Source of the DNA: Thermoproteota archaeon | GTDB taxonomy: Archaea > Thermoproteota > Thermoprotei > Thermofilales > B9-G17 | Direction: 5' to 3' | DNA length: 64,000 bases | NCBI GenBank assembly: GCA_029258885.1 | Contig: JAPDJW010000009.1 | Location: forward strand, 1-64,000 | Part shown: one piece after another, positions 1 through 64,000 of the stretch | How the letters are laid out: each line of letters starts with the position of its first letter | How positions within the stretch are numbered: the stretch's first letter is position 1 | Translations under genes and position numbers: made by a program | The notes under the pieces: model-generated | What the model saw: the letters and a program-made list of their open reading frames with translations, nothing else | Told to the model about the DNA's origin: nothing | The model's database searches: none

Positions 1-1597
1 TTCCCGCAAACATTAAGTTTAGCTCCTCCCTCCATACAGCGGTAAGCGTTACAGGCTTATCTACAGTAAACGTGTACGTAGGCGATCTAGATACAATATA
101 GCCGCTTTCATCCATCCACCCCTCAAAAACCTTATTAAACGGCATACCACTGACAACCGTTATAGAAATAGATACTGTAGCAGTAGAGTTTTCATCATAC
201 CATCCAGCGCCACTCACACTCCCATACTCACTGTAGGCATCTATATAATACTGCCTCCTAAACATAGGATATAAGGTTACGTCTTCCTCCAAACATACAG
301 TTCTGCTTAACGTCGATACTCCATCGCTCCATCCAGTAAATACATATCTATAGTCACCGAATGAATATATTTCCTCAACAGTAACGTTAAAGCAACTAAA
401 GCTCAAAGTAACATTATTTCCATAATACTTAACATCATCAACGTAAAAGTAGAAGCCATCAAAAACACCTCCAAAAGCCAAAACACAGCCAAAAACATAC
501 AAACCAACACCTCCCGCAGCTAACATATTATTATCACTCCACGCTATACATCTAACCCAGCCTCCTGTTTTGTATTTCCATTTTAGGTTGCCGTCTGCAT
601 CAAAAACATAAACATGCTCGTCCCAGCTTCCCGCCGCAAGCAATCCATTGTTGCTCCATGCTATGCAGTAAACAGAGCCTCCCGTCTCATATTTCCATTT
701 TAGGTTGCCGTCTGCATCAAAAACATAAACGCACTGATCCTTGCTTCCCGCTGCTAGTAATCCATTGTTGCTCCATGCTATGCAGTAAATATAGCCTCCT
801 GTTTCGTATTTCCATTTTAGGTTGCCATCTGCATCAAAAACATAAACGCACTGATCCTTGCTTCCCGCTGCTAGTAATCCATTGTTGCTCCATGCTACAC
901 GCTCAACCCAGCCTCCTGTTTCGTATTTCCATTTTAGGTTGCCGTCTGCATCAAAAACATAAACGTGCCGATTATTGCTTCCCGCCGCAAGCAATCCATT
1001 GTTGCTCCATGCTACACACAAAATATAGCCTCCTGTTTCGTATTTCCATTTTAGGTTGCCATCTGCATCAAAAACATAAACGTGGCGGTCCCAGCTTCCC
1101 GCCGCTAGTAATCCATTGTTGCTCCATGCTATGCAGTAAATATAGCCTCCTGTTTTGTATTTCCATTTTAGGTTGCCGTCTGCATCAAAAACATAAACAT
1201 ACCAGTCGCTGCATCCTGCTGCTAGTAATCCATTGTTGCTCCACGCTATACACAAAATATAGCCTCCTGTTTTGTATTTCCATTTTAGGTTGCCGTCTGC
1301 ATCAAAAACGTAAACGTGGCGGTCACTGCTTCCTACTGCTAGCAGTTCGCTACTGCTCCATGCTACGCAGTAAACAGAGCCGCCTGTTTTGTATTTCCAT
1401 TTTAGGTTGCCATCTGTATTGAATACTAATATGTGTTTTCCTGTTGTTCCTGCTGCTAGTAGCCCGTCGTACCAGCTTAATGATGTGGCTGTTCCCATGG
1501 TTCCCGTAGTCCACTTAGGTTTTGGCTGAGCTTGAACAGTATGGAGCAGTATGATTACTATTAAGGCTGTTAGTAGGTATATTTTTACGTTTTTCAT
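1..1597 (-). CDS. Secreted WD40/PQQ-like beta-propeller repeat surface protein followed by an Ig-like (B-repeat-like) domain; 3' end runs off the window
   Basis: Manually translated minus frame: ATG at 1597 with AGGTGA SD upstream, MKNVKIYLLTALIVIILLHTVQAQPKPKW signal peptide, eight 39-aa units (DADGNLKWKYxTGG...AWSNNGLLAAG), then RQYYIDAYSEYGSVSGAGWYDE. Paralog of 59237-61954. Absent from the ORF track because no stop lies in the window. Confidence 0.9.
   Translation of the reverse strand, partial: MKNVKIYLLTALIVIILLHTVQAQPKPKWTTGTMGTATSLSWYDGLLAAGTTGKHILVFNTDGNLKWKYKTGGSVYCVAWSSSELLAVGSSDRHVYVFDADGNLKWKYKTGGYILCIAWSNNGLLAAGCSDWYVYVFDADGNLKWKYKTGGYIYCIAWSNNGLLAAGSWDRHVYVFDADGNLKWKYETGGYILCVAWSNNGLLAAGSNNRHVYVFDADGNLKWKYETGGWVERVAWSNNGLLAAGSKDQCVYVFDADGNLKWKYETGGYIYCIAWSNNGLLAAGSKDQCVYVFDADGNLKWKYETGGSVYCIAWSNNGLLAAGSWDEHVYVFDADGNLKWKYKTGGWVRCIAWSDNNMLAAGGVGLYVFGCVLAFGGVFDGFYFYVDDVKYYGNNVTLSFSCFNVTVEEIYSFGDYRYVFTGWSDGVSTLSRTVCLEEDVTLYPMFRRQYYIDAYSEYGSVSGAGWYDENSTATVSISITVVSGMPFNKVFEGWMDESGYIVSRSPTYTFTVDKPVTLTAVWREELNLMFAG
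510..1430 (-). repeat. Tandem 117-bp coding repeat array (8 copies)
   Basis: Core CCATTTTAGGTTGCC recurs at 578, 695, 812, 929, 1046, 1163, 1280 and 1397, an exact 117-bp period. Some ~60-bp stretches are identical between neighbouring units. Confidence 0.95.
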
Positions 1598-2042
1598 ATT
1601 CACTTCACCTTACATCATAATATTGCTTCTTGAGTATATATTTTTTCTTGTTCTCTTTTTCTTATAATTTTTAGAACTTTAGTGAAGGATTAATTATGAC
1701 GATATCAATTCTCTACTTAAAATACTGGTAATTGTTACTCAAAATTAAGCCCAGGGTATGCTTAGCTTAACTATAAATTTTGATAAACCAATTATAGTAT
1801 TATACATTTATATAATATTTTATGTCCGAGTGTTTTTTAAAATCTTGAATTTAATTCGTAGATGTAGATATGTTACTGAAGCGTAATTTATGATAAGGTA
1901 GGGGTCTTTTGAGAGGCTGAAGAGTTTCTGCATATGTAGTGAAGATGTTTAATAAATCTTTAGCACTAATATATTATTTTAACTATTTATTTAATATCCT
2001 AAAAGTTTGGGATAGTTAAATTATAAAAAGATAAAATTAAGG

Positions 2043-3353
2043 CTATTTAACTCCGCTGATGTTTACATTACCGAAGACTATTGATGGAGTAATAATTCTG
2101 CCGACGATCGTCTGATCCGACCCGATTTCCACTATATTCCTAATCATCTCGAATATGTTTCCCGAAATCATTCCCCACCTTACCGGGTACTTTATTTCAC
2201 CGTTCTCTATTAGGAAGGCGTTTCTAAGCTCTGCACTGAAGTCTCCTGTAACGAAGTTAAGGAAGGATGGAGGTATTCTAGGAACCCATAGCCCTTTATC
2301 AACTTTACCTATAAGCTCCTCGAGGTTTTTCGTTCCAGGGTTAACTATGAAGTTTGTGGCTGTAATCGATGGGAGAGGCCTTCTAAACGATGCATTGCCC
2401 GTTAGCTCGGCTCTAAGTAGCCGTGCCGTATAGCTGTCGTAGAGGTAGTTTTTCAGTACCCCATTTTCGATAACCGTTTTCCTCTTCATAGTACATCCCT
2501 CCCCATCATAGGGGGCTGAGCCAACACCCCTACTTAATGTGCCGTCATCTACTATGGTTAGCTTCTCGGATGCAACCTTCTCATTAAGCATGCCAGTAAA
2601 TCTCGATCTCCTCCTCCTCACATTGTCGGCGTTTACCGCATATATTATACCTTGGAAAATATCAGCTACAGCATCAGATCCAAGAATTACGGTACCCTTA
2701 AACGGCTCCACCCTCCTAGGCTCGGAGGTATCCACCGCTATCCTTGATGCATATTCAACCAGGTTAACAACATCCAAATCATCGAGGAAAGTGCTTGACC
2801 TATACAGATACATCTCTGATGAGCCTTTCCTGCTTGCAAGGGTAATGTTGATGTAGGCTCTCGTCTTATCGTAGCTAAAACATACGCCTTCACTATTGAC
2901 GAGCTCCCTATAGGATGTGGATAAGCTCAGCTCACACAACACTATATCGGCGCCAGACCTATTAGCTGTCTCCACTATTTCGAGGCCAAGATTAATATTT
3001 TTATCGCTTGATATTTCAGCTATTTCATCGTCGAATATCTCCTTAACATCAGCTGGAGGCATCGGTGATAGCAAGCTTTCGAAATTTGGATCCCTCTCAC
3101 TAGCTTTAGCCAGCGATATGCTCTCGTCAACAGCCTTCTCCACGAGTCTATCGAGCTGGCCGTATACTGAAGCTAATCCTACCCGTTTATCAATTATAGA
3201 CATAACCCTAAGAGAGTTGGAGGAGCTACGCTCAACTACAGGGATTCTATTACCCTCTATAATTAGCCTAATTCTCCTCGACCTAGTGACGTATGCCTCG
3301 GCCTGTTCAGCGCCCATTTTAACGGCAAGCTTAACAGCTTTATCTGCAATCAT
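2043..3353 (-). CDS. pmbA: TldE/PmbA family protein (non-catalytic partner)
   Basis: TldD/PmbA fold motifs (DDGT...YDGEG, GDFS, ITPS), no HExxH; coupled to upstream TldD. Confidence 0.85.
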   Translation of the reverse strand: MIADKAVKLAVKMGAEQAEAYVTRSRRIRLIIEGNRIPVVERSSSNSLRVMSIIDKRVGLASVYGQLDRLVEKAVDESISLAKASERDPNFESLLSPMPPADVKEIFDDEIAEISSDKNINLGLEIVETANRSGADIVLCELSLSTSYRELVNSEGVCFSYDKTRAYINITLASRKGSSEMYLYRSSTFLDDLDVVNLVEYASRIAVDTSEPRRVEPFKGTVILGSDAVADIFQGIIYAVNADNVRRRRSRFTGMLNEKVASEKLTIVDDGTLSRGVGSAPYDGEGCTMKRKTVIENGVLKNYLYDSYTARLLRAELTGNASFRRPLPSITATNFIVNPGTKNLEELIGKVDKGLWVPRIPPSFLNFVTGDFSAELRNAFLIENGEIKYPVRWGMISGNIFEMIRNIVEIGSDQTIVGRIITPSIVFGNVNISGVK

Positions 3354-4759
3354 TATGCACCACCCACCATCATGCCTCTAACCCTAACAGTAGGTCCACC
3401 AGTAGTAACCGGAACCATATCGCTTGAATAACCCTTACCGCACATCCCCGGATCCAATATGAAGTCCTTTCCGACGGCATCTATACGCTTAAGTATATCT
3501 AAAGCCTTGCCTGAAATAGTTACTCCTTTAAGCAACTTAGTAGCCTCACCATTCTCGATAAGGTAGGCTTTTAGTGCCGCAACCTGAAAGCCCCCGCCAA
3601 CGGGATCCTCCATGCCCCCCATCTCACCGATAACGTACACGCCATCCCTCGTATCCTCAATAATCTCCTCAACGCTCCAGTCGCCCGGAAGAATAAAGGT
3701 ATTACTCATCCTAACGTACGTCCTATGCGATGGAGACATAGCCCTCCCGTTTCCGGTAGAATTAACGCCCATCCTATACGCCGTCTCCCTGCTATGCATA
3801 AACATCTTCAACACGCCTCTATCGAGCAACACCTTACGCTGAGCAGGAATTCCTTCATCATCGTAGAAGTAGCTACCATAGGCTCTCTCAACCGTAGCAT
3901 CATCAACTATACTAACCACGTCGGAGCCTATCTTCTCACCTAGAAGCTTTCCCAGGAAGGATTTTCCATGTAGAACGTTATCAGCTTCACACGCATGCCC
4001 GAAGACCTCATGGGCGAATACCCCACTAACCCTACCATCCATGACGACAGTCAACTCCCCCGTGGGCGGCGATACAGCACTCAACATTTCAACCGCATTT
4101 TTAGCCACATATAAACTAAACTCATTATAGTCTAGGTCCATGAGAAGCTCTAAACCATATAGTCCTCCCTCAACTTTAAAATACCTCTGAACGTTCGCAC
4201 CCTCCCTAGCGACGGCTACAGCATATATGAATGATAGAGGATATTCCTGAGCTATACTTGCTCCCTCGCTACTGATAAACGCCTTAACTACACTTGCCTC
4301 AATATACATAACCCTCGAATCCACTATCCTGGAATCATATCCCCTAATAGCATTATCAATATCTACTAGGATTTTCTTCTTCTCCTCCACACTAGCTTCA
4401 TCAAAGCCGAGTTTAAAGTCTACCCTACGCCTATCCCTATACACCTTCTCCTCGGAAAGCCCTACATCGCCCTTCTTCCTTCCCGATAGCGCCTTAGCCG
4501 ACGATATGGCATCCTTAAAGACGTCCTCCATTAAATTAACGTTATTCGTCGAGGATAGGCCCCAGGAGCCGGAGATGAGCGCCCTAACGCCGATAATCAC
4601 TCCACCACTAGAGCTTATAGATTTAACACTGCCACGCTCAACCTGAATATTACGGCTCATCCCCTCCTGTATTCTCACGTCCAGATAGTCCGCGTAGCTA
4701 GAGTACTTTTCAACGTAGCTTAGCGCTTTGTCCAGGATCTCATCAATAATTGATCTCAT
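3353..4759 (-). CDS. tldD: TldD family metalloprotease
   Basis: HEVFGHACEAD zinc motif, YDDEG, RMSNT and C-terminal GMCGK...VPVTTGGP. Confidence 0.92.
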   Translation of the reverse strand: MRSIIDEILDKALSYVEKYSSYADYLDVRIQEGMSRNIQVERGSVKSISSSGGVIIGVRALISGSWGLSSTNNVNLMEDVFKDAISSAKALSGRKKGDVGLSEEKVYRDRRRVDFKLGFDEASVEEKKKILVDIDNAIRGYDSRIVDSRVMYIEASVVKAFISSEGASIAQEYPLSFIYAVAVAREGANVQRYFKVEGGLYGLELLMDLDYNEFSLYVAKNAVEMLSAVSPPTGELTVVMDGRVSGVFAHEVFGHACEADNVLHGKSFLGKLLGEKIGSDVVSIVDDATVERAYGSYFYDDEGIPAQRKVLLDRGVLKMFMHSRETAYRMGVNSTGNGRAMSPSHRTYVRMSNTFILPGDWSVEEIIEDTRDGVYVIGEMGGMEDPVGGGFQVAALKAYLIENGEATKLLKGVTISGKALDILKRIDAVGKDFILDPGMCGKGYSSDMVPVTTGGPTVRVRGMMVGGA

Positions 4760-5763
4760 TCTCTAAATCTCCTCCAAACCTCCCTAAGTTCATCAATAAT
4801 ATAGGGTTCTCTAAACATAACTTTTCTCCCATCCCTCTTAACTACGACTACTCCTTCTCCCTCCTCAACTCTACCTATCAAGCCATAGCTAACGTCAAGC
4901 TCCTCGAGAACCTCTACGGCGGCATCGACTTTATTCTCCGGAATCGTAGCCAATAGTGTTCCGGAGCTAATGAGCTTTAACGGATCAACCTTAAGAGCGC
5001 TACATATAGCCCTAGTTTCAGGCCTAACTAGTATCTTCTCCTCATAAACTACAAAGCGTTTACCCGACGCATAGGCCATTTCAAGAAGGCCGCACAATAC
5101 TCCACCCTCCGTTGGGTCGTGCATCGAGGATGCGCCAACTCTAGCTAAGGCTATAGCCTCCCTAACTACGCTTATCTCGCGTGAGAACTCCAGTGCTCTA
5201 CTTATTACGTCCTCTCCCACGCCCAGCCTAATCAGTTCATCCCTGAAGTCTGACGCTAAAATTGAAGTGCCCTCAATTCCAGCACCCTTAGTCATCAGTA
5301 TGCAGTCTCCAACTCTAGCTCCAGAGGTCGTTACATATTCATTCTTCCCAGCGATCCCGAAGCATGTAGCGGCGATAATAGGTCTATCTATACCTACGGT
5401 ATATTCGGTGTGTCCACCAATAATTGCTATGCCAAGCTCCTTAGCAGCCTCATCAAGCTGCTTCGTTATCCTATCTATGACGTCGTCGGATGTGCCTTCA
5501 GGCAGAAACATTATCACCAGCAACCATCTAGGCTCAGCACCCCTAACCGCAATGTCGTTTGAGGCAACGTTTACGGCGAGCCATCCAATGTTTTCGACAG
5601 CAGCTGTAATTGGATCCCCGTGGACTACTAGGACTTTATCCCCCAGGTCTATGATAGCTGCATCCTCCCCTATCATCGGGCCTACAAGAACGCTGTCGAG
5701 CTTAGCTCCCGTCCGAGATAATATGAGCTTCCTAAGCAAATCGGGAGGAAGTTTTGTTGACAT
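4756..5763 (-). CDS. AIR synthase-related (PurM/HypE/ThiL fold) protein
   Basis: GEDAA, NDIAVRGA, IIGGHTE and MHDPTEGG motifs. Confidence 0.85.
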   Translation of the reverse strand: MSTKLPPDLLRKLILSRTGAKLDSVLVGPMIGEDAAIIDLGDKVLVVHGDPITAAVENIGWLAVNVASNDIAVRGAEPRWLLVIMFLPEGTSDDVIDRITKQLDEAAKELGIAIIGGHTEYTVGIDRPIIAATCFGIAGKNEYVTTSGARVGDCILMTKGAGIEGTSILASDFRDELIRLGVGEDVISRALEFSREISVVREAIALARVGASSMHDPTEGGVLCGLLEMAYASGKRFVVYEEKILVRPETRAICSALKVDPLKLISSGTLLATIPENKVDAAVEVLEELDVSYGLIGRVEEGEGVVVVKRDGRKVMFREPYIIDELREVWRRFRE

Positions 5764-5774
5764 AAAAACACCAT

Positions 5775-6509
5775 TTATGGGACTAGGGACCTAATCTTCT
5801 CCTCAAGCCTCATCGATATAGGAACGGCAACTATAACTCCTATAATCATCTGACCGATGTTATAAGGCACTTCAATTAACGCAGCTGTACCAAAGCTAAG
5901 GACGAAGTACTCGTAGAGGAGATAGCCTGTGACCATAGCTAATCCACCGGTTAAGCAGGAGAGCGCTGAAAGAGATGCAGTAACCCTATTTCTGGATGCA
6001 CATGTAAGCCAGATAAACACCAGCAGAACGGCTATCGATATAGCTGCCCAGTACCTTATATCCATGCTGAAGGCTACGACGTTACTGAAGGAGCCGTAGC
6101 CCAAAGTAACTTCGACAAGCCCAACATAGAGGAAGGATCCCACGATTAGCGTCATCAGGAAGAGTAGGATGGGAATTGCTATAGTGAAGCCAGACCTACT
6201 TTTTCTAACTTTATTCCTAAGATAGCGGCTAAGATAGCCAACTATAAACCCTTCAGTTCCTTTAATTATGAAGGTTCCGGGAGCATACATGTGGAATCCC
6301 GTTATAACGTCGGCAAGAGCAGAGCCGAAGCCACAGGTAATGAATCCGAGGCGGGGGCCGAGGAGGAGGGCTGAAATATATACCATAACTTCGCCGAAAT
6401 TAAAGTAGCCTTGAGTAGCAGGAATATATACTTGGATCATAATTGTAGCAGCGGTAGTCATGGCGGCAAAAACAGCAGCTAAACCTATAAAGCGTGACCT
6501 AATAGCCAT
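5775..6509 (-). CDS. ECF transporter substrate-specific (S) component
   Basis: YFNFGE...ALLLGP...GSALAD...YAPGTFIIKG pattern, multiple TM helices. Start more likely ATG 6509 (MAIRSRF) than 6626. Confidence 0.8.
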   Translation of the reverse strand: MAIRSRFIGLAAVFAAMTTAATIMIQVYIPATQGYFNFGEVMVYISALLLGPRLGFITCGFGSALADVITGFHMYAPGTFIIKGTEGFIVGYLSRYLRNKVRKSRSGFTIAIPILLFLMTLIVGSFLYVGLVEVTLGYGSFSNVVAFSMDIRYWAAISIAVLLVFIWLTCASRNRVTASLSALSCLTGGLAMVTGYLLYEYFVLSFGTAALIEVPYNIGQMIIGVIVAVPISMRLEEKIRSLVP

Positions 6510-6636
6510 AGAAATCACTACATGCCATTCCTGGATAATAGTATTCAGGAACTCCAATATTAAACCATCGCAGTAAAACTTTAGATGAAGATTCAATATA
6601 AACAATATTTTATATCTCTTCAGCATCTATAAAAGT

Positions 6637-7611
6637 ATGGGTAAACTATATGTATATATGCTGGCGATCCTAATAGTAGTTCCATCAGTGATGTCCTCGC
6701 CGCTATCATTTAATAATAAATACCTAGATTTTACGTTGGAATATCCTATGGAGGCTAAGTATGGGAGCATAGTGAATTATCATATACACTTAACAGCCTT
6801 GGAGAATATAACAATAAACAGCATTAGGTTCACTGTGGTATTCATACACGATAGGGGTTCGACAACCTTATTCAACAGCACAATATTATCTTCGAAGAAG
6901 CTCGTAGAGGGAGAATCATACGAGAGGCTAATTCAGGTCAGGGCGCAGCTAAACTACGTTCCAAGCGAACCATACCTCAAGGCGTATGTATCCGTAAACT
7001 ACACCTCGAACGGTGAGGATAACTTAATGTATCTAAAGCTAACGACGACGATTGTTAGAAGCGAGACGTACGAGGAGCTTCAAGATAAAGTACGTAGGCT
7101 GGAGGGACTTGAGGATGAAGTAGATAGATTAAATAGGCAGATAAGCGAGCTTAGACTAAACCTAACATACCTGGAATCTAACCTATCTATGGCATTAGGG
7201 AGGTATGAGGAGCTGAGGAACATATTGGAGAACGTCAGTAGGGAGAAGCTTGACCTACTAAAAGAGCTTATTAAGCTCACGAATGAGACGGGAATACTTA
7301 AGGCTAAGGTAAACGCATTAAACGAGGAGAATGTCCGGCTTAGAGAAGAGCTAAGCTATGAGAGAGCCAGGGTTGAAGACTTAATGCAAAAGCTTGGAGA
7401 TGTCTATGGAAGATATAATTTAACGCTAAGCGAATTCAATGATCTTAAAAACAAGTATTCAACGCTATCTTCAGAGCTTACATTCTATAGAACACTATCG
7501 ATAATCTTATCTATGATCGTTGTCGCTATGTCCGCTGCGATAGCCATATACTATCTGGTGAAGAAGGGAGTAAAGCTATCGATTCCTAGAAGATCTGTTG
7601 CCAGCAGCTGA
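6637..7611 (+). CDS. Membrane-anchored protein: signal peptide, Ig-like domain, long coiled coil, C-terminal TM
   Basis: N-terminal hydrophobic segment, heptad-rich middle, C-terminal IILSMIVVAMSAAIAIYYLV followed by KK. Confidence 0.7.
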   Translation: MGKLYVYMLAILIVVPSVMSSPLSFNNKYLDFTLEYPMEAKYGSIVNYHIHLTALENITINSIRFTVVFIHDRGSTTLFNSTILSSKKLVEGESYERLIQVRAQLNYVPSEPYLKAYVSVNYTSNGEDNLMYLKLTTTIVRSETYEELQDKVRRLEGLEDEVDRLNRQISELRLNLTYLESNLSMALGRYEELRNILENVSREKLDLLKELIKLTNETGILKAKVNALNEENVRLREELSYERARVEDLMQKLGDVYGRYNLTLSEFNDLKNKYSTLSSELTFYRTLSIILSMIVVAMSAAIAIYYLVKKGVKLSIPRRSVASS

Positions 7612-7628
7612 TGTGTTGGGGTAGAAGC

Positions 7629-7991
7629 ATGAGTGAAGCACCGCTACTGGGAGATGGAAGCATAGTTAGGGACTATAAGCCTCTATTTGAGTACTGGAGA
7701 ATCTCTGAGGAAAGGGGGCTGGAAAAGCTGGTAATTGAAAGCAGCGATATCGATTTCGTTAAGGAATATGTACAGAGCAGAGGTAGGGTGAATCTAGCTG
7801 AACTGATGAGAATGTTGAGCGAGAGAATAGAGGATAGGGTAAGTTCGGAGCTAGCTGCTGAAGCCTATAGTGTACTCGGAATAAAAATGCCTCCCGATAT
7901 TGCCAGGAAGAAAATAGCTGAAATAGTTGCAGGCTGGACGATAGAGGCATGCAATACTTTAAATATTATAAAATTAAGATATAGCCTATAG
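7629..7991 (+). CDS. Hypothetical protein
   Basis: Co-directional ORF filling the gap to the HIT gene; likely start MSEAP at 7629. Confidence 0.6.
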   Translation: MSEAPLLGDGSIVRDYKPLFEYWRISEERGLEKLVIESSDIDFVKEYVQSRGRVNLAELMRMLSERIEDRVSSELAAEAYSVLGIKMPPDIARKKIAEIVAGWTIEACNTLNIIKLRYSL

Positions 7992-8008
7992 TTGCGGGGA
8001 GGGAGGAG

Positions 8009-8437
8009 GTGGAGGACTGTATATTCTGTAGAATAATTAAGGGCATAGAGCACGCATTCATCCCCTACATGGACGATAAGGTTATAGTTTTTCTGGATAA
8101 GTACCCTGTATCTAAGGCACATACTCTAATAGCTCCGATTAGACACTATAGTAATATATTTGAGGCCGATGACGAATCCCTCTGTCGGATAATAAAGCTA
8201 GCAAGAATAGTTGCAAAAATTATTAGAGATAAATTTGGAGCTGACGGAATAAGAATCGTACAGAACAACGGCTCCCTTGCCGGTCAAGTGATATTTCATC
8301 TACACTTCCACGTAATACCCTACTATAGAAACTCCAAAATGGTAAGATATAGGAGAACGCTAGACCACTGGGAGGGAGAGGAAGTATCAACGATACTTAG
8401 GGAGGAAATAAGGAGGGAGCTAGGGGAAAACAACTAA
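8009..8437 (+). CDS. HIT family nucleotide hydrolase
   Basis: N-terminal CIFC and histidine triad HLHFH; GGAGG SD. Confidence 0.92.
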   Translation: MEDCIFCRIIKGIEHAFIPYMDDKVIVFLDKYPVSKAHTLIAPIRHYSNIFEADDESLCRIIKLARIVAKIIRDKFGADGIRIVQNNGSLAGQVIFHLHFHVIPYYRNSKMVRYRRTLDHWEGEEVSTILREEIRRELGENN

Positions 8438-9088
8438 ACCTGGCTTACTAATTTTAGCCTTCACGTTCTCCGAGCACCTTAAGCCCTCATTAAATGCCTC
8501 TATATTTTCCTTTACATACCGTCCTCTAGCGACATCCCTAATAGCTTTGATAAATTCCACTTTACCTACATTTACCCCAGATACCCCGTATGCGAAGCCG
8601 AGCATAGCCATGTTAGCTACCTGAGGTAACTTAAGCTTCGAAACAATAGGCTTAGGATCAAACAGTATTATCTTCACATTGTTAATTCCAGCGTATTCAG
8701 ACAGAATATCGATCGAGCTATCTACTTTAGGATACTTCTCACCTCTGTATATGTACGAATTAATAGGCTTAATCGACTCCGTGGAGATAACGGCTATCCC
8801 GCCGCGCCTAACCCTATTGAGATACCTGAGCCCCTCCATAAACTCGAAGGATAACAGGAGGTCAACGTAGCCCGGAGGTATAAGTGGCGATAAATTTTCT
8901 GAATAACCTATCTTAACGTGCGCCTCAACGGTGCCTCCCCTCCTAGCCAGCCCCTTAGTCTCGCCTATAACGACGTTCAATCCGGAGTTGAGTGCAGCCC
9001 TACCCAGAACCGAGGAGGCAAAGATGACGCCCTGACCTCCAACACCTATTATCAAAACATTATAGCTACCCATAGACAACTCATTCAC
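8420..9088 (-). CDS. iorB: Indolepyruvate:ferredoxin oxidoreductase beta subunit
   Basis: GVGGQGVI, GLARRGGTV and ANMAMLG motifs; overlaps the iorA stop. Confidence 0.9.
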   Translation of the reverse strand: MNELSMGSYNVLIIGVGGQGVIFASSVLGRAALNSGLNVVIGETKGLARRGGTVEAHVKIGYSENLSPLIPPGYVDLLLSFEFMEGLRYLNRVRRGGIAVISTESIKPINSYIYRGEKYPKVDSSIDILSEYAGINNVKIILFDPKPIVSKLKLPQVANMAMLGFAYGVSGVNVGKVEFIKAIRDVARGRYVKENIEAFNEGLRCSENVKAKISKPGLVVFP

Positions 9089-11030
9089 CCCTCTTAGGAG
9101 CTATAGCGTCAGCAGGACATACCTGTGCACAAACACCACATCCGACACATTTATCCTCATTAATCGAAACCTTCCTCCTTTCCTCGTTAAACTCCAGTGC
9201 TGGACAGCCTAAGCTAACTATACAGTATCTACATCCGGTACACCTATCCCAATTAACTATATAGGGCGTAGGCTTAACCCCCTTCCTCCTCCACTCCCTA
9301 GCCTCCTGGATAATACATGGTCTCCTAAAAACTAGAACAGCTGGCTTACCCTCCGACCTAATATATTCTATAGCCTTAACAACCTCGTCAACGGAAGCCT
9401 TAACATCATAAGGATCAACCGTTCTAACATAATCCACGCCAATAGCCTTAGCTAGCTCCTCGGGATAAAACCTCCTAGCAGGCTCACGCATAGCGTTTAC
9501 TCCAGTTGATGGATTAGGTTGAAGCCCCGTCATAGCAGTCCACCTATTATCGAAAACAGCCACCAGTATCTTGGAGCCATTATATACGGCGTTAACTAGT
9601 GCTGGAAGCCCGGCGTGGAAGAACGTTGAATCGCCTATAACAGCTATAACTACGTCATCGACGCGGCTCTTAGAGAAGCCGTGGGCCATAGCAATACTAG
9701 CACCCATACAGATACATGTATCTATAGCCTCAAGAGGCGGATGAACGCCCTGATTATAGCAGCCTCTATCGCCCGTAACTATAGCCTTCAAACCAAGGGA
9801 TTTAACGGCCTGCTTAATGGAGTAGTAGGATGCCCTATGGGGACATCCGGGGCAGAGGTAGGGTATCCTCCTAATAACTAGATCACTTAAATTATTTACG
9901 GGAGCACCGCCGTTACTTAGGGCAGACATCTCAACTTCCCTATAGCAGCCAGTGATTCTAGCTATAGCCCTAGCAACAATTCCTGTATTAAGCTCCCCCT
10001 CAAAGGGTATGTGTCCACTGTACTTGCCGAAGATCCTAACCCTAGCTCCTACATCGTATGCAATAGATTTAACCTCATTCTCTAGAAATGGATCAACTTC
10101 CTCAAGCACTAGTACCCTGCTGTGATCCGAGAGAAACTTTGAGATAAGCTCCCTCGGTGGAGGTAGATGCCATGCAAGCTTCAGGAAAGAAACTTTATCC
10201 CTTAAACCAAGCATTTCAACTGCTTCCCAGGCATAGGCGAATGAGAGGCCTACAGCTATTACTCCCAGCTCGGCGTTATCGCTATAAATAACCTTATTGA
10301 GGGGAAACTCCTCAGCAATCTTAACAGCATCATAGTAAAACTTCCTATTTAACAGCGGAAGTCTTCTTCTAACTTTAGAAGCAATCATAACATATCTTTC
10401 CTTATCAGGCTTAAAGAATCCCTTGAACGTACCGCCCGGAACATCTCCAAGCTCAACAACGCCCCTGCTATGACATATCCTGAGGGTAGCGCGAACAACA
10501 ACTGGAAGCTCAAGTCTTCTGGAGACATCTGCAGCCAGCTTAACGATATCCTTAGCCTCCTGAATAGTTGAAGGCTCAACCATAGGACTTTTAGCAACTC
10601 TAGCCAGAAACCTAGTATCCTGAGCATTCTGTGAAGCGTAGGGATGAACATCATCACCAGTAACTATCAGTAGAGGAGCATTAACACCCGTCTCTGAGGC
10701 GACGATCCATGGATCCATTATCCAGTTTAAACCCAGATGCTTACATACGAAAGCCGAGCCAACGCCAGCTAGAGAGGAGGCGTACGCAACTTCAAACCCC
10801 ACCTTCTCGTTAACGCTCCACTCAACGTAGAGTCCGTATTGCCTAGCAATTGATGCAAGCTCGTCAACTATCTCCGACGCAGGCGTACCGGGGTATCCAG
10901 TTATAAACTTAATGCCGGATTCGAGGATACCTCTAGCAATGGCTTCATCGCCCGTTAGAAGTACCCTTTCGCCCTTACTGCCGGCTATGTTTGACAAAAT
11001 ATCACCAAATATATGTGTAATTGTAATCAT
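9081..11030 (-). CDS. iorA: Indolepyruvate:ferredoxin oxidoreductase alpha subunit
   Basis: GYPGTP, NEKVG, CPGCPH, GDSTFFHAG TPP motif, two C-terminal 4Fe-4S motifs (CTGCRYC, CVGCGVC). Confidence 0.95.
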   Translation of the reverse strand: MITITHIFGDILSNIAGSKGERVLLTGDEAIARGILESGIKFITGYPGTPASEIVDELASIARQYGLYVEWSVNEKVGFEVAYASSLAGVGSAFVCKHLGLNWIMDPWIVASETGVNAPLLIVTGDDVHPYASQNAQDTRFLARVAKSPMVEPSTIQEAKDIVKLAADVSRRLELPVVVRATLRICHSRGVVELGDVPGGTFKGFFKPDKERYVMIASKVRRRLPLLNRKFYYDAVKIAEEFPLNKVIYSDNAELGVIAVGLSFAYAWEAVEMLGLRDKVSFLKLAWHLPPPRELISKFLSDHSRVLVLEEVDPFLENEVKSIAYDVGARVRIFGKYSGHIPFEGELNTGIVARAIARITGCYREVEMSALSNGGAPVNNLSDLVIRRIPYLCPGCPHRASYYSIKQAVKSLGLKAIVTGDRGCYNQGVHPPLEAIDTCICMGASIAMAHGFSKSRVDDVVIAVIGDSTFFHAGLPALVNAVYNGSKILVAVFDNRWTAMTGLQPNPSTGVNAMREPARRFYPEELAKAIGVDYVRTVDPYDVKASVDEVVKAIEYIRSEGKPAVLVFRRPCIIQEAREWRRKGVKPTPYIVNWDRCTGCRYCIVSLGCPALEFNEERRKVSINEDKCVGCGVCAQVCPADAIAPKRGE

Positions 11031-11186
11031 ATAGGATCATTTAGATACTTAAGCTTTACGCCGAAAATCGATGAATTTTTCGACAATCGACGAAATACTT
11101 ATAGCTGTTACAAAAATATGTTAAAATTACATAATAATATCAGGCAAACTTTATATTTTTATGCATATTAAACATTATGTGGGAGC

Positions 11187-12509
11187 ATGGCGTTGAAGGG
11201 TTACTTATCGTTCCTTATAATTGCTATTCTATTCTTTGCCGTCGGCTTTGGAGCTGGATACTTCTACATGGTAAACGAGTATAATAAACTTAACTCCGAA
11301 TACCTAGAGCTGAAGGAAGAATATAACAGACTGCTTACGGGCAACTTCACCGAGCTACAGGAAGCCTACAATGAGCTTCTCCAGAACTATACTCAGCTCA
11401 AGTCTATCATCGAGGAAAAGAAGATCAAAGCAGCATGGATCTACGTAGGGCCTATAGGAGACTACGGATGGACCCATGCACACGATGTAGGGAGAAGGAT
11501 ATGTGAAGCAACTTTCCCATGGCTTGAAACAGCGTATGCCGAATCAGTTTCGGAGGCGGATGTTGAAAGGTATATTGATATGTTTATAAGCGAGGGATAT
11601 AATGTTATCTTTACTACAAGCTTCGGATTTATGACCGCAACGATAGAGGCTGGCGAAAAACATCCGGATGTAATATTTTTCCACTGTTCGGGATACATGA
11701 GGAGACCTAACGTTGGAACATACTTCGCAGAGTTCTACCAGCTATACTACCTAAACGGACTAATGGCTGGCGCGCTCACTAAAACAGGTAAAATAGGATA
11801 TATTGCAGCCCATCCAATACCCGAGGTCATTAGGCACATTAATGCCTTTACTCTCGGCGTAAGGGAGGTTAATCCTAATGCTACAGTTTATGTGCGATGG
11901 CTATTTAAATGGTATGATCCGGCGGGAGCTAGAGCTGCCGCAGAGGCTTTAATTAATGAGGGGTGTGACGTATTAGCTTTCACCGAGGATTCGCCGACCG
12001 TAGTGGAGGTTGGTGAGGAGTATACAAATAAGGGCAAGCCAGTATATACCTTCGCACACTATAGCCCAATGTATCAGTACGGGAAGAACTCATGTGTAAG
12101 CGGGCAGCTTGTCCACTGGGAGGTAATATACTTGGATATTTTATCCAAGATCTACACGGGGATCTACAATAGCACTAACCTTGAAAACGTCGACTACTGG
12201 TGGATGCTTAGAGAGGGCGCTGTCGAGCTTGGATGCGACTATGGAATGCCTATTAACCCCAAGTTTGTACCAATACTTAAATCGAAGTTCGTGATCGATC
12301 CGATACTCGGTAATGTCAGCGTATACGACCTGGTATTTATCAGGTTAAGGCAGATGAGCGAGGATACCGTAGTCTTCGATCCATTTACGGGGCCTATATA
12401 CGATCAAGACGGCAAATTGAAGATACCTCCGGGTGTAAGAGCATCGCATGATGATCTTTGGAACATGATGTGGTTCGTTCAGGGAGTAGTGGGGCAAATA
12501 CCCGGATAA
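11187..12509 (+). CDS. BMP family ABC transporter substrate-binding protein with N-terminal TM anchor and coiled coil
   Basis: AAWIYVGPIGDYGWT, IFTTSFGF and KIGYIAAHPIPEV BMP motifs. Confidence 0.9.
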   Translation: MALKGYLSFLIIAILFFAVGFGAGYFYMVNEYNKLNSEYLELKEEYNRLLTGNFTELQEAYNELLQNYTQLKSIIEEKKIKAAWIYVGPIGDYGWTHAHDVGRRICEATFPWLETAYAESVSEADVERYIDMFISEGYNVIFTTSFGFMTATIEAGEKHPDVIFFHCSGYMRRPNVGTYFAEFYQLYYLNGLMAGALTKTGKIGYIAAHPIPEVIRHINAFTLGVREVNPNATVYVRWLFKWYDPAGARAAAEALINEGCDVLAFTEDSPTVVEVGEEYTNKGKPVYTFAHYSPMYQYGKNSCVSGQLVHWEVIYLDILSKIYTGIYNSTNLENVDYWWMLREGAVELGCDYGMPINPKFVPILKSKFVIDPILGNVSVYDLVFIRLRQMSEDTVVFDPFTGPIYDQDGKLKIPPGVRASHDDLWNMMWFVQGVVGQIPG

Positions 12510-12523
12510 CCTCCGGTGTCTCC

Positions 12524-14038
12524 ATGCCTCTAGTTAAGCTTAAAAATATCACAAAATTTTTTCCACCCAATATTCTAGCTAACGATCATATCAACTTAGA
12601 GGTTAATGTAGGCGAGATACACGCTATTCTAGGTGAGAACGGGGCTGGAAAATCAACGTTGATGAAGATTCTCTATGGTATGCTTCAGCCGGATGAGGGC
12701 GAAATATATATTGATGGCAGGAAGGTGACGTTTAGGTCGCCGAGGGACGCTATGAAATACGGTATTAGAATGGTTCATCAGCATTTTATGCTTATAGAAA
12801 ACCACACTGTTGCCGAGAACATAGCGTTAGGAATGCGGACAAGTATAGTAAATCCACTTAAGGAGGTAAAAAGGAGAATTAGGGAGGTATCGGATAGCTA
12901 TGGGCTCAAGGTCGATCCAGACGACTATATTTGGCAGCTTTCAGCTGGCGAAAAGCAGAGGGTTGAGATACTTAGGGCATTAATTGATGACGTAAGGATA
13001 CTTATACTGGATGAGCCCACATCAATTCTAACGCCTAATGAAGTTGAGAAGCTGTTCGAAGTACTGAGGAGGATAAGGGATTCAGGAAAAACCATACTTT
13101 TCGTAACCCACAAGCTTAAGGAGGTATTTCAGATAAGCGATAGAGTCACAGTGCTTAGAAAAGGTAGAGTTATAGTAACTAAGGAGACGTCAGAGACCTG
13201 CGAGGAAGAGTTAGCTAGGCTTATGATAGGGGAAATAGTTGTCAATGGGATAAACTCCAATAAATCCAACTATTCCGGCAATGGAGTTGTGCTGGAGGTA
13301 GAGGATCTACACGTGTTAAATGATAAAGGAGTTACTGCAGTTAAGGGAGTTAATTTTAAGGTTAGATCCGGTGAAATAGTAGGTATCGCCGGGGTAGCTG
13401 GTAATGGACAGCGTGAATTAGTTGAGGCAATAGTAGGTTTGAGAAGGGCTGTAAGGGGGAGGATTAGGATATTGAATAGAGACGTAACTAAAGCAAGCGT
13501 ACTCGATCGTCTAAAGCTTGGCCTAGCACATATACCTGAAGATAGAATTGGCGCTGGAGTAGTGCCTAGATTAAGTATAGTTGATAACATTCTGCTAACT
13601 AGGTACTTCGAGAAGACATTTACCTTAAATAGTATTATCATTAACTACGGAAAGATTAGGGAAGCTACTCGGGAGGTAATTAGTAGATTTAACGTGAAGG
13701 CTTCAGATATATCTATGCCAGCATCCACTCTTTCAGGCGGAAATATACAGAAGTTGATAGTGGGGAGAGAATTATCTAAAAACCCAAAAATTATTGTAGC
13801 TGTACATCCAACATACGGACTCGATATAGCGGCTTCAAGCTATATCAGGAGAATGATAATAGATGCGGGAAACAAGGGTGCAGGCGTACTGCTTGTTTCC
13901 GAGGATTTAGATGAACTCATCGAGATATGCGATAGAATAATGGTTATGTTTGAGGGTAGGATAGTTGGGGAGTTCTCTAGGGAATCTTTTGAACCACATA
14001 CAATAGGCCTACTTATGGCTGGCATAGGAGGTGGTTAA
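12524..14038 (+). CDS. Nucleoside/sugar ABC transporter ATP-binding protein (two NBDs)
   Basis: GENGAGKS Walker A, LSAGEKQR and LSGGNIQK signatures; likely start MPLVKL at 12524. Confidence 0.93.
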   Translation: MPLVKLKNITKFFPPNILANDHINLEVNVGEIHAILGENGAGKSTLMKILYGMLQPDEGEIYIDGRKVTFRSPRDAMKYGIRMVHQHFMLIENHTVAENIALGMRTSIVNPLKEVKRRIREVSDSYGLKVDPDDYIWQLSAGEKQRVEILRALIDDVRILILDEPTSILTPNEVEKLFEVLRRIRDSGKTILFVTHKLKEVFQISDRVTVLRKGRVIVTKETSETCEEELARLMIGEIVVNGINSNKSNYSGNGVVLEVEDLHVLNDKGVTAVKGVNFKVRSGEIVGIAGVAGNGQRELVEAIVGLRRAVRGRIRILNRDVTKASVLDRLKLGLAHIPEDRIGAGVVPRLSIVDNILLTRYFEKTFTLNSIIINYGKIREATREVISRFNVKASDISMPASTLSGGNIQKLIVGRELSKNPKIIVAVHPTYGLDIAASSYIRRMIIDAGNKGAGVLLVSEDLDELIEICDRIMVMFEGRIVGEFSRESFEPHTIGLLMAGIGGG

Positions 14039-15095
14039 AATAAGAATCTATGTTAGGAGGCGCGTAAGGACAAGCTTAAAGGTGAAGATCGTATCTGCAT
14101 CCTTATCGACGTTAGCTGCAGTTGTAGCGATAGTACTAATGTTTCATGTTCTCGGGGTAGATCCACTGTATGCATTTAACAGGATATATATGGCATCGCT
14201 TGGAAGCTACTACGGTATATCGGAAACAATCACAAAATCAATACCTCTACTTCTCTGCGGCGTTGGCCTAGCAGTAGCCTACAAAGCTAAGGTCTGGAAC
14301 ATAGGAGCTGAAGGCCAGCTTCTAATGGGCGCAATTGTCTCGGGTGGATTAGCGCTATTCACTCCACTACCTCCTCAGCTAGCTATTCCAATAATATTCC
14401 TAGGTGGATTCATTGGTGGAGCATTGTGGGCACTTATACCTGCAGTACTTAAAGCTAAGTTTCAGGTAAATGAGGTTATAACGACTCTTATGATGAATTA
14501 TATCGCCGAGAGAATCCTGCTATATCTAGTCTACGGCCCATGGAGAGGCAAGGAGGTTTGGGGATTTCCGTTTACATCGAGAATACCATCATATGCTAGG
14601 CTACCAGTAGTACCTGGAACAAGGATACATTATCCAACCTTAATAATAGGTCTCGTATCAGCAGTCCTATTATTCTTCATGCTCAGTAGAACGACTATAG
14701 GCTTTAAAGTAAGGGTTATCGGCGAAAGTATCAGAGCTTCGAACTACGCTGGAATAGAATACTCTAAAATAGTTATCCTAGTAATGATTATAAGCGGCGG
14801 TCTCGCCGGGTTAGCTGGAGCAGGCGAAGTTGCTGGAATACAACACATGCTTAGAAAGGGTATATCACCTGGATACGGATTCACGGCAATAATTGTTGCA
14901 TGGCTTGGAAACCTCAATCCGCTTCTAGTAATAGCATCATCGCTTCTCATAGCATCTATCCTAGTCGGCGGAGACGCAATACAGATCTCAATAGGCTTAT
15001 CGAGTGCTTTCATAAACCTATTCAACGGAACTATCTTAGTCTTCCTGCTCCTAAACTACTTCCTTTCAGAATACGAGATAATCGTTAGGAGGTGA
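14031..15095 (+). CDS. ABC transporter permease (BPD_transp_2 type)
   Basis: WNIGAEGQ, NEVITTLMMNY and GYGFTAIIVAWLG motifs. Confidence 0.9.
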   Translation: MVKIRIYVRRRVRTSLKVKIVSASLSTLAAVVAIVLMFHVLGVDPLYAFNRIYMASLGSYYGISETITKSIPLLLCGVGLAVAYKAKVWNIGAEGQLLMGAIVSGGLALFTPLPPQLAIPIIFLGGFIGGALWALIPAVLKAKFQVNEVITTLMMNYIAERILLYLVYGPWRGKEVWGFPFTSRIPSYARLPVVPGTRIHYPTLIIGLVSAVLLFFMLSRTTIGFKVRVIGESIRASNYAGIEYSKIVILVMIISGGLAGLAGAGEVAGIQHMLRKGISPGYGFTAIIVAWLGNLNPLLVIASSLLIASILVGGDAIQISIGLSSAFINLFNGTILVFLLLNYFLSEYEIIVRR

Positions 15096-15099
15096 ACGA

Positions 15100-16014
15100 A
15101 TGGACGTTATCGTAGCTTTCCTAAGGACAATGATTAGGGCTGGCACACCCCTACTGCTAGCTACCCTCGGGGAAATATACACGGAGAGATCGGGAATTAT
15201 AAATCTCGGCCTCGAGGGAATGATGATTGTAGGGGCATCCGTAGCATATGTAGTTGCATATCATACAGGCAATCCAATATTAGGTATTCTAACGGCAATA
15301 TGTATTAGTGGAGCAATGGCTTTGATTCATGCATTTCTATCTATAACCCTTAGGTCAAACCAGATAATTAGCGGTTTAGCTTTAACGATGATAGGAGTAG
15401 GGCTAAGCAGCTACATAGGCAGGGACTACGTAGGTAAAGTTGGAGTAAAACTGCCTGAAATACCCATCTACCCACTATCAGCCATACCCTATATAGGCGA
15501 AATACTGTTCGAATACGATCCAATAGTATATGCATCCCTGATCCTAACCTTCATACTCTGGTTCACCCTGTACAGGACGAAAATAGGTATAATAGTAAGA
15601 TCGGTTGGTGAAAATCCTTCAGTAGCCGACTCTCAGGGAGTAAACGTGTATCTTGTAAGGTACATATGTACGATCCTAGGAGGCATGCTAGCAGGATTAA
15701 GCGGGGCATATCTATCCCTATCCTACGTTCCAGCATGGGTTGAAGGTATGACTGGAGGTAGAGGGTGGATAGCGATAGCATTAACAATATTCGCTATGTG
15801 GGATCCGTTAAAGGCTTTAATTGGAGCATATTTGTTCGGTGGAATAGAGGTGTTACAGTACAACCTACAGCCTATGGGAATTCCACCCAACATATTAGCT
15901 ATGACCCCATACATCCTAACTATAGTTACTTTGTTTATAGCCTCAAGAGAGAAACTGCGTAGAAGGATAGGGGCACCAGCGTGTCTAGGCCAGCCGTATA
16001 CAAGGGAAGCCTAA
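15100..16014 (+). CDS. ABC transporter permease (BPD_transp_2 type)
   Basis: ERSGIINLGLEG, VGENP and GRGWIAIA motifs. Confidence 0.9.
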   Translation: MDVIVAFLRTMIRAGTPLLLATLGEIYTERSGIINLGLEGMMIVGASVAYVVAYHTGNPILGILTAICISGAMALIHAFLSITLRSNQIISGLALTMIGVGLSSYIGRDYVGKVGVKLPEIPIYPLSAIPYIGEILFEYDPIVYASLILTFILWFTLYRTKIGIIVRSVGENPSVADSQGVNVYLVRYICTILGGMLAGLSGAYLSLSYVPAWVEGMTGGRGWIAIALTIFAMWDPLKALIGAYLFGGIEVLQYNLQPMGIPPNILAMTPYILTIVTLFIASREKLRRRIGAPACLGQPYTREA

Positions 16015-16016
16015 CT

Positions 16017-17255
16017 TTATTCATGCCTCAGAGTTTCAGGTGTCATGTATATTAGAGGAACTCTTAAGAATAAATCTACAGCTATGGCCAGGAGAAACGG
16101 CGACTGAGGACTGAGCATAGTCCAAAGATAGCCTCCGAGTACAGGCGCTGGAAGCCTAGTAAGAAACCTTATAAAGCTCCTGATGCTTGTCCATCTCCCC
16201 CTCATGTTCTCAGGAACAAGCTCCATTGTAAGTGCGCCGAAAGCAGAGCTAGTAGTCCTAAAAAGCCCCCTTAAAGCCCATGCGAGAATCAATAGATAAG
16301 GCTCCTTGAAATATAGAATCATGAGGGTCGATAGGTAGAAGAGAGGTCTCAGTAGAAGAATGGTTTTTACTCTACCTATTCTGTCGGCAAGCCTGCCTAT
16401 TGGGATTGACCCTAGAATAAGAGCCAGGTTAAGGGCGAAGCCCATCAGGCCTATGGTAATGGGGTCGGCTCCATCTATCTCTGAAATGTATATCATGTAG
16501 TAGGGCATGGTTGTGGACCATACGTAACCGCCCAGTATCTCTATTAAAACCCACCTTTGAAGCCAAGGTGTACTTCTTAGAAGATTAATTGCTGATGTGA
16601 ACCCATCCTTAAAGCTCATCTTCTCCTCAATTTTAACCTCCTCCCTAAACATGTGAATAAACGGTACTGCCATTAGGGCTAAGCCTGCTAGCTGAATTAC
16701 GTAAAGAGGCCTAATGCCCTCAATAGATATACCTCCATACATGCTAACAATTATACCCGCAATAATGGGGCTGGCTAGAGAGCTAACCTGAGTAACTGTG
16801 GAGGATACTCCCAAGCCCGTTGCTCTCAGATCCATTGGGAGGGAATCTGCAAGCGCTATGTTTCCTATAATCATAGTCCCAAGAGAGCTTGAGGAATATA
16901 CCATGGAGGCTAGCGCTGCAATGCATCCATTCCAAGCTACAGCATAAAGGAGAGCTCCAAGTATTTCCAGGAGAATTATAGCAATAAATGCCTTCCTCCT
17001 CCCCCTCACGTCGGCAAGCACCCCGAGAAAAGCCGAGGTAAATGCTGTAGCTAGCATGCCCATACTCCTAACAATACCTATCTGTATAACATTTAATCCA
17101 TGCGAAAAAAGGTATAGTGAGCCGTAATCCCTTGATAATCCATCAAAAAACGCATAGTAGCTACCCCTGAAAATCATAGCCCTAAAGTTTCTACTGGTTC
17201 TCTTCAGTATACTCGGTCTAGACTCTTTATTCATGGCCCTACAACCACTACCCAA
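16017..17255 (-). CDS. MFS transporter
   Basis: GVLADVRGRR and GRLADRIGR MFS loop motifs, ~12 TM segments. Confidence 0.88.
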   Translation of the reverse strand: MGSGCRAMNKESRPSILKRTSRNFRAMIFRGSYYAFFDGLSRDYGSLYLFSHGLNVIQIGIVRSMGMLATAFTSAFLGVLADVRGRRKAFIAIILLEILGALLYAVAWNGCIAALASMVYSSSSLGTMIIGNIALADSLPMDLRATGLGVSSTVTQVSSLASPIIAGIIVSMYGGISIEGIRPLYVIQLAGLALMAVPFIHMFREEVKIEEKMSFKDGFTSAINLLRSTPWLQRWVLIEILGGYVWSTTMPYYMIYISEIDGADPITIGLMGFALNLALILGSIPIGRLADRIGRVKTILLLRPLFYLSTLMILYFKEPYLLILAWALRGLFRTTSSAFGALTMELVPENMRGRWTSIRSFIRFLTRLPAPVLGGYLWTMLSPQSPFLLAIAVDLFLRVPLIYMTPETLRHE

Positions 17256-17359
17256 ACTTCCTCAAATAATACAAATGATGTCAAATAAGCTTTTACGCTA
17301 GTATACGATACCTAATAAGGCTTTTATATTAATAAAATTCAATGTAGAGCGGTGTTTAA

Positions 17360-17878
17360 ATGAGGTGGGTTACTAGAACCTGCCCCTACGTGGATAGGAC
17401 TGCTAGTGCCTGGCTGATAAAGAGGTTTATAGACAAGAATGCTGAGTTCGTATTCATAAAGTGGCCCAGAGAAAAGCCCGATCCATCTCTCGGAATACCC
17501 TTTGACATTAGGGGGGTGGAGCTAGGGCACAGGGACGGCAAGTGCACGTTTGAGGTCATAGTAGAGAAGTATAAGATAGTTGACCCGATAGTTAAGAAGA
17601 TAGCCGAGGTAGTGCACGCGGCCGATATAGAGGAGGATATAGATAAGTCTCCTCTAGCTAGGGGGATAAAGGCGATACTTAACGGATTAAGATACATGTA
17701 TAAAGACGACTACAAAGTACTGGAGGAGGGAATTAAGATATGGGATGCACTTTATGCACACTTTAAAATTCTAGAGATAATGGAGAGACGCTCCGAAGAA
17801 CTTAAAAGTATGGATAGAATAGGTAGGATTGCTTTCTTAAGAGATAGAGTATCTGAGGCCGTAGAAAGGATAAAGTAG
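17360..17878 (+). CDS. Chromate-resistance protein ChrB-like domain protein
   Basis: WVTR...DRTASAWLIKRFID...AEFVF and FD...H..G.CTFE motifs of the ChrB C-terminal domain. Confidence 0.8.
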   Translation: MRWVTRTCPYVDRTASAWLIKRFIDKNAEFVFIKWPREKPDPSLGIPFDIRGVELGHRDGKCTFEVIVEKYKIVDPIVKKIAEVVHAADIEEDIDKSPLARGIKAILNGLRYMYKDDYKVLEEGIKIWDALYAHFKILEIMERRSEELKSMDRIGRIAFLRDRVSEAVERIK

Positions 17879-17893
17879 CTTCTCGGTGTACCT

Positions 17894-19042
17894 ATGAATA
17901 CTAGAGGAACATTTTTACTACTCTGTATAATCGGCTTCTTCGCAATACTAAGTTCAACGATGTCTAAATCCCCGACACTACCCTTATTCGCAAGGAGTTT
18001 AGGGCTATCAGATATAGAAATAGGGTTTGTGGCTGCAGCTTCAACGATAGTCGGAATAGTTACTAACATAACGGCTGGAGCACTATCCGACATATATGGT
18101 CGCAGGAAGCTGTTAATAGCCAGTGGGATATTCTTTGCATCAGCTCCTTTCATGTACCTCCTCGTAAATAATTCAGCGCATCTAACACTAGTTAGAGCAT
18201 ACCACGGTCTAGCAACAGCAATATTTACTCCTGTATCAATAGCTGTAGTCGCAGACCTATACCGTGAGAGCAGGGGATTAAAAATGGGCCTGTATTCGTC
18301 ATCTACCTTAGTTGGAAGACTCGTAGCTCCATCCTTAGCTGGTATACTGATAGCATTTTCCGGCTTTAAGCTAGCATATATAGCCTGTGGTGTAAGTGGA
18401 GTAATAGCATTAGCATTAATATTAAGAATGCCAAATATGGGAGAAGGTCAGCAAAAGGTAGAGGTCGCTTCTCTCAGAGGAGTACTTCAAATACTGTCAG
18501 ATGTAAGGATACTTGTTGTAAGCCTAGTTCAAGCCGTGACGTACTATGCGATGCAGTCAATAGAAACTTTCCTACCTCTTCTATTAAGCGAGATGAGGAT
18601 TGAAGTATGGATTATCGGCCTCATACCGACGATTCAGGTGGGGATAATCGCTGCAACTAAGCCAGTAATGGGCACCTTATCCGATAAGGCTGGGAGAGTA
18701 AGATCTATGCTTTTAGGAATCCTCCTATCGGTAATGGGCATAGTAGCTCTATCAATGTCCTACAACGTAGACCTAATAATCGTATCAATAGCAATATTCT
18801 CGATCGGAGTATCGGCGATAACGGCATCAACAGCACCGCTTGTTTCTGAACTAACCCCTGGCGAAAGATATGGTTCTGCAATAGGAGTCATGGAGACAAT
18901 AAAAGACGTAGGTCAAGCATCAGGGCCAATAATATCAGGAATAGTATCGGCAATATTCGGGTATAAGATGGCTTTTGTGGCGGTATCACTTATTCTAGTT
19001 ACAGTAATAGCTCCCGTATCAATGCTCTTAAAAAGACGATAG
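17894..19042 (+). CDS. MFS transporter
   Basis: GALSDIYGRR and GTLSDKAGR motifs, ~12 TM segments. Confidence 0.9.
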   Translation: MNTRGTFLLLCIIGFFAILSSTMSKSPTLPLFARSLGLSDIEIGFVAAASTIVGIVTNITAGALSDIYGRRKLLIASGIFFASAPFMYLLVNNSAHLTLVRAYHGLATAIFTPVSIAVVADLYRESRGLKMGLYSSSTLVGRLVAPSLAGILIAFSGFKLAYIACGVSGVIALALILRMPNMGEGQQKVEVASLRGVLQILSDVRILVVSLVQAVTYYAMQSIETFLPLLLSEMRIEVWIIGLIPTIQVGIIAATKPVMGTLSDKAGRVRSMLLGILLSVMGIVALSMSYNVDLIIVSIAIFSIGVSAITASTAPLVSELTPGERYGSAIGVMETIKDVGQASGPIISGIVSAIFGYKMAFVAVSLILVTVIAPVSMLLKRR

Positions 19043-19205
19043 AAGCTGCATAAAATTATATCTTATATATTAAAAATTGAGCAGAAAGAGTAAAAATAAG
19101 CATGAAGTATGTGATTGTGTTGTAAAATAGATTAATATGTTCTATAAAATTGGCTAAAGAGGCTTTAACGATAAATTTATGTATAATTGACGAGTTTAGA
19201 AATCG

Positions 19206-20129
19206 ATGAATCCAGTAATAAATCTTGAAAATGTCTATAAAAGATTTGGAAGGGTTCAAGCGTTAAACGGCTTATCACTTCAGGTAAAGCCTGGGACAAT
19301 ATTCGGTCTCATAGGTCCGAATGGTGCAGGAAAGACTACAACTGTGAGGATTACGGCAGGGATAATTAGGTGCGATAGCGGGCTGGTAGAGGTCTTTGGC
19401 GAAAACCCATGGGATAACATAGAGGTTAAGAGCAGAATAGGGGTCTTACATGAGAGAGTATCGTATCCTAAAAACCTTAAGGTTCTGGACTTCCTTACTA
19501 GAGTAGCCAACATCTACGGAGTAAGCGATGCAGAGAAGAGGGCGCTTGAAGTACTCAAGTTAGTAGATCTAGTTAATGCCAAGAATAGGGCAATAAAGGG
19601 CTTATCTGCGGGAATGCTACAAAAGCTGGGTCTAGCACAGGCCATAGTGCACGATCCTGAGCTAGTTATAGCTGATGAACCGACAGCAAACTTGGATCCA
19701 CTAATGAGGAGGAAAGTGCTGGAGCTGATAAGGGATCTACATAGAGAGCTAGGCGTAACATTTGTGATATCATCACATATTCTCCCGGAGCTCGCACTGG
19801 TGTGTAGAGACGTAGCTTTTATTCACAAGGGAAGGGTATACTATCAGGGCGATATAAGCGATATATCCAGCAAGCTTGGAGGATATGTATATAGGATAAT
19901 ATGTGGCAAGGCGCCCCAAGTGGCTTCAATGCTTAAGGATAAGCTTAGAGTTAAGGATCTAGAATACGATGAGAGGCTTATCCGAGTATATTTTGATGAG
20001 GACCCCGGACCTAACTTGTTCATATGTATCGGCGAGATAGCTAAGGAAATCGGGGTTAGAGTTGAAAGTATTGAAAGTAGTGTAGTTGGTTTAGAGGAGC
20101 TATTTAGGAGGGCGGTTAGAAGTGGGTAG
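19206..20129 (+). CDS. ABC transporter ATP-binding protein (ABC-2/DRA type)
   Basis: GPNGAGKT, LSAGMLQK, IADEPT. Confidence 0.92.
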   Translation: MNPVINLENVYKRFGRVQALNGLSLQVKPGTIFGLIGPNGAGKTTTVRITAGIIRCDSGLVEVFGENPWDNIEVKSRIGVLHERVSYPKNLKVLDFLTRVANIYGVSDAEKRALEVLKLVDLVNAKNRAIKGLSAGMLQKLGLAQAIVHDPELVIADEPTANLDPLMRRKVLELIRDLHRELGVTFVISSHILPELALVCRDVAFIHKGRVYYQGDISDISSKLGGYVYRIICGKAPQVASMLKDKLRVKDLEYDERLIRVYFDEDPGPNLFICIGEIAKEIGVRVESIESSVVGLEELFRRAVRSG

Positions 20130-20916
20130 GCGGTACAGCAGGTTAAGGGCTGATTTAAACATTCTTGAAATAAGTCTTTCGTCAAGCTACAGGTTTCCAT
20201 TACTTGAGGGACTTGCATTCCTTTACATATTTTTCCCTATGGTTTTCGCTCCTCTAATTAGGGCGCCATATGTATGCCAGTTTGTAAGCTATGCTTTTGG
20301 ACTACCCGTATTCCTGACGCAAATTCTAATACTAGTGAATTTGGCGTATAGTGTTGCAAGTGAAATCGAGTCGGGGCTAACACAGACCTACATAACATAT
20401 CCCGTGAAGAGGGCCGATTTCATACTCATAAAAATCCTGGTAGGATTGGGCGTTCCCATTATGCTCCTAGCGCTCGCGGAAGCTATCGTAACGTACATGG
20501 CCTTCAGTGTAGTGGGTTTCTCGCTCGACGAACTATTCTTCTCAATACTGGCTTCGCTTGGACAGCTAGTGATGTTCGCCCTAGTATTCCTCATTATATC
20601 ACTCCTCATAAAGAAGGGAGGATTAGCGCTCGGTATAAGCATAGCCCTATGGTTCATTCTATCCATAGCTATTTCAATATTCTCACTATTCGTATACTTC
20701 AGTGGCATCAAAGAGTTCTTCTATCTATCAGCTCTACTTAACCCCACGAATATTGTAAATGCATACTATGCTAAGGGCTCAAGCGTGCTACCCGGCGGTA
20801 TTGTCGTAGAGCCTACCTTCATAGAAATGGTTCTAGTTTTACTGGGACACTATGCGATAAACATCGTTCTGCTAGCCATAATAATAGCATACTTCATGAT
20901 GAGGTTTGAGCCATGA
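20122..20916 (+). CDS. ABC-2 type transporter permease
   Basis: Six TM segments and an EIESG...YP...R...K loop; overlaps the ATPase gene. Confidence 0.8.
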   Translation: MGRRYSRLRADLNILEISLSSSYRFPLLEGLAFLYIFFPMVFAPLIRAPYVCQFVSYAFGLPVFLTQILILVNLAYSVASEIESGLTQTYITYPVKRADFILIKILVGLGVPIMLLALAEAIVTYMAFSVVGFSLDELFFSILASLGQLVMFALVFLIISLLIKKGGLALGISIALWFILSIAISIFSLFVYFSGIKEFFYLSALLNPTNIVNAYYAKGSSVLPGGIVVEPTFIEMVLVLLGHYAINIVLLAIIIAYFMMRFEP

Positions 20917-21536
20917 TGAGGCTATACATAAAGGCTGGAAGAATAGGCTACGTAGTTATTTCCATAGCGCTAGCAATACTGCTAGCTACAGCGCTGAGGT
21001 TCCCAATGCCCTACGGAACGGATTATAATGAAATGTCTAGAGAGTACTTCGCCATAGAAATAATTCATCTTGATAGATTTTATAGATATGATGTAGAGGT
21101 TGAATTATCGAAAAGCTGCCACTTGGTAGCGTGCATATATATTCCAAACTATACCAGAACCTATCCATTCATAGACGTGGAAATGATGATAAACTATTCC
21201 GCCATAGTTGAGGCAGTAGCTAACTGTACGACGCTTGAAGAGTTAAAGGATGCACTGGAGTCGATGAATATGACAGCAGTTTATGCCGCTACAGGCAACT
21301 ACCATAAGTTTAGTTATGAATCGAAGGATATAGGGGGAATAGTTGTAGCAACTGTAAATCCGGATAGAGATGCCCCCCAATTCCGCTATGCATTGAGAGT
21401 TAACGTATATGCCATAATACTACCCAGTGAAATTGCCTATAAAACCTTTATACCGATCCTAGCTCTAGGAATAGTATTGGCTGCGGGAAGAGCTGTGCAT
21501 GATGTAAAGAGGCTACTACTAAAGCTTAAACGCTAA
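20913..21536 (+). CDS. Hypothetical membrane protein (N- and C-terminal TM)
   Basis: ATGA overlap with the permease; hydrophobic termini. Confidence 0.6.
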   Translation: MMRLYIKAGRIGYVVISIALAILLATALRFPMPYGTDYNEMSREYFAIEIIHLDRFYRYDVEVELSKSCHLVACIYIPNYTRTYPFIDVEMMINYSAIVEAVANCTTLEELKDALESMNMTAVYAATGNYHKFSYESKDIGGIVVATVNPDRDAPQFRYALRVNVYAIILPSEIAYKTFIPILALGIVLAAGRAVHDVKRLLLKLKR

Positions 21537-22413
21537 GATCTTTTTTCCAGTTAAGTTGTCTTATGAAGTTTCTATGCGGCTCAAATATTCTCCTTAAATC
21601 CTCAGGCTTATCACCAACTATCCTCATTCTATCTACGTTTATTTCCCCATACCCCCACTTCCACAGTAGGTATAGATAGCCCACGTCAAGAGGGCTAAAC
21701 CCCATAAGCCATGCAGTGAGCGCGTCTACCTCAACGGCGTTAACTCCCGCAACGGCAAACCTGGAGTCTATCTCCCTGCCGCCAACAGGCCCGTCTCCTT
21801 GCATTCCCACATATCCGTCGATTACCGCTAAACTTAGAGGCATCTTAGTGTAAAGTTCGGCAATAGACATGTTTATAGCACCGTATCCAGCGTGTACTTT
21901 GGGCTTATCCCTCCCTTGGACAGCGCCCATAACCAGATTCTTTATGGTAAGCGTAACTACAACGGTATCGTGGGTCTTAGGCCTACAGACGGATATCCTG
22001 AAATCCGAGTCTAAGACGACCTTAGAAACCCTAACCCTTATACTTTTACTTAGCTTAGAATCGTATACGTCAAAGTACACGTAGTCGCTGTGATTTAGGT
22101 CGATGAATTCCACGTTATATTTACGCTTTAAATCAAGGTAACCGTAGTTTCTTAATCCATCGCTAAACGAGCCCATAGCGGGTCCTTCTCCAATAATAAC
22201 CCTAGCCTTCGAATTATGCGAGTATATGAAGTCTAGGACTGCCTTAACCGCATCGACGTGAGTGGCGGAGAGCGGATGTCTAACGGATACGAAGTTCGGT
22301 TTAACGAGAATATTCCTAGCTTCAGCCAATTTACTGCTTATCTCATCCCTTAGTAGCTCAAGTACTTTAGATACTCCATCGTAGTGCCCGTCGCTTCTAG
22401 CTAAAGATATCAA
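21526..22413 (-). CDS. DUF362 domain protein
   Basis: ILVKPNFVS, KTHD...TLTIKNL and IDGYVGMQGDGP motifs. Confidence 0.85.
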   Translation of the reverse strand: MISLARSDGHYDGVSKVLELLRDEISSKLAEARNILVKPNFVSVRHPLSATHVDAVKAVLDFIYSHNSKARVIIGEGPAMGSFSDGLRNYGYLDLKRKYNVEFIDLNHSDYVYFDVYDSKLSKSIRVRVSKVVLDSDFRISVCRPKTHDTVVVTLTIKNLVMGAVQGRDKPKVHAGYGAINMSIAELYTKMPLSLAVIDGYVGMQGDGPVGGREIDSRFAVAGVNAVEVDALTAWLMGFSPLDVGYLYLLWKWGYGEINVDRMRIVGDKPEDLRRIFEPHRNFIRQLNWKKDLSV

Positions 22414-22463
22414 ACAATCACCTACGGATAATAGTTGATTTTACAGCCTTATAAGGGGTTAGC

Positions 22464-22513
22464 TCAGAGGCCTGTCACATCCGCATCAAATCGGCCGAGC
22501 TCTTCTCATCATC
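22464..22513 (-). ncRNA. Candidate box C/D methylation-guide sRNA
   Basis: Minus strand reads G-ATGATGA(C)-GAAGAGCTCGG-CCGA(D')-T-TTGATGC(C')-GGATGTGACAGGCCT-CTGA(D); ~50 nt, intergenic. Confidence 0.65.
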
Positions 22514-22559
22514 GTGAAAATATATCAATAATATAATATTAAGATTACTTGGTGATCGT

Positions 22560-23216
22560 TTGAGGAACGATTTGAAGATTTGGAGGCTTATAATGGACAG
22601 GATATTTGAGATGGAGAAGGATATAATCGATAACATATATGGTGTACTGAGCTTTAAACCACCGTATTCAGCTACAGTAACTACGGTTCTAAGGTGCTAT
22701 ACTAAAATAGAGTATGATGTGAGGTTTAGGAGGATAGAGATGATACCGACTAGGTTTAGCACTGTGCTAGGTATAATATTCGACTACACCGTGAAGAATC
22801 TGCTTAAGGATAAGGGGTTTGAGGAGAAGAGGTATTCTAAGAAATACGTGGATGATGAGGGCAACGAGTACGTAATATACGGCGACCCAGACCTAGTCAT
22901 GGGCGATGAAGTAGTAGAGCTAAAGTATACATCCATGCCCCTGGAGAACCTGCCTCTAGAGCACCACGTATATCAGGTTAAGATGTACATGAACCAGTCG
23001 GGGCTTAACGGCAGGCTAATATATTTCACCCCCAACGGCGTTAGGGAGTTCCTATACGATAGGGAGGAGGCGTTAACGGACGAGGAGATAGCCGGGATAG
23101 CTAGATCCTTCTTCATAGACAAGGTTTCACCTAGATATGATTGGGAGTGTCAGTACTGCCACTACAGGTCGATATGCCCCTTAGCAGTATTAAAGACTGA
23201 GGAAGAGGAGAAGTAA
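22560..23216 (+). CDS. Solo Cas4-like PD-(D/E)xK exonuclease with Fe-S cysteines
   Basis: N-terminal LRC, GDPDLV...VVELKY, QVKMY and C-terminal CQYCHYRSIC. Confidence 0.8.
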   Translation: MRNDLKIWRLIMDRIFEMEKDIIDNIYGVLSFKPPYSATVTTVLRCYTKIEYDVRFRRIEMIPTRFSTVLGIIFDYTVKNLLKDKGFEEKRYSKKYVDDEGNEYVIYGDPDLVMGDEVVELKYTSMPLENLPLEHHVYQVKMYMNQSGLNGRLIYFTPNGVREFLYDREEALTDEEIAGIARSFFIDKVSPRYDWECQYCHYRSICPLAVLKTEEEEK

Positions 23217-23954
23217 TTGTATGAAATCCTCTTTACGGATAAGATAAAGTCCATGAAGCTTATAGACCTACTAGATGTTATCGACGAGGTACAGGCGTAC
23301 AATGGAGGCTGGGAAGTAATATTCATGGATAAGTCGCTTGTCGACGAAGACTTATCAAGATGCGAACGATTATCGGCGATACCAGCCAACTACGGTGGAA
23401 TACTGTTCCTCCACTACCTGTACGATGAGAAGCTTCTAATTGAATGCATACGTGAATATTATGGCGAAGAGGTTACTAGAAGCGTTAAAAGTCTGGTGGA
23501 GAAGGGCGTACCTCCGATAAGGTATCTATACGACTTCGAATCCTTCTTCGATAAATACTATAGGAGCATACTTAAGGAAGCATACTTTGAAGCATACATA
23601 CCGTTAAAGAACGAGTTAAAAGATGAGGACCTAGCCGAGCTAAGGGAACTTCTTAAGCAGGTTAAAGATCTCAGCATTGAATATGAGATTATAAAGTCTG
23701 AGATAGACTATCTCAACCCAAATGACGTAAGGAGGGCGCTGGATGAAAGCTACTATCTCATAGACTACTTAAAGGCTCTCAGGAGACTATACGAGGAGAA
23801 GGGTGAAACATATACGGGATATCTGGTAATTCTGAAGAGCTATATACCTATAGCCTCAACCCTAAAGCAGCTGGAGGAGAAGATATGGAGTATATCGCCC
23901 AGTATCTGGAGCTACGCCAAAGAGGTTACTATGCTCTTCTATAAGCTAATATAA
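23217..23954 (+). CDS. Hypothetical acidic helical protein
   Basis: Begins directly after the Cas4-like stop (TAA-TTG); no recognisable motif. Confidence 0.65.
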   Translation: MYEILFTDKIKSMKLIDLLDVIDEVQAYNGGWEVIFMDKSLVDEDLSRCERLSAIPANYGGILFLHYLYDEKLLIECIREYYGEEVTRSVKSLVEKGVPPIRYLYDFESFFDKYYRSILKEAYFEAYIPLKNELKDEDLAELRELLKQVKDLSIEYEIIKSEIDYLNPNDVRRALDESYYLIDYLKALRRLYEEKGETYTGYLVILKSYIPIASTLKQLEEKIWSISPSIWSYAKEVTMLFYKLI

Positions 23955-25274
23955 CTACTCGACGACAGCCCGCCTAATCCTTATATAAGGTGCTACCTCG
24001 CTCATCGGGAAGCCTTTCTCCACCGACGGTCTATATCCCCTACTTCTGCTAACGGCATCTATCTGTCTGAGGGAGCCTGGGATGGGTATAAGTATTCTCT
24101 CTAATACTACGTTCTCTCTCGTTTCTCCATCTTTAATATATAGTGTCAGCTCAGGGTATATGGCTATAGAGTTTCTCCGTAGCTCTCCTCTCTCCAGCCC
24201 AATCAATAGAAATCCCTCTTTAGTCTCCTCTATAATTTCATCGACCCTCCAGTCTCCAGGCTTAACTACGAGGTTGCTCTGCATAGGTCTAGGAGGAATT
24301 GAGAGACCTCTAGCATTTCCAGCCTTCTCTGATTTAAACAGCTTTGCAGTCCACCTATTGTGAAGCAAATCCACGATAACTCCGTCCTCAATAAGCTTCC
24401 TAGGCGAGGCTTTAACGCCTTCATCGTCAACTGTGAAGGAGCCTACAGCGGATGGCACATATGGATCGTCGATGACAGTTATACTACGTGGAAAGACTCT
24501 ACTGCCGACAGGCGACCTGCTGCCCGATAAATACACTCGATCCGCTTCAAGCATGTGTACGACTTCATGGAATAATGCTCCAGAACAGTAGGGATCCAGA
24601 ATCACGTCAAACCTACTGTGCTTGTAGAATGGATTTAAATACCTAGTTTTCTTCAATGCATTAAGCTTCTCCGCTATGGAGTCCAGGATCCTATTAATGG
24701 ATGACCTCAGGCTATCGATGTTCGTGTAGGCCACGTATTCTCCAATTGACCTATTGCCTACGACAACGTAGGAGTACAGTTCATACGTGGTTTTACTGTG
24801 TATAAATGAGCTTCCATCACTATTATACATAAACTTGTTTTCAGATATACAGTTTAGAATAACTTCAAGCCTTCCATTCTTCTCAAAAATCTTTAAGGCG
24901 TTAACGATATCCGAGAAGATCTCCTTAACGGATTCTTCGCTAGGAAATTCCTCGTCTCCAACAAGGTACGTGCCTCTAACAGGCTTCTGTTCGGCCATAT
25001 CAACGTTTAAGCCCGAAATATAGGTGCTACTCGAAACATCAGCCTTACCGTACATATCCGAGAATTTATCGCTGTTACAGGAAAAGATTCTCCAAACGCC
25101 ATTCTTCCATAGTCTAACGTAGGTGAATACGTTGCTAAAGGAGTTAAACTCCATTGAATATGCTCTATATGCGTATTCGAAATTTCTAATATACACCTGA
25201 GCGGCGTCTGCGTACCCCATGCCGAGCTTAACGGCATTCCTAACTATTCTATTAGCTCCACCGTAATCAAACAT
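23955..25274 (-). CDS. TldD/PmbA family protein (second, divergent TldD-like)
   Basis: HEVVHMLEAD, VDDEGV, GNARG and VKPGDW motifs. Confidence 0.85.
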   Translation of the reverse strand: MFDYGGANRIVRNAVKLGMGYADAAQVYIRNFEYAYRAYSMEFNSFSNVFTYVRLWKNGVWRIFSCNSDKFSDMYGKADVSSSTYISGLNVDMAEQKPVRGTYLVGDEEFPSEESVKEIFSDIVNALKIFEKNGRLEVILNCISENKFMYNSDGSSFIHSKTTYELYSYVVVGNRSIGEYVAYTNIDSLRSSINRILDSIAEKLNALKKTRYLNPFYKHSRFDVILDPYCSGALFHEVVHMLEADRVYLSGSRSPVGSRVFPRSITVIDDPYVPSAVGSFTVDDEGVKASPRKLIEDGVIVDLLHNRWTAKLFKSEKAGNARGLSIPPRPMQSNLVVKPGDWRVDEIIEETKEGFLLIGLERGELRRNSIAIYPELTLYIKDGETRENVVLERILIPIPGSLRQIDAVSRSRGYRPSVEKGFPMSEVAPYIRIRRAVVE

Positions 25275-25413
25275 TCTAATAATCTTGACGTGGGGAGCTT
25301 TATTAAGCTTTTATTACATTAAGGTTGAAATTGAATGAAACGTTCCATAATTATTAAAAGTATAGGTTACCCTGGGACAAATTAATTACGGCGATTAATG
25401 TATTAATTGTTGT

Positions 25414-25755
25414 ATGAGGATAGATGACTATGGTTTCGGGTACATAGTTATCGATGGGAAACGCTATACTAGCGACGTAATAATCTACAGAGATAGAGTT
25501 TATGATGGCTGGTGGAGGAAGGAGGGTCATAGGCTTCATCTCAGTGATTTAGAGGACGTCATTAGGGAGAAGCCTGAGATACTAATTATAGGTACTGGTA
25601 GGTTCGGCGTAATGAAGGTTCCGGATGAGGTCGTTAGGAGGCTAGAGGAAATGGGGATAAAGGTTATTGTGCTAAAGACTAAAGAGGCTTGTAAAAAGTA
25701 TAATGAGCTTAAGGATAAGCACTACGTAGTGGCAGCCTTACATTTGACGTGCTAA
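25414..25755 (+). CDS. Mth938-like (DUF498) domain protein
   Basis: FGYIVIDG..Y..D, IIGTG..G and terminal AALHLTC. Confidence 0.88.
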   Translation: MRIDDYGFGYIVIDGKRYTSDVIIYRDRVYDGWWRKEGHRLHLSDLEDVIREKPEILIIGTGRFGVMKVPDEVVRRLEEMGIKVIVLKTKEACKKYNELKDKHYVVAALHLTC

Positions 25756-25797
25756 ACTATATATTAAATTTTGATTATATTTTAAACGTGATAAGAT

Positions 25798-26178
25798 ATG
25801 AGTAAACAGTTAACTGTTGGAGACATAATGACTTCGCCAGTTGTTACAGTCCTCTTCTCGGATCCCGTTATCGCCGCTGTAAATAAGATGATCACTCACG
25901 ATATAGGAGCAGTTATAGTAATGATGGGTGGGCAGCCCGCTGGCATTATTACCGAGCGAGATATACTGAAGAAGATAATTATGGAGGGCCGTGATCCCAA
26001 GAAGACCATGTGCCAGGATATAATGACTAAGCCGCTCGTAACAGTTGAATCCGATACGCCAGTTGCGAGGGCTTTAGCTTTAATGAAGGAGAAGGATATC
26101 AGGAGACTGCCTGTAGTGAAAATGGGTAGGCTTGTTGGAATAGTCACCGAGAAGGATATTATCAGGAAAATAATATAA
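25798..26178 (+). CDS. CBS domain pair protein
   Basis: Two CBS repeats (VGDIMT..V; GIITERDI; IRRLPVV; GIVTEKDI). Confidence 0.92.
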   Translation: MSKQLTVGDIMTSPVVTVLFSDPVIAAVNKMITHDIGAVIVMMGGQPAGIITERDILKKIIMEGRDPKKTMCQDIMTKPLVTVESDTPVARALALMKEKDIRRLPVVKMGRLVGIVTEKDIIRKII

Positions 26179-26200
26179 TTTCTTTCTTTTTCTTTCTTTC
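26179..26200 (+). terminator. Oligo-T intrinsic terminator candidate
   Basis: TTTCTTTCTTTTTCTTTCTTTC pyrimidine tract immediately after the CBS gene stop. Confidence 0.55.
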
Positions 26201-26328
26201 AGCATAAAGTTTATTAGCATTAAATATCATATACTTGGGTTGAGGGAGGTCCTTTGGAAGTGAGCTAGCCTTCTATTTGGGAATAGAAACAGATTTTAGG
26301 CACCTATTTCTCCAGAAAATAAGTTATT

Positions 26329-28779
26329 GTGGAGGTCTCAGACATGAATATGTTTCCTAAGAGGTACGACTTTAAGGAAGTAGAGGAGAAGTGGCAGAGG
26401 AAGTGGGAGGAGTGGGGGATATATAGGTTCGATAAGGAGGATAGGGTTAGACCAACATTCTCGATAGATACTCCGCCACCGTATCCAAGCGGCGAATTTC
26501 ACGTAGGCAATGCCTTCAATCACGCATACATGGATTTCGTTGCAAGATACATGAGAATGAAGGGATACAATGTATTCTTCCCACAGGGCTGGGACTGCCA
26601 TGGGCTACCCACAGAGGTAAGAGTCGAGAAGACCGTAGGCAAGCATAAGAAGGATATTCCACGCGAAGTCTTCCTAGCCTTATGTAGGGAGTATACGTTG
26701 AAGTGGATTAAGCCTATGAGGGAGGCGATAAAGAGGCTTGGATGTAGCATAGACTGGACAACCGAGTATAAGACAATGGATCCCGACTACTGGAGGAGAA
26801 CACAGCTAAGCTTTATCATAATGTACAAGAAGGGACTTATATACAAGGATAAACTGCCAACCTACTGGTGTCCGAGATGCGAGACATCAATAGCCGAAGC
26901 AGAGGTAGAGTATAAGGAGGTTGAGAGGGAGCTATACTACTACATGTTTCTCCTAGAAGACGGCTCAGGCCTTATGGTTGCTTCAACAAGACCTGAGCTC
27001 CTTGCCTCATGCGTAGCTGTAGCAGTTAATCCTAAGGATGTAAGGTATAGGCACCTAATAGGTCGGAAAGCAAAGGTTCCAATATACGATAGATGGGTTC
27101 CAATAATAGCTGAGGAGGAGGTTGAGATAGAATTTGGTACAGGAGCCGTAATGATATGCACCTACGGAGATAAGTCGGACGTTAAATGGCAGATAAGACA
27201 TAACCTTCCCGTAGTAATATCCATAACCGATGATGGATTTATGAACGAGAATGCTGGCCCGCTAAAGGGCTTAAGCATAGAGGAGGCCCGCAGGAAGGTA
27301 GTAGAGCTACTTAAGGAGAAGGGTCTCCTAGTTAAGGTTGAGAGGATAAAGAGCTCTATTGGAACATGCTGGAGATGCCATACACCCGTTGAAATACTTC
27401 CAAGGGAGGAGTGGTTCGTAAAGACTAGGGAGCTGGCCGATAGGGTGCTGGAGGAAGCCGCTAAGGTTAAGTGGGTTCCAGAGTACATGGTTAAGAGGCT
27501 TGAAAACTGGGTTAAAAGCCTAGATTGGGACTGGCCTATATCTAGGAAAAGATTCTTCGCCACACCAATACCGATATGGTACTGTAAGAAGTGCGGCGAA
27601 GTTATACTGGCTGAGCCCGATTGGCTTCCAGTAGATCCGAGGAAGGAGAAGCCGAGGATAGATAAGTGTCCAAAGTGTGAATCCACAGAGTTCGTGGGCG
27701 AGACCGACGTACTGGATACCTGGATGGATTCAAGCATAACAGCAGCGGTACACGCCGGATGGCCCGACAATCTAGACGAAAGGCTTTTCCCAGCCGACCT
27801 ACAGCCAAATGGATACGATATAATTAGAACATGGGATTACTATCTATTAGTCAGGGGTGTAGCTCTATTCAATAAGACTCAATTTAAAATAGCTTTGATA
27901 AACGGAATGGTCAGGGGAACCGACGGCAGAATGATGCATAAAAGCTACGGAAACTATGTTAGACTAATGGATGTAATAGAGAAATATGGCGCTGATGCAT
28001 TCAGGCTATGGACTGCAAGCTCAGCCGCAACAGGACAGGATATAAGATTCTCGTGGGAGGCCGTCGACTACGCTAGGCGCTTTCTCGTAAAGCTGTGGAA
28101 TGCCGCTAGATTCTACTTCATGATTACTAGAGACTTCGACCCCAAGGTCAGCGTCAAGGAGGATGAATTTAGGCTGGTAGATAAGTGGATATTAAGTTTA
28201 CTGAATAAGCTAATAATTGAGGTAACAGAGGCAATGGAAAGCTACAATTTCATGGCTGCATCATCTGCGATAATTAGCTTTACATGGCACGTATTCTGCG
28301 ACCACTATCTCGAGATAATTAAGTATAGGATTAGCGGTGAAAATCCGCATAAAAGGGCGGCTCAGAAAACACTCTACACAGTTCTACTGAATATCTTAAG
28401 GCTATTATCCCCGTTTACACCGCACATCGCCGAGGAGATCTATAGCCTCCTATTTAGAGAGTATGAGAAATGGAAGAGCATAACGTTAGCCGAGTGGCCT
28501 AAGCCGGGTAAAATAGATGAAAAGGCAATAGCTGATGGAGAGGTAGTTATTAGAACCGTGGCAGCCATGAGAAGAGTAAAGCACGATCTAAGGATACCGT
28601 TAAACCAAGTAGTTTCTAAGGCCACAATCTACGCTGGAAAATACGTCCAGCTGCTAAGGGATAATGCTGAAGATATATCGGGCACCTTAAGAATAGGAAA
28701 ACTAGAAATACTTGAAGAAGGCAAGGGACAGCATAGGGTCGATGAATACCCCGAGATAACGTTTAATTTGGAGCCTTAA
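26329..28779 (+). CDS. valS: Valyl-tRNA synthetase (archaeal type)
   Basis: IDTPPPY, HVGN (HIGH equivalent), GWDCHGLP, editing domain, DWDWPISR, DTWMDSS, MMHKS (KMSKS equivalent). Confidence 0.95.
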   Translation: MEVSDMNMFPKRYDFKEVEEKWQRKWEEWGIYRFDKEDRVRPTFSIDTPPPYPSGEFHVGNAFNHAYMDFVARYMRMKGYNVFFPQGWDCHGLPTEVRVEKTVGKHKKDIPREVFLALCREYTLKWIKPMREAIKRLGCSIDWTTEYKTMDPDYWRRTQLSFIIMYKKGLIYKDKLPTYWCPRCETSIAEAEVEYKEVERELYYYMFLLEDGSGLMVASTRPELLASCVAVAVNPKDVRYRHLIGRKAKVPIYDRWVPIIAEEEVEIEFGTGAVMICTYGDKSDVKWQIRHNLPVVISITDDGFMNENAGPLKGLSIEEARRKVVELLKEKGLLVKVERIKSSIGTCWRCHTPVEILPREEWFVKTRELADRVLEEAAKVKWVPEYMVKRLENWVKSLDWDWPISRKRFFATPIPIWYCKKCGEVILAEPDWLPVDPRKEKPRIDKCPKCESTEFVGETDVLDTWMDSSITAAVHAGWPDNLDERLFPADLQPNGYDIIRTWDYYLLVRGVALFNKTQFKIALINGMVRGTDGRMMHKSYGNYVRLMDVIEKYGADAFRLWTASSAATGQDIRFSWEAVDYARRFLVKLWNAARFYFMITRDFDPKVSVKEDEFRLVDKWILSLLNKLIIEVTEAMESYNFMAASSAIISFTWHVFCDHYLEIIKYRISGENPHKRAAQKTLYTVLLNILRLLSPFTPHIAEEIYSLLFREYEKWKSITLAEWPKPGKIDEKAIADGEVVIRTVAAMRRVKHDLRIPLNQVVSKATIYAGKYVQLLRDNAEDISGTLRIGKLEILEEGKGQHRVDEYPEITFNLEP

Positions 28780-29582
28780 CCTAGAAGATCCCTAAGTTTT
28801 TTAACAAGCCTTCTAGCAAGAATTCTATCGACAGGATTTAGGGTTACCCTCCCCCTCTTAACGCTAGTTCCAACGATAAAACCATCACAGTAATCCACAT
28901 ACCCGCCCACGTTATCCTCGGTAATACCGCTTCCAACTATAACTGGAACATCACCAACGGCTTTCTTAACTGAGGCAACAGTGGAAACGTCCGGAGGCAT
29001 ACCCGTTCTTCTTCCAGTAACTATCAATGCATCAGCCAAACCCCTATGAACCATGTCCAGGGCGGAGTCCTCTATACTACGATGTAGCAATGGATATGCG
29101 TGCTTAACGTGTACATCGGCAAAAATCATTACATCCCCAGCTCCTATAATACTCCTGTATCTTAACACTTCGTATGCTCTTCCAGAGATGATCCCCTGGT
29201 CTGTTACGTAGGCTTCAGTTAGAACGTTAACTCTAATAAACCTTCCACCGACTACATGCGCTATTGCAATAGCTGAAATAGCATCATTTCTAAGCACATT
29301 AATTCCAACCGGAATATCAACTCTATCTCGAATCCTAGTAGCAATATAGGTCATAGACGCAATAGTCTCGGGACCAACTCTATTAGGATAATACGGGATA
29401 TCGCCGTAATTTTCAACGATAATACCATTAAACCCAGCTTCATAGTATGCCTCGGCATCACCCACAGCACGTTTAACAACCTCATCTAAATTAAACCTAT
29501 AGCCTGGAGAACCTGGCATGGGGAGCAGATGCACGACCCCAATAACAGGCTTCCTCGAACCAAATACTTCCCTAAAATCCAT
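28776..29582 (-). CDS. BtpA/SgcQ family protein
   Basis: IGVVHL.P.PG, VENYGD.P, GINVLRND, DVHVKH and IVGT motifs. Confidence 0.9.
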   Translation of the reverse strand: MDFREVFGSRKPVIGVVHLLPMPGSPGYRFNLDEVVKRAVGDAEAYYEAGFNGIIVENYGDIPYYPNRVGPETIASMTYIATRIRDRVDIPVGINVLRNDAISAIAIAHVVGGRFIRVNVLTEAYVTDQGIISGRAYEVLRYRSIIGAGDVMIFADVHVKHAYPLLHRSIEDSALDMVHRGLADALIVTGRRTGMPPDVSTVASVKKAVGDVPVIVGSGITEDNVGGYVDYCDGFIVGTSVKRGRVTLNPVDRILARRLVKKLRDLLG

Positions 29583-29732
29583 AATTATACCTAGCCATTA
29601 TCCGTATTTATTAGTTATCACTAATCTAATGTCTATAATTGCCGTTTTACAGTGGTGAATTAGCTGGCGAAATAATCTTTAGTAATACAAAGATTTATAT
29701 TTATAAGGATAAGTTATAGTGAGGGGAGGAAT

Positions 29733-30104
29733 ATGGCGTATCCGCCTCCGCCTCCTCCGCCTCCGGCGGAAGAAGGTGGTCCGGTTAGTGATGAAAGCAA
29801 AACATGGGCCTTAATAGGATGGGCATTAGGAATAGTAGGTGCAATAATAGTATTCGCAACAAGGAAAGAGGATAAATATGCTGTATTCTGGGCAAAGCAG
29901 TCACTGATATTCTCTATAGGTATCATCGCGCTTGACATCATAATATGGATACTAGCGTTCATATTCTGGCCATTCTATCTCCTAACGTACCTGGTTGCTC
30001 TCGGAGCATTGGCGGTTTGGATTATTGGAATACTCAAAGCGTATGGTGGAGAATGGTATAAATTCCCAGTAATCTATGATATTGCAAAATCCCTGAAAAT
30101 ATAG
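29733..30104 (+). CDS. DUF4870-like small membrane protein with N-terminal poly-proline
   Basis: F.AKQS...F, GILKAY.GE.YKFPVI; three TM segments. Confidence 0.75.
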   Translation: MAYPPPPPPPPAEEGGPVSDESKTWALIGWALGIVGAIIVFATRKEDKYAVFWAKQSLIFSIGIIALDIIIWILAFIFWPFYLLTYLVALGALAVWIIGILKAYGGEWYKFPVIYDIAKSLKI

Positions 30105-30142
30105 AATTAATAAACAAAAATATTAAAATATTTTTTATTAAC

Positions 30143-31033
30143 TTATTTTGGTAAAAACTTACCTCCCTTTATTAATATTCTATGTACTATTCTCTCATCC
30201 TTGCTTGCTCCTTCAGGAGTCGTAATGGCAATTACATCAACGTATTCCTCTAGCGGGCTGCCAACTATCTTATGAGCAAGCGTTTCCTGAACCTGAAATA
30301 TGCCAGCGCTATTACTCATTTTAATCCTTATTTCAATAGGTTTCTCTACGCCCTTAACTATTTCAACCTCCTCTATTGAGAGAGCTGAAACAGTATGAAT
30401 ATTTATGCTTCCAGTATCAAATGCAAGCCTGCCCCTACCTTTAGTCATATCGGTTCCATCAGCTATACCGACTAATGCGGCCTCCATAGTAAGATCTTTA
30501 ACTTCCGCTCCATGGGCATATATAGTGTGTAAGATATGTCCTCTAATTTCATACATCTTCTCGGGATCACTATATATTTTGGGCAGTATCCTATTTAGAA
30601 TTGATATAGCTAAGTAAGCTGAGTGAAGCGGATGAATTTCCCTATGAACCTGATTACCAATGTCGTGCAGCAGTCCTCCAGCTAACACTATAACGTGCTC
30701 ATCATCCTCATCTCCTGCTCGATGACGCATTACGTCAGGAGCTATACCGCTTTCAAGAAGTAGATCGAGCATCTTAAGAGCGTTAGCAGCAACTATCTTA
30801 GCATGCACCTCACCATGATCATTATATCCAAGCTTAGCTACGGCTATAAAGTTGGCAACATCCCAGCATGCATTAACTTCAGGATCATTATTAAGCAAAT
30901 GCCATAGTTTACGCGCTTTCTCATACCTAGAAACAGATTTCTCTATAGCAAGCTCAGCCTTTTCTAGAAGATCCAGATATACGGTAGGAACTTCTATCTC
31001 AAACCCGGAACCTAAATGTATTCTCTTAGCCAA
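30143..31033 (-). CDS. HD-domain phosphohydrolase
   Basis: DHGEVH, LLHDIG, ADGTD..KGRGR. Confidence 0.85.
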   Translation of the reverse strand: MAKRIHLGSGFEIEVPTVYLDLLEKAELAIEKSVSRYEKARKLWHLLNNDPEVNACWDVANFIAVAKLGYNDHGEVHAKIVAANALKMLDLLLESGIAPDVMRHRAGDEDDEHVIVLAGGLLHDIGNQVHREIHPLHSAYLAISILNRILPKIYSDPEKMYEIRGHILHTIYAHGAEVKDLTMEAALVGIADGTDMTKGRGRLAFDTGSINIHTVSALSIEEVEIVKGVEKPIEIRIKMSNSAGIFQVQETLAHKIVGSPLEEYVDVIAITTPEGASKDERIVHRILIKGGKFLPK

Positions 31034-31210
31034 CTAATTCAACCCCAACAGTATTCATGAAATTTCATACAAAGAATAATTTAAATATTCCCTATCAAAA
31101 GGCATATATTTTAGCATAAATGATCATTTTTATACATATATTATCAGCTAATTTCAATCTCACAATATCTGGAACAGCGCTAAAATGTATGAAAATATGG
31201 ATTAACTAAA

Positions 31211-31309
31211 CCTAGGTTTTTCTATATGGATTATATAACTTTAAGCGATGAAGCCCTACTTTTTCGCTGACAATTAATAGCTAAATGCTATTCATATAGA
31301 AAAACCTAG
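31211..31309. mobile_element. Putative MITE-like element (17-bp terminal inverted repeats)
   Basis: CTAGGTTTTTCTATATG (31212-31228) is the exact reverse complement of CATATAGAAAAACCTAG (31293-31309). CTAAA flanks both sides (31206-31210, 31310-31314). Confidence 0.4.
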
Positions 31310-31453
31310 CTAAAGGCTATGTGTCGAAAATATAGCCGCGGCAATTACACTGTAGGTTATTAGCTATATGCTACGGTAACACCGTGATATATTTACATTA
31401 TTTACTTAACAGATAAGCCTTATTTCCTTATAAGAAATAGGTTATACCATAAC

Positions 31454-31690
31454 TTGATTGATATGAGGAAGTCTGTAGTATTGGCTATAATAGTTTACAT
31501 TATATTATTAACTGTTTTATGGAATCCATTTACTCAATACATAGCTCTCTCTGATTGGATACTGCTTCCAGTACAAGGAGTAGCATACCTGAACTTGCTC
31601 GGACCAGCTGTTGCTATAACAGTAGTAGGCGCTATTTTATCATTATCAACGATGATTATATCGAATAGAATAGAGGAGGAAGAGGAGTAG
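31454..31690 (+). CDS. Small hypothetical membrane protein
   Basis: Two hydrophobic helices and an acidic tail. Confidence 0.55.
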   Translation: MIDMRKSVVLAIIVYIILLTVLWNPFTQYIALSDWILLPVQGVAYLNLLGPAVAITVVGAILSLSTMIISNRIEEEEE

Positions 31691-31740
31691 CTGTAACTGA
31701 TACGTACGGTTAAGCGTCGGAATTTACTGTTAATATTTTA

Positions 31741-31791
31741 TCAGCTCAAATTGGCTTCGTCACAGATCTGAGAGGTCCCACACTCATCACT
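31741..31791 (-). ncRNA. Candidate box C/D methylation-guide sRNA
   Basis: Minus strand reads A-GTGATGA(C)-GTGTGGGACCTCT-CAGA(D')-TCT-GTGACGA(C')-AGCCAATTTGAG-CTGA(D); 50 nt with canonical spacing, just downstream of hypF. Confidence 0.8.
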
Positions 31792-31797
31792 GAATAA

Positions 31798-34128
31798 TTA
31801 TTCCACACACGGGGATATAAGGCTATTCACTCGTCCAGCAATTAGCGCCTGACCTAAAGCTATCCCTCCGTCTCCACAAGGCGTTTTCCTATTTATTTTA
31901 AGCTGAACATCCTCCTCCTTCAGCCTATCGAATATTCCCTTTACAATTATGGAGTTAACGGCAGCGCCACCTGATATAAACACTGTATTGGAGATTTCAG
32001 CTCTACTTAAATGTTTCAATGCAAGCTCAGCAAACGCCTGTCCAAGCATATACTGGAAGGAGTACGCTAGATCCATAAATCCTGCATCAGCGGCGAGTTC
32101 AATAACGTATTCAAATGCCTTAGATATATTGATCTCAAAGCTGGAGGTTAATGGGAAGCATATAGAATCCACGAGCCTGCCCTGCCAAGAGAATTCCTCA
32201 AGCTTTATAGCAGGCTCACCTTCATAGGTTCTCTCATAACATACCCCAAACAATGCTGAGAGGGCATCGAGAACCCTTCCAGTACTCGAAGCATATACAT
32301 ACATTCCGTTATCAACCATTCTAATAATAGTCTCCAGCTCCCTGAACCCATGTTTAAGACCAGAGATAGCCTTAAATTTACTGAATATCTCAACTACCTC
32401 CTGGAAATCCATGAAACTGTAGAGGATGCAGGCAAGCATTCTAGCAGGCCATCTTACGGTTAAATCTCCCCCCGCTAGGGGATAGTATTTAATATGTCCT
32501 AGGCGTTTAAACTCCCCGTAGCTGGCTAGAATAACTTCACCACCCCATATAGCCCTATCAAGACCATATCCTGTGCCATCCATAGCTATTCCAACAATTC
32601 TCTCTTCATGTATTCCGTTTTCACCCATAACTGAAGCGACGTGAGCGTGGTGGTGTTGAACAAATACTATTCTACAGGAATATTCCTCAGCCCACTTCCT
32701 AGCAAGCCTAGTCGAGTAATAACGTGGATGCATGTCAGCAGCAACAACTGTATCCTCAGGCCTAATATCGTAAGCTTTAAGCAGAAACTTTAGCGCGCTA
32801 ATTAAATACTCCCTATTATCCGGATCATCGGCATCACCGATATACTGAGTAAGAATAACCTTATCCTCAAACGCTACAGCGCCAGCAGAGGAGAGATCCG
32901 CACCAAAGGCTACTACACACCTATTGAATTTCAGGGGAACTTTAATCCAAGCTGGCGCATATCCACGGCTTCTTCTCAGAAAAGTGTACGTGTTATATGT
33001 TCTCCTTATAACGCTATCATCACACCTATTAACAATAATCCTATTATGAAGGAGAAAGTAATCCACAATATCCCTTAGATCATGCAGCGCATTACGATTA
33101 TCTATGTTTATCGGCTTACCACTCTTGTTGCCGCTAGTCATTATAAGGAACCTATCCCGAGTACTCATAAGCAGAAGATAGTGTAAGCCCGTATAAGGCA
33201 ACATTACACCTAAGCTCCTCAACCCCGGAGCAACATATCCAGAGACGGGAGCACCTTCTCTCCTCGGCAGAACTAATATCGGTTTCTGAGGAGAAGATAG
33301 AATCATTAAGTCTTCATCATTAAGCTCCACCAACTTAGAGGCTATACTCAAATTTAAAGCCATAAGAGCAAAGGGCTTAGCTGGTCTCCTCTTCCTTCTC
33401 CTCAACTCTAACACGACATCATCATTTGATGCAAGCGCGGCTATATGGAAGCCTCCAAGCCCCTTAACAGCAACAATATATCCCTCATCGATAAGTTTAG
33501 CAGCTTCGGCTATTGGATCATCTGTAGGAACCTCTTCGCCCTTCCTGTCAACTAGAAAGACCTTAGGGCCGCATTCAGGACAGCTAATCCCCTGAACATG
33601 ATATCTTCTAATATTCCCTACATCCCTATATTCGCTTAAACACTTGCGGCAGAGGGGGAAGTCTTTCATCGCAGTATTCTCTCTATCATAAATTGCGGAG
33701 TACATGTAGGTAAACCTAGGCCCACACCAAGCACACGAGTTAAAGGCGTATCTAAACCGCCTATCCCTAGGATTCAATATTTCAGCAAGGCAGTCATCGC
33801 AAATACCTATATCCGGAGGTATCATTGAGTATCCTTTAACTTTAGCACTGCTAGGCATAATCTTAAACTCAACGTAGCCCCTAGGTGTAACGTCCTCGGC
33901 CACTAACTCCTCTATAATAGCTGGAGGAGGCTTAAACTTAACAATACCTTCAATAAACCTCTCTACTCTATCCTCTTCGCCCTCAACCCATATCTCAACA
34001 CATGAGCCCCCAGTATTCTTGACGTATCCGGATAAGCCGTATCTAATCGCAAGCCTATGGATGAACGGTCTAAAGCCAACACCCTGAACAATACCTACAA
34101 CCTTAATGAGCTTAGCCCTAACAGTCAT
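31798..34128 (-). CDS. hypF: [NiFe]-hydrogenase maturation carbamoyltransferase HypF
   Basis: Acylphosphatase GIVQGVGFR, two CxxC..CxxC zinc fingers, KGLGGFH, HHHAH, DGTGYG, GDGGIALGQ. Confidence 0.95.
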   Translation of the reverse strand: MTVRAKLIKVVGIVQGVGFRPFIHRLAIRYGLSGYVKNTGGSCVEIWVEGEEDRVERFIEGIVKFKPPPAIIEELVAEDVTPRGYVEFKIMPSSAKVKGYSMIPPDIGICDDCLAEILNPRDRRFRYAFNSCAWCGPRFTYMYSAIYDRENTAMKDFPLCRKCLSEYRDVGNIRRYHVQGISCPECGPKVFLVDRKGEEVPTDDPIAEAAKLIDEGYIVAVKGLGGFHIAALASNDDVVLELRRRKRRPAKPFALMALNLSIASKLVELNDEDLMILSSPQKPILVLPRREGAPVSGYVAPGLRSLGVMLPYTGLHYLLLMSTRDRFLIMTSGNKSGKPINIDNRNALHDLRDIVDYFLLHNRIIVNRCDDSVIRRTYNTYTFLRRSRGYAPAWIKVPLKFNRCVVAFGADLSSAGAVAFEDKVILTQYIGDADDPDNREYLISALKFLLKAYDIRPEDTVVAADMHPRYYSTRLARKWAEEYSCRIVFVQHHHAHVASVMGENGIHEERIVGIAMDGTGYGLDRAIWGGEVILASYGEFKRLGHIKYYPLAGGDLTVRWPARMLACILYSFMDFQEVVEIFSKFKAISGLKHGFRELETIIRMVDNGMYVYASSTGRVLDALSALFGVCYERTYEGEPAIKLEEFSWQGRLVDSICFPLTSSFEINISKAFEYVIELAADAGFMDLAYSFQYMLGQAFAELALKHLSRAEISNTVFISGGAAVNSIIVKGIFDRLKEEDVQLKINRKTPCGDGGIALGQALIAGRVNSLISPCVE

Positions 34129-34335
34129 TGCTACACCGTTAGATACGGCGAATTCTCATCAATTTAAGTAATGCTATAGCTTATTCTCAGCAATATACTT
34201 TACTACCGGATCAAAAACAATATACCACATTAATCTTAGCTAGATAACCATGGTTATAAGTTCTTTAAAAGTTCTCATATAACTTTTTATATAATATTTC
34301 ATTCATCTCTCCCAAGACAGTCCCCTAATGTTAAA

Positions 34336-34372
34336 GTATCTCCCCCCGATACCAGGTATCGCCCCCCGATAC
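34336..34372. promoter_or_regulatory. Tandem palindromic operator candidate GTATC-N7-GATAC x2
   Basis: GTATCTCCCCCCGATAC (34336-34352) and GTATCGCCCCCCGATAC (34356-34372), 20-bp period, abutting the TATA-like TATATTATATTAAA at 34373. Confidence 0.6.
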
Positions 34373-34428
34373 TATATTATATTAAACAATGTATAAGGTA
34401 ATTGAATTCAAGATATGCGGTGGTATGT

Positions 34429-35574
34429 ATGTGGGCTATAAAATGCGACTTACTCTACACGGGTAAACCTAACGAAGTATTGAAGAACGTGTATATAGTG
34501 GTGGATGGAAGGAGGATAGCTGGCATAAGCCAGGAGAAGCCCGACTGTGAGGTAGTTTCGGAGGCACCCGTAGCGACACCAGCCTTCATTGATCCACATT
34601 CACACATAGGCATGGAGAGGGCGGGCGAACCATCGGCCGAGGGGGAGGCAAATGAGATGATGAAGTCCATAATAACGCTTGCAGACGCCCTGGATTCGAT
34701 ATACATGGACGACAAATCCTTTAAGGAGTCGATAGAACACGGGGTACTCTACTCCTGCGTACTTCCGGGAAGCGGTAACATTATAGGCGGTAAGGCTGTA
34801 GTTATAAGAAACTATGCATCTAATACCGAGGATGCATTTATAAAATACGCCGGTATAAAGGCTGCACTAGGATTCAACCCCAGGAGACAGACCCAGTACA
34901 AGGGCGATAGACCCTACACGAGGATGGGCGTAGTAGCACTATTCAGGAATGCATTAATTAACGCTAGAAAGCAGATGAAGCTTATAGAGAAGGGGAAGAA
35001 GGTTCCCGAGGAAATAGATCCTGAAACAGACATGTTAATGGATGTTTTAAGGGGTAAGCACGTATTGAGGGTACACTTACATAAGACGGATGACATAATG
35101 ACGCTACTAAGGCTGAGGTATGAGTTCGGGTTAAAAGTAACCATAGAGCATGCATGCGATGTCAACAACGAGGAGACATTCAGGAAGATTAAGGATGCAG
35201 GAATACCGATAGTCTACGGTCCAGTAGATGCCTTCGCATATAAGACCGAGCTTAAACACGAGAGCTGGAGGAATATAGGCAAACTAGTTAAGGTCAATCC
35301 CTTCTACGGACTAATGACCGATCATCCAGTAATACTACAGAGAAACCTACTGCTACAATTAAGGTTCTTCAGGAGGTTCGGATTAAGCAGGAGCGAATGT
35401 ATATCGATAATAACGAAGAATAATGCAGAGATACTCGGCTTAGATAGGGAGCTCGGAACGATAGAGCCTGGAAAGTGGGCGTCAATAGTATTGTGGAACG
35501 GCGATCCGTTCTCCCTCGAATCCTACCCAATAGAAGTCTACGCTGAGGGACGTAAGGTATACGGCGGCAAGTAG
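34429..35574 (+). CDS. Metal-dependent amidohydrolase
   Basis: FIDPHSHIG, VHLH, EHA, TDHP; likely start MWAIK at 34429 (GGTGG SD). Confidence 0.9.
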   Translation: MWAIKCDLLYTGKPNEVLKNVYIVVDGRRIAGISQEKPDCEVVSEAPVATPAFIDPHSHIGMERAGEPSAEGEANEMMKSIITLADALDSIYMDDKSFKESIEHGVLYSCVLPGSGNIIGGKAVVIRNYASNTEDAFIKYAGIKAALGFNPRRQTQYKGDRPYTRMGVVALFRNALINARKQMKLIEKGKKVPEEIDPETDMLMDVLRGKHVLRVHLHKTDDIMTLLRLRYEFGLKVTIEHACDVNNEETFRKIKDAGIPIVYGPVDAFAYKTELKHESWRNIGKLVKVNPFYGLMTDHPVILQRNLLLQLRFFRRFGLSRSECISIITKNNAEILGLDRELGTIEPGKWASIVLWNGDPFSLESYPIEVYAEGRKVYGGK

Positions 35575-35578
35575 GAGC

Positions 35579-36358
35579 ATGCCTATGAAGTTCTCCTTCG
35601 TTGATACGCACTGCCATATACACATGGAGGAGTTCGACCAAGATAGAGATGAAGTAATAAGAAGAGCCCGACAGACAGGCGTAGTCGCAATAGTAACCTC
35701 AAGCATAACCAGGGACGGTTTCTGGAGAGCTAGGAGGATAGTCAACAGTTATCAGGGCTACGTACACCATTCGCTTGGGCTGGATCCATCTATAGTCGAC
35801 TTTAAGATAGCAAGGGAGATGATGGAGCTAGCCGAGGAGTACTACGATAAGATAATAGCAATAGGGGAAGTTGGATTAGACTACTGGAGAGTAAAGGATC
35901 CCGGATTAAGGGAGAGGCAAAAGCTAATTTTCATAGAATGGATTAAGCTAGCTAAAAAGCTCGACAAACCAATAGTAGTACACTCCAGAAGCGCTGGCAA
36001 ATACGCCATAGAGATATTATTGAGGTACTCAGCCACAAGGGTATTAATGCACGCGTTCGACGGCAGGCCATCGAGAGCTAAGCTGGGCGTACTAAACGGC
36101 TTCTACTTCTCAATCCCTCCCTCGGTAAACTACTCCAACCAGAAGATGAAGCTAGCCAAAAACATACCTCTTGAAAACCTCGTACTGGAGACGGACTCCC
36201 CAGTGTTAGCCCCCGAGAGGGGCGTCAGGAATGAGCCTGCAAATATAGTGTACAGCGCTAGGAAGATATCGGAGTTAAAGGGGATAGAGCTTAAGGAAGT
36301 AGCTAAGGCGACAACTAGAAACGCTGAAGAGCTTTATAACATGGAGTTTACAGCCTAA
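35579..36358 (+). CDS. TatD family hydrolase/DNase
   Basis: DTHCH, IGEVGLDY, VHSR, MHAF, LETDSP. Confidence 0.93.
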   Translation: MPMKFSFVDTHCHIHMEEFDQDRDEVIRRARQTGVVAIVTSSITRDGFWRARRIVNSYQGYVHHSLGLDPSIVDFKIAREMMELAEEYYDKIIAIGEVGLDYWRVKDPGLRERQKLIFIEWIKLAKKLDKPIVVHSRSAGKYAIEILLRYSATRVLMHAFDGRPSRAKLGVLNGFYFSIPPSVNYSNQKMKLAKNIPLENLVLETDSPVLAPERGVRNEPANIVYSARKISELKGIELKEVAKATTRNAEELYNMEFTA

Positions 36359-36416
36359 TTTTTCTTTAGTTAATCCTTATTTACCATAGGTTACATCTAG
36401 TAGATGGTGTGTCCTT

Positions 36417-37169
36417 ATGAATGATGTTAATGCATTACAGAAGCTTGGCTTCAGGGATAGGGAGGCGAGAATTCTCGCTGAGTTAATGAAAAATATGTGG
36501 ATGACCGTTGATGAAATAGCTAATAGGACGGGAATTAAAAGACCTCATGTATACGTTATTCTTAATGATCTACAGCGTAGAGGCTTCATAGTTAAAAGCG
36601 CTGGAAGACCATCAAAATATGCTCTAAATCCCGACTTAGAGCTCTTTAAGAAGCTAGCTGTGAGAAAGATAGAGGAAATAAATGAGTCGATAGAAACATT
36701 GGCTAAAACGTTAAGTAGTAGAAGGCTAAAATCCGGTATGGCTATGTATAGCGACGCTCAACTATTCATCAAAAACCTCCTAGATCATTTAAATAGGGTA
36801 TCCATGAGAGCGTGGGCTTCAGTGCCAACCCCCTTGGTTTTAGATATTAACCTTCCAAAACTACTACGCAATCTTGCTTTAAAAGGCATTGAGGTAAGGC
36901 TAATAATCGGTGACTTTGACTACTTTAAGAATAGGCATCACGACTACAGGTTTTTAAGATACGTTGAGCCGCTCCCCCCTTTTATACTATTCTTTCTTGA
37001 CGATACAGTCTATCTCGGCCTCATATATAATAGCAGGGTAGTGTATGGCTTCATAGTCTACGATGAAAAGCTTGTCCAGAACCTAGAGAAGTATTTTGAG
37101 CACATATGGAGCGAGGATTATGCTAAGACGCTATATAGAGTTAAGGCTAGGTATCCAAGGCCGTATTAG
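36417..37169 (+). CDS. TrmB family transcriptional regulator
   Basis: LQKLG...EA, EIA..TGI.R..VY..L..L..RG winged HTH, GRPSKY, C-terminal PLD-like effector domain. Confidence 0.85.
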   Translation: MNDVNALQKLGFRDREARILAELMKNMWMTVDEIANRTGIKRPHVYVILNDLQRRGFIVKSAGRPSKYALNPDLELFKKLAVRKIEEINESIETLAKTLSSRRLKSGMAMYSDAQLFIKNLLDHLNRVSMRAWASVPTPLVLDINLPKLLRNLALKGIEVRLIIGDFDYFKNRHHDYRFLRYVEPLPPFILFFLDDTVYLGLIYNSRVVYGFIVYDEKLVQNLEKYFEHIWSEDYAKTLYRVKARYPRPY

Positions 37170-37907
37170 GTGGTTGCACTGTTTGTAGATATTCACTGCC
37201 ACCTCTACGAGTTTGATCCAAGGGAAATAAGCAGGTTTAGCAATATGATCATTGTCGCAGTATCCGATGACCTAAATTCCTCAATAAAGACCCTAAAACT
37301 AGCTGAAACTTATGGGAATGTTGTTCCATGCGTAGGTCTTCATCCATGGGAAATAGATGAGAATTCACTAGACGTAATTGATAGAATTATAGATATAGCC
37401 ATTAAAGCTAACGTTAAGTGTTTCGGGGAAATAGGTCTTGATAAAAAATTCGTACCGGAAAGCTATGAGCTTCAGTATGAAATATTTAAGGAATTCATCG
37501 ATGCGGCGGTTAAATATAATATAGCTCTAAACATACATGCAGCCGGGGCTTGGAGGGATGTTTTCAAGCTAATATATAGGCGCGATATTTCCAGGGCGGT
37601 TTTCCACTGGTATACTGGTCCGCTCGATCTATTGAAGGAGATAGTTGAATCAGGATACTTCATATCCATTAACCCAGCGGTAAAAATACAGAAAAAGCAC
37701 CTGAGAGTTCTGGAGAAAACTCCTCTTGAAAACATTCTCACCGAGAGCGATGGATCATACAAGTATAGGGGGCTATATTTAACCCCACTCATGATTCCAG
37801 AAACCGTAGAGCTTATAGCTAAGGTTAAGGGCGTAGACTTAAACGTTGTTAAAAAGGTTATTATAGAAAACTTTAAGAAGTTTATAGGCGAGGCCGATAA
37901 TGAGTGA
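37170..37907 (+). CDS. TatD family hydrolase/DNase (second paralog)
   Basis: DIHCH, GLHPW, GEIGLD, NIH, FHWY, TESDG. Confidence 0.92.
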   Translation: MVALFVDIHCHLYEFDPREISRFSNMIIVAVSDDLNSSIKTLKLAETYGNVVPCVGLHPWEIDENSLDVIDRIIDIAIKANVKCFGEIGLDKKFVPESYELQYEIFKEFIDAAVKYNIALNIHAAGAWRDVFKLIYRRDISRAVFHWYTGPLDLLKEIVESGYFISINPAVKIQKKHLRVLEKTPLENILTESDGSYKYRGLYLTPLMIPETVELIAKVKGVDLNVVKKVIIENFKKFIGEADNE

Positions 37908-38241
37908 AGTTGTCACGGTAAAGATAACTAGACACTGTATCAAACGCATCGTTGAGAGAGCGCTCGTCTATGGCTTTAAGGAAGCCCTTAAGCTAATAGA
38001 TGAAATACTTAAGAACGGCTACATCGTTAGGAGGCGTAAAAACTTCATACTAGTAAACTTTAGAAATCACTATTTATTGTTGAGGGAGTGTAGGAATGGC
38101 TATCTAGCGTTAACCTATCTAGCTAAGGTCGAGCCTAGGGGTTTTAACGGCAAAGTTTATAGAGAAAAATTTCCAAAATATAGAATTGTGCTGAGTAGGA
38201 GGGCCAAAAGGAGGATAAAACATATATGTGGAGAGAAATAG
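37900..38241 (+). CDS. Small basic hypothetical protein, possible RelE/DUF4258-like nuclease fold
   Basis: ITRHCIKRIVER resembles the T.HA..R..ER motif; overlaps both neighbours. Confidence 0.55.
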   Translation: MSEVVTVKITRHCIKRIVERALVYGFKEALKLIDEILKNGYIVRRRKNFILVNFRNHYLLLRECRNGYLALTYLAKVEPRGFNGKVYREKFPKYRIVLSRRAKRRIKHICGEK

Positions 38242-39263
38242 CTGTCGTATTATCGCTACTACTCGTCCTGACGAGCATCTCTTCGAAACCTCTTATAAGC
38301 TACTATAGTTACGATAGATCTGTTAAGCTTAATCCTGAGATAATTTTCTTTAAGGAGGGGGCCAACTATAAGGCGTATAAGGTTTACTACGATAGCATAA
38401 ACGGAGTTAGAGTACCAGCTCTTCTAATGCTACCTAAGAAGGGCAATCCCCCCTACCCATGTGTAGTATTTCTACATGGCTATGGAGGGCGTAAGGAGGA
38501 TGCGTTAAACATTGCAGAGATAGCTGGAGCAGAAGGCTACGCAGTATTTTCAATAGACGCTGTGTATCATGGAGAGCGGAAGGTTCCAGGCAAGGAAATG
38601 TATTCTCCAAACGTCACCGAATCGATTAGCGCGGTTATACAGACTGTAGTGGATCTCAGGAGAGGCATAGACTTCCTGAAAACTTTATCATATATAGATG
38701 GCAGTAGGATAGGCTACCTAGGGGGAAGTATGGGTGGAATTCTGGGTTCAATATTCATAGGTGTTGAACATAGAATTAAAGCGGCAGTTATAATTGTCGG
38801 GGGAGGCAACATGACCCTAATGATCATGACCAGCATACATCCCTCAGTCGTTAAAATTAGGGAGTACATGAAACAGCACAACCTAACTATAGACGAACTT
38901 AAGGACGTATTGCAGATAATCGACCCACTAAACTTCATAAATAACACGAATATACCGATACAGTTCCACCTAGGCAGGCACGATAAAATCGTACCCTACG
39001 AGGCAGGTCTCCAGCTATACGAGAAGGCTAACCAGCCCAAATTCCTATACGTATACGACTCAGGCCACGACGTCCCACTGGATATAGTAGCCATTAGAGT
39101 CCTAGACTTCTTCGATAAATATCTTAAGGAGGAGACGTGGCTCATATCTAGGGAGCAGTTCCGAATAATTATAAGCATGCTGATAGTATTAATCATGTGT
39201 TCAGCTATAGTAGCCATGGTATTCTACACATATAGGCTTACAAAATCTGGTAGAGCACTATGA
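38226..39263 (+). CDS. Membrane-anchored alpha/beta hydrolase (esterase/peptidase)
   Basis: FLHGYGG, GGSMGG nucleophile, D and H (SGHD) triad residues, terminal TM helices. Confidence 0.85.
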   Translation: MWREIAVVLSLLLVLTSISSKPLISYYSYDRSVKLNPEIIFFKEGANYKAYKVYYDSINGVRVPALLMLPKKGNPPYPCVVFLHGYGGRKEDALNIAEIAGAEGYAVFSIDAVYHGERKVPGKEMYSPNVTESISAVIQTVVDLRRGIDFLKTLSYIDGSRIGYLGGSMGGILGSIFIGVEHRIKAAVIIVGGGNMTLMIMTSIHPSVVKIREYMKQHNLTIDELKDVLQIIDPLNFINNTNIPIQFHLGRHDKIVPYEAGLQLYEKANQPKFLYVYDSGHDVPLDIVAIRVLDFFDKYLKEETWLISREQFRIIISMLIVLIMCSAIVAMVFYTYRLTKSGRAL

Positions 39264-40768
39264 GAAGGTATATACTGATACTCATAATACTGGCATCCAT
39301 AGGCTACAACGCTTATTCGAAGCCCATATATGTAAGACCTAACTGGATTCTCAAGTACACGGGGGATATTAAGCTAACAGTATATACCCTTAAGCCCACA
39401 TCATACCCAATAGATCCTAAAATATGCCTAGAGGTAGAAGTCGAGCTAAATAATAGCAGAAACACGTATAAAGGATGCTATCTGCTTAAAACAGGGCATC
39501 GCATCTCAGGGAACCTCCCATGGAGCGTATTTCCACTAATTATACCTAGATACCTAGATTTAAACTCGAGTATAGAATTCGATGATGGAGAATGGAGGAG
39601 CACAGGCTTCGAATATATTATCTTCAAGGGTTACGGGATCAAGACCATAGTCTTTAGCAGGGGTAAGCTCTATAGGCTTTACGACTGGAATACCGGTCTG
39701 CTAATCAAGGGATACATAAGCTTCAGCGGAAAATACTATCTAATAGAGCTAAACGATACAAACCTAGAGTGGATATACATTAGGTACAGGAACTTCTATG
39801 TAGACTACAGAAACCTAACAATCTATCTAATGGAGATGAATAGAAGCTATACGTACGTATACCTCCACTCCATAGGCAAATCCGTCCTGGGCAACGATAT
39901 ATGGGCATTAGAAATAGGGCCTAGGAGTGGAAGAGCCATAGTAGTAAGCTCGTGTATCCACGGCCCTGAAATGCTCGGCATAAAGGTTTCAATATACGCA
40001 ATAAATAGAATAGTTTCAAATAAAACAATAATAGACTCCCTTAAAAACAGGAATATAAAACTGGTTTTCATAATGCCCCTAAATCCAGACGGCCTCGAAT
40101 TCTCGAAGCTCGCACCACCAGAGAGGGAGTACAGGGGCTACGTAAGGAAAAACGCTAGATACGTGGATCTAAACAGGAACTTCAACTTCAGCTGGAACAC
40201 CCAGCGGGCTTCAGCCGATGTAAACGCCTGGAATTACAAGGGGCCGAGCCCCCTATCGGAGCCCGAGGCTGTAGCTTTCTCCTCATATATAGCTGGAGAG
40301 GACGTAATCATGCACATAGACCTACACACCGGAGAGTACGGCGTAGTAATACCCCCAGCATACGGCGGAAAAGTCGATAAACTTGCAGAATACATCGGAA
40401 AGAAGATAGCTGAAATGATGAATCTACCCTACTATAGGGGCTCCATAATTTCAGCGGCATACCTACAGACCTACATGATCTATCAGAAAGGCTTAACCCT
40501 AGCATTCATAATAGAGCTACATACGAGCGATTCCCCAAGATGGTTTGAGAGATACAACGTTATATCGCAGTCGAAGCTGAACGATATATCGGAGAAATTC
40601 TATAAAATGATAGCCTACTTCGCCGACGAGTTCGACTGGAACAACATAAAGATTCCAGAGGAAGAGCCAAGCTACAGTAGGCTAGCTATCGTAACACTAA
40701 TAGCCATTATTTTAGCTGCCATGATAGTAGCAATATATAGAATGGCTAAGCAAGGATACAGAGTCTAA
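39260..40768 (+). CDS. Membrane-anchored M14 zinc carboxypeptidase
   Basis: HGPE, NPDG, RKN...DLNRNF, IDLHT; signal peptide and C-terminal TM. Confidence 0.88.
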   Translation: MRRYILILIILASIGYNAYSKPIYVRPNWILKYTGDIKLTVYTLKPTSYPIDPKICLEVEVELNNSRNTYKGCYLLKTGHRISGNLPWSVFPLIIPRYLDLNSSIEFDDGEWRSTGFEYIIFKGYGIKTIVFSRGKLYRLYDWNTGLLIKGYISFSGKYYLIELNDTNLEWIYIRYRNFYVDYRNLTIYLMEMNRSYTYVYLHSIGKSVLGNDIWALEIGPRSGRAIVVSSCIHGPEMLGIKVSIYAINRIVSNKTIIDSLKNRNIKLVFIMPLNPDGLEFSKLAPPEREYRGYVRKNARYVDLNRNFNFSWNTQRASADVNAWNYKGPSPLSEPEAVAFSSYIAGEDVIMHIDLHTGEYGVVIPPAYGGKVDKLAEYIGKKIAEMMNLPYYRGSIISAAYLQTYMIYQKGLTLAFIIELHTSDSPRWFERYNVISQSKLNDISEKFYKMIAYFADEFDWNNIKIPEEEPSYSRLAIVTLIAIILAAMIVAIYRMAKQGYRV

Positions 40769-41004
40769 TAACTCTAAAGCTATTAAATGAGCAATTGTTT
40801 ATACCTAGATAAAGCTAAAATCTATTTAGTTACATGCCTTTAGCAAATTGCAAATCGCAGATCGAATATAAAGGATAGAGTTAAAATAGAATTGTTAAGT
40901 TTGGATTTTTAACAAAAATATCTAGCTGGTAAAGGATGATACTTATATATTCAGGAATATAAGTAATCTATTTTAGAAGATACTAAAATATACCGTGATA
41001 AATT

Positions 41005-42366
41005 ATGATTAAAAGTAAGCTCCTCTCTGCTATTATTTTAATTATTTCAATTATCATCTCAATCACATACTACGCATTCTATGGATATGCCAGTTCTAAT
41101 AGAAGAGGCACAGTACCTATATACTATATGATTGAGACTTTAGGTAAGAAGGTCGATGTTCAGGGATACTACCTTAGAAGGGATGATAAAGCTATGGCTG
41201 GTGTAGCCTATCAGGAGATATTTAAAGCGAAGGAGAGTTTAGGGCCGTGGAAGCTGACGCATTTCCGTAGAAGTATAACTTGGAATGCCGCAATTAATGT
41301 AAAACTTAATTTAATACTCTATGATAGAGTAGAGCTTTATCCCAAGTTTCTATCCCTCTGGCTTAAGCCAGGTGTAGATAGTCATACTATAGTTTTCGAT
41401 AGAAACGTTACGATAACCTACTCGTATGTCATGCCTGTATATATGATTGAAGGCTATATCAATTCTAGTATTGCCGCGGAATTCTCCGATTACATGTTAC
41501 TCGATTTAAATATCAATGTACCACCGTTTCCACATAGCTCAAGCTATCATGTAACGTTAATCTTTAATTCAAGTATTTTAAGTATTGAGAAGCTAAGCTT
41601 TAAGCCTGGAAACCTACCTGAAATGCTCACTCGGGAGGCTTCGCTTGAGGAGAAGTACTATAAGTCACATGTGATAAGGTTTGCTGACCTAGATAGAATA
41701 CTGTATATTTCATGTATTCCCAACGGCGTCATTAGCATTAGAGTCATGGTTGAAAAATACAGAGCTAGGCTTGAAGATAAACCACTATTTATGCTTCAGG
41801 CAGTCTATAGCTATCCTCCCAACTACCCAGTACCCATATTTAAGGTTGATAACTGGAGCCTGTATAGAGTAATGTTTAGATATAAATCAGGAATCGATTT
41901 TCACCCAGAACTTGCAGGCCATATAGGCTACATCTATTATTTCCAATCACATATCCTTGGAGACCGCTTAACTATTGGAATAGACAGCTTAAACAATGTA
42001 TATCCAATCGGTCTGCTACCTCCCCTCTACATTATAGGGCTTCCCACAGAATCTTGGAGCCTATATTGTTTAATTGGTGAGCTTAATTTCTCAGCGTACA
42101 GGCTTAACAATAAACTGCATTTAAGGCTTTATCTGCCGAACTTCACGGATATAACGTCAAGATATAGGCACGTGTTAACTCCTATATACCTGATATATGT
42201 ATATCTCAAATTCACACAGGTAGAGATATTGAAGGTTGAGCCGAGCCTACCTATAGACTACGCCATAGCCAATTATCCCTGCGGAACACTAATAGTCCTA
42301 TATGTTCGTCCTGAAGCTCAGCCAAAGCTTATCCCCCTTAAAGTAGAGCTAGTAGTAGAAGATTAA
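41005..42366 (+). CDS. Hypothetical secreted/anchored protein
   Basis: N-terminal signal anchor, beta-rich body, no recognised motif. Confidence 0.65.
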   Translation: MIKSKLLSAIILIISIIISITYYAFYGYASSNRRGTVPIYYMIETLGKKVDVQGYYLRRDDKAMAGVAYQEIFKAKESLGPWKLTHFRRSITWNAAINVKLNLILYDRVELYPKFLSLWLKPGVDSHTIVFDRNVTITYSYVMPVYMIEGYINSSIAAEFSDYMLLDLNINVPPFPHSSSYHVTLIFNSSILSIEKLSFKPGNLPEMLTREASLEEKYYKSHVIRFADLDRILYISCIPNGVISIRVMVEKYRARLEDKPLFMLQAVYSYPPNYPVPIFKVDNWSLYRVMFRYKSGIDFHPELAGHIGYIYYFQSHILGDRLTIGIDSLNNVYPIGLLPPLYIIGLPTESWSLYCLIGELNFSAYRLNNKLHLRLYLPNFTDITSRYRHVLTPIYLIYVYLKFTQVEILKVEPSLPIDYAIANYPCGTLIVLYVRPEAQPKLIPLKVELVVED

Positions 42367-42368
42367 AC

Positions 42369-42605
42369 ATGCAAACCTATGTAAAGGACTATTCGTTTAT
42401 TTGGGATATTTTGGGAACGCTATATTTATATTTCTCTTTTTGTTTGGATGTTTGGTGCTATCAGGCTTACGCCGATGACGGCTTACCCCGTAACCCGCAC
42501 CCAGTGGTGTGCGGGAATGTAGCTCCCAATAAACCACCGAAAAATGAAGTGAATGAGGAAGAAGCCCCTGCAAGCCATCAAAATATCGAAAATACCCAAA
42601 GATAA
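42369..42605 (+). CDS. Small hypothetical ORF (possibly a gene fragment)
   Basis: Starts 2 nt after the previous stop; hydrophobic stretch, then low complexity. Confidence 0.3.
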   Translation: MQTYVKDYSFIWDILGTLYLYFSFCLDVWCYQAYADDGLPRNPHPVVCGNVAPNKPPKNEVNEEEAPASHQNIENTQR

Positions 42606-42881
42606 TGCACAGGCAACCATTCACAGTAAACCTCATCATATACCTTAAGGAAATGATTAGGCTATTCCAGCCCGAAGAGATAGGCGTTGCTGAAAGCCGA
42701 GGAATTACCCATTACTTTAGCGCTGAACGGGAACTATTCAGTTAAAATTTTTGCCTATTGTCCATAAACGCTAAATTGAGGGGATATTTAGAAGCGTAAT
42801 GTTTAGTTAAGCCCTATATTTCTCAGCATTAATAGAAACATTTATTAATGTCGATGAATAGCTGGTTTACTCCGTGATATT

Positions 42882-45056
42882 ATGGATTCGTCCGGCTCCC
42901 TAGATTCAGGGGAGGAGGAACCACCAGATAAAATAAGGAAGATAATTGAGGATAAAGTTGGGGAGCCGGTAATCTACCTGGCTGAAAGCGACCTAAATAG
43001 GGACGGCTTCTTCGGTAGAGAATATCTAGCTGTAATCGACGGAAGAATACTAGTACTTAATCGAGACTATGAGATAATCGGCGAATATAGGCTGAGGGAT
43101 ATTGACTCAATTGAGGTCAGGGACTACCTGGGGGGAGGCGAGGTAGAGGTCGAGATGGCTGGACGCTACATAACGTTAATAAGATTCACGAGAAGCAAGG
43201 TCGATGAATTTAGGAAGCTCGTGAGAGTAGTATACGGAATAAAATACGGTGGTCTAAAGCCCGAATATCTAAATGAAGATTATTCGAGCAATAATAACTC
43301 CGCTAAGAAGACTGATACGTTAAGAAGGTTGCTGAAGTATCTGCTTCCATATAAGAAGCTTGGAGCTCTAGCCCTAGCTTTATCACTGATATTAACTGGA
43401 TTAAATCTAGCTCCACCATATCTATTTAAGATACTGATAGACGATGTTTTAACGGGCGGAAACGTAAGTCTCCTACCAAATATTATAGCCATGCTAATAG
43501 CAGTATACGCCCTGAAGACGATCGTCGATATAGGTAGAAGCTACATTCTATCGGTGTTAAGCCAGAAGGTAGTATTCGATATGAGGAAGGAGCTCTTCGA
43601 GCACATACAGAAGCTATCGCTAGGATTCTACGATAAATACAGCTCAGGCAGGCTACTCTCCAGAATAACCTCCGACACAAGCAGGATCATGTGGTTCCTA
43701 ACCTGGGGAGTCCAGTCGCTAGTAATAAACACGTTGACCGTAGTCGGCATAGGGGTAATAATATTCTCGATAGACTGGAGGCTATCGCTCTTCGCCCTAG
43801 CCCCCGTACCGATAGTAGTCGCTGGCATATACAAGTTCAAGAAGAAGTCCAGGAGAATATACCATAAGGCGTGGAGGAAATGGTCGGATGTAAACGTAAT
43901 ACTCGTAGACACAATTCCAGGAGCAATAGTAGTTAAATCCTTCAACAGGGAGGACTACGAGTTCAGAAGATTCATATCAAGACTCAGGGACGTAGTTAAG
44001 GCAAACATAAACGTAACCAAGTTGAGGCTAGAGTTCTTCCCAGCACTAGGATTCATAATGTCCCTGGGAGGAGCGGTAATATGGTGGATAGGCGGAATGG
44101 AGGTATTAAAGGGAACACTAACCCTAGGAACATTAACTGCCTTCATAAGCTACATGTGGCAGTTCTACGGACCAATCCAATCCCTAAGCAACCTCATACA
44201 GCCCCTACAGGAGGCGCTAACCTCTGGAGAAAGGGTATTTGAAATACTCAACGTAAAGCCTGAAATAGAGGACCAGCCGGATTCGGTGGACTTCGAGTTC
44301 AAGGGACATATAAAGTTCGAGAACGTATGCTTCGGATACGAGAAGTACGTAGATACGGTAAGGGACATAAACCTAGAGATAAGGCCGGGCGAGGTAGTAG
44401 GAATAGTCGGCCCAAGCGGCTCAGGCAAAACCACTTTAATGAAGCTACTACTGAGGTTCTACGATCCATCCAGCGGAAGAATACTAATAGATGGAGTAGA
44501 CATAAGGAAGATAAAGCTAAGCTCCCTCAGGAGGCAGATAGGGATAGTCCTACAGGAGCCAATATTATTCAGCGGAACAATAGCCCACAACATAGCCTAT
44601 GGAAAGCTTGATGCAGAGCCGGAGGAAATAATTGCAGCTGCAAAGGCCGCATACGCCCACAACTTTATAATGAAGCTACCGCTAGCCTACGATTCACCAG
44701 TAGGTGAGAGAGGCTCACGACTATCCGGGGGAGAGAGGCAGAGAATAGCCATAGCTAGAGCACTGATAACGGATCCCAAAATACTGATACTCGATGAAGC
44801 CACGTCATCGGTAGATACGATAACCGAGAGGCTAATACAGAAGGCGTTGGAAAACCTCATCAAAGGAAGGACGACGATAATAATTGCACACAGGCTATCC
44901 ACGGTAAAGAACGCCGATAAGATAGTAGTTATGCATAATGGAAGAATAGTTGAAGTTGGAACACACAGCGAACTACTGAGGAGAAACGGATTATATAAGA
45001 GACTGTGGGAGGCACAGTTCGAGGAAACAAAGGTCGAGGCAATAAAGGTGAGATAA
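42882..45056 (+). CDS. ABC exporter (TMD+NBD fusion, MsbA/ABCB type) with N-terminal extension
   Basis: GPSGSGKT, LSGGERQR, ILDEATS, IAHRLST; ~130-aa PH-like N-terminal extension. Confidence 0.93.
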   Translation: MDSSGSLDSGEEEPPDKIRKIIEDKVGEPVIYLAESDLNRDGFFGREYLAVIDGRILVLNRDYEIIGEYRLRDIDSIEVRDYLGGGEVEVEMAGRYITLIRFTRSKVDEFRKLVRVVYGIKYGGLKPEYLNEDYSSNNNSAKKTDTLRRLLKYLLPYKKLGALALALSLILTGLNLAPPYLFKILIDDVLTGGNVSLLPNIIAMLIAVYALKTIVDIGRSYILSVLSQKVVFDMRKELFEHIQKLSLGFYDKYSSGRLLSRITSDTSRIMWFLTWGVQSLVINTLTVVGIGVIIFSIDWRLSLFALAPVPIVVAGIYKFKKKSRRIYHKAWRKWSDVNVILVDTIPGAIVVKSFNREDYEFRRFISRLRDVVKANINVTKLRLEFFPALGFIMSLGGAVIWWIGGMEVLKGTLTLGTLTAFISYMWQFYGPIQSLSNLIQPLQEALTSGERVFEILNVKPEIEDQPDSVDFEFKGHIKFENVCFGYEKYVDTVRDINLEIRPGEVVGIVGPSGSGKTTLMKLLLRFYDPSSGRILIDGVDIRKIKLSSLRRQIGIVLQEPILFSGTIAHNIAYGKLDAEPEEIIAAAKAAYAHNFIMKLPLAYDSPVGERGSRLSGGERQRIAIARALITDPKILILDEATSSVDTITERLIQKALENLIKGRTTIIIAHRLSTVKNADKIVVMHNGRIVEVGTHSELLRRNGLYKRLWEAQFEETKVEAIKVR

Positions 45057-45544
45057 TGTATAGGAAATGGATAAACCTAGTAGATCCAAAGGAGGTAGAG
45101 GCACGTTTTTCAGAGAAAGGCAACGCCCTAACACTCAAGGTAAACGGCGTAACATACAGCGAGGTAGTACCTAGAAAACCATTCCCACTATCTAGGCCGA
45201 ATTTCATAATATTCACAACAAGAGATGGAGAGGAAATATGTGCAGTAAAAGACTACACGAAAATGGATCCAAGCTCAGTTAAAGCGGTAGAGAAGCTACT
45301 AAACAAAATGTACTTCATACCAAAAATAAAGAGGGTAATCGCCCTAAACTACGAGGGTGGAGCCTATGTATGGGCGGTTGAAACAGATAAAGGCAGGAGA
45401 GAGTTCAAAACAAGAGGAAGAAGAATATACCAAATGGATGACGGAAAAATAGTAATCACAGATACTCATGGAAACGTATATTTGATAGAAAACCCAGCAA
45501 GACTAGATAGAAGAAGCAGAGAAATGCTAGAAGAAATAGTCTAG
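45056..45544 (+). CDS. DUF1854 domain protein
   Basis: PRKPFPLS.P..FI, YFIPKI, W.VETDKG...F and D..GNVYLI...LD..S..L motifs; TAATG overlap with the ABC gene. Confidence 0.8.
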   Translation: MYRKWINLVDPKEVEARFSEKGNALTLKVNGVTYSEVVPRKPFPLSRPNFIIFTTRDGEEICAVKDYTKMDPSSVKAVEKLLNKMYFIPKIKRVIALNYEGGAYVWAVETDKGRREFKTRGRRIYQMDDGKIVITDTHGNVYLIENPARLDRRSREMLEEIV

Positions 45545-45740
45545 TAATCGAAGGATCTCTCCAGAAACTCTCTTTTAAATGAAACTCCTCATGTCAGAGG
45601 CCGACAACATATGTTATTTTCTCAAAATCCTTAAGTTTTCTATAATATTTTAGCTTTTTACTAGCCTACCAGTTCTCGCTTAATTGATGCAACACTTATG
45701 ACACAGAAATTTTATATATCCCCTTGCTCAACGATTAAAC

Positions 45741-45941
45741 GTGAAGACAATAACGATAAGCGATGATGTATATAGAAAGCTTGTTGCAATTAAGGGCAAT
45801 AGAACATTTTCTCAGATTATTGATGAATTAATTACACGTGACATTAGTAGGCGAGTGGAAGAGATAATTAGAATCGCTACCAGTAGACCTGAAGGTGTCA
45901 ATGAGCTTGAAAGAATAGTTAAAATAATTAGGGAGCCATGA
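45741..45941 (+). CDS. VapB-like (DUF217 type) antitoxin, no adjacent toxin
   Basis: MKTITISDDVY.KL...K...TFSQII. Confidence 0.75.
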   Translation: MKTITISDDVYRKLVAIKGNRTFSQIIDELITRDISRRVEEIIRIATSRPEGVNELERIVKIIREP

Positions 45942-46023
45942 CGTAATCTAATACTTATAATGGGGAATTAGTGAATATGCCTTCAAAACTTTTTCTATAA
46001 AAACTAAAGGCTAAAGGTTGAAT

Positions 46024-47397
46024 TTATGAAATAAATTTATACATACTCTTTATTTTTTCTATATTCTTTCTTATCTGCTCCTCAGGATAGTAGTATGGCT
46101 TCAAGTTTCCGTTAAAATACTCTTCATATGCCTTCATGTCGAAGAATCCATGCCCACTTAAATTAAACAGTATAGTTATCTCCTCATTTCTCTCCCTAGC
46201 CTTAACCGCTTCATCTATCGTCGCCTTAACGGCGTGAGCCGACTCCGGAGCCGGCAGAATCCCCTCAACCTTAGTGAATAGGGTTGCAGCCTCAAACACG
46301 CTAACCTGATCATAGGCGACAGCGTCCACGTAACCCTCAACTATAAGCAGGCTTAGAGTCGGCGCATTGCCGTGATACCTTAATCCGCCAGCGTGTATAG
46401 GCGGTGGAATAAATTCATGGCCTAAAGTGTGCATTTTAATTAATGGTGTAATACGTGCAGTGTCTCCGTGGTCGTACGTATATATTCCTCGTGTTAAAGT
46501 GGGGCATGCGGTAGCTTCGGCCGCAATAAACCTAATGTCCTTAGGAGCCTTACCGGAGACCTTATCGTAGTAGAAAGGCCAGAAGAGACCGGAGAAGTTG
46601 CTGCCTCCTCCAACACACCCTATAACAACGTCGGGATAATCGTCCATAAGCTCTATTTGATGCTTAGCCTCGAGGCCAACGACCGTCTGATGCATTAAAA
46701 CGTGGTTTAGAACGCTGCCCAGCGAGTACTTGGCATCATCATGAGTAACTGCATCCTCGATAGCCTCACTAATAGCAATACCCAAACTACCCGGATTATC
46801 GGGATCCATCTCCCTAAGCCTCCTACCGTACTTCGTCCTATCGCTTGGACTAGGCACAACATCGGCACCATAGGCCTGCATTAGAACCCTCCTATAGGGC
46901 TTCTGGTAGTAGCTCACCCTAACCATATATATTGTAGCCTTCAATCCGAAGATGGAGCATGCGAAGGCAAGCGCCGAGCCCCACTGCCCAGCTCCAGTCT
47001 CTGTTGTAAGCCTCTCAATACCCTCCCTCATGTTGAAGTATGCCTGTGCAACCGCAGTATTAGGCTTATGACTACCGGGAGGACTAACTCCCTCATATTT
47101 ATAGTAGATTCTAGCCGGAGTCTTAAGGTACTTCTCAAGCCTAGCAGCCCTAATTAAAGGCGTAGGACGCCATAGACTATACGCCTCCCTAACCTCCTCA
47201 GGTATGGGTATCCACCTATCCATAGAATACTCTTGTCTAACGAGTTCCTTAGCGAAGAGAGGTTCAAGATCTGATGGCTTAACTGGCTCCCCAGTAGCAG
47301 GGTTAATCATGAGTGGAAGAGGCTTAGGGAGATCCGGCAGAATATTATACCACTGCTTGGGTATCTTATCCTCATTAAGCACTATTTTTCTCATCAT
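46024..47397 (-). CDS. trpB2: TrpB2 (tryptophan synthase beta-like PLP enzyme)
   Basis: [17 protein letters not shown] lysine, [21 protein letters not shown]. Confidence 0.95.
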
Positions 47398-47518
47398 ATT
47401 TGATCACCGTAACGCAGAAACATACTATATTTAACATTTATATACTTTATTGTACAAAAAAGTACATTATTGAACTGACAATAATACTTAAATTCGATAT
47501 CCGTATATCAATATGTAG

Positions 47519-48031
47519 ATGAGAATCTGGGACGTTATTGAGGAGAAATTTGGGAGAAGCAGTAAAAAAATTGCAGTAATTAAAACACTAATGATGTATG
47601 GGTTTAGAATAGACGGGAATGGTATAATATACTGTGGTAAAGTAAAGATACCGTATGTTTCTGTGGCTAGGGCATGTAACGTGGATAGGAGAACAGTGAA
47701 GGAGACGGTAAAAGATCTGCTTAAAAACAATATACTAAGAGAGTTTTTCATGAATCTAGAGCCGGCTGGCGCATTCCTGAGGAAGGTGGCTAAGATCTTG
47801 GGGTATAGGTGTCTAGTTATAAGGGCTGTTGAGGATAAGCCCGGCATATTAGCTATGGTTTCAACAGCATTAGCTAAGAGGAACGTGAATATTGTTCAGG
47901 TGATAGCTGAAGACCCCAATCTATTCGAGAACCCAAGGCTATACATAATAACGAGCAACGAGATACCTGGCGATGCGATAAGCGAAATCCTGCAGAATAA
48001 GGATATGATAGAAAGCCTAACAATATTTTAG
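47519..48031 (+). CDS. ACT-domain amino-acid metabolism regulator (archaeal COG2150 type)
   Basis: N-terminal HTH (VARACNVDRRTV) plus ACT domain (DKPGILA...NIVQ..AEDP). Confidence 0.85.
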   Translation: MRIWDVIEEKFGRSSKKIAVIKTLMMYGFRIDGNGIIYCGKVKIPYVSVARACNVDRRTVKETVKDLLKNNILREFFMNLEPAGAFLRKVAKILGYRCLVIRAVEDKPGILAMVSTALAKRNVNIVQVIAEDPNLFENPRLYIITSNEIPGDAISEILQNKDMIESLTIF

Positions 48032-48098
48032 TCAAGCTATTTTCTCAGCTACAGGTCATGGAGAATATATTTTTAAACATATTTGATTAACTAGTACT

Positions 48099-48896
48099 GT
48101 GGATGTGATCGATTTGAGGATAATTAGGCAACTTGAAATAGTTAAGCATTATATGAATGAGTTTACCCTATATATGAAGAGGAAAGAAGATATATATTCG
48201 CTTGAAAGATTAGTTGAGCTTTTAACACAATCCCTTCTAGACTTAGGAGCTATGTATTTAGTAGCTGTTGGAGAAGCTAAACCCGACACCTATAGGGGCG
48301 TTATTAGGAGTTTTGCGGAGAGGGTTGGTTTAGATAGCAGGCAGAGGACTTTTCTAGAGGAGCTGGCAGGATTTAGAAATATTCTAGTACATAGATATGC
48401 TGAGATAGATAGAGAGGTCGAGCTAGTAGCATTTAAGGAAATACTAGATAAAATTCCTGAAATAGTTAAAGCTATAGGCGATTTCCTAGAGAAGGCGGAA
48501 GTGGGTCCAACGATTTCTGATTTAGAGGTTAAGTTGAGTAAAGTCTTTAAGAGGCATGGAGTTAGGTATGCCGTTGTCTTCGGCTCTATAGCTAGACAAG
48601 GCCATGGTAGAGATATCGACATAGCTGTTTCATGGAATATAGATAGCATGTTAAAGCTTGGACGGCTTTTAGTGGATATCGCTGATGCACTAAACGTTCA
48701 CGAGGACACGATAGACCTGGTTCACATAGAGTCAGCACCGCTATCCCTTATTAAGTCAATAATAGAGGATGGCAAGATAATATATGGAGATAGAGATATC
48801 GTACTTAAGGAGCTAACAAAATACTACCTAGAATATCTGGATGTAAACGAGACCTACAGGTACGTTAAGGATGTGCTGAAAAAACCTTATAGCTAG
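48099..48896 (+). CDS. Fused DUF86/HepT-type HEPN RNase and minimal nucleotidyltransferase
   Basis: GFRNILVHRY (RX4HXY) in the N-terminal half; VFGSIAR...DIDIAV and IDLV in the C-terminal half. Confidence 0.85.
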   Translation: MDVIDLRIIRQLEIVKHYMNEFTLYMKRKEDIYSLERLVELLTQSLLDLGAMYLVAVGEAKPDTYRGVIRSFAERVGLDSRQRTFLEELAGFRNILVHRYAEIDREVELVAFKEILDKIPEIVKAIGDFLEKAEVGPTISDLEVKLSKVFKRHGVRYAVVFGSIARQGHGRDIDIAVSWNIDSMLKLGRLLVDIADALNVHEDTIDLVHIESAPLSLIKSIIEDGKIIYGDRDIVLKELTKYYLEYLDVNETYRYVKDVLKKPYS

Positions 48897-48910
48897 AGCA
48901 AACGTTATAG

Positions 48911-49834
48911 CTACCCTAAGGGTATGTATATCGGCTCATTATCCGTGGCTATCCGGGAATGCCTTGCAAGCCTCTCCCTAAAATCCTTCGTTAATACGAA
49001 TATCCTACTATGTGTAACGCCGTCGTATGCTCTAAGCCCATTAATTCGATGCTTAGCCAACATTTCATCAATATACTCAGCCTTCATCTCCGATGCACGC
49101 CTCCCACTCTTAGACGCTATAGTAAAGCTCCACTCACTAAAGAAGGCTGGAACAAACGTATGGTATACCTCAACGGCAGGAAATACCTGAGTCAACGTCT
49201 TATATATCGTCCTCAAAACGTCCTCTTGGAAGTATAGGCTTCCCGACTGGGTCACAAACACTCCATTATCGCTAAGCCTATCATATATAAGTCTATAGAA
49301 CTCAAGGGTATACAGGTATACTGCAGGACCTCCTTCGAGAGGATCAACTAAATCGGCTATAATGACGTCGAAGGCATCCTTAGACTCCTCAATATACTTT
49401 CTGCCATCAGCTATAACTAGCTCAACGCGTGGATCATCAAATGAGCCTCTATGCCACTCAACGAGATTTCGCTTAGAATATTCTATGAAGTCTCCATCGA
49501 TATCAACCATAACTACATGCTTAACACAATCGTACCTTAAAACCTCCCTCAATGTAGCGCCTTCACCACCGCCTAAAATAAGCACTTTCGAAGGGTTGCC
49601 GTGAAGCAACATAGCTGGGTGAACCAGCGTCTCATGGTATATGTATTCATCGTAGAGGGATGACTGAAGCTTGCCGTCAATAAATAATGCCTTACCGAAG
49701 AAAGGCAATTCAACCAAGTCGATTTGCTGATACTTGGTCTTAAACGAGGAGATGTAGTGTTTAACACCATATATACATCCAACCTGGGATGGATAATACC
49801 AGTCTATAAACCAGCTGCGAATACCCGAACTCAT
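48911..49834 (-). CDS. speE: Polyamine aminopropyltransferase
   Basis: IDGKLQS, YHETLVHPAM, GGGEG, VDID, DLVDP. Confidence 0.92.
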   Translation of the reverse strand: MSSGIRSWFIDWYYPSQVGCIYGVKHYISSFKTKYQQIDLVELPFFGKALFIDGKLQSSLYDEYIYHETLVHPAMLLHGNPSKVLILGGGEGATLREVLRYDCVKHVVMVDIDGDFIEYSKRNLVEWHRGSFDDPRVELVIADGRKYIEESKDAFDVIIADLVDPLEGGPAVYLYTLEFYRLIYDRLSDNGVFVTQSGSLYFQEDVLRTIYKTLTQVFPAVEVYHTFVPAFFSEWSFTIASKSGRRASEMKAEYIDEMLAKHRINGLRAYDGVTHSRIFVLTKDFRERLARHSRIATDNEPIYIPLG

Positions 49835-50067
49835 AGCTAAGATAATAGGAAAACAAAGTATTTAAACCCATCTCCAAGCAAGTGAAGAGGGTATACAATG
49901 CAGAATTAACATCAGTTACCATTATCAAACCAGTATTTCACGAATGAACTAAAAAATACAGCTCAATCCATAATATATTCTAAAAAATTAGCTATATCGA
50001 AGCCAGCAATCTAAAATAAATCAATATAATAAGGATTTACTCTCGTGCTTAATAGCGTGGATAAAGG

Positions 50068-51030
50068 TTATTCGTATAACACTACCTTGTTTTCATCCGT
50101 AAGTATCCTCTTATCCTCGGATAGACGCCTACGTATATGGGGTGGAATAGCAAATAAAGCCATTAACGTATCCTCAGTTAGGAACTTAGTCTTACCCTCA
50201 AGCATCCCCTTAAACCTGCTGGACAACACGTTTAAATCTAATTCTCTGTCGGAGGCTATAGTGAAAGTCCACTCATCGATAAACGATCTAACATAAGCCT
50301 TAGCAAGCCTAACGTTCCTAAAAACGCTATTGACGGTATTATAGATGAGGCTAACATACTTCAACTGGTAGTGTAGCCCAAGGCTCTGAGTAACGAGAAC
50401 ACCGTTCTCATTAAGCCTACGTTTAGCAGCCCTATAGAACTCCCTAGTATAAATGTGGGCTGAAACATCAGATAAATCGGTTACATCAACTATAATAACA
50501 TCAAACTTCCCATCATGTTCCTCAATATACTTCCTACCATCCATATAAACGACCTTAACCCTAGGATCCTTGAAGGCGCCGTCCGGTATCATAGGCATAA
50601 ACTTCTCAACAAGCTCAATAACGCTAGGATCAAGCTCAACCAGAACAACAGATTCAACGCAATCGTACTTTAAAACCTCCCTTAACGCCCCGCCATCCCC
50701 GCCGCCTATAATTAAAACCCTATGGGGGGAGCCGTGGAAAAGCATTGCAGGGTGAACCAGTGCCTCATGGTATATCCACTCATCCGAGACACAGACCTGA
50801 AGATGATTATCAATATACAGCGATAGCCCGCCATCAACAATATCCAGTACTTCAACGACCTGATGCTCCGAACGCTTGGAATAAACAACATCCTTAACCT
50901 CATCAAAAGTGTAGAGGCTATCAGTAACCTTCTCCACATAATACAGTTTATCCCCAATCCTCCTCAAACCAACAGCAACCCCAGACACAAGGGGATAAAA
51001 CCAAATACACCATATAAGCTTTACCTTCAC
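50068..51030 (-). CDS. speE: Polyamine aminopropyltransferase (second paralog)
   Basis: YHEALVHPAM, GGGDGG, VELD, DVTD; the true start is probably somewhat downstream of 51030. Confidence 0.9.
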   Translation of the reverse strand: MKVKLIWCIWFYPLVSGVAVGLRRIGDKLYYVEKVTDSLYTFDEVKDVVYSKRSEHQVVEVLDIVDGGLSLYIDNHLQVCVSDEWIYHEALVHPAMLFHGSPHRVLIIGGGDGGALREVLKYDCVESVVLVELDPSVIELVEKFMPMIPDGAFKDPRVKVVYMDGRKYIEEHDGKFDVIIVDVTDLSDVSAHIYTREFYRAAKRRLNENGVLVTQSLGLHYQLKYVSLIYNTVNSVFRNVRLAKAYVRSFIDEWTFTIASDRELDLNVLSSRFKGMLEGKTKFLTEDTLMALFAIPPHIRRRLSEDKRILTDENKVVLYE

Positions 51031-51089
51031 TAAAATAAAGAGCTAAGCCATAAGTAAATTCATAAGCCATATAGATAAAGGTAGACTGT

Positions 51090-51329
51090 ATGCGTAAAAG
51101 ACAAGTAAACCTTAAGCTAGAGGCCAGCCTAGTTAAGGAGGTCGAGGAACTCGTAGAAAAAGGGTATTTTAGGAGCAAGACTGAAGCATTCACGAAGGCA
51201 CTACAGCTCCTAATAAGAACCTATAAAGCCAAGGAAATAAGGGAGAAAATTGAGGATATTAGAAGGGAAACCGAAAACCTGCCAAGCACAACTAAAGCCG
51301 TAGCAGAGCTACATGAGGAAGAGGATTAA
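51090..51329 (+). CDS. Ribbon-helix-helix (CopG/Arc) protein, probable antitoxin
   Basis: VNLKL...L...VE.LVEKGYF.SK.EA pattern. Confidence 0.8.
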   Translation: MRKRQVNLKLEASLVKEVEELVEKGYFRSKTEAFTKALQLLIRTYKAKEIREKIEDIRRETENLPSTTKAVAELHEEED

Positions 51330-51470
51330 CGTTATCCGCTAAGGAAGCCGTAATCCTTCGATACTCTTAAAGCGGCCTAATAGAGGCGAAATGAAACATC
51401 ATGTAAGTAGGGAATATATTCGTAAACTAAGTTAGCAAAATTAAAGAACCGTAGTCAATATTTTTCAACT

Positions 51471-51824
51471 ATGAGAATTAAGACGGGCTTCGGATGGATA
51501 GAGGTAAACGGAGAAACATATAGGGAGGACATAGTCATACACGTCGACGGAAAAATAACCTACAGGGATAAATCGCTATCAAGACATTTAAGGCACCTCT
51601 ACGGTCACACACCATTAACGAAAAGAGAACTGGAATTCCTAGAGCAGGAGAAGCCTGAAATAGTATACATAGGCACGGGACAATATGGAGCACTACCAAT
51701 AACGGAGGATGCAAGGAAGTACCTAAGCAAATTTAAAACAATAATAAAGCCAACACCAGAAGCAATAAAAGACATAGAAAAGGAAAACAGAAAATACACA
51801 GCAATACTACACGTAACATGCTAA
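51471..51824 (+). CDS. Mth938-like (DUF498) domain protein, second paralog
   Basis: FGWIEVNG..Y..D, IGTGQYG, terminal LHVTC. Confidence 0.85.
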   Translation: MRIKTGFGWIEVNGETYREDIVIHVDGKITYRDKSLSRHLRHLYGHTPLTKRELEFLEQEKPEIVYIGTGQYGALPITEDARKYLSKFKTIIKPTPEAIKDIEKENRKYTAILHVTC

Positions 51825-51858
51825 GTAAACAGATAATCAAAAATGAGGTTAAAGATAT

Positions 51859-53041
51859 TTATTCAGCTTCTCTACTCTTAGAAGACTTTCTTCGCTTCCT
51901 TTTCCTCTTCCTCTTTTCCTCCTTCTCCCTCTCCTCCCTCATCTTACAGAGAGCATGACCAACCATAATCGATGCATACAGGTGAAGCTTCCAAGCCTCA
52001 GGACGATCCATATACTCCCAAACAACCTTCCTAGCAAGATCCCTAAACTCAACAGCTTCCTCATAAGTCAACTCATCCTTCTCAAAAAGCTCCTTAAGCC
52101 TCCTAAACTCCTCCTTAGTAAGAGGATTAATCACAGCAAGCCTTATCAAACTCTCAGCCTGACTCTTAACAAAAGTAGCCTTCTCCCTAGCCAAAACACC
52201 CTCAGAAGTCAAATACTCAACAAAAAAACTCCTGATAACTAACAAAAGCCCTACCCAACCCAACGACACGCCTACTTAAAACATCAAACCTAGAATCAAC
52301 ATACCTCCTAAACTCCCCAAACTCCTCCACAAGCTCCCCGACCCTACCCTCCAAAACCCCAACACGATCAACAAGCTCCCCAACAACCCTCCTCAAATCA
52401 CCAACCTCACCCTCAAGCCTACCAACCCTACCACCCAACTCCCCCACCACCCCCTCCAACCCAACAATCCTATCATTCAACCGACCAACCTCACCCTCAA
52501 GCCTGCCTATTCTACCATTTAACTCGCTCAATCCACTTTCAAGCTTTTCGTTTCTCTCCTCAAGCCTACCCATTCTACCGTTCAACAGGCTCGCCTCATT
52601 CTCAAGCTTACCTATTCTGCTATTAAGCTGGCTTACCTCGTTCTCAAGCTTTCCAGTTCTCTCCTCAAGCTTACCCATTCTACCGTTAAGCTAGTCTACC
52701 TTACCCTCAACCCTCCCAAGTCTTTCCTCAAGCCCCCCTACCCTATCCTCCAATGAATCCATTCTATTTTCCAGCGCCTTCAACCTATTCTCAACGCCAT
52801 CAAGCCTCTCCTCAATCCTCCCAATCCTAGACTCCACATCAATAAACTTCTTCTTAAACCAGTCAGAATTCTCCTCAAGAGACCTAATCCTAGACTCAAT
52901 AACATCAAACCTCTCATAAACCCTCCTAAACTCCCCCTCAATAGATGAAAACCTCCCCCCAAGCCAGTAAACGATACCACCAAGTACAGAAATAACCGTA
53001 ACACCTGTACCAACGATAGCCAACAGCAACTCAAACTCCAT
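51859..53041 (-). pseudogene. paREP15-like coiled-coil protein, interrupted by an in-frame TAG and a T7 frameshift
   Basis: Three ORF pieces join into N-terminal TM (VYWLGGRF), heptad repeats and a C-terminal SYQEFFVEYL...NPLTKEE...RPEAWKLHLYASIMVG domain. TAG at 52691-52693 is in frame; the T7 run near 52222-52228 shifts frame. Confidence 0.8.
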
Positions 53042-53192
53042 AATACCACATAATAAAATAACAAAAAACTAAATAAAACTAACGCAAAACCATTACACAA
53101 GTCCTATAAATAACAATCCACCCTAACAAACATATACAGACTAATATCACACCAACTAAATAAAACCAATCACAACTTAAAGGGAAACTACC

Positions 53193-54180
53193 CTAAAGCC
53201 TCATCAATACACCCCATAACCTCCCTAGCATAAATCAGCAATTTCCCCTTCTCATCCCTACTTAAGGATCTAAAGTGCATAGCATTATTCCTAATATACT
53301 CCAACTCCTTAAGCCTAGCCCTTACGAAATCCTCATCCTTAAACACATATTTGAATACGTCCATCCAATTATCTCTCCGAGGAATTATCTTGCTATAATC
53401 AGAGAAATTAATATATGCTATGGGGGTATTCTTCTCCTTTGCACTTATCCAAGGCTATATCGACTTTTCTTTTCAGCATTCTCCCTTACATCGCTTGAAA
53501 TTCTCTCAATTCACCACTTTTCAGTTAACTCTAGAAGCTTTGCCACTATAAGATTTCTCAGTGAAAGCTCTAAATTCTCAATTACCTCATAATCTCCAAT
53601 TTTCTCACTTTCTGCTTTTAACAAGCTCGAAAGAGACAATACTACATCCCTAACTAAAGGTTTAATAATACTTATTACTAAAAGCAGTACATTCCGAGAC
53701 AGACATCCACCACAAATAAACATGTCCAATAATCCTTGCTAACTCTAAAAGCGTGTGCAAAATTAAAAGCAGTATGTTCACTTCAGCTAACTTAGCTAGT
53801 GCCTCCAGCGACTCCATTCTATTTTTCTCAAAAGTTTCTAAAAAATCATGCACCTCTAGTAAAAGACTCCTCTCTTCTGATAGCTTAGTAGAGGATAAGT
53901 ATTCTGTTAAAATTCTGCATGCCTTTTTTAGAAGTTCTCTATCATTCCTTATATCTTCAGTAAAATCATCAAGCTTTTTCCTCAAAGAAGAATATTCCCC
54001 TCTAATGAAGTTATACAGTTTAATTAGTTCTAGGAAATTCATAGAGAAATCATCCATCACCATCTTAAAATCCACGCCATCTAAAAGTTTCACAAGCTCA
54101 TCAGCGGCATCTAACCTCTCCCTTGGTGTCTCCGCCTCGGTGATTCTCCGAATTAAGGACCGCACCTCTTTAACAGACAT
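53193..54180 (-). pseudogene. Helical domain plus Swt1-like HEPN domain, multiply disrupted
   Basis: Stitched frames give YEVIENLELSLRNLIVAKL..KW*IERISSDVRENAEK...YINFSDYSKII.RRDNW..VF...F.D...L.EL..IRNNAMHFR. One nonsense codon and about three frameshifts. Confidence 0.7.
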
Positions 54181-54457
54181 ATTCCCACATATAGCAGGTT
54201 GATTCGTAGATAGATAATTAACACGTAAATATAGAACCAGAGGATTCATAGGAGCAAAATAACTTATTCTATAATCTTACAGTTTAGCTAAACTATTCCT
54301 CCTAATCGGGGGCCTACATTCTCTAAGCGAAAAACCTTCTGGCTAAATAATCTTAAAAAGCCTTACTTAAGCCACGTGAATGTGAAAGCGCTTAATCTAG
54401 AAGAAAACAAAATTTTTTAATGCAAAATACTTAGGAAGATTAAATAGGTGAATATGT

Positions 54458-56478
54458 ATGACTGGGAGAATAGGGCATTATACCATAATACTATGTCATC
54501 TATTAATCATTAGTAATTTTCTGCTATTAATATCTCCGATAAAACTTTACTCAGAACCACATCCTGTATCCCTAGTAAACGATGCTTCAGGAGACGTCGA
54601 TTTAAGCTATATCGACATAATCTCAGCCACCATCCAATCTTCAGCTGAAGGGTTAACCCTAACGATTAGTCTACGGGGAAAGGTGCCGGAAGACTTCAAG
54701 GGCGATCAACTCATATACAGGTGGCGTTTCGACACGCTAAACAACTACAGGAGGGGCTCATCCTATAGGGGGATTAGAAACGATTTCACTTTTAAAATAA
54801 TGTATACTCCTCAGAAGGGATGGATAATAGATGAGGTAGCTCAAGCTAAAATAATCAATTTTAGGAGAGACTGGATTATAATTAGTGGTTCACAAGTTAT
54901 TTTAAATATTCCAGCTGGCTTCTACTGCATGCTATATGGGGAGATCAGATGGATTATTGAGGCCCTAGCATATCAAGGTGGAGCTAATAAATTAGATGTA
55001 GCGCCGAACGATGGGTATTTTACAGCCTATATACCAAGCGAGCTAAGGCAGGCTCCCGAAGAACTGCATAATGTGGGTCCACGAGACTTCGAAATATTCG
55101 TGGGCAGAAGGGACTCCAAGGATACATATCACGTGGGCGCGGGTAAAGTAAACTCAATATCGTATAGTATCAGTAATACGAGTATTCTATATATAACATT
55201 AGGCGGAACATTCGGCTCCGGAGGAGTATATAAAAGCCTGGATGGCGGGAAAACGTGGATAAACGTATGGAGTGGTGAATGCACTTATGCAAGCTACGTT
55301 TTAGTTCATCCTGAAGATAGCGAGAGGGTAATAGTAACAACGATGTTTAAGGGAATATACATTACGAGCGACGGCGGTAGGACGTGGCAACAAACCTACA
55401 GTCAATGTACAGTCTGGCAGCTAGCACTGGATCCCCTAGATCCAAACCATGTATACGCTGCAAGTATAAAAGGTATTTTAGAAACCAGAAACTTTGGATG
55501 GACTTGGAAGCTGGTGTATAGGTCGGATAAGCCACTATACTCTATCTCGGTGGCAAGAAGCGGAGGACATATCTACGTATATGCTGGAGGTATAGGCGGT
55601 TGCCCCGATATAGTTGTTCTTAAAGACAACCTACTACGTAGAATAGACGTAAATAATGAGATAGATTCAACAGTTCATATAGTAGGTAGCCTAGCAGCCT
55701 CACAGAATACGCCCGGACTGGTATACGGACGCTATGCGGAAAAACGGAGTCACTATACGTTTCCACGGATTATGGTGCACACTGGAGTAAGGTGTCGGAG
55801 CCTGTAAGGCTAATATACTTTGATCCAATAAATGAAAGCATCCTAATAGGCGAAACATCATACAGCATCTCCATCAGCTATGATCAGGGAAAAACATGGC
55901 ATCAACTATTCCCATACAACATTAAGAACATTGACATACGCTATATTTCAATAAATCCAGTAAACAACGACAACATCTACATATGCTCCGATCAAGGACT
56001 GTGGGTAACGTACGATAGAGGCAAAACATGGGTACCGCTAAATAATATCAGCAACACATTAATCTATAATTCCGCAATAAATCCTAGATATAAAAACATC
56101 ATAATAACGTCCGTACAAGACTACTCGCCATTTACGTCGTTCGATGGAGGAATAACATGGCTACAATTGGATGCAAATAAAATAATAAATAATCCACCCG
56201 TAGGCGAGGGAGGAACAGTAGCTTTTAACCCATTTAGGCCTGAGCTAGCATACGCTTATACAACGGTTGGTTTTCAAATATCCGAAAACTACGGATACAG
56301 CTTTAGACATATATGGAATCTTCCGCCCATTTCAGCAAGTTCACCTGATGCAATAGCCTTTAACTACTCAAATCCCAAGGTGGTGTATCTGGCTACATCT
56401 AAGGGAATATACGTCAGCTTAAGCTTAACCCGATCCATACGCTATAAATGCATTACAACAATAAATCATTTAACCTAA
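54458..56478 (+). pseudogene. Secreted BNR/Asp-box beta-propeller protein split by a frameshift
   Basis: Repeated S.DGG.TW Asp boxes in both ORFs. The alternate frame across 55740-55795 reads KTESLYVSTDYGAHWSKVSEPV, joining them. The last blade breaks off after GIYVS. Confidence 0.75.
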
Positions 56479-56673
56479 AACAAGAGCGAATAGTTAAATG
56501 GGTGCTAATAACTTTATGTAATACGTATCATATCGCCTACTGTGGCTACACTAGCTACAACACTTCTATCTAAATAAGCTAGAACTATAGTACCATTCCT
56601 AAATCGAATAGAAGATTAAATCGTTAAATGTCTTTTAATAATGTAAGTATTTTAGATTTTAACTTATGCTTTT

Positions 56674-57600
56674 TTATTGTAGAAACCTAGTAATTTCATT
56701 AAGCATGGTCTTAAGCCTATTGTATAGCTCTTTAGCTTTATTCAGAATCTCTCTAGACTTAGAGGGATTAGACTTAATACGGTCGATATAGTTTTTAAGT
56801 TCCTTGATGCCCTTAGAGACCTCAAGCAGAAGGACTCCAGCCTCCTCAATACACTTCAAATCATCCAAATCCATAGATGATAAAGCATTATACGATGCAT
56901 ATGACAAAAACACATCCCTAAATCCAACATAATCCCCATAAAGCTCATCAACCATCCTCTCAATAGCTTCAGCTGCATTAACAATCCTAAAAACATTCCT
57001 TATAGCCTTAGAGGAAAACCTAGCTCCATCACGCTCCAAAACAACAACAGCATCATACAAGCCACTGAGAGCATCAGAGGGAATAACCCACCTAAAATCA
57101 ATAGTGGCCTCACACTCCCCAGCCCTAAATTGCTTACCAGAAGTACAGTAACGCCTATCATTTGAATGAACAAAGCAAACGTAAACAACACCTCTAACCC
57201 TCTTAGCACAACGTAACTTAATAGAAATCTCAACAATGTCACCAGCGAAAAACTCACCGCCAGAAACCTCAAACCCAGAAACCAAAAATAAGGATCTATG
57301 CAAAACCCAAGAAATAGCATAGACAAACAAAGAAAAACCAACAATAAACCAAAAATACCGAGAAACAAAGCACATAAGCCAACCACCACAACAATCGAAG
57401 ATATAAACGCAATTATCTGTGCTTCCTACAGCCAGTAATCCGTTATTGCTCCATGCAACACGTTCAATAATGCCTCCTGCCCCATATTTCCATTTTAGGT
57501 TGCCATATGTATCAAAAACATAAATGTTATCATCGCAGCTTCTTACTGCAAGCAATCCGTTATTGCTCCATGCGATACATTTGACTGTGCCTCCTGTCAT
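56674..57600 (-). CDS. Two-blade WD40 remnant fused in frame to a TM + Ig-like + helical protein
   Basis: Two AWSNNGLLAV units, TM helix, W.IP.DA..G.Y Ig-like motif, helical tail. Alternative internal start ATG 57375 has a GGTGG SD. Confidence 0.6.
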   Translation of the reverse strand: MTGGTVKCIAWSNNGLLAVRSCDDNIYVFDTYGNLKWKYGAGGIIERVAWSNNGLLAVGSTDNCVYIFDCCGGWLMCFVSRYFWFIVGFSLFVYAISWVLHRSLFLVSGFEVSGGEFFAGDIVEISIKLRCAKRVRGVVYVCFVHSNDRRYCTSGKQFRAGECEATIDFRWVIPSDALSGLYDAVVVLERDGARFSSKAIRNVFRIVNAAEAIERMVDELYGDYVGFRDVFLSYASYNALSSMDLDDLKCIEEAGVLLLEVSKGIKELKNYIDRIKSNPSKSREILNKAKELYNRLKTMLNEITRFLQ

Positions 57601-57779
57601 GCGTCTCCATTTTGGGGTTATTTCGATTTGTATAATCGAGGCTGTTATTGTTACTATTAAAATTATAGTTGTTATAAGTGTGAGTTTTTTAAAACTGCTT
57701 TTAATATTAATGTTGAGTTTTTCATTGCTATTAGTAAATTACTTTTAATGATTATTAATTTAACTATTCTTGGAGTTTA

Positions 57780-59138
57780 TTAGATGTTCTTGTAGAGGTT
57801 TAGAATCCAGTTCCACAGTGGTGTTACTTTTATCTTTTTATTATTTTTCCTTATTTCGTCTTCTTGGCTCCATGTTATTATCTCTAGGTTTCTGCATCCG
57901 AGTGTTTTTGAGGCTTTAAATAGCGTCTCTACCTCTCTCCTCCACTGTTCCCTATCATCATACTCTAGATGGTATGTGACCTGTATCAGTTGCTTCACTC
58001 TCCCTTCATCCAGTACTATGAAGTCTACTTCCCTGCCGTTTTCCCTATAGTAAAATATATCTTGGTTCTCCCTGAGCCCCTTCTTTCTGAGCTCCATGAA
58101 TACTAGGTTTTCTAGGAGTCTTCCATAGAGCTCTGCCGTATGTATACCGTACACTCTTGTTAGTCCATTATCGACTACGTATAGCTTGGGTATACTCTGC
58201 TCAACTATCCTAAGGGATTTCGAGTATCGTTTGAGAGGAAAGGCTATGTAGGCGTCGTTCATATATTCGAGGTAGTTATAGAGCGTGTTTCTACTAACCT
58301 TCAGCCCAATGCTCTTCATATAGTTTGTAGTCCTCTTAATCGAAAATTCCCTAGCAAAGCCCGTAAACACGGCCTTGAAGAACAGTTTAACAAGCTTCAG
58401 GTTCTTCAGCCTATGCCTTTCAACGATGTCCCTATATAGCATCACGTTTGCATACTCCCTCAATATCCTATCCTTCTCCTCCTTTAAGACGACTTCTGGG
58501 AAGCTTCCATACTCCAAATAGCTTCTAAGCTCTTTCCTCACAAGAGCCTCAGTCCTCGTGGACATATACCTATCCACGGATACTCCTCTAGCCCTAAGTA
58601 TCTCGTTAAAGTTGAAAGGGAATATTTCGTAAATTAAGGTTCTACCCCTAAGTATAGATGCAATCTCCTTAGATAGGAGTTTGGAGGAGGATCCCGTAAC
58701 GAAAACTAGGCATCTGTCTCTCTCAACCATCCTCTTCACAAACCTCTCCCAGCCCTCAACCTCCTGAACCTCATCGAGAAAGAGGTACCGAATCTCCCTT
58801 CCAGAGTAAATACTCCTCAAAACCTTCACGGCAAGATCTAGATCGGATAGGGATGGCGGATAAAGCCTATCATCATCAAGCGGCAGGAAGCCTGACGGAT
58901 ACTTATCCCTAACCCGCTGATACATATATAGGAGGAAGAAGGTCTTCCCAGCCCTTCTAGGCCCAACAATTGAAATAGCCTTACGGAGAGAAACATTAAG
59001 CGGGACCTTTAAATCCCTACGTACAATATCCTCCCTTCTCTCCTCAAACTCCCTAATCACTTGACCGATAACATACTCTCTATCCATGTTAAGTATAGAG
59101 TGCAACTTTCCAATAAAGTTTCCCTCCATAATTAACAT
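57780..59138 (-). CDS. AAA+ ATPase (AAA_14) with DUF4143 C-terminal domain
   Basis: GPRRAGKT, LFLDEVQ, VTGSSS, LRGR, KLYVVDNG, ENLVF, EVDF. Confidence 0.9.
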   Translation of the reverse strand: MLIMEGNFIGKLHSILNMDREYVIGQVIREFEERREDIVRRDLKVPLNVSLRKAISIVGPRRAGKTFFLLYMYQRVRDKYPSGFLPLDDDRLYPPSLSDLDLAVKVLRSIYSGREIRYLFLDEVQEVEGWERFVKRMVERDRCLVFVTGSSSKLLSKEIASILRGRTLIYEIFPFNFNEILRARGVSVDRYMSTRTEALVRKELRSYLEYGSFPEVVLKEEKDRILREYANVMLYRDIVERHRLKNLKLVKLFFKAVFTGFAREFSIKRTTNYMKSIGLKVSRNTLYNYLEYMNDAYIAFPLKRYSKSLRIVEQSIPKLYVVDNGLTRVYGIHTAELYGRLLENLVFMELRKKGLRENQDIFYYRENGREVDFIVLDEGRVKQLIQVTYHLEYDDREQWRREVETLFKASKTLGCRNLEIITWSQEDEIRKNNKKIKVTPLWNWILNLYKNI

Positions 59139-59236
59139 ATAATTACACGAGGAAACAGCAATTAGACTACCTAAGATATGTAACTAAATTAATTGTTTTC
59201 TTTTCTATTAGATAAAAACGTAGATATACCGTAGTT

Positions 59237-61954
59237 TTACTTCTTTTTATTTATGAATTTATGTTTATGTCGGAAGATAATGTAAATAGCTATAGTAAGG
59301 ACTATTACTGTGGCTGATATGTAAATGTAGGGTGAGAGAGTTTTTCTCCATTTAGCCTCTATGGTCATGGGAGAGTTGACGGTAATGTTAAGCGTAGGGG
59401 AGCTTGTTGTCATTTTGCTGTTGATGTACCATCCCTCGAATACTATATCGTATGGGAAGCCAGGGTAATACGTAGTATTCACCTTTAATGAAATTATGGA
59501 TCCCTCATCGTACCATCCGGAGACTGAAACATAGCCGTACTCGGATACAACTTTAACGTAGTACTGCTTCCTCCACATGGCTTTAAGCGTGTAAGGTTTA
59601 TCCACGGTAAACGTAAGGTTTAGACTAGTGGATACAATGCTATTATTCACCATCCATCCAGTGAAAACCACCCTAGTATCATTTCCATAGTCGATTGTAG
59701 AGGGGGATAAACTTACCGTAGCGATAGAGTCTTCATCATACCATCCTGAACCCGATATATTACCGTATCTTGACGTAGCGTTAACGTAGTATTGTCTCCT
59801 AAATATAGGCTTTAAAAGTACGTTATCCGTTAAATTCACTATCCTGAATGTAGAGGTTGAGCCATCGCTCCATTTAATGAAAATATGCTTAGTGTTATTT
59901 ATTATATAAACTGGTTCAATAGATATATTGTAGCATCCCCTAGGCAGTATAGTGCAGGAGCCATAGCATTTTGCTCCATTAACGTAGAAGTAGAAGCCCT
60001 TAAAGACGTCGGTGAAGATGAGTTGAACCCCGCCGAAAACCCCGTAATAGTAGTCGCCGCCAAAAGCCAGTAATCCATCACGCCAACTAACCGAGTAGAC
60101 CCAGCCTTTCACCCAGTATTTCCACTTTAAATTACCATCCGCGTCGAAGAGATAAAGATAGCCATCACAGCCTCCAACCGCCAGCAAGCCATAGATATTC
60201 CATGCAACGCATTTAATACACTCCTCCGTCTCATATTTCCACTTTAAATTACCATCCGCATCGAAGACATAGACATAGTGGTCGCAACTACCCACTGCCA
60301 ATAGATTACTATTACTCCATGCAACACACCAAACCCACCCTTCTGTCCTATACTTCCACCTTAAATTGCCGTTTTCATCAAATACGTATATATGGCTGTC
60401 AAAGCTACCAACAGCCAATAAACCATTATTGCTCCATGAAACACACTCAACACGGCTATTAGTCTTATACCTCCATTTTAAGTCACCCTTCTCATTAAAA
60501 ACATAGACATAGTGATCATCGCTTCCCACTGCCAGAAGGTTATTATTGCTCCAAGCAACGCAGTAGATAGGGCCATTTGCCTTATACTTCCACTTTAAAT
60601 TGCTGTAGGCATCGAACACATAGACGTAACCATCCCAACTTCCCACAGCCAGCAGATTATTGCTACTCCACACCACGCATTCAACATGGTCCCCTGTCCT
60701 ATATTTCCACTCTAAACCGCCATCAACGTTAAAAACGTAGACGTAGTTATCCCAGCTTCCAGCAGCTAGCAGACCGTTACTGCTCCATGCAACGCATTTA
60801 ACGTAATTATCTACCCTATACTTCCATTTTAAACTACCATAGGAGTCGAAGACGTAGATATGGCTATCAAGACCGCCCGCTGCCAGCAGGCCACCACTAC
60901 CCCATACGATACAGGAAATAGAACCTCCTGTCTCATACTTTGTTTTCAATGCACCATGGCCGTTGAATATGTAGACGTAGCCGTCCCAGCTACCAGCCGC
61001 CAGAAGATCATTATTGTTCCATGCAATACATGCGATATCTCCTCCTGACTTATATTTCCACTTTAAATTGCCCCACGAATCAAACACATATACGTAATTA
61101 TTCCAGCATCCTACAGCAAGCATGCCGCTGTTACTCCATGCAAGACAGTAGACGGGTTCATCCATCTTACACTTCCACTTTGGATTACCCTCCGAATCAA
61201 TTACGTAGATGCAGAAATTGCTTCCTACAGCAAGCAAATTACTGCTACTCCACATAATACAGTAAATAGGTCTTCCCAACTCATACTTCCACTTTAAATC
61301 ACCACTGGAGCTAAGGACGTAGACACGTCCATTAAGGCTCCCAATAGCCACTAATTCATTGTTGCTCCATGCAATACGGTGAATAGGTCCATTTATCCGA
61401 TACTTCCATTTCAAATTGCCCTCAGCATCAAAGACATAGACGTATCTATCCCAGCCCCCAGCGGCAAGCAAACTACTGTTACTCCATGTAACACACTCGA
61501 TATCCTCCTCCGTCTTGTATTTCCACCTCAAATTACCGTAGCTATCGAATACATAGACGTAGTCATCATCGCCTCCAGCAGCAAGTAAATTATCATTGCT
61601 CCATGCAACATACTCAATGCATGCTTCTGCCCTATACTTCCACCTCAAACTACCGTTTACATCAAATACGTAGATGAAGCTATCCATGCTCCCCACAGCC
61701 AGCAGACCATCGTTACTCCATGCAACACATTCAATACGGCCCTCAGCTCTATACTTCCACCTTAAACTACCGTTTACATCAAGCACCAATATGTAGCCGT
61801 TCCTCGTCCCTACAGCCAATAGGTCATTATACCAGCTTAAAGTTAACGGCGTACCAAGTATCTCCACTATCCACATCGGCTGCGGCTGAGCATTCACAAT
61901 CTGAAGCTGCAAAATTACGAAAACAAAGAATATAGCTAATCTCCGCATATCCAC
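59237..61954 (-). CDS. Membrane-anchored WD40/PQQ-like repeat surface protein (16 blades, Ig-like repeats, C-terminal TM)
   Basis: Signal peptide, 15 G.LKWKY units plus an N-terminal blade, two QYY...YG...GWYDE domains, C-terminal TM and basic tail. Confidence 0.92.
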   Translation of the reverse strand: MDMRRLAIFFVFVILQLQIVNAQPQPMWIVEILGTPLTLSWYNDLLAVGTRNGYILVLDVNGSLRWKYRAEGRIECVAWSNDGLLAVGSMDSFIYVFDVNGSLRWKYRAEACIEYVAWSNDNLLAAGGDDDYVYVFDSYGNLRWKYKTEEDIECVTWSNSSLLAAGGWDRYVYVFDAEGNLKWKYRINGPIHRIAWSNNELVAIGSLNGRVYVLSSSGDLKWKYELGRPIYCIMWSSSNLLAVGSNFCIYVIDSEGNPKWKCKMDEPVYCLAWSNSGMLAVGCWNNYVYVFDSWGNLKWKYKSGGDIACIAWNNNDLLAAGSWDGYVYIFNGHGALKTKYETGGSISCIVWGSGGLLAAGGLDSHIYVFDSYGSLKWKYRVDNYVKCVAWSSNGLLAAGSWDNYVYVFNVDGGLEWKYRTGDHVECVVWSSNNLLAVGSWDGYVYVFDAYSNLKWKYKANGPIYCVAWSNNNLLAVGSDDHYVYVFNEKGDLKWRYKTNSRVECVSWSNNGLLAVGSFDSHIYVFDENGNLRWKYRTEGWVWCVAWSNSNLLAVGSCDHYVYVFDADGNLKWKYETEECIKCVAWNIYGLLAVGGCDGYLYLFDADGNLKWKYWVKGWVYSVSWRDGLLAFGGDYYYGVFGGVQLIFTDVFKGFYFYVNGAKCYGSCTILPRGCYNISIEPVYIINNTKHIFIKWSDGSTSTFRIVNLTDNVLLKPIFRRQYYVNATSRYGNISGSGWYDEDSIATVSLSPSTIDYGNDTRVVFTGWMVNNSIVSTSLNLTFTVDKPYTLKAMWRKQYYVKVVSEYGYVSVSGWYDEGSIISLKVNTTYYPGFPYDIVFEGWYINSKMTTSSPTLNITVNSPMTIEAKWRKTLSPYIYISATVIVLTIAIYIIFRHKHKFINKKK
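60060..61780 (-). repeat. Degenerate 117-bp coding repeat array (15 units)
   Basis: First and last WKY codons are 1635 bp apart (14 x 117 - 3; one unit is 38 aa). Confidence 0.9.
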
Positions 61955-62241
61955 CTATAGCATCCTACTAAACCAAATATATATTTTCCTTTACAATCCC
62001 CTATATTCTCTATCGTAGAAATCCTCAATTTTCTCCTTTACTGATTCATCAAAAAGCAACTACACCCCTTCGAAGTAACTTCGCTCCTGTGAAGTAAAAT
62101 TACCTTGAATCATTAGAATGCTTAACTCTAAGATCAGCCTGAGAGTAGCATAACACAGCCTAATACATTGCCATTTAAATAGTTAGATTATTAAAGGATA
62201 TATTTTTCTACATAGCATCTAGTTTTCATAGTGGGATCTCT

Positions 62242-62754
62242 ATGATACTGGGTAGATCTGAGTTGCTTAGACGTTTAAATGATAATCCGCCGCTAATTGA
62301 GGGTCTTATCGACCCCGAAATTCAGGTTCAGCCCGCAGGTATTGAGCTTACCCTAAGGAAAGTCTACAGGATTTGTGGTGCCGGCTCAATAGATTTTGAT
62401 AATAGCGGGAGAATTATACCCAAGTATGAGGAGCTCAAGTTTAACGGTGAGTGGATTCACCTAGGCAGGGGCATCTATATTGTTCAATATAATGAGGTAG
62501 TGAATATGCCGCTCGACCTCGTTGCTATAGCTAGGCCCCGCTCATCCCTAGTCAGGTGTGGTGCAACTGTCGAAACTGCTGTGTGGGATCCGGGCTATAG
62601 GGGTAGAAGTTACTCCCTACTCATAGTATATAATGGGGAGGGTATAAGGTTGAAGAGGAACGCTAGGCTAGTACAGCTAGTTTTTATCAAGGTAATGGGA
62701 GATACAGGTGGAGGCTATAAGGGGGCATACCAGTTCGAGGGATTAAGGAAGTAG
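62242..62754 (+). CDS. dut: Archaeal dUTPase (dCTP deaminase-like fold)
   Basis: QPAGIELT, RSSLVRCG, VWDPGYRG, RLVQLVF, YKGAYQ. Confidence 0.85.
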   Translation: MILGRSELLRRLNDNPPLIEGLIDPEIQVQPAGIELTLRKVYRICGAGSIDFDNSGRIIPKYEELKFNGEWIHLGRGIYIVQYNEVVNMPLDLVAIARPRSSLVRCGATVETAVWDPGYRGRSYSLLIVYNGEGIRLKRNARLVQLVFIKVMGDTGGGYKGAYQFEGLRK

Positions 62755-63138
62755 CTCCTCTATTCTAACGAATTTAGCTCCACCTCTTTCTAGCATCCGT
62801 TTATCGTTTTCAGACATGATGTGTATTTCGAAGGGGTAGAAGAAGGAGACGCCCCTATCTTCCATCCTCCTCCATATCTCATCGATTATTCTAACCCTTT
62901 CCCTGGCGCTCTCCGGGACCTTATCAACTATAATAGCTATATCTATATCGCTATCCACCGTAAGTTCTCCTCTAACAGCTGAGCCGAAGACGTAAACTGG
63001 CCTATTTCCTAGAACCTCTCTCACGGAATCCCTAACTATGGGCAACAGCTTTCTCCATGAAAGCAGCTCCTTAAGCCTTTTAATCCTAGTCTCAAAGTAT
63101 ATATCCTTAGCTGAAGACTTCCCTTTCAATCTTATCAA
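62743..63138 (-). CDS. Minimal nucleotidyltransferase (MNT)
   Basis: YVFGSAVRGE...SDIDI (GSX10DXD). Confidence 0.88.
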   Translation of the reverse strand: MIRLKGKSSAKDIYFETRIKRLKELLSWRKLLPIVRDSVREVLGNRPVYVFGSAVRGELTVDSDIDIAIIVDKVPESARERVRIIDEIWRRMEDRGVSFFYPFEIHIMSENDKRMLERGGAKFVRIEELLP

Positions 63139-63529
63139 CCATATCTATAATTCTCCTAGCGATATTAATGCACTCCTCCGAGTCAAGCCTAGAGTATCCG
63201 GTTAAGAGGTATCTTCCGCCAGTATATGCGTCTTCCAGTAACCTTAAGGAGCTCCTATTTTCACGCATGAAACGTCTAATCTCTTTAACCTTAGGATAAC
63301 CCAGTTTATCTAGCGCGTCCGAGAGTATGCCCAGTATCTCTCTCATGCTATGTGTTCTAGGTAGTGAGCCATATATTCTCAGTATGAGAGATTTTAGGCG
63401 GAGCTGAACAGCTTGTTCGGCAAAGAAGCAGGATAGATCGTATTCTCCCCTCTCTAAGGCTTCAATTGAATACTGTAGGAACTTAGAGGCTCTTTCCCTC
63501 AAAACCCTAACGTGATCATGTGTAGACAT
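63107..63529 (-). CDS. HEPN domain protein (COG2250 type), partner of the MNT
   Basis: YDLSCFFAEQAVQL.LK, PRTH, L.DAY...RY motifs; overlaps the MNT. Confidence 0.88.
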   Translation of the reverse strand: MSTHDHVRVLRERASKFLQYSIEALERGEYDLSCFFAEQAVQLRLKSLILRIYGSLPRTHSMREILGILSDALDKLGYPKVKEIRRFMRENRSSLRLLEDAYTGGRYLLTGYSRLDSEECINIARRIIDMVDKIEREVFS

Positions 63530-63623
63530 GGTTATCTAAATCAAATATATTTAAGAGCTATTTATTTTCTCGCATTAATTATAGAAACGTTTATATTCAA
63601 TGAAACTATCGGTCTGGTGTCGT

Positions 63624-64000
63624 ATGCATGGGAATAACTTAGAGTTGAGGAGGTTTATCAACTTAATACTGCCTGTAGCGCTATTCCTTACAATAGTTAT
63701 AACTCCTAGAGATTTCGCTATCAGCCATAGTTCAAACGGAAATTTTCAGGTAGTTGTCAAGTCGATTACGTGGGAGCCCGAAGACATTACGGTAGGTACC
63801 AGCTTTATAATCAGGATAACTCTGAAGTGTAGCGGCGAAGCCAGATACGTAGAGACACGCTTCTATGTAGTCAAATACTCCCTCGATGGATTAAGCAAGC
63901 CCACCAGGATTTCAACCTTAGTTACGCCGATAATAAATGGGATAGCCAGAATAAACGTTAGCTGGAAGCCCATGTTTCCGGGATTCTATAGGCTGATATT
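63624..64000 (+). CDS. Secreted protein with CARDB/Ig-like domain; runs off the window end
   Basis: Manual translation MHGNNLELRRFINLILPVALFLTIVIT...ITWEPEDITVG...VSWKP..PGFYRL is open to the window edge. Confidence 0.7.
   Translation, partial: MHGNNLELRRFINLILPVALFLTIVITPRDFAISHSSNGNFQVVVKSITWEPEDITVGTSFIIRITLKCSGEARYVETRFYVVKYSLDGLSKPTRISTLVTPIINGIARINVSWKPMFPGFYRLI

Follow-up and report, generated by a model that had tools for sequence, protein, structure and literature searches.

Tandem repeats whose DNA is nearly invariant, interrupted by short patches that differ sharply from unit to unit, raise the question of what keeps such a scaffold uniform and what the patches are for. We analysed a gene of this kind, gene A (P0001; 2..1603, minus strand), which lies at the edge of the window, the whole stretch of 64,000 nucleotides under study (G000:C5:1-64000). 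With a probability of a little under 0.6, we read it as a young, recombining surface propeller with one diversified, putatively ligand-binding face, carried by what would be a type-I protein on the cell surface of an archaeon that lives at hydrothermal vents and is uncultured.

Architecture and fold of gene A

According to the ORF list and translation, gene A encodes 534 amino acids as far as the contig goes, its 3' end being cut off by the contig start. A signal peptide is followed by a propeller of nine repeats and by two domains of the InlB-B-repeat-like type. The signal peptide (1529..1603, minus; aa 1-25, ending in HTVQA before QP) is predicted from sequence features: its N-terminus is basic, its core is hydrophobic and it contains a VQA motif. 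In AF2, aa 3-24 form a helix. A second possible ATG start lies at aa 3.

The initial annotation had described eight blades between 510 and 1430, and the array of eight 117-nt units with a near-invariant scaffold is real. Tandem Repeats Finder (TRF) returned a single array at 559-1416 (period 117, 7.3 copies, 87% matches, 0% indels, score 1177), and the minus-strand translation of 2-1603 contains eight units that open with KWKY at a spacing of exactly 39 aa, their number and order being those of a short-read assembly. As delimited by TRF, translation and unit alignment, these 117-nt/39-aa units occupy 467..1402 (minus) and represent blades 2 to 9, located at 1286-1402, 1169-1285, 1052-1168, 935-1051, 818-934, 701-817, 584-700 and 467-583, respectively. 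A degenerate N-terminal blade (1403..1516, minus; aa 30-67, KWTTGTMGTATSLSWYDGLLAAGTTGKHILVFNTDGNL) has to be added to them, which brings the count to nine repeats instead of eight and the repeat region to 467-1516.

The modules previously described as Ig-like stalks proved to be divergent InlB B-repeat domains instead. One of them (29..229, minus; aa 459-525) matched PF18998 (Flg_new_2) with 27.3 bits against a cut-off of 23.6, and paralog B scored 32.2 bits with the same family. The second, weaker module (~239-476, minus; ~aa 376-455) was recognized by eye because it resembles both the first module and paralog B. The protein had also been called secreted; it is probably membrane-anchored rather than freely secreted, as judged from an ortholog in which the anchor is observed. 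Gene A would continue, on another contig, into a transmembrane (TM) anchor and a poly-Pro tail, both of which are seen in that ortholog. The likely order of parts is thus a signal peptide, the propeller, a short InlB-B-repeat stalk, a single TM helix and, on the cytoplasmic side, a short proline-rich tail.

Both PF13570 (152.1 bits, cut-off 133) and PF13360 (60.7 bits, cut-off 27.6) scored above their curated cut-offs, placing gene A among the PQQ-like/BamB-like propellers. These PQQ-like models outscored WD40 on the blades, although the cut-off of PF00400 (WD40) was nonetheless exceeded (114.5 bits, cut-off 27), and the WD40 signature dipeptides GH and WD are replaced by GG and FD in the units. 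The blades thus sit at the border of PQQ and WD40, in the Pfam group PQQ-like/WD40. Gene A matched 29 Pfam families, and the best 25 of these included neither a HET nor a NACHT domain.

The β-propeller fold was recovered by AF2 and Foldseek. The single-sequence AF2 model had a pLDDT of 75-94 over aa 40-345, and the model built with a 36-row alignment reached a mean pLDDT of 90.1 and a pTM of 0.84, with a pLDDT of 96-99 across eight blades. Foldseek searches with the gene A model retrieved 8-bladed propellers, e.g., 8prj (TMt 0.92, rmsd 1.7, 38% identity). In phmmer searches against the PDB, the hits were 8prj (7e-68) and the natural protein 3hxj (3e-38), with further PDB-level matches to Cake8/9/10 (1e-62 to 2e-64) and YxaL (7dxn; 6e-24).

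Mosaic units and concerted evolution with paralogs

Blades 2-8 share a mean pairwise amino acid identity of 0.81 (range 0.72-0.90; 7 full units). At the nucleotide level, blades 3-8 have scaffolds that are 0.90-0.98 identical, with blade 2 at 0.81-0.87, while patch identity between blades is 0.48-0.85. According to the per-codon table, patch 1 (unit codons 9-12) lies at 1367..1378 in blade 2 and at 1250-1261, 1133-1144, 1016-1027, 899-910, 782-793, 665-676 and 548-559 in blades 3-9, and patch 2 (unit codons 25-29) at 1316..1330 in blade 2 and at 1199-1213, 1082-1096, 965-979, 848-862, 731-745 and 614-628 in blades 3-8, all on the minus strand; blade 9, the last unit, has no patch 2. Every patch previously read from the sequence is present, both after GG (SVYC, YILC, YIYC, YILC, WVER, YIYC, SVYC, WVRC) and after AG (SSDRH, CSDWY, SWDRH, SNNRH, SKDQC, SKDQC, SWDEH); by eye, for example, the reverse complement of 614-628 reads AGC TGG GAC GAG CAT, i.e., SWDEH, in blade 8.

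The units are mosaics. As had been claimed, codon-identical patches recur in non-adjacent units with other partners: blade 7 combines patch 1 of blade 4 (0/15 nt differ) with patch 2 of blade 6 (0/15 nt differ). Three synonymous markers in codons 20-22 are common to blades 5 and 8, both patches of which differ, and 129 of 210 informative-site pairs failed the four-gamete test. Exchange within the array, the proposed source of this mosaic, is supported by these patch swaps, synonymous markers and four-gamete results, but not by a PHI-like permutation test on 21 informative sites, which was not significant (0.578 observed versus a permutation mean of 0.615, p = 0.20).

Gene A has a tandem paralog, B, with 16 blades, of which 14 were found, the modal-length (39-aa) units among them having an identity of 0.76. 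Identity between the two genes is complete over 146 nt at the 5' end, a stretch that covers the degenerate first blade, and over 126 nt at the 3' end; another 127 identical nt of the A/B flank lie at the start of contig C1, so that flank identity extends over at least 253 nt. The arrays themselves are only ~77% identical to each other, each with a consensus of its own (WSNNG/DADGNL in A, WSSDG/NAEGNL in B). An exact 38-nt stretch that includes SWDEH occurs both in blade 8 of A and in unit 4 of B. The repeats of A and B thus evolve in concert within and between paralogs, in the manner of the fungal HNWD genes.

Further members of the family have more divergent blades. Paralog C (59237..61954, minus; 905 aa) has 16 blades with a mean pairwise identity of 0.54, followed by what, on inspection by eye, are B-repeat-like modules and a TM anchor; PF18998 was not among its listed Pfam matches. 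Paralog D (P0002) has 8 blades (mean pairwise identity 0.43), and the corresponding value for the L022 propeller is 0.46. A further ORF in the window (56674..57600, minus), with a hydrophobic N-terminus, two blades of the gene A family and then unrelated sequence, is a propeller fragment.

A history consistent with these data is that a single blade was amplified into exact 117-nt units to form a young propeller array, and that recombination among units and with the tandem paralog keeps the scaffold DNA near-uniform. Diversification would then proceed in two steps: point mutations arise in four codons per blade, and the variants may be shuffled between blades and paralogs by means of the invariant stretches of 36-57 nt, which would serve as homology.

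Alternatively, short-read assembly could have made or distorted the order of the mosaic and the odd unit count of nine, in which case the actual gene would carry 8 or 16 blades arranged differently. The source genome is a 26-contig draft in which gene A itself breaks off at the contig end within an exact repeat, the other family members have 8 (D) or 16 blades (B, C), and only eight blades were closed by AF2, the left-out terminal blade differing between the two models. Pereira and Lupas, in the parts of PMC9218822 consulted, caution against this assembly problem. Contigs from four public runs (X1, X2, X4, X5) placed on window 1-3000 all broke within the array, the longest piece being about one unit, although the flanks of the array were covered in all four with few or no differences; these are k-mer contigs for which no joints are listed and whose summed depth does not equal copy number. 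The sole tabulated entry, from X2 (1369 to 905 through TCT), keeps the unit phase and gives a WVRC-type unit, but it was not counted as a variant because units of the WVRC type also occur in paralog B and blade 9. Against an artefact, neighbouring patches are 36-57 nt apart and therefore fall within one read, so that patch pairings in and between adjacent units are likely real; an independent assembly of another strain (L021) has the same architecture with other patches; the pattern of variable sites does not depend on unit order; and blades derived from 3hxj, the nearest natural protein of this type with a solved structure, crystallise as both 8- and 9-bladed rings (bioRxiv 10.1101/2021.04.12.439409, as far as consulted). 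We consider a distorted array very unlikely. For annotators, the locus nonetheless illustrates that blade number and order taken from short-read metagenome assemblies are uncertain, and that genes of this type cause contig breaks.

Position and rate of change of the variable codons

Variation in gene A peaks at unit positions 9, 11, 26 and 28, and entropy is highest at these positions in both arrays A and B. DSSP on the two AF2 models gave the same assignment in every unit, with strands at 39-5, 10-15, 21-25 and 29-33, separated by loops at 6-9, 16-20, 26-28 and 34-38; position 9 ends the D-A loop, 10-12 start strand A and 26-28 form the B-C turn. In a four-stranded meander, alternate loops share a face, so the variable loops 6-9 and 26-28 lie on the same one. 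A WD40 profile aligns F33-D34 with the 'WD' dipeptide, and DSSP together with this topology places the variable patches on the face that is the 'top' by WD40 convention in the models, as the initial annotation had proposed. The fast-changing residues would thus form one face round the mouth of the central channel, with each pair of codons (9/11 and 26/28) flanking a conserved residue.

Rates of change were compared between these four codons and the linked scaffold. In array A, pN at codons 9, 11, 26 and 28 was 0.50 against a scaffold pS of 0.257, a ratio of 1.96 (codon bootstrap 1.23-3.52), and in paralog B, over its 10 full-length units, it was 0.46 against 0.203, a ratio of 2.27 (bootstrap 1.38-5.18); the four codons were picked after the variation in A had been seen, which leaves the repeat of the result in B as the independent one, and both ratios are to be read with the unit pairs being non-independent and scaffold pS being lowered by gene conversion. 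The expected elevation of per-codon dN/dS in the patches therefore holds for the core codons, at about twice the scaffold pS, but not for the patches as wholes in A, where pN/pS was not above 1 (0.65; patch 1 1.09, patch 2 0.45); in paralog B the whole-patch ratio was 1.7. These ratios suggest positive selection at the variable codons of the gene A array.

A metagenome scan provided the only close relative, the L021 ortholog from another metagenome assembly, which has the architecture of gene A, including a TM anchor, but other patches. Over the C-terminal 167 codons the two genes are nearly identical (pS 0.057, pN 0.005), and the 3.3 kb downstream are 96.6% identical. In contrast, the 134 array codons differ strongly (pS 0.414, pN 0.140; patch pN 0.375; scaffold pS 0.364). 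The array is thus not fixed among relatives and turns over from strain to strain beside a nearly identical C-terminal domain; since pS in the array is also high between strains, the difference reflects unit turnover or non-orthology, not point selection alone.

The same observations may be accounted for by a nascent propeller under neutral drift, in which a young array has fixed changes only at its most tolerant loop positions, with no selection for diversity and no special binding function implied. The whole-patch ratio of 0.65 in A fits such a scenario, as does the between-strain patch pN, which is close to scaffold pS and compatible with neutral drift of tolerant loops. In the older propellers, C and L022, variation reaches the bottom loops as well, as gradual differentiation predicts, and continuous amplification and differentiation are described in PMC9218822, as far as consulted, as general behaviour of the propeller fold. 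However, the loops SNNG and DADGN on the other face of the gene A propeller, which are of similar length, have no non-synonymous differences among blades 3-8, whereas the top-face codons reach a pN of 0.36-0.59. Each of two separate arrays has a core-codon pN roughly double the linked scaffold pS, the same positions vary in A, B and the L021 strain, and Y, W and R are frequent at these positions, making up 15 of 28 residues in blades 2-8. We therefore regard pure drift as possible but rather unlikely, and prefer the reading of a recombining surface propeller with a diversified face, in which selection, rather than mere tolerance, probably drives change at the variable codons. The variable face would then be a putative ligand-binding surface, and the ligand could be the surface of a partner cell, a virus or a polymer. 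Our searches found no ligand, partner gene or expression data for gene A.

Restriction of variation to short, defined stretches of a surface-protein gene is also what a diversity-generating retroelement (DGR) or a similar dedicated mutator would produce. This was largely refuted: the genome itself (99.89% complete) has no reverse transcriptase (PF00078), while the same search was positive in 3 of 14 control genomes, no template repeat was found apart from the units themselves, and the patch substitutions hit all four bases, not adenines only. The chance that the patches were written in this way is close to negligible.

Known propeller arrays and genomic relatives

Gene A fits a known style, that of recently amplified, concertedly evolving propellers with HNWD-like variable positions, in an unusual setting that is extracellular and archaeal. 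Pereira and Lupas define highly repetitive propellers by a pairwise identity of consecutive blades above 60% (PMC9218822), a value exceeded by A (0.81) and B (0.76) but not by C, D or L022. As in their set, closely related genes have been amplified independently, blade numbers depart from what is usual in the family, AF2 does not decide between 8 and 9 blades, and a propeller fragment occurs nearby. The PQQ family and archaea are both in their data set, the archaeal cases being mainly Euryarchaeota, and the terms 'signal peptide', 'transmembrane', 'cell surface' and 'loops' are absent from the main text of that paper, so that neither extracellular anchoring nor the position of variable sites is dealt with there.

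Gene A finds its best matches in sequence and fold among PQQ-like/BamB-like surface proteins and the designs built from their blades. It shares with 3hxj, YxaL and the designer propellers Cake, Scone and Bagel a blade of ~40 aa with the LKWKY...TGG motif, and with Cake/Scone/Bagel-type blades a plasticity between 8 and 9 blades (bioRxiv 10.1101/2021.04.12.439409, in the parts consulted). Its natural PQQ-like relatives have divergent blades, with a consensus of SSPAIG.DGTIYVGS as opposed to C.AWSNNGLLAAGS in gene A. Per-blade hypervariable positions, present in gene A, are not reported for 3hxj, YxaL or the designers in the literature examined, and a limited literature search found no description of an archaeal surface propeller with such positions.

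The initial annotation had likened the array to HNWD. In het-d and het-e of Podospora anserina, the selected codons form pairs (7/9 and 25/27), each round a conserved codon (PMC1805685, as far as consulted), and the pairs in gene A, 9/11 round V/I10 and 26/28 round D27, match this pattern. The two systems also have in common near-identical repeat DNA that is homogenised by exchange, both inside a gene and from one paralog to another, a position of the fast codons on the interaction face, in gene A a putative one, the reshuffling of repeats, and repeat numbers that differ between family members. Gene A is not, however, a member of the HNWD family: HNWD proteins are cytoplasmic STAND NTPases (HET + NACHT + WD) that trigger cell death, whereas the gene A protein has no NTPase or effector domain, is extracellular and appears to be anchored. 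Its units have 39 aa, with GG/FD instead of GH/WD, and RIP does not apply, unlike in HNWD. Positive selection was formally established for HNWD (PMC1805685), whereas in gene A it is suggested by pN/pS ratios.

By analogy, A, B, C, D and the two-blade fragment could form an archaeal surface recognition repertoire that diversifies by HNWD-like logic outside the cell. The uniform scaffold would be the recombination substrate, four selected codons per blade would set specificity, and cassettes would be traded between paralogs; the roles might be discrimination of partner cells, or evasion of viruses for which the protein serves as receptor. This is distinctly unlikely in our estimate, but if true, the repertoire would be an extracellular prokaryotic counterpart of eukaryotic non-self recognition. 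Young propellers are well catalogued, and it is mostly in cytoplasmic STAND proteins of fungi and bacteria that their variable positions have been linked to function. Combining two adjacent and independent young arrays with older paralogs in the genome and a second strain in which the array turns over beside a near-unchanged stalk, the locus offers a compact natural system in which to ask whether repeat evolution with a uniform scaffold and a variable face serves archaeal surface recognition, and how short-tract recombination shapes such arrays in thermophiles.

Other relatives are more distant. Among 40 relatives' genomes, the best matches outside the genome itself were 41-43% identical (G009, G003), with no close strain, and a genome-contig scan gave nine loci, all distant at 27-38% identity. 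Gene neighbourhoods held no informative functional partner; the neighbours are, upstream in the window, a TldD/PmbA gene and one resembling AIR synthase; downstream of B, an ABC-2 transporter; and, beside C, an AAA_14/DUF4143 ATPase. In G009, a relative of the same order, a homologous propeller (L010) is joined to 4 PEGA domains and a protein kinase (PF00069, 78 bits, cut-off 31.7), a fusion that may be taken, by analogy, as a receptor precedent among kin.

Gene A, its paralogs and their predicted membrane anchor

Gene A (P0001), the repeat-propeller gene under study, is a single open frame of 534 aa (window 2-1603, minus strand) that runs past the window start, where contig C5 of the host genome G000 (26 contigs, 2.10 Mb, 40% G+C) also begins. 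Genes in the window matched the NCBIfam archaeal TldD model and a TrpY-family regulator. The basic-hydrophobic N-terminus, which ends VQA|QP and was modeled by AF2 as a helix (aa 3-24), is a predicted signal peptide. A degenerate blade (aa 30-67) precedes eight regular units (window 467-1402, minus strand), each beginning KWKY at a spacing of exactly 39 aa/117 nt, and Tandem Repeats Finder reported a period of 117, 7.3 copies, 87% matches and no indels. All variable-patch strings listed in the initial annotation were found in the translated array. C-terminal to the units are two InlB-B-repeat-like modules, one of them above the Pfam cut-off (PF18998, 27.3 bits versus 23.6); by Pfam, the stalk, which had been described as Ig-like, is of the InlB-B-repeat type instead.

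The family has four members in G000: A, with nine repeats (mean blade identity 0.81), B (C1:1422-4169; 16 blades, 0.76), C (window 59237-61954; 16 blades, 0.54) and D, which is cut on C11 and has a full form, P0002, of 609 aa (8 blades, 0.43). Furthermore, an ORF at window 56674-57600 (minus strand) encodes a hydrophobic N-terminus, exactly two family blades, one of which reads IIERVAWSNNGLLAVGS and is close to gene A blade 6, and then unrelated, partly hydrophobic sequence; this ORF is a fragment of a propeller or else may serve as a donor cassette.

When the C5 start is reverse-complemented, it overlaps the C1 start by 4 nt; the joined sequence exactly matches the corresponding sequence of B, and C1 nt 1-127 are identical to the tail of B. 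On the simplest reading of window 1-260 and C1:1-4169, gene A would continue into C1, with a tail consisting of a TM helix, RKK, a poly-Pro run and DEWY, and B, read in the same direction, would lie 1.3 kb downstream, the assembler having broken within the exact repeat. At the 5' end, A and B are identical over 146 nt, which cover the end of the signal peptide and blade 1; at the 3' end the identity extends over at least 253 nt (126 nt observed plus 127 nt inferred from C1). These matching ends probably caused the contig break. Their arrays are only ~77% identical, each with its own consensus, and in B a segment of three units has been duplicated (units 7-9 resemble units 10-12). The combination of identical ends and divergent middles suggests gene conversion between tandem paralogs.

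The complete C-terminus is visible in L021, an ortholog on a metagenome contig, as a TM helix followed by RRKRSPPAQPSPPPPPDEWY. Short, proline-rich cytoplasmic tails recur in the family, i.e., PPPQPPPPPPPPPDEWY, SPPAQPSPPPPPDEWY, PPPPPPPGEETE and PPPPPPPS (sources: L021:903-1022; C1:1-120 and C1:4053-4169 of G000; the C-termini of P0002 and of L022, a further, older array). The proline run is absent from the tail of C, and the C-terminal DEWY is conserved in A/B and L021. The proline-rich tails and the conserved DEWY hint at a cytoplasmic binding partner. Using tblastn with the last 150 aa of B, the C-terminal B-repeat module was also found, at 30-63% identity, in at least six further G000 genes with other N-terminal parts (C1:70594-72130, C12:36-806, C7:52386-53048, C4:147646-148362, C5:120808-121197 and C5:133884-134270), and this archaeon seems to use the stalk and anchor together widely as a display module.

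Mosaic units and array turnover

Blades 2-8 vary at 40 of 117 nt sites, 21 of them informative, and 129 of the 210 site pairs failed the four-gamete test. Blade 7 combines patch 1 (unit codons 9-12) of blade 4 with the middle scaffold and patch 2 (codons 25-29) of blade 6. Blades 5 and 8 have three synonymous markers in common (codons 20-22) but differ in both patches. Patch 1 is one difference apart in blades 3 and 5 and in blades 2 and 8, and blade 8 of A shares 38 identical nt, including SWDEH, with unit 4 of B. A PHI-like permutation test on the array A units gave no significant signal (p = 0.20). Convergent selection cannot account for the synonymous markers, and the mosaic is therefore probably the product of exchange between units, unless the chimeras arose in assembly.

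L021 comes from a separate assembly; the 3.3 kb downstream of it and the region that follows B are 96.6% identical. Compared to A, its C-terminal 167 codons showed a pS of 0.057 and a pN of 0.005, and the 134 array codons directly upstream a pS of 0.414 and a pN of 0.140 (patches, pN 0.375; scaffold, pN 0.063). The initial annotation had proposed a diversifying array, and the array is not fixed: it differs strongly beside a near-identical C-terminus. Judged from this alignment, the array has turned over, or its units are not orthologous one-for-one, between close relatives. Because synonymous change in the array is also high, recombinational turnover must be involved, and not point selection alone. 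The flanks of the array were covered by four public vent or sediment metagenome runs, the contigs of which break inside the array. No closer ortholog of A was found among 40 related genomes, where the best matches were 41-43% identical.

Fold, variable positions and substitution rates

The blades matched the PQQ-like families PF13570 (152 bits) and PF13360 (61 bits) and the WD40 family PF00400 (114.5 bits). AF2 gave pLDDT 75-94 for aa 40-345 without an alignment and 96-99 across units 2-9 with 36 aligned homologs (pTM 0.84). With Foldseek and phmmer, the best designer match was 8prj (TMt 0.92, E 7e-68), followed by Cake8/9/10, all eight- and nine-bladed propellers made from such blades; natural matches were 3hxj, YxaL and 8-bladed WD40 domains. 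Both AF2 models close eight blades, each omitting a different terminal blade, and the nine repeats of A are odd against the family numbers of 8 or 16. Ambiguity of blade number in AF2 is also reported for repetitive propellers (PMC9218822, section 14), and a design study describes 3hxj-derived blades that crystallise as 8- or 9-bladed rings and one nine-repeat design that folds into eight blades (bioRxiv 10.1101/2021.04.12.439409).

In every unit of both models, strands span positions 39-5, 10-15, 21-25 and 29-33, and loops positions 6-9, 16-20, 26-28 and 34-38. The WD40 profile sets F33-D34 on 'WD', giving the strand order D, A, B, C. Variable position 9 is then the end of the D-A loop, 11 the start of strand A, and 26 and 28 lie in the B-C turn; position 29 varies less than these four, and conserved residues sit between them (V/I10 between 9 and 11, D27 between 26 and 28). 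In the models, the D-A and B-C loops share one propeller face (meander topology), which we take to be the 'top' by WD40 convention. The opposite-face loops A-B (SNNG) and C-D (DADGN) had zero amino-acid changes in blades 3-8.

Nei-Gojobori counts across all unit pairs of A gave a pN of 0.033 and a pS of 0.257 for the scaffold (30 codons), a pN of 0.331 and a pS of 0.512 for the patches (9 codons; pN/pS <1 for the whole patches), and a pN of 0.502 for core codons 9, 11, 26 and 28. For B, the scaffold pS was 0.203, the patch pN and pS 0.275 and 0.159, and the core pN 0.461. Core pN divided by scaffold pS came to 1.96 for A (codon bootstrap 1.23-3.52) and to 2.27 for B (1.38-5.18), with core codons chosen after inspecting A, unit pairs that are non-independent and a scaffold pS depressed by gene conversion. 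Entropy was highest in the same columns in A and B; in C and L022, which are older arrays, variability extends to the bottom loops. At the core positions, Y, W or R account for 15 of 28 residues in blades 2-8. These figures speak for diversity-favouring selection, short of proof.

P0009 and P0005, two distant homologs of bacterial or metagenomic origin that have B-repeat and copper-amine-oxidase-like domains, also carry runs of identical PQQ-like blades. Most of the variation in these blades falls after TG and at GSxDxY, which are the two variable places of A as well. The variable-face pattern may be common across this blade family.

Relation to known systems

A diversity-generating retroelement (DGR) target was rejected as an identity for gene A, no reverse transcriptase being found in G000 (99.89% complete). 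Overall, the observation in the initial annotation was confirmed and its interpretation was largely sound but over-specific. HET and NACHT were absent among the best 25 of the 29 Pfam families matched, and gene A is not a member of the fungal HNWD family. The locus fits among the propellers that PMC9218822 classes as highly repetitive and recently amplified, and its variable-codon layout works like that of fungal HNWD repeats (PMC1805685). It is distinctive in that its protein is archaeal, extracellular and, by inference, membrane-anchored, and in that two young arrays apparently lie next to each other, with direct evidence of strain-level turnover. No prior description of such an archaeal locus was found in the literature searched.

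G009, a relative of the same order and one of the 41-43% matches, encodes a fusion in which a homologous 8-blade propeller is linked through four PEGA domains to a Ser/Thr protein kinase domain, with a TM segment recognised by eye (L010, G009:C5:115266-119237). The protein is a receptor kinase of an archaeon whose ectodomain is a propeller, and it shows that relatives use such propellers as receptor ectodomains.

Elsewhere in the window, a single ORF (48099-48893, plus strand) matched two NCBIfam models, HepT toxin over aa 11-118 and MntA antitoxin over aa 152-251; it is a type VII toxin-antitoxin pair in fused form, or else two genes that ORF picking read as one.
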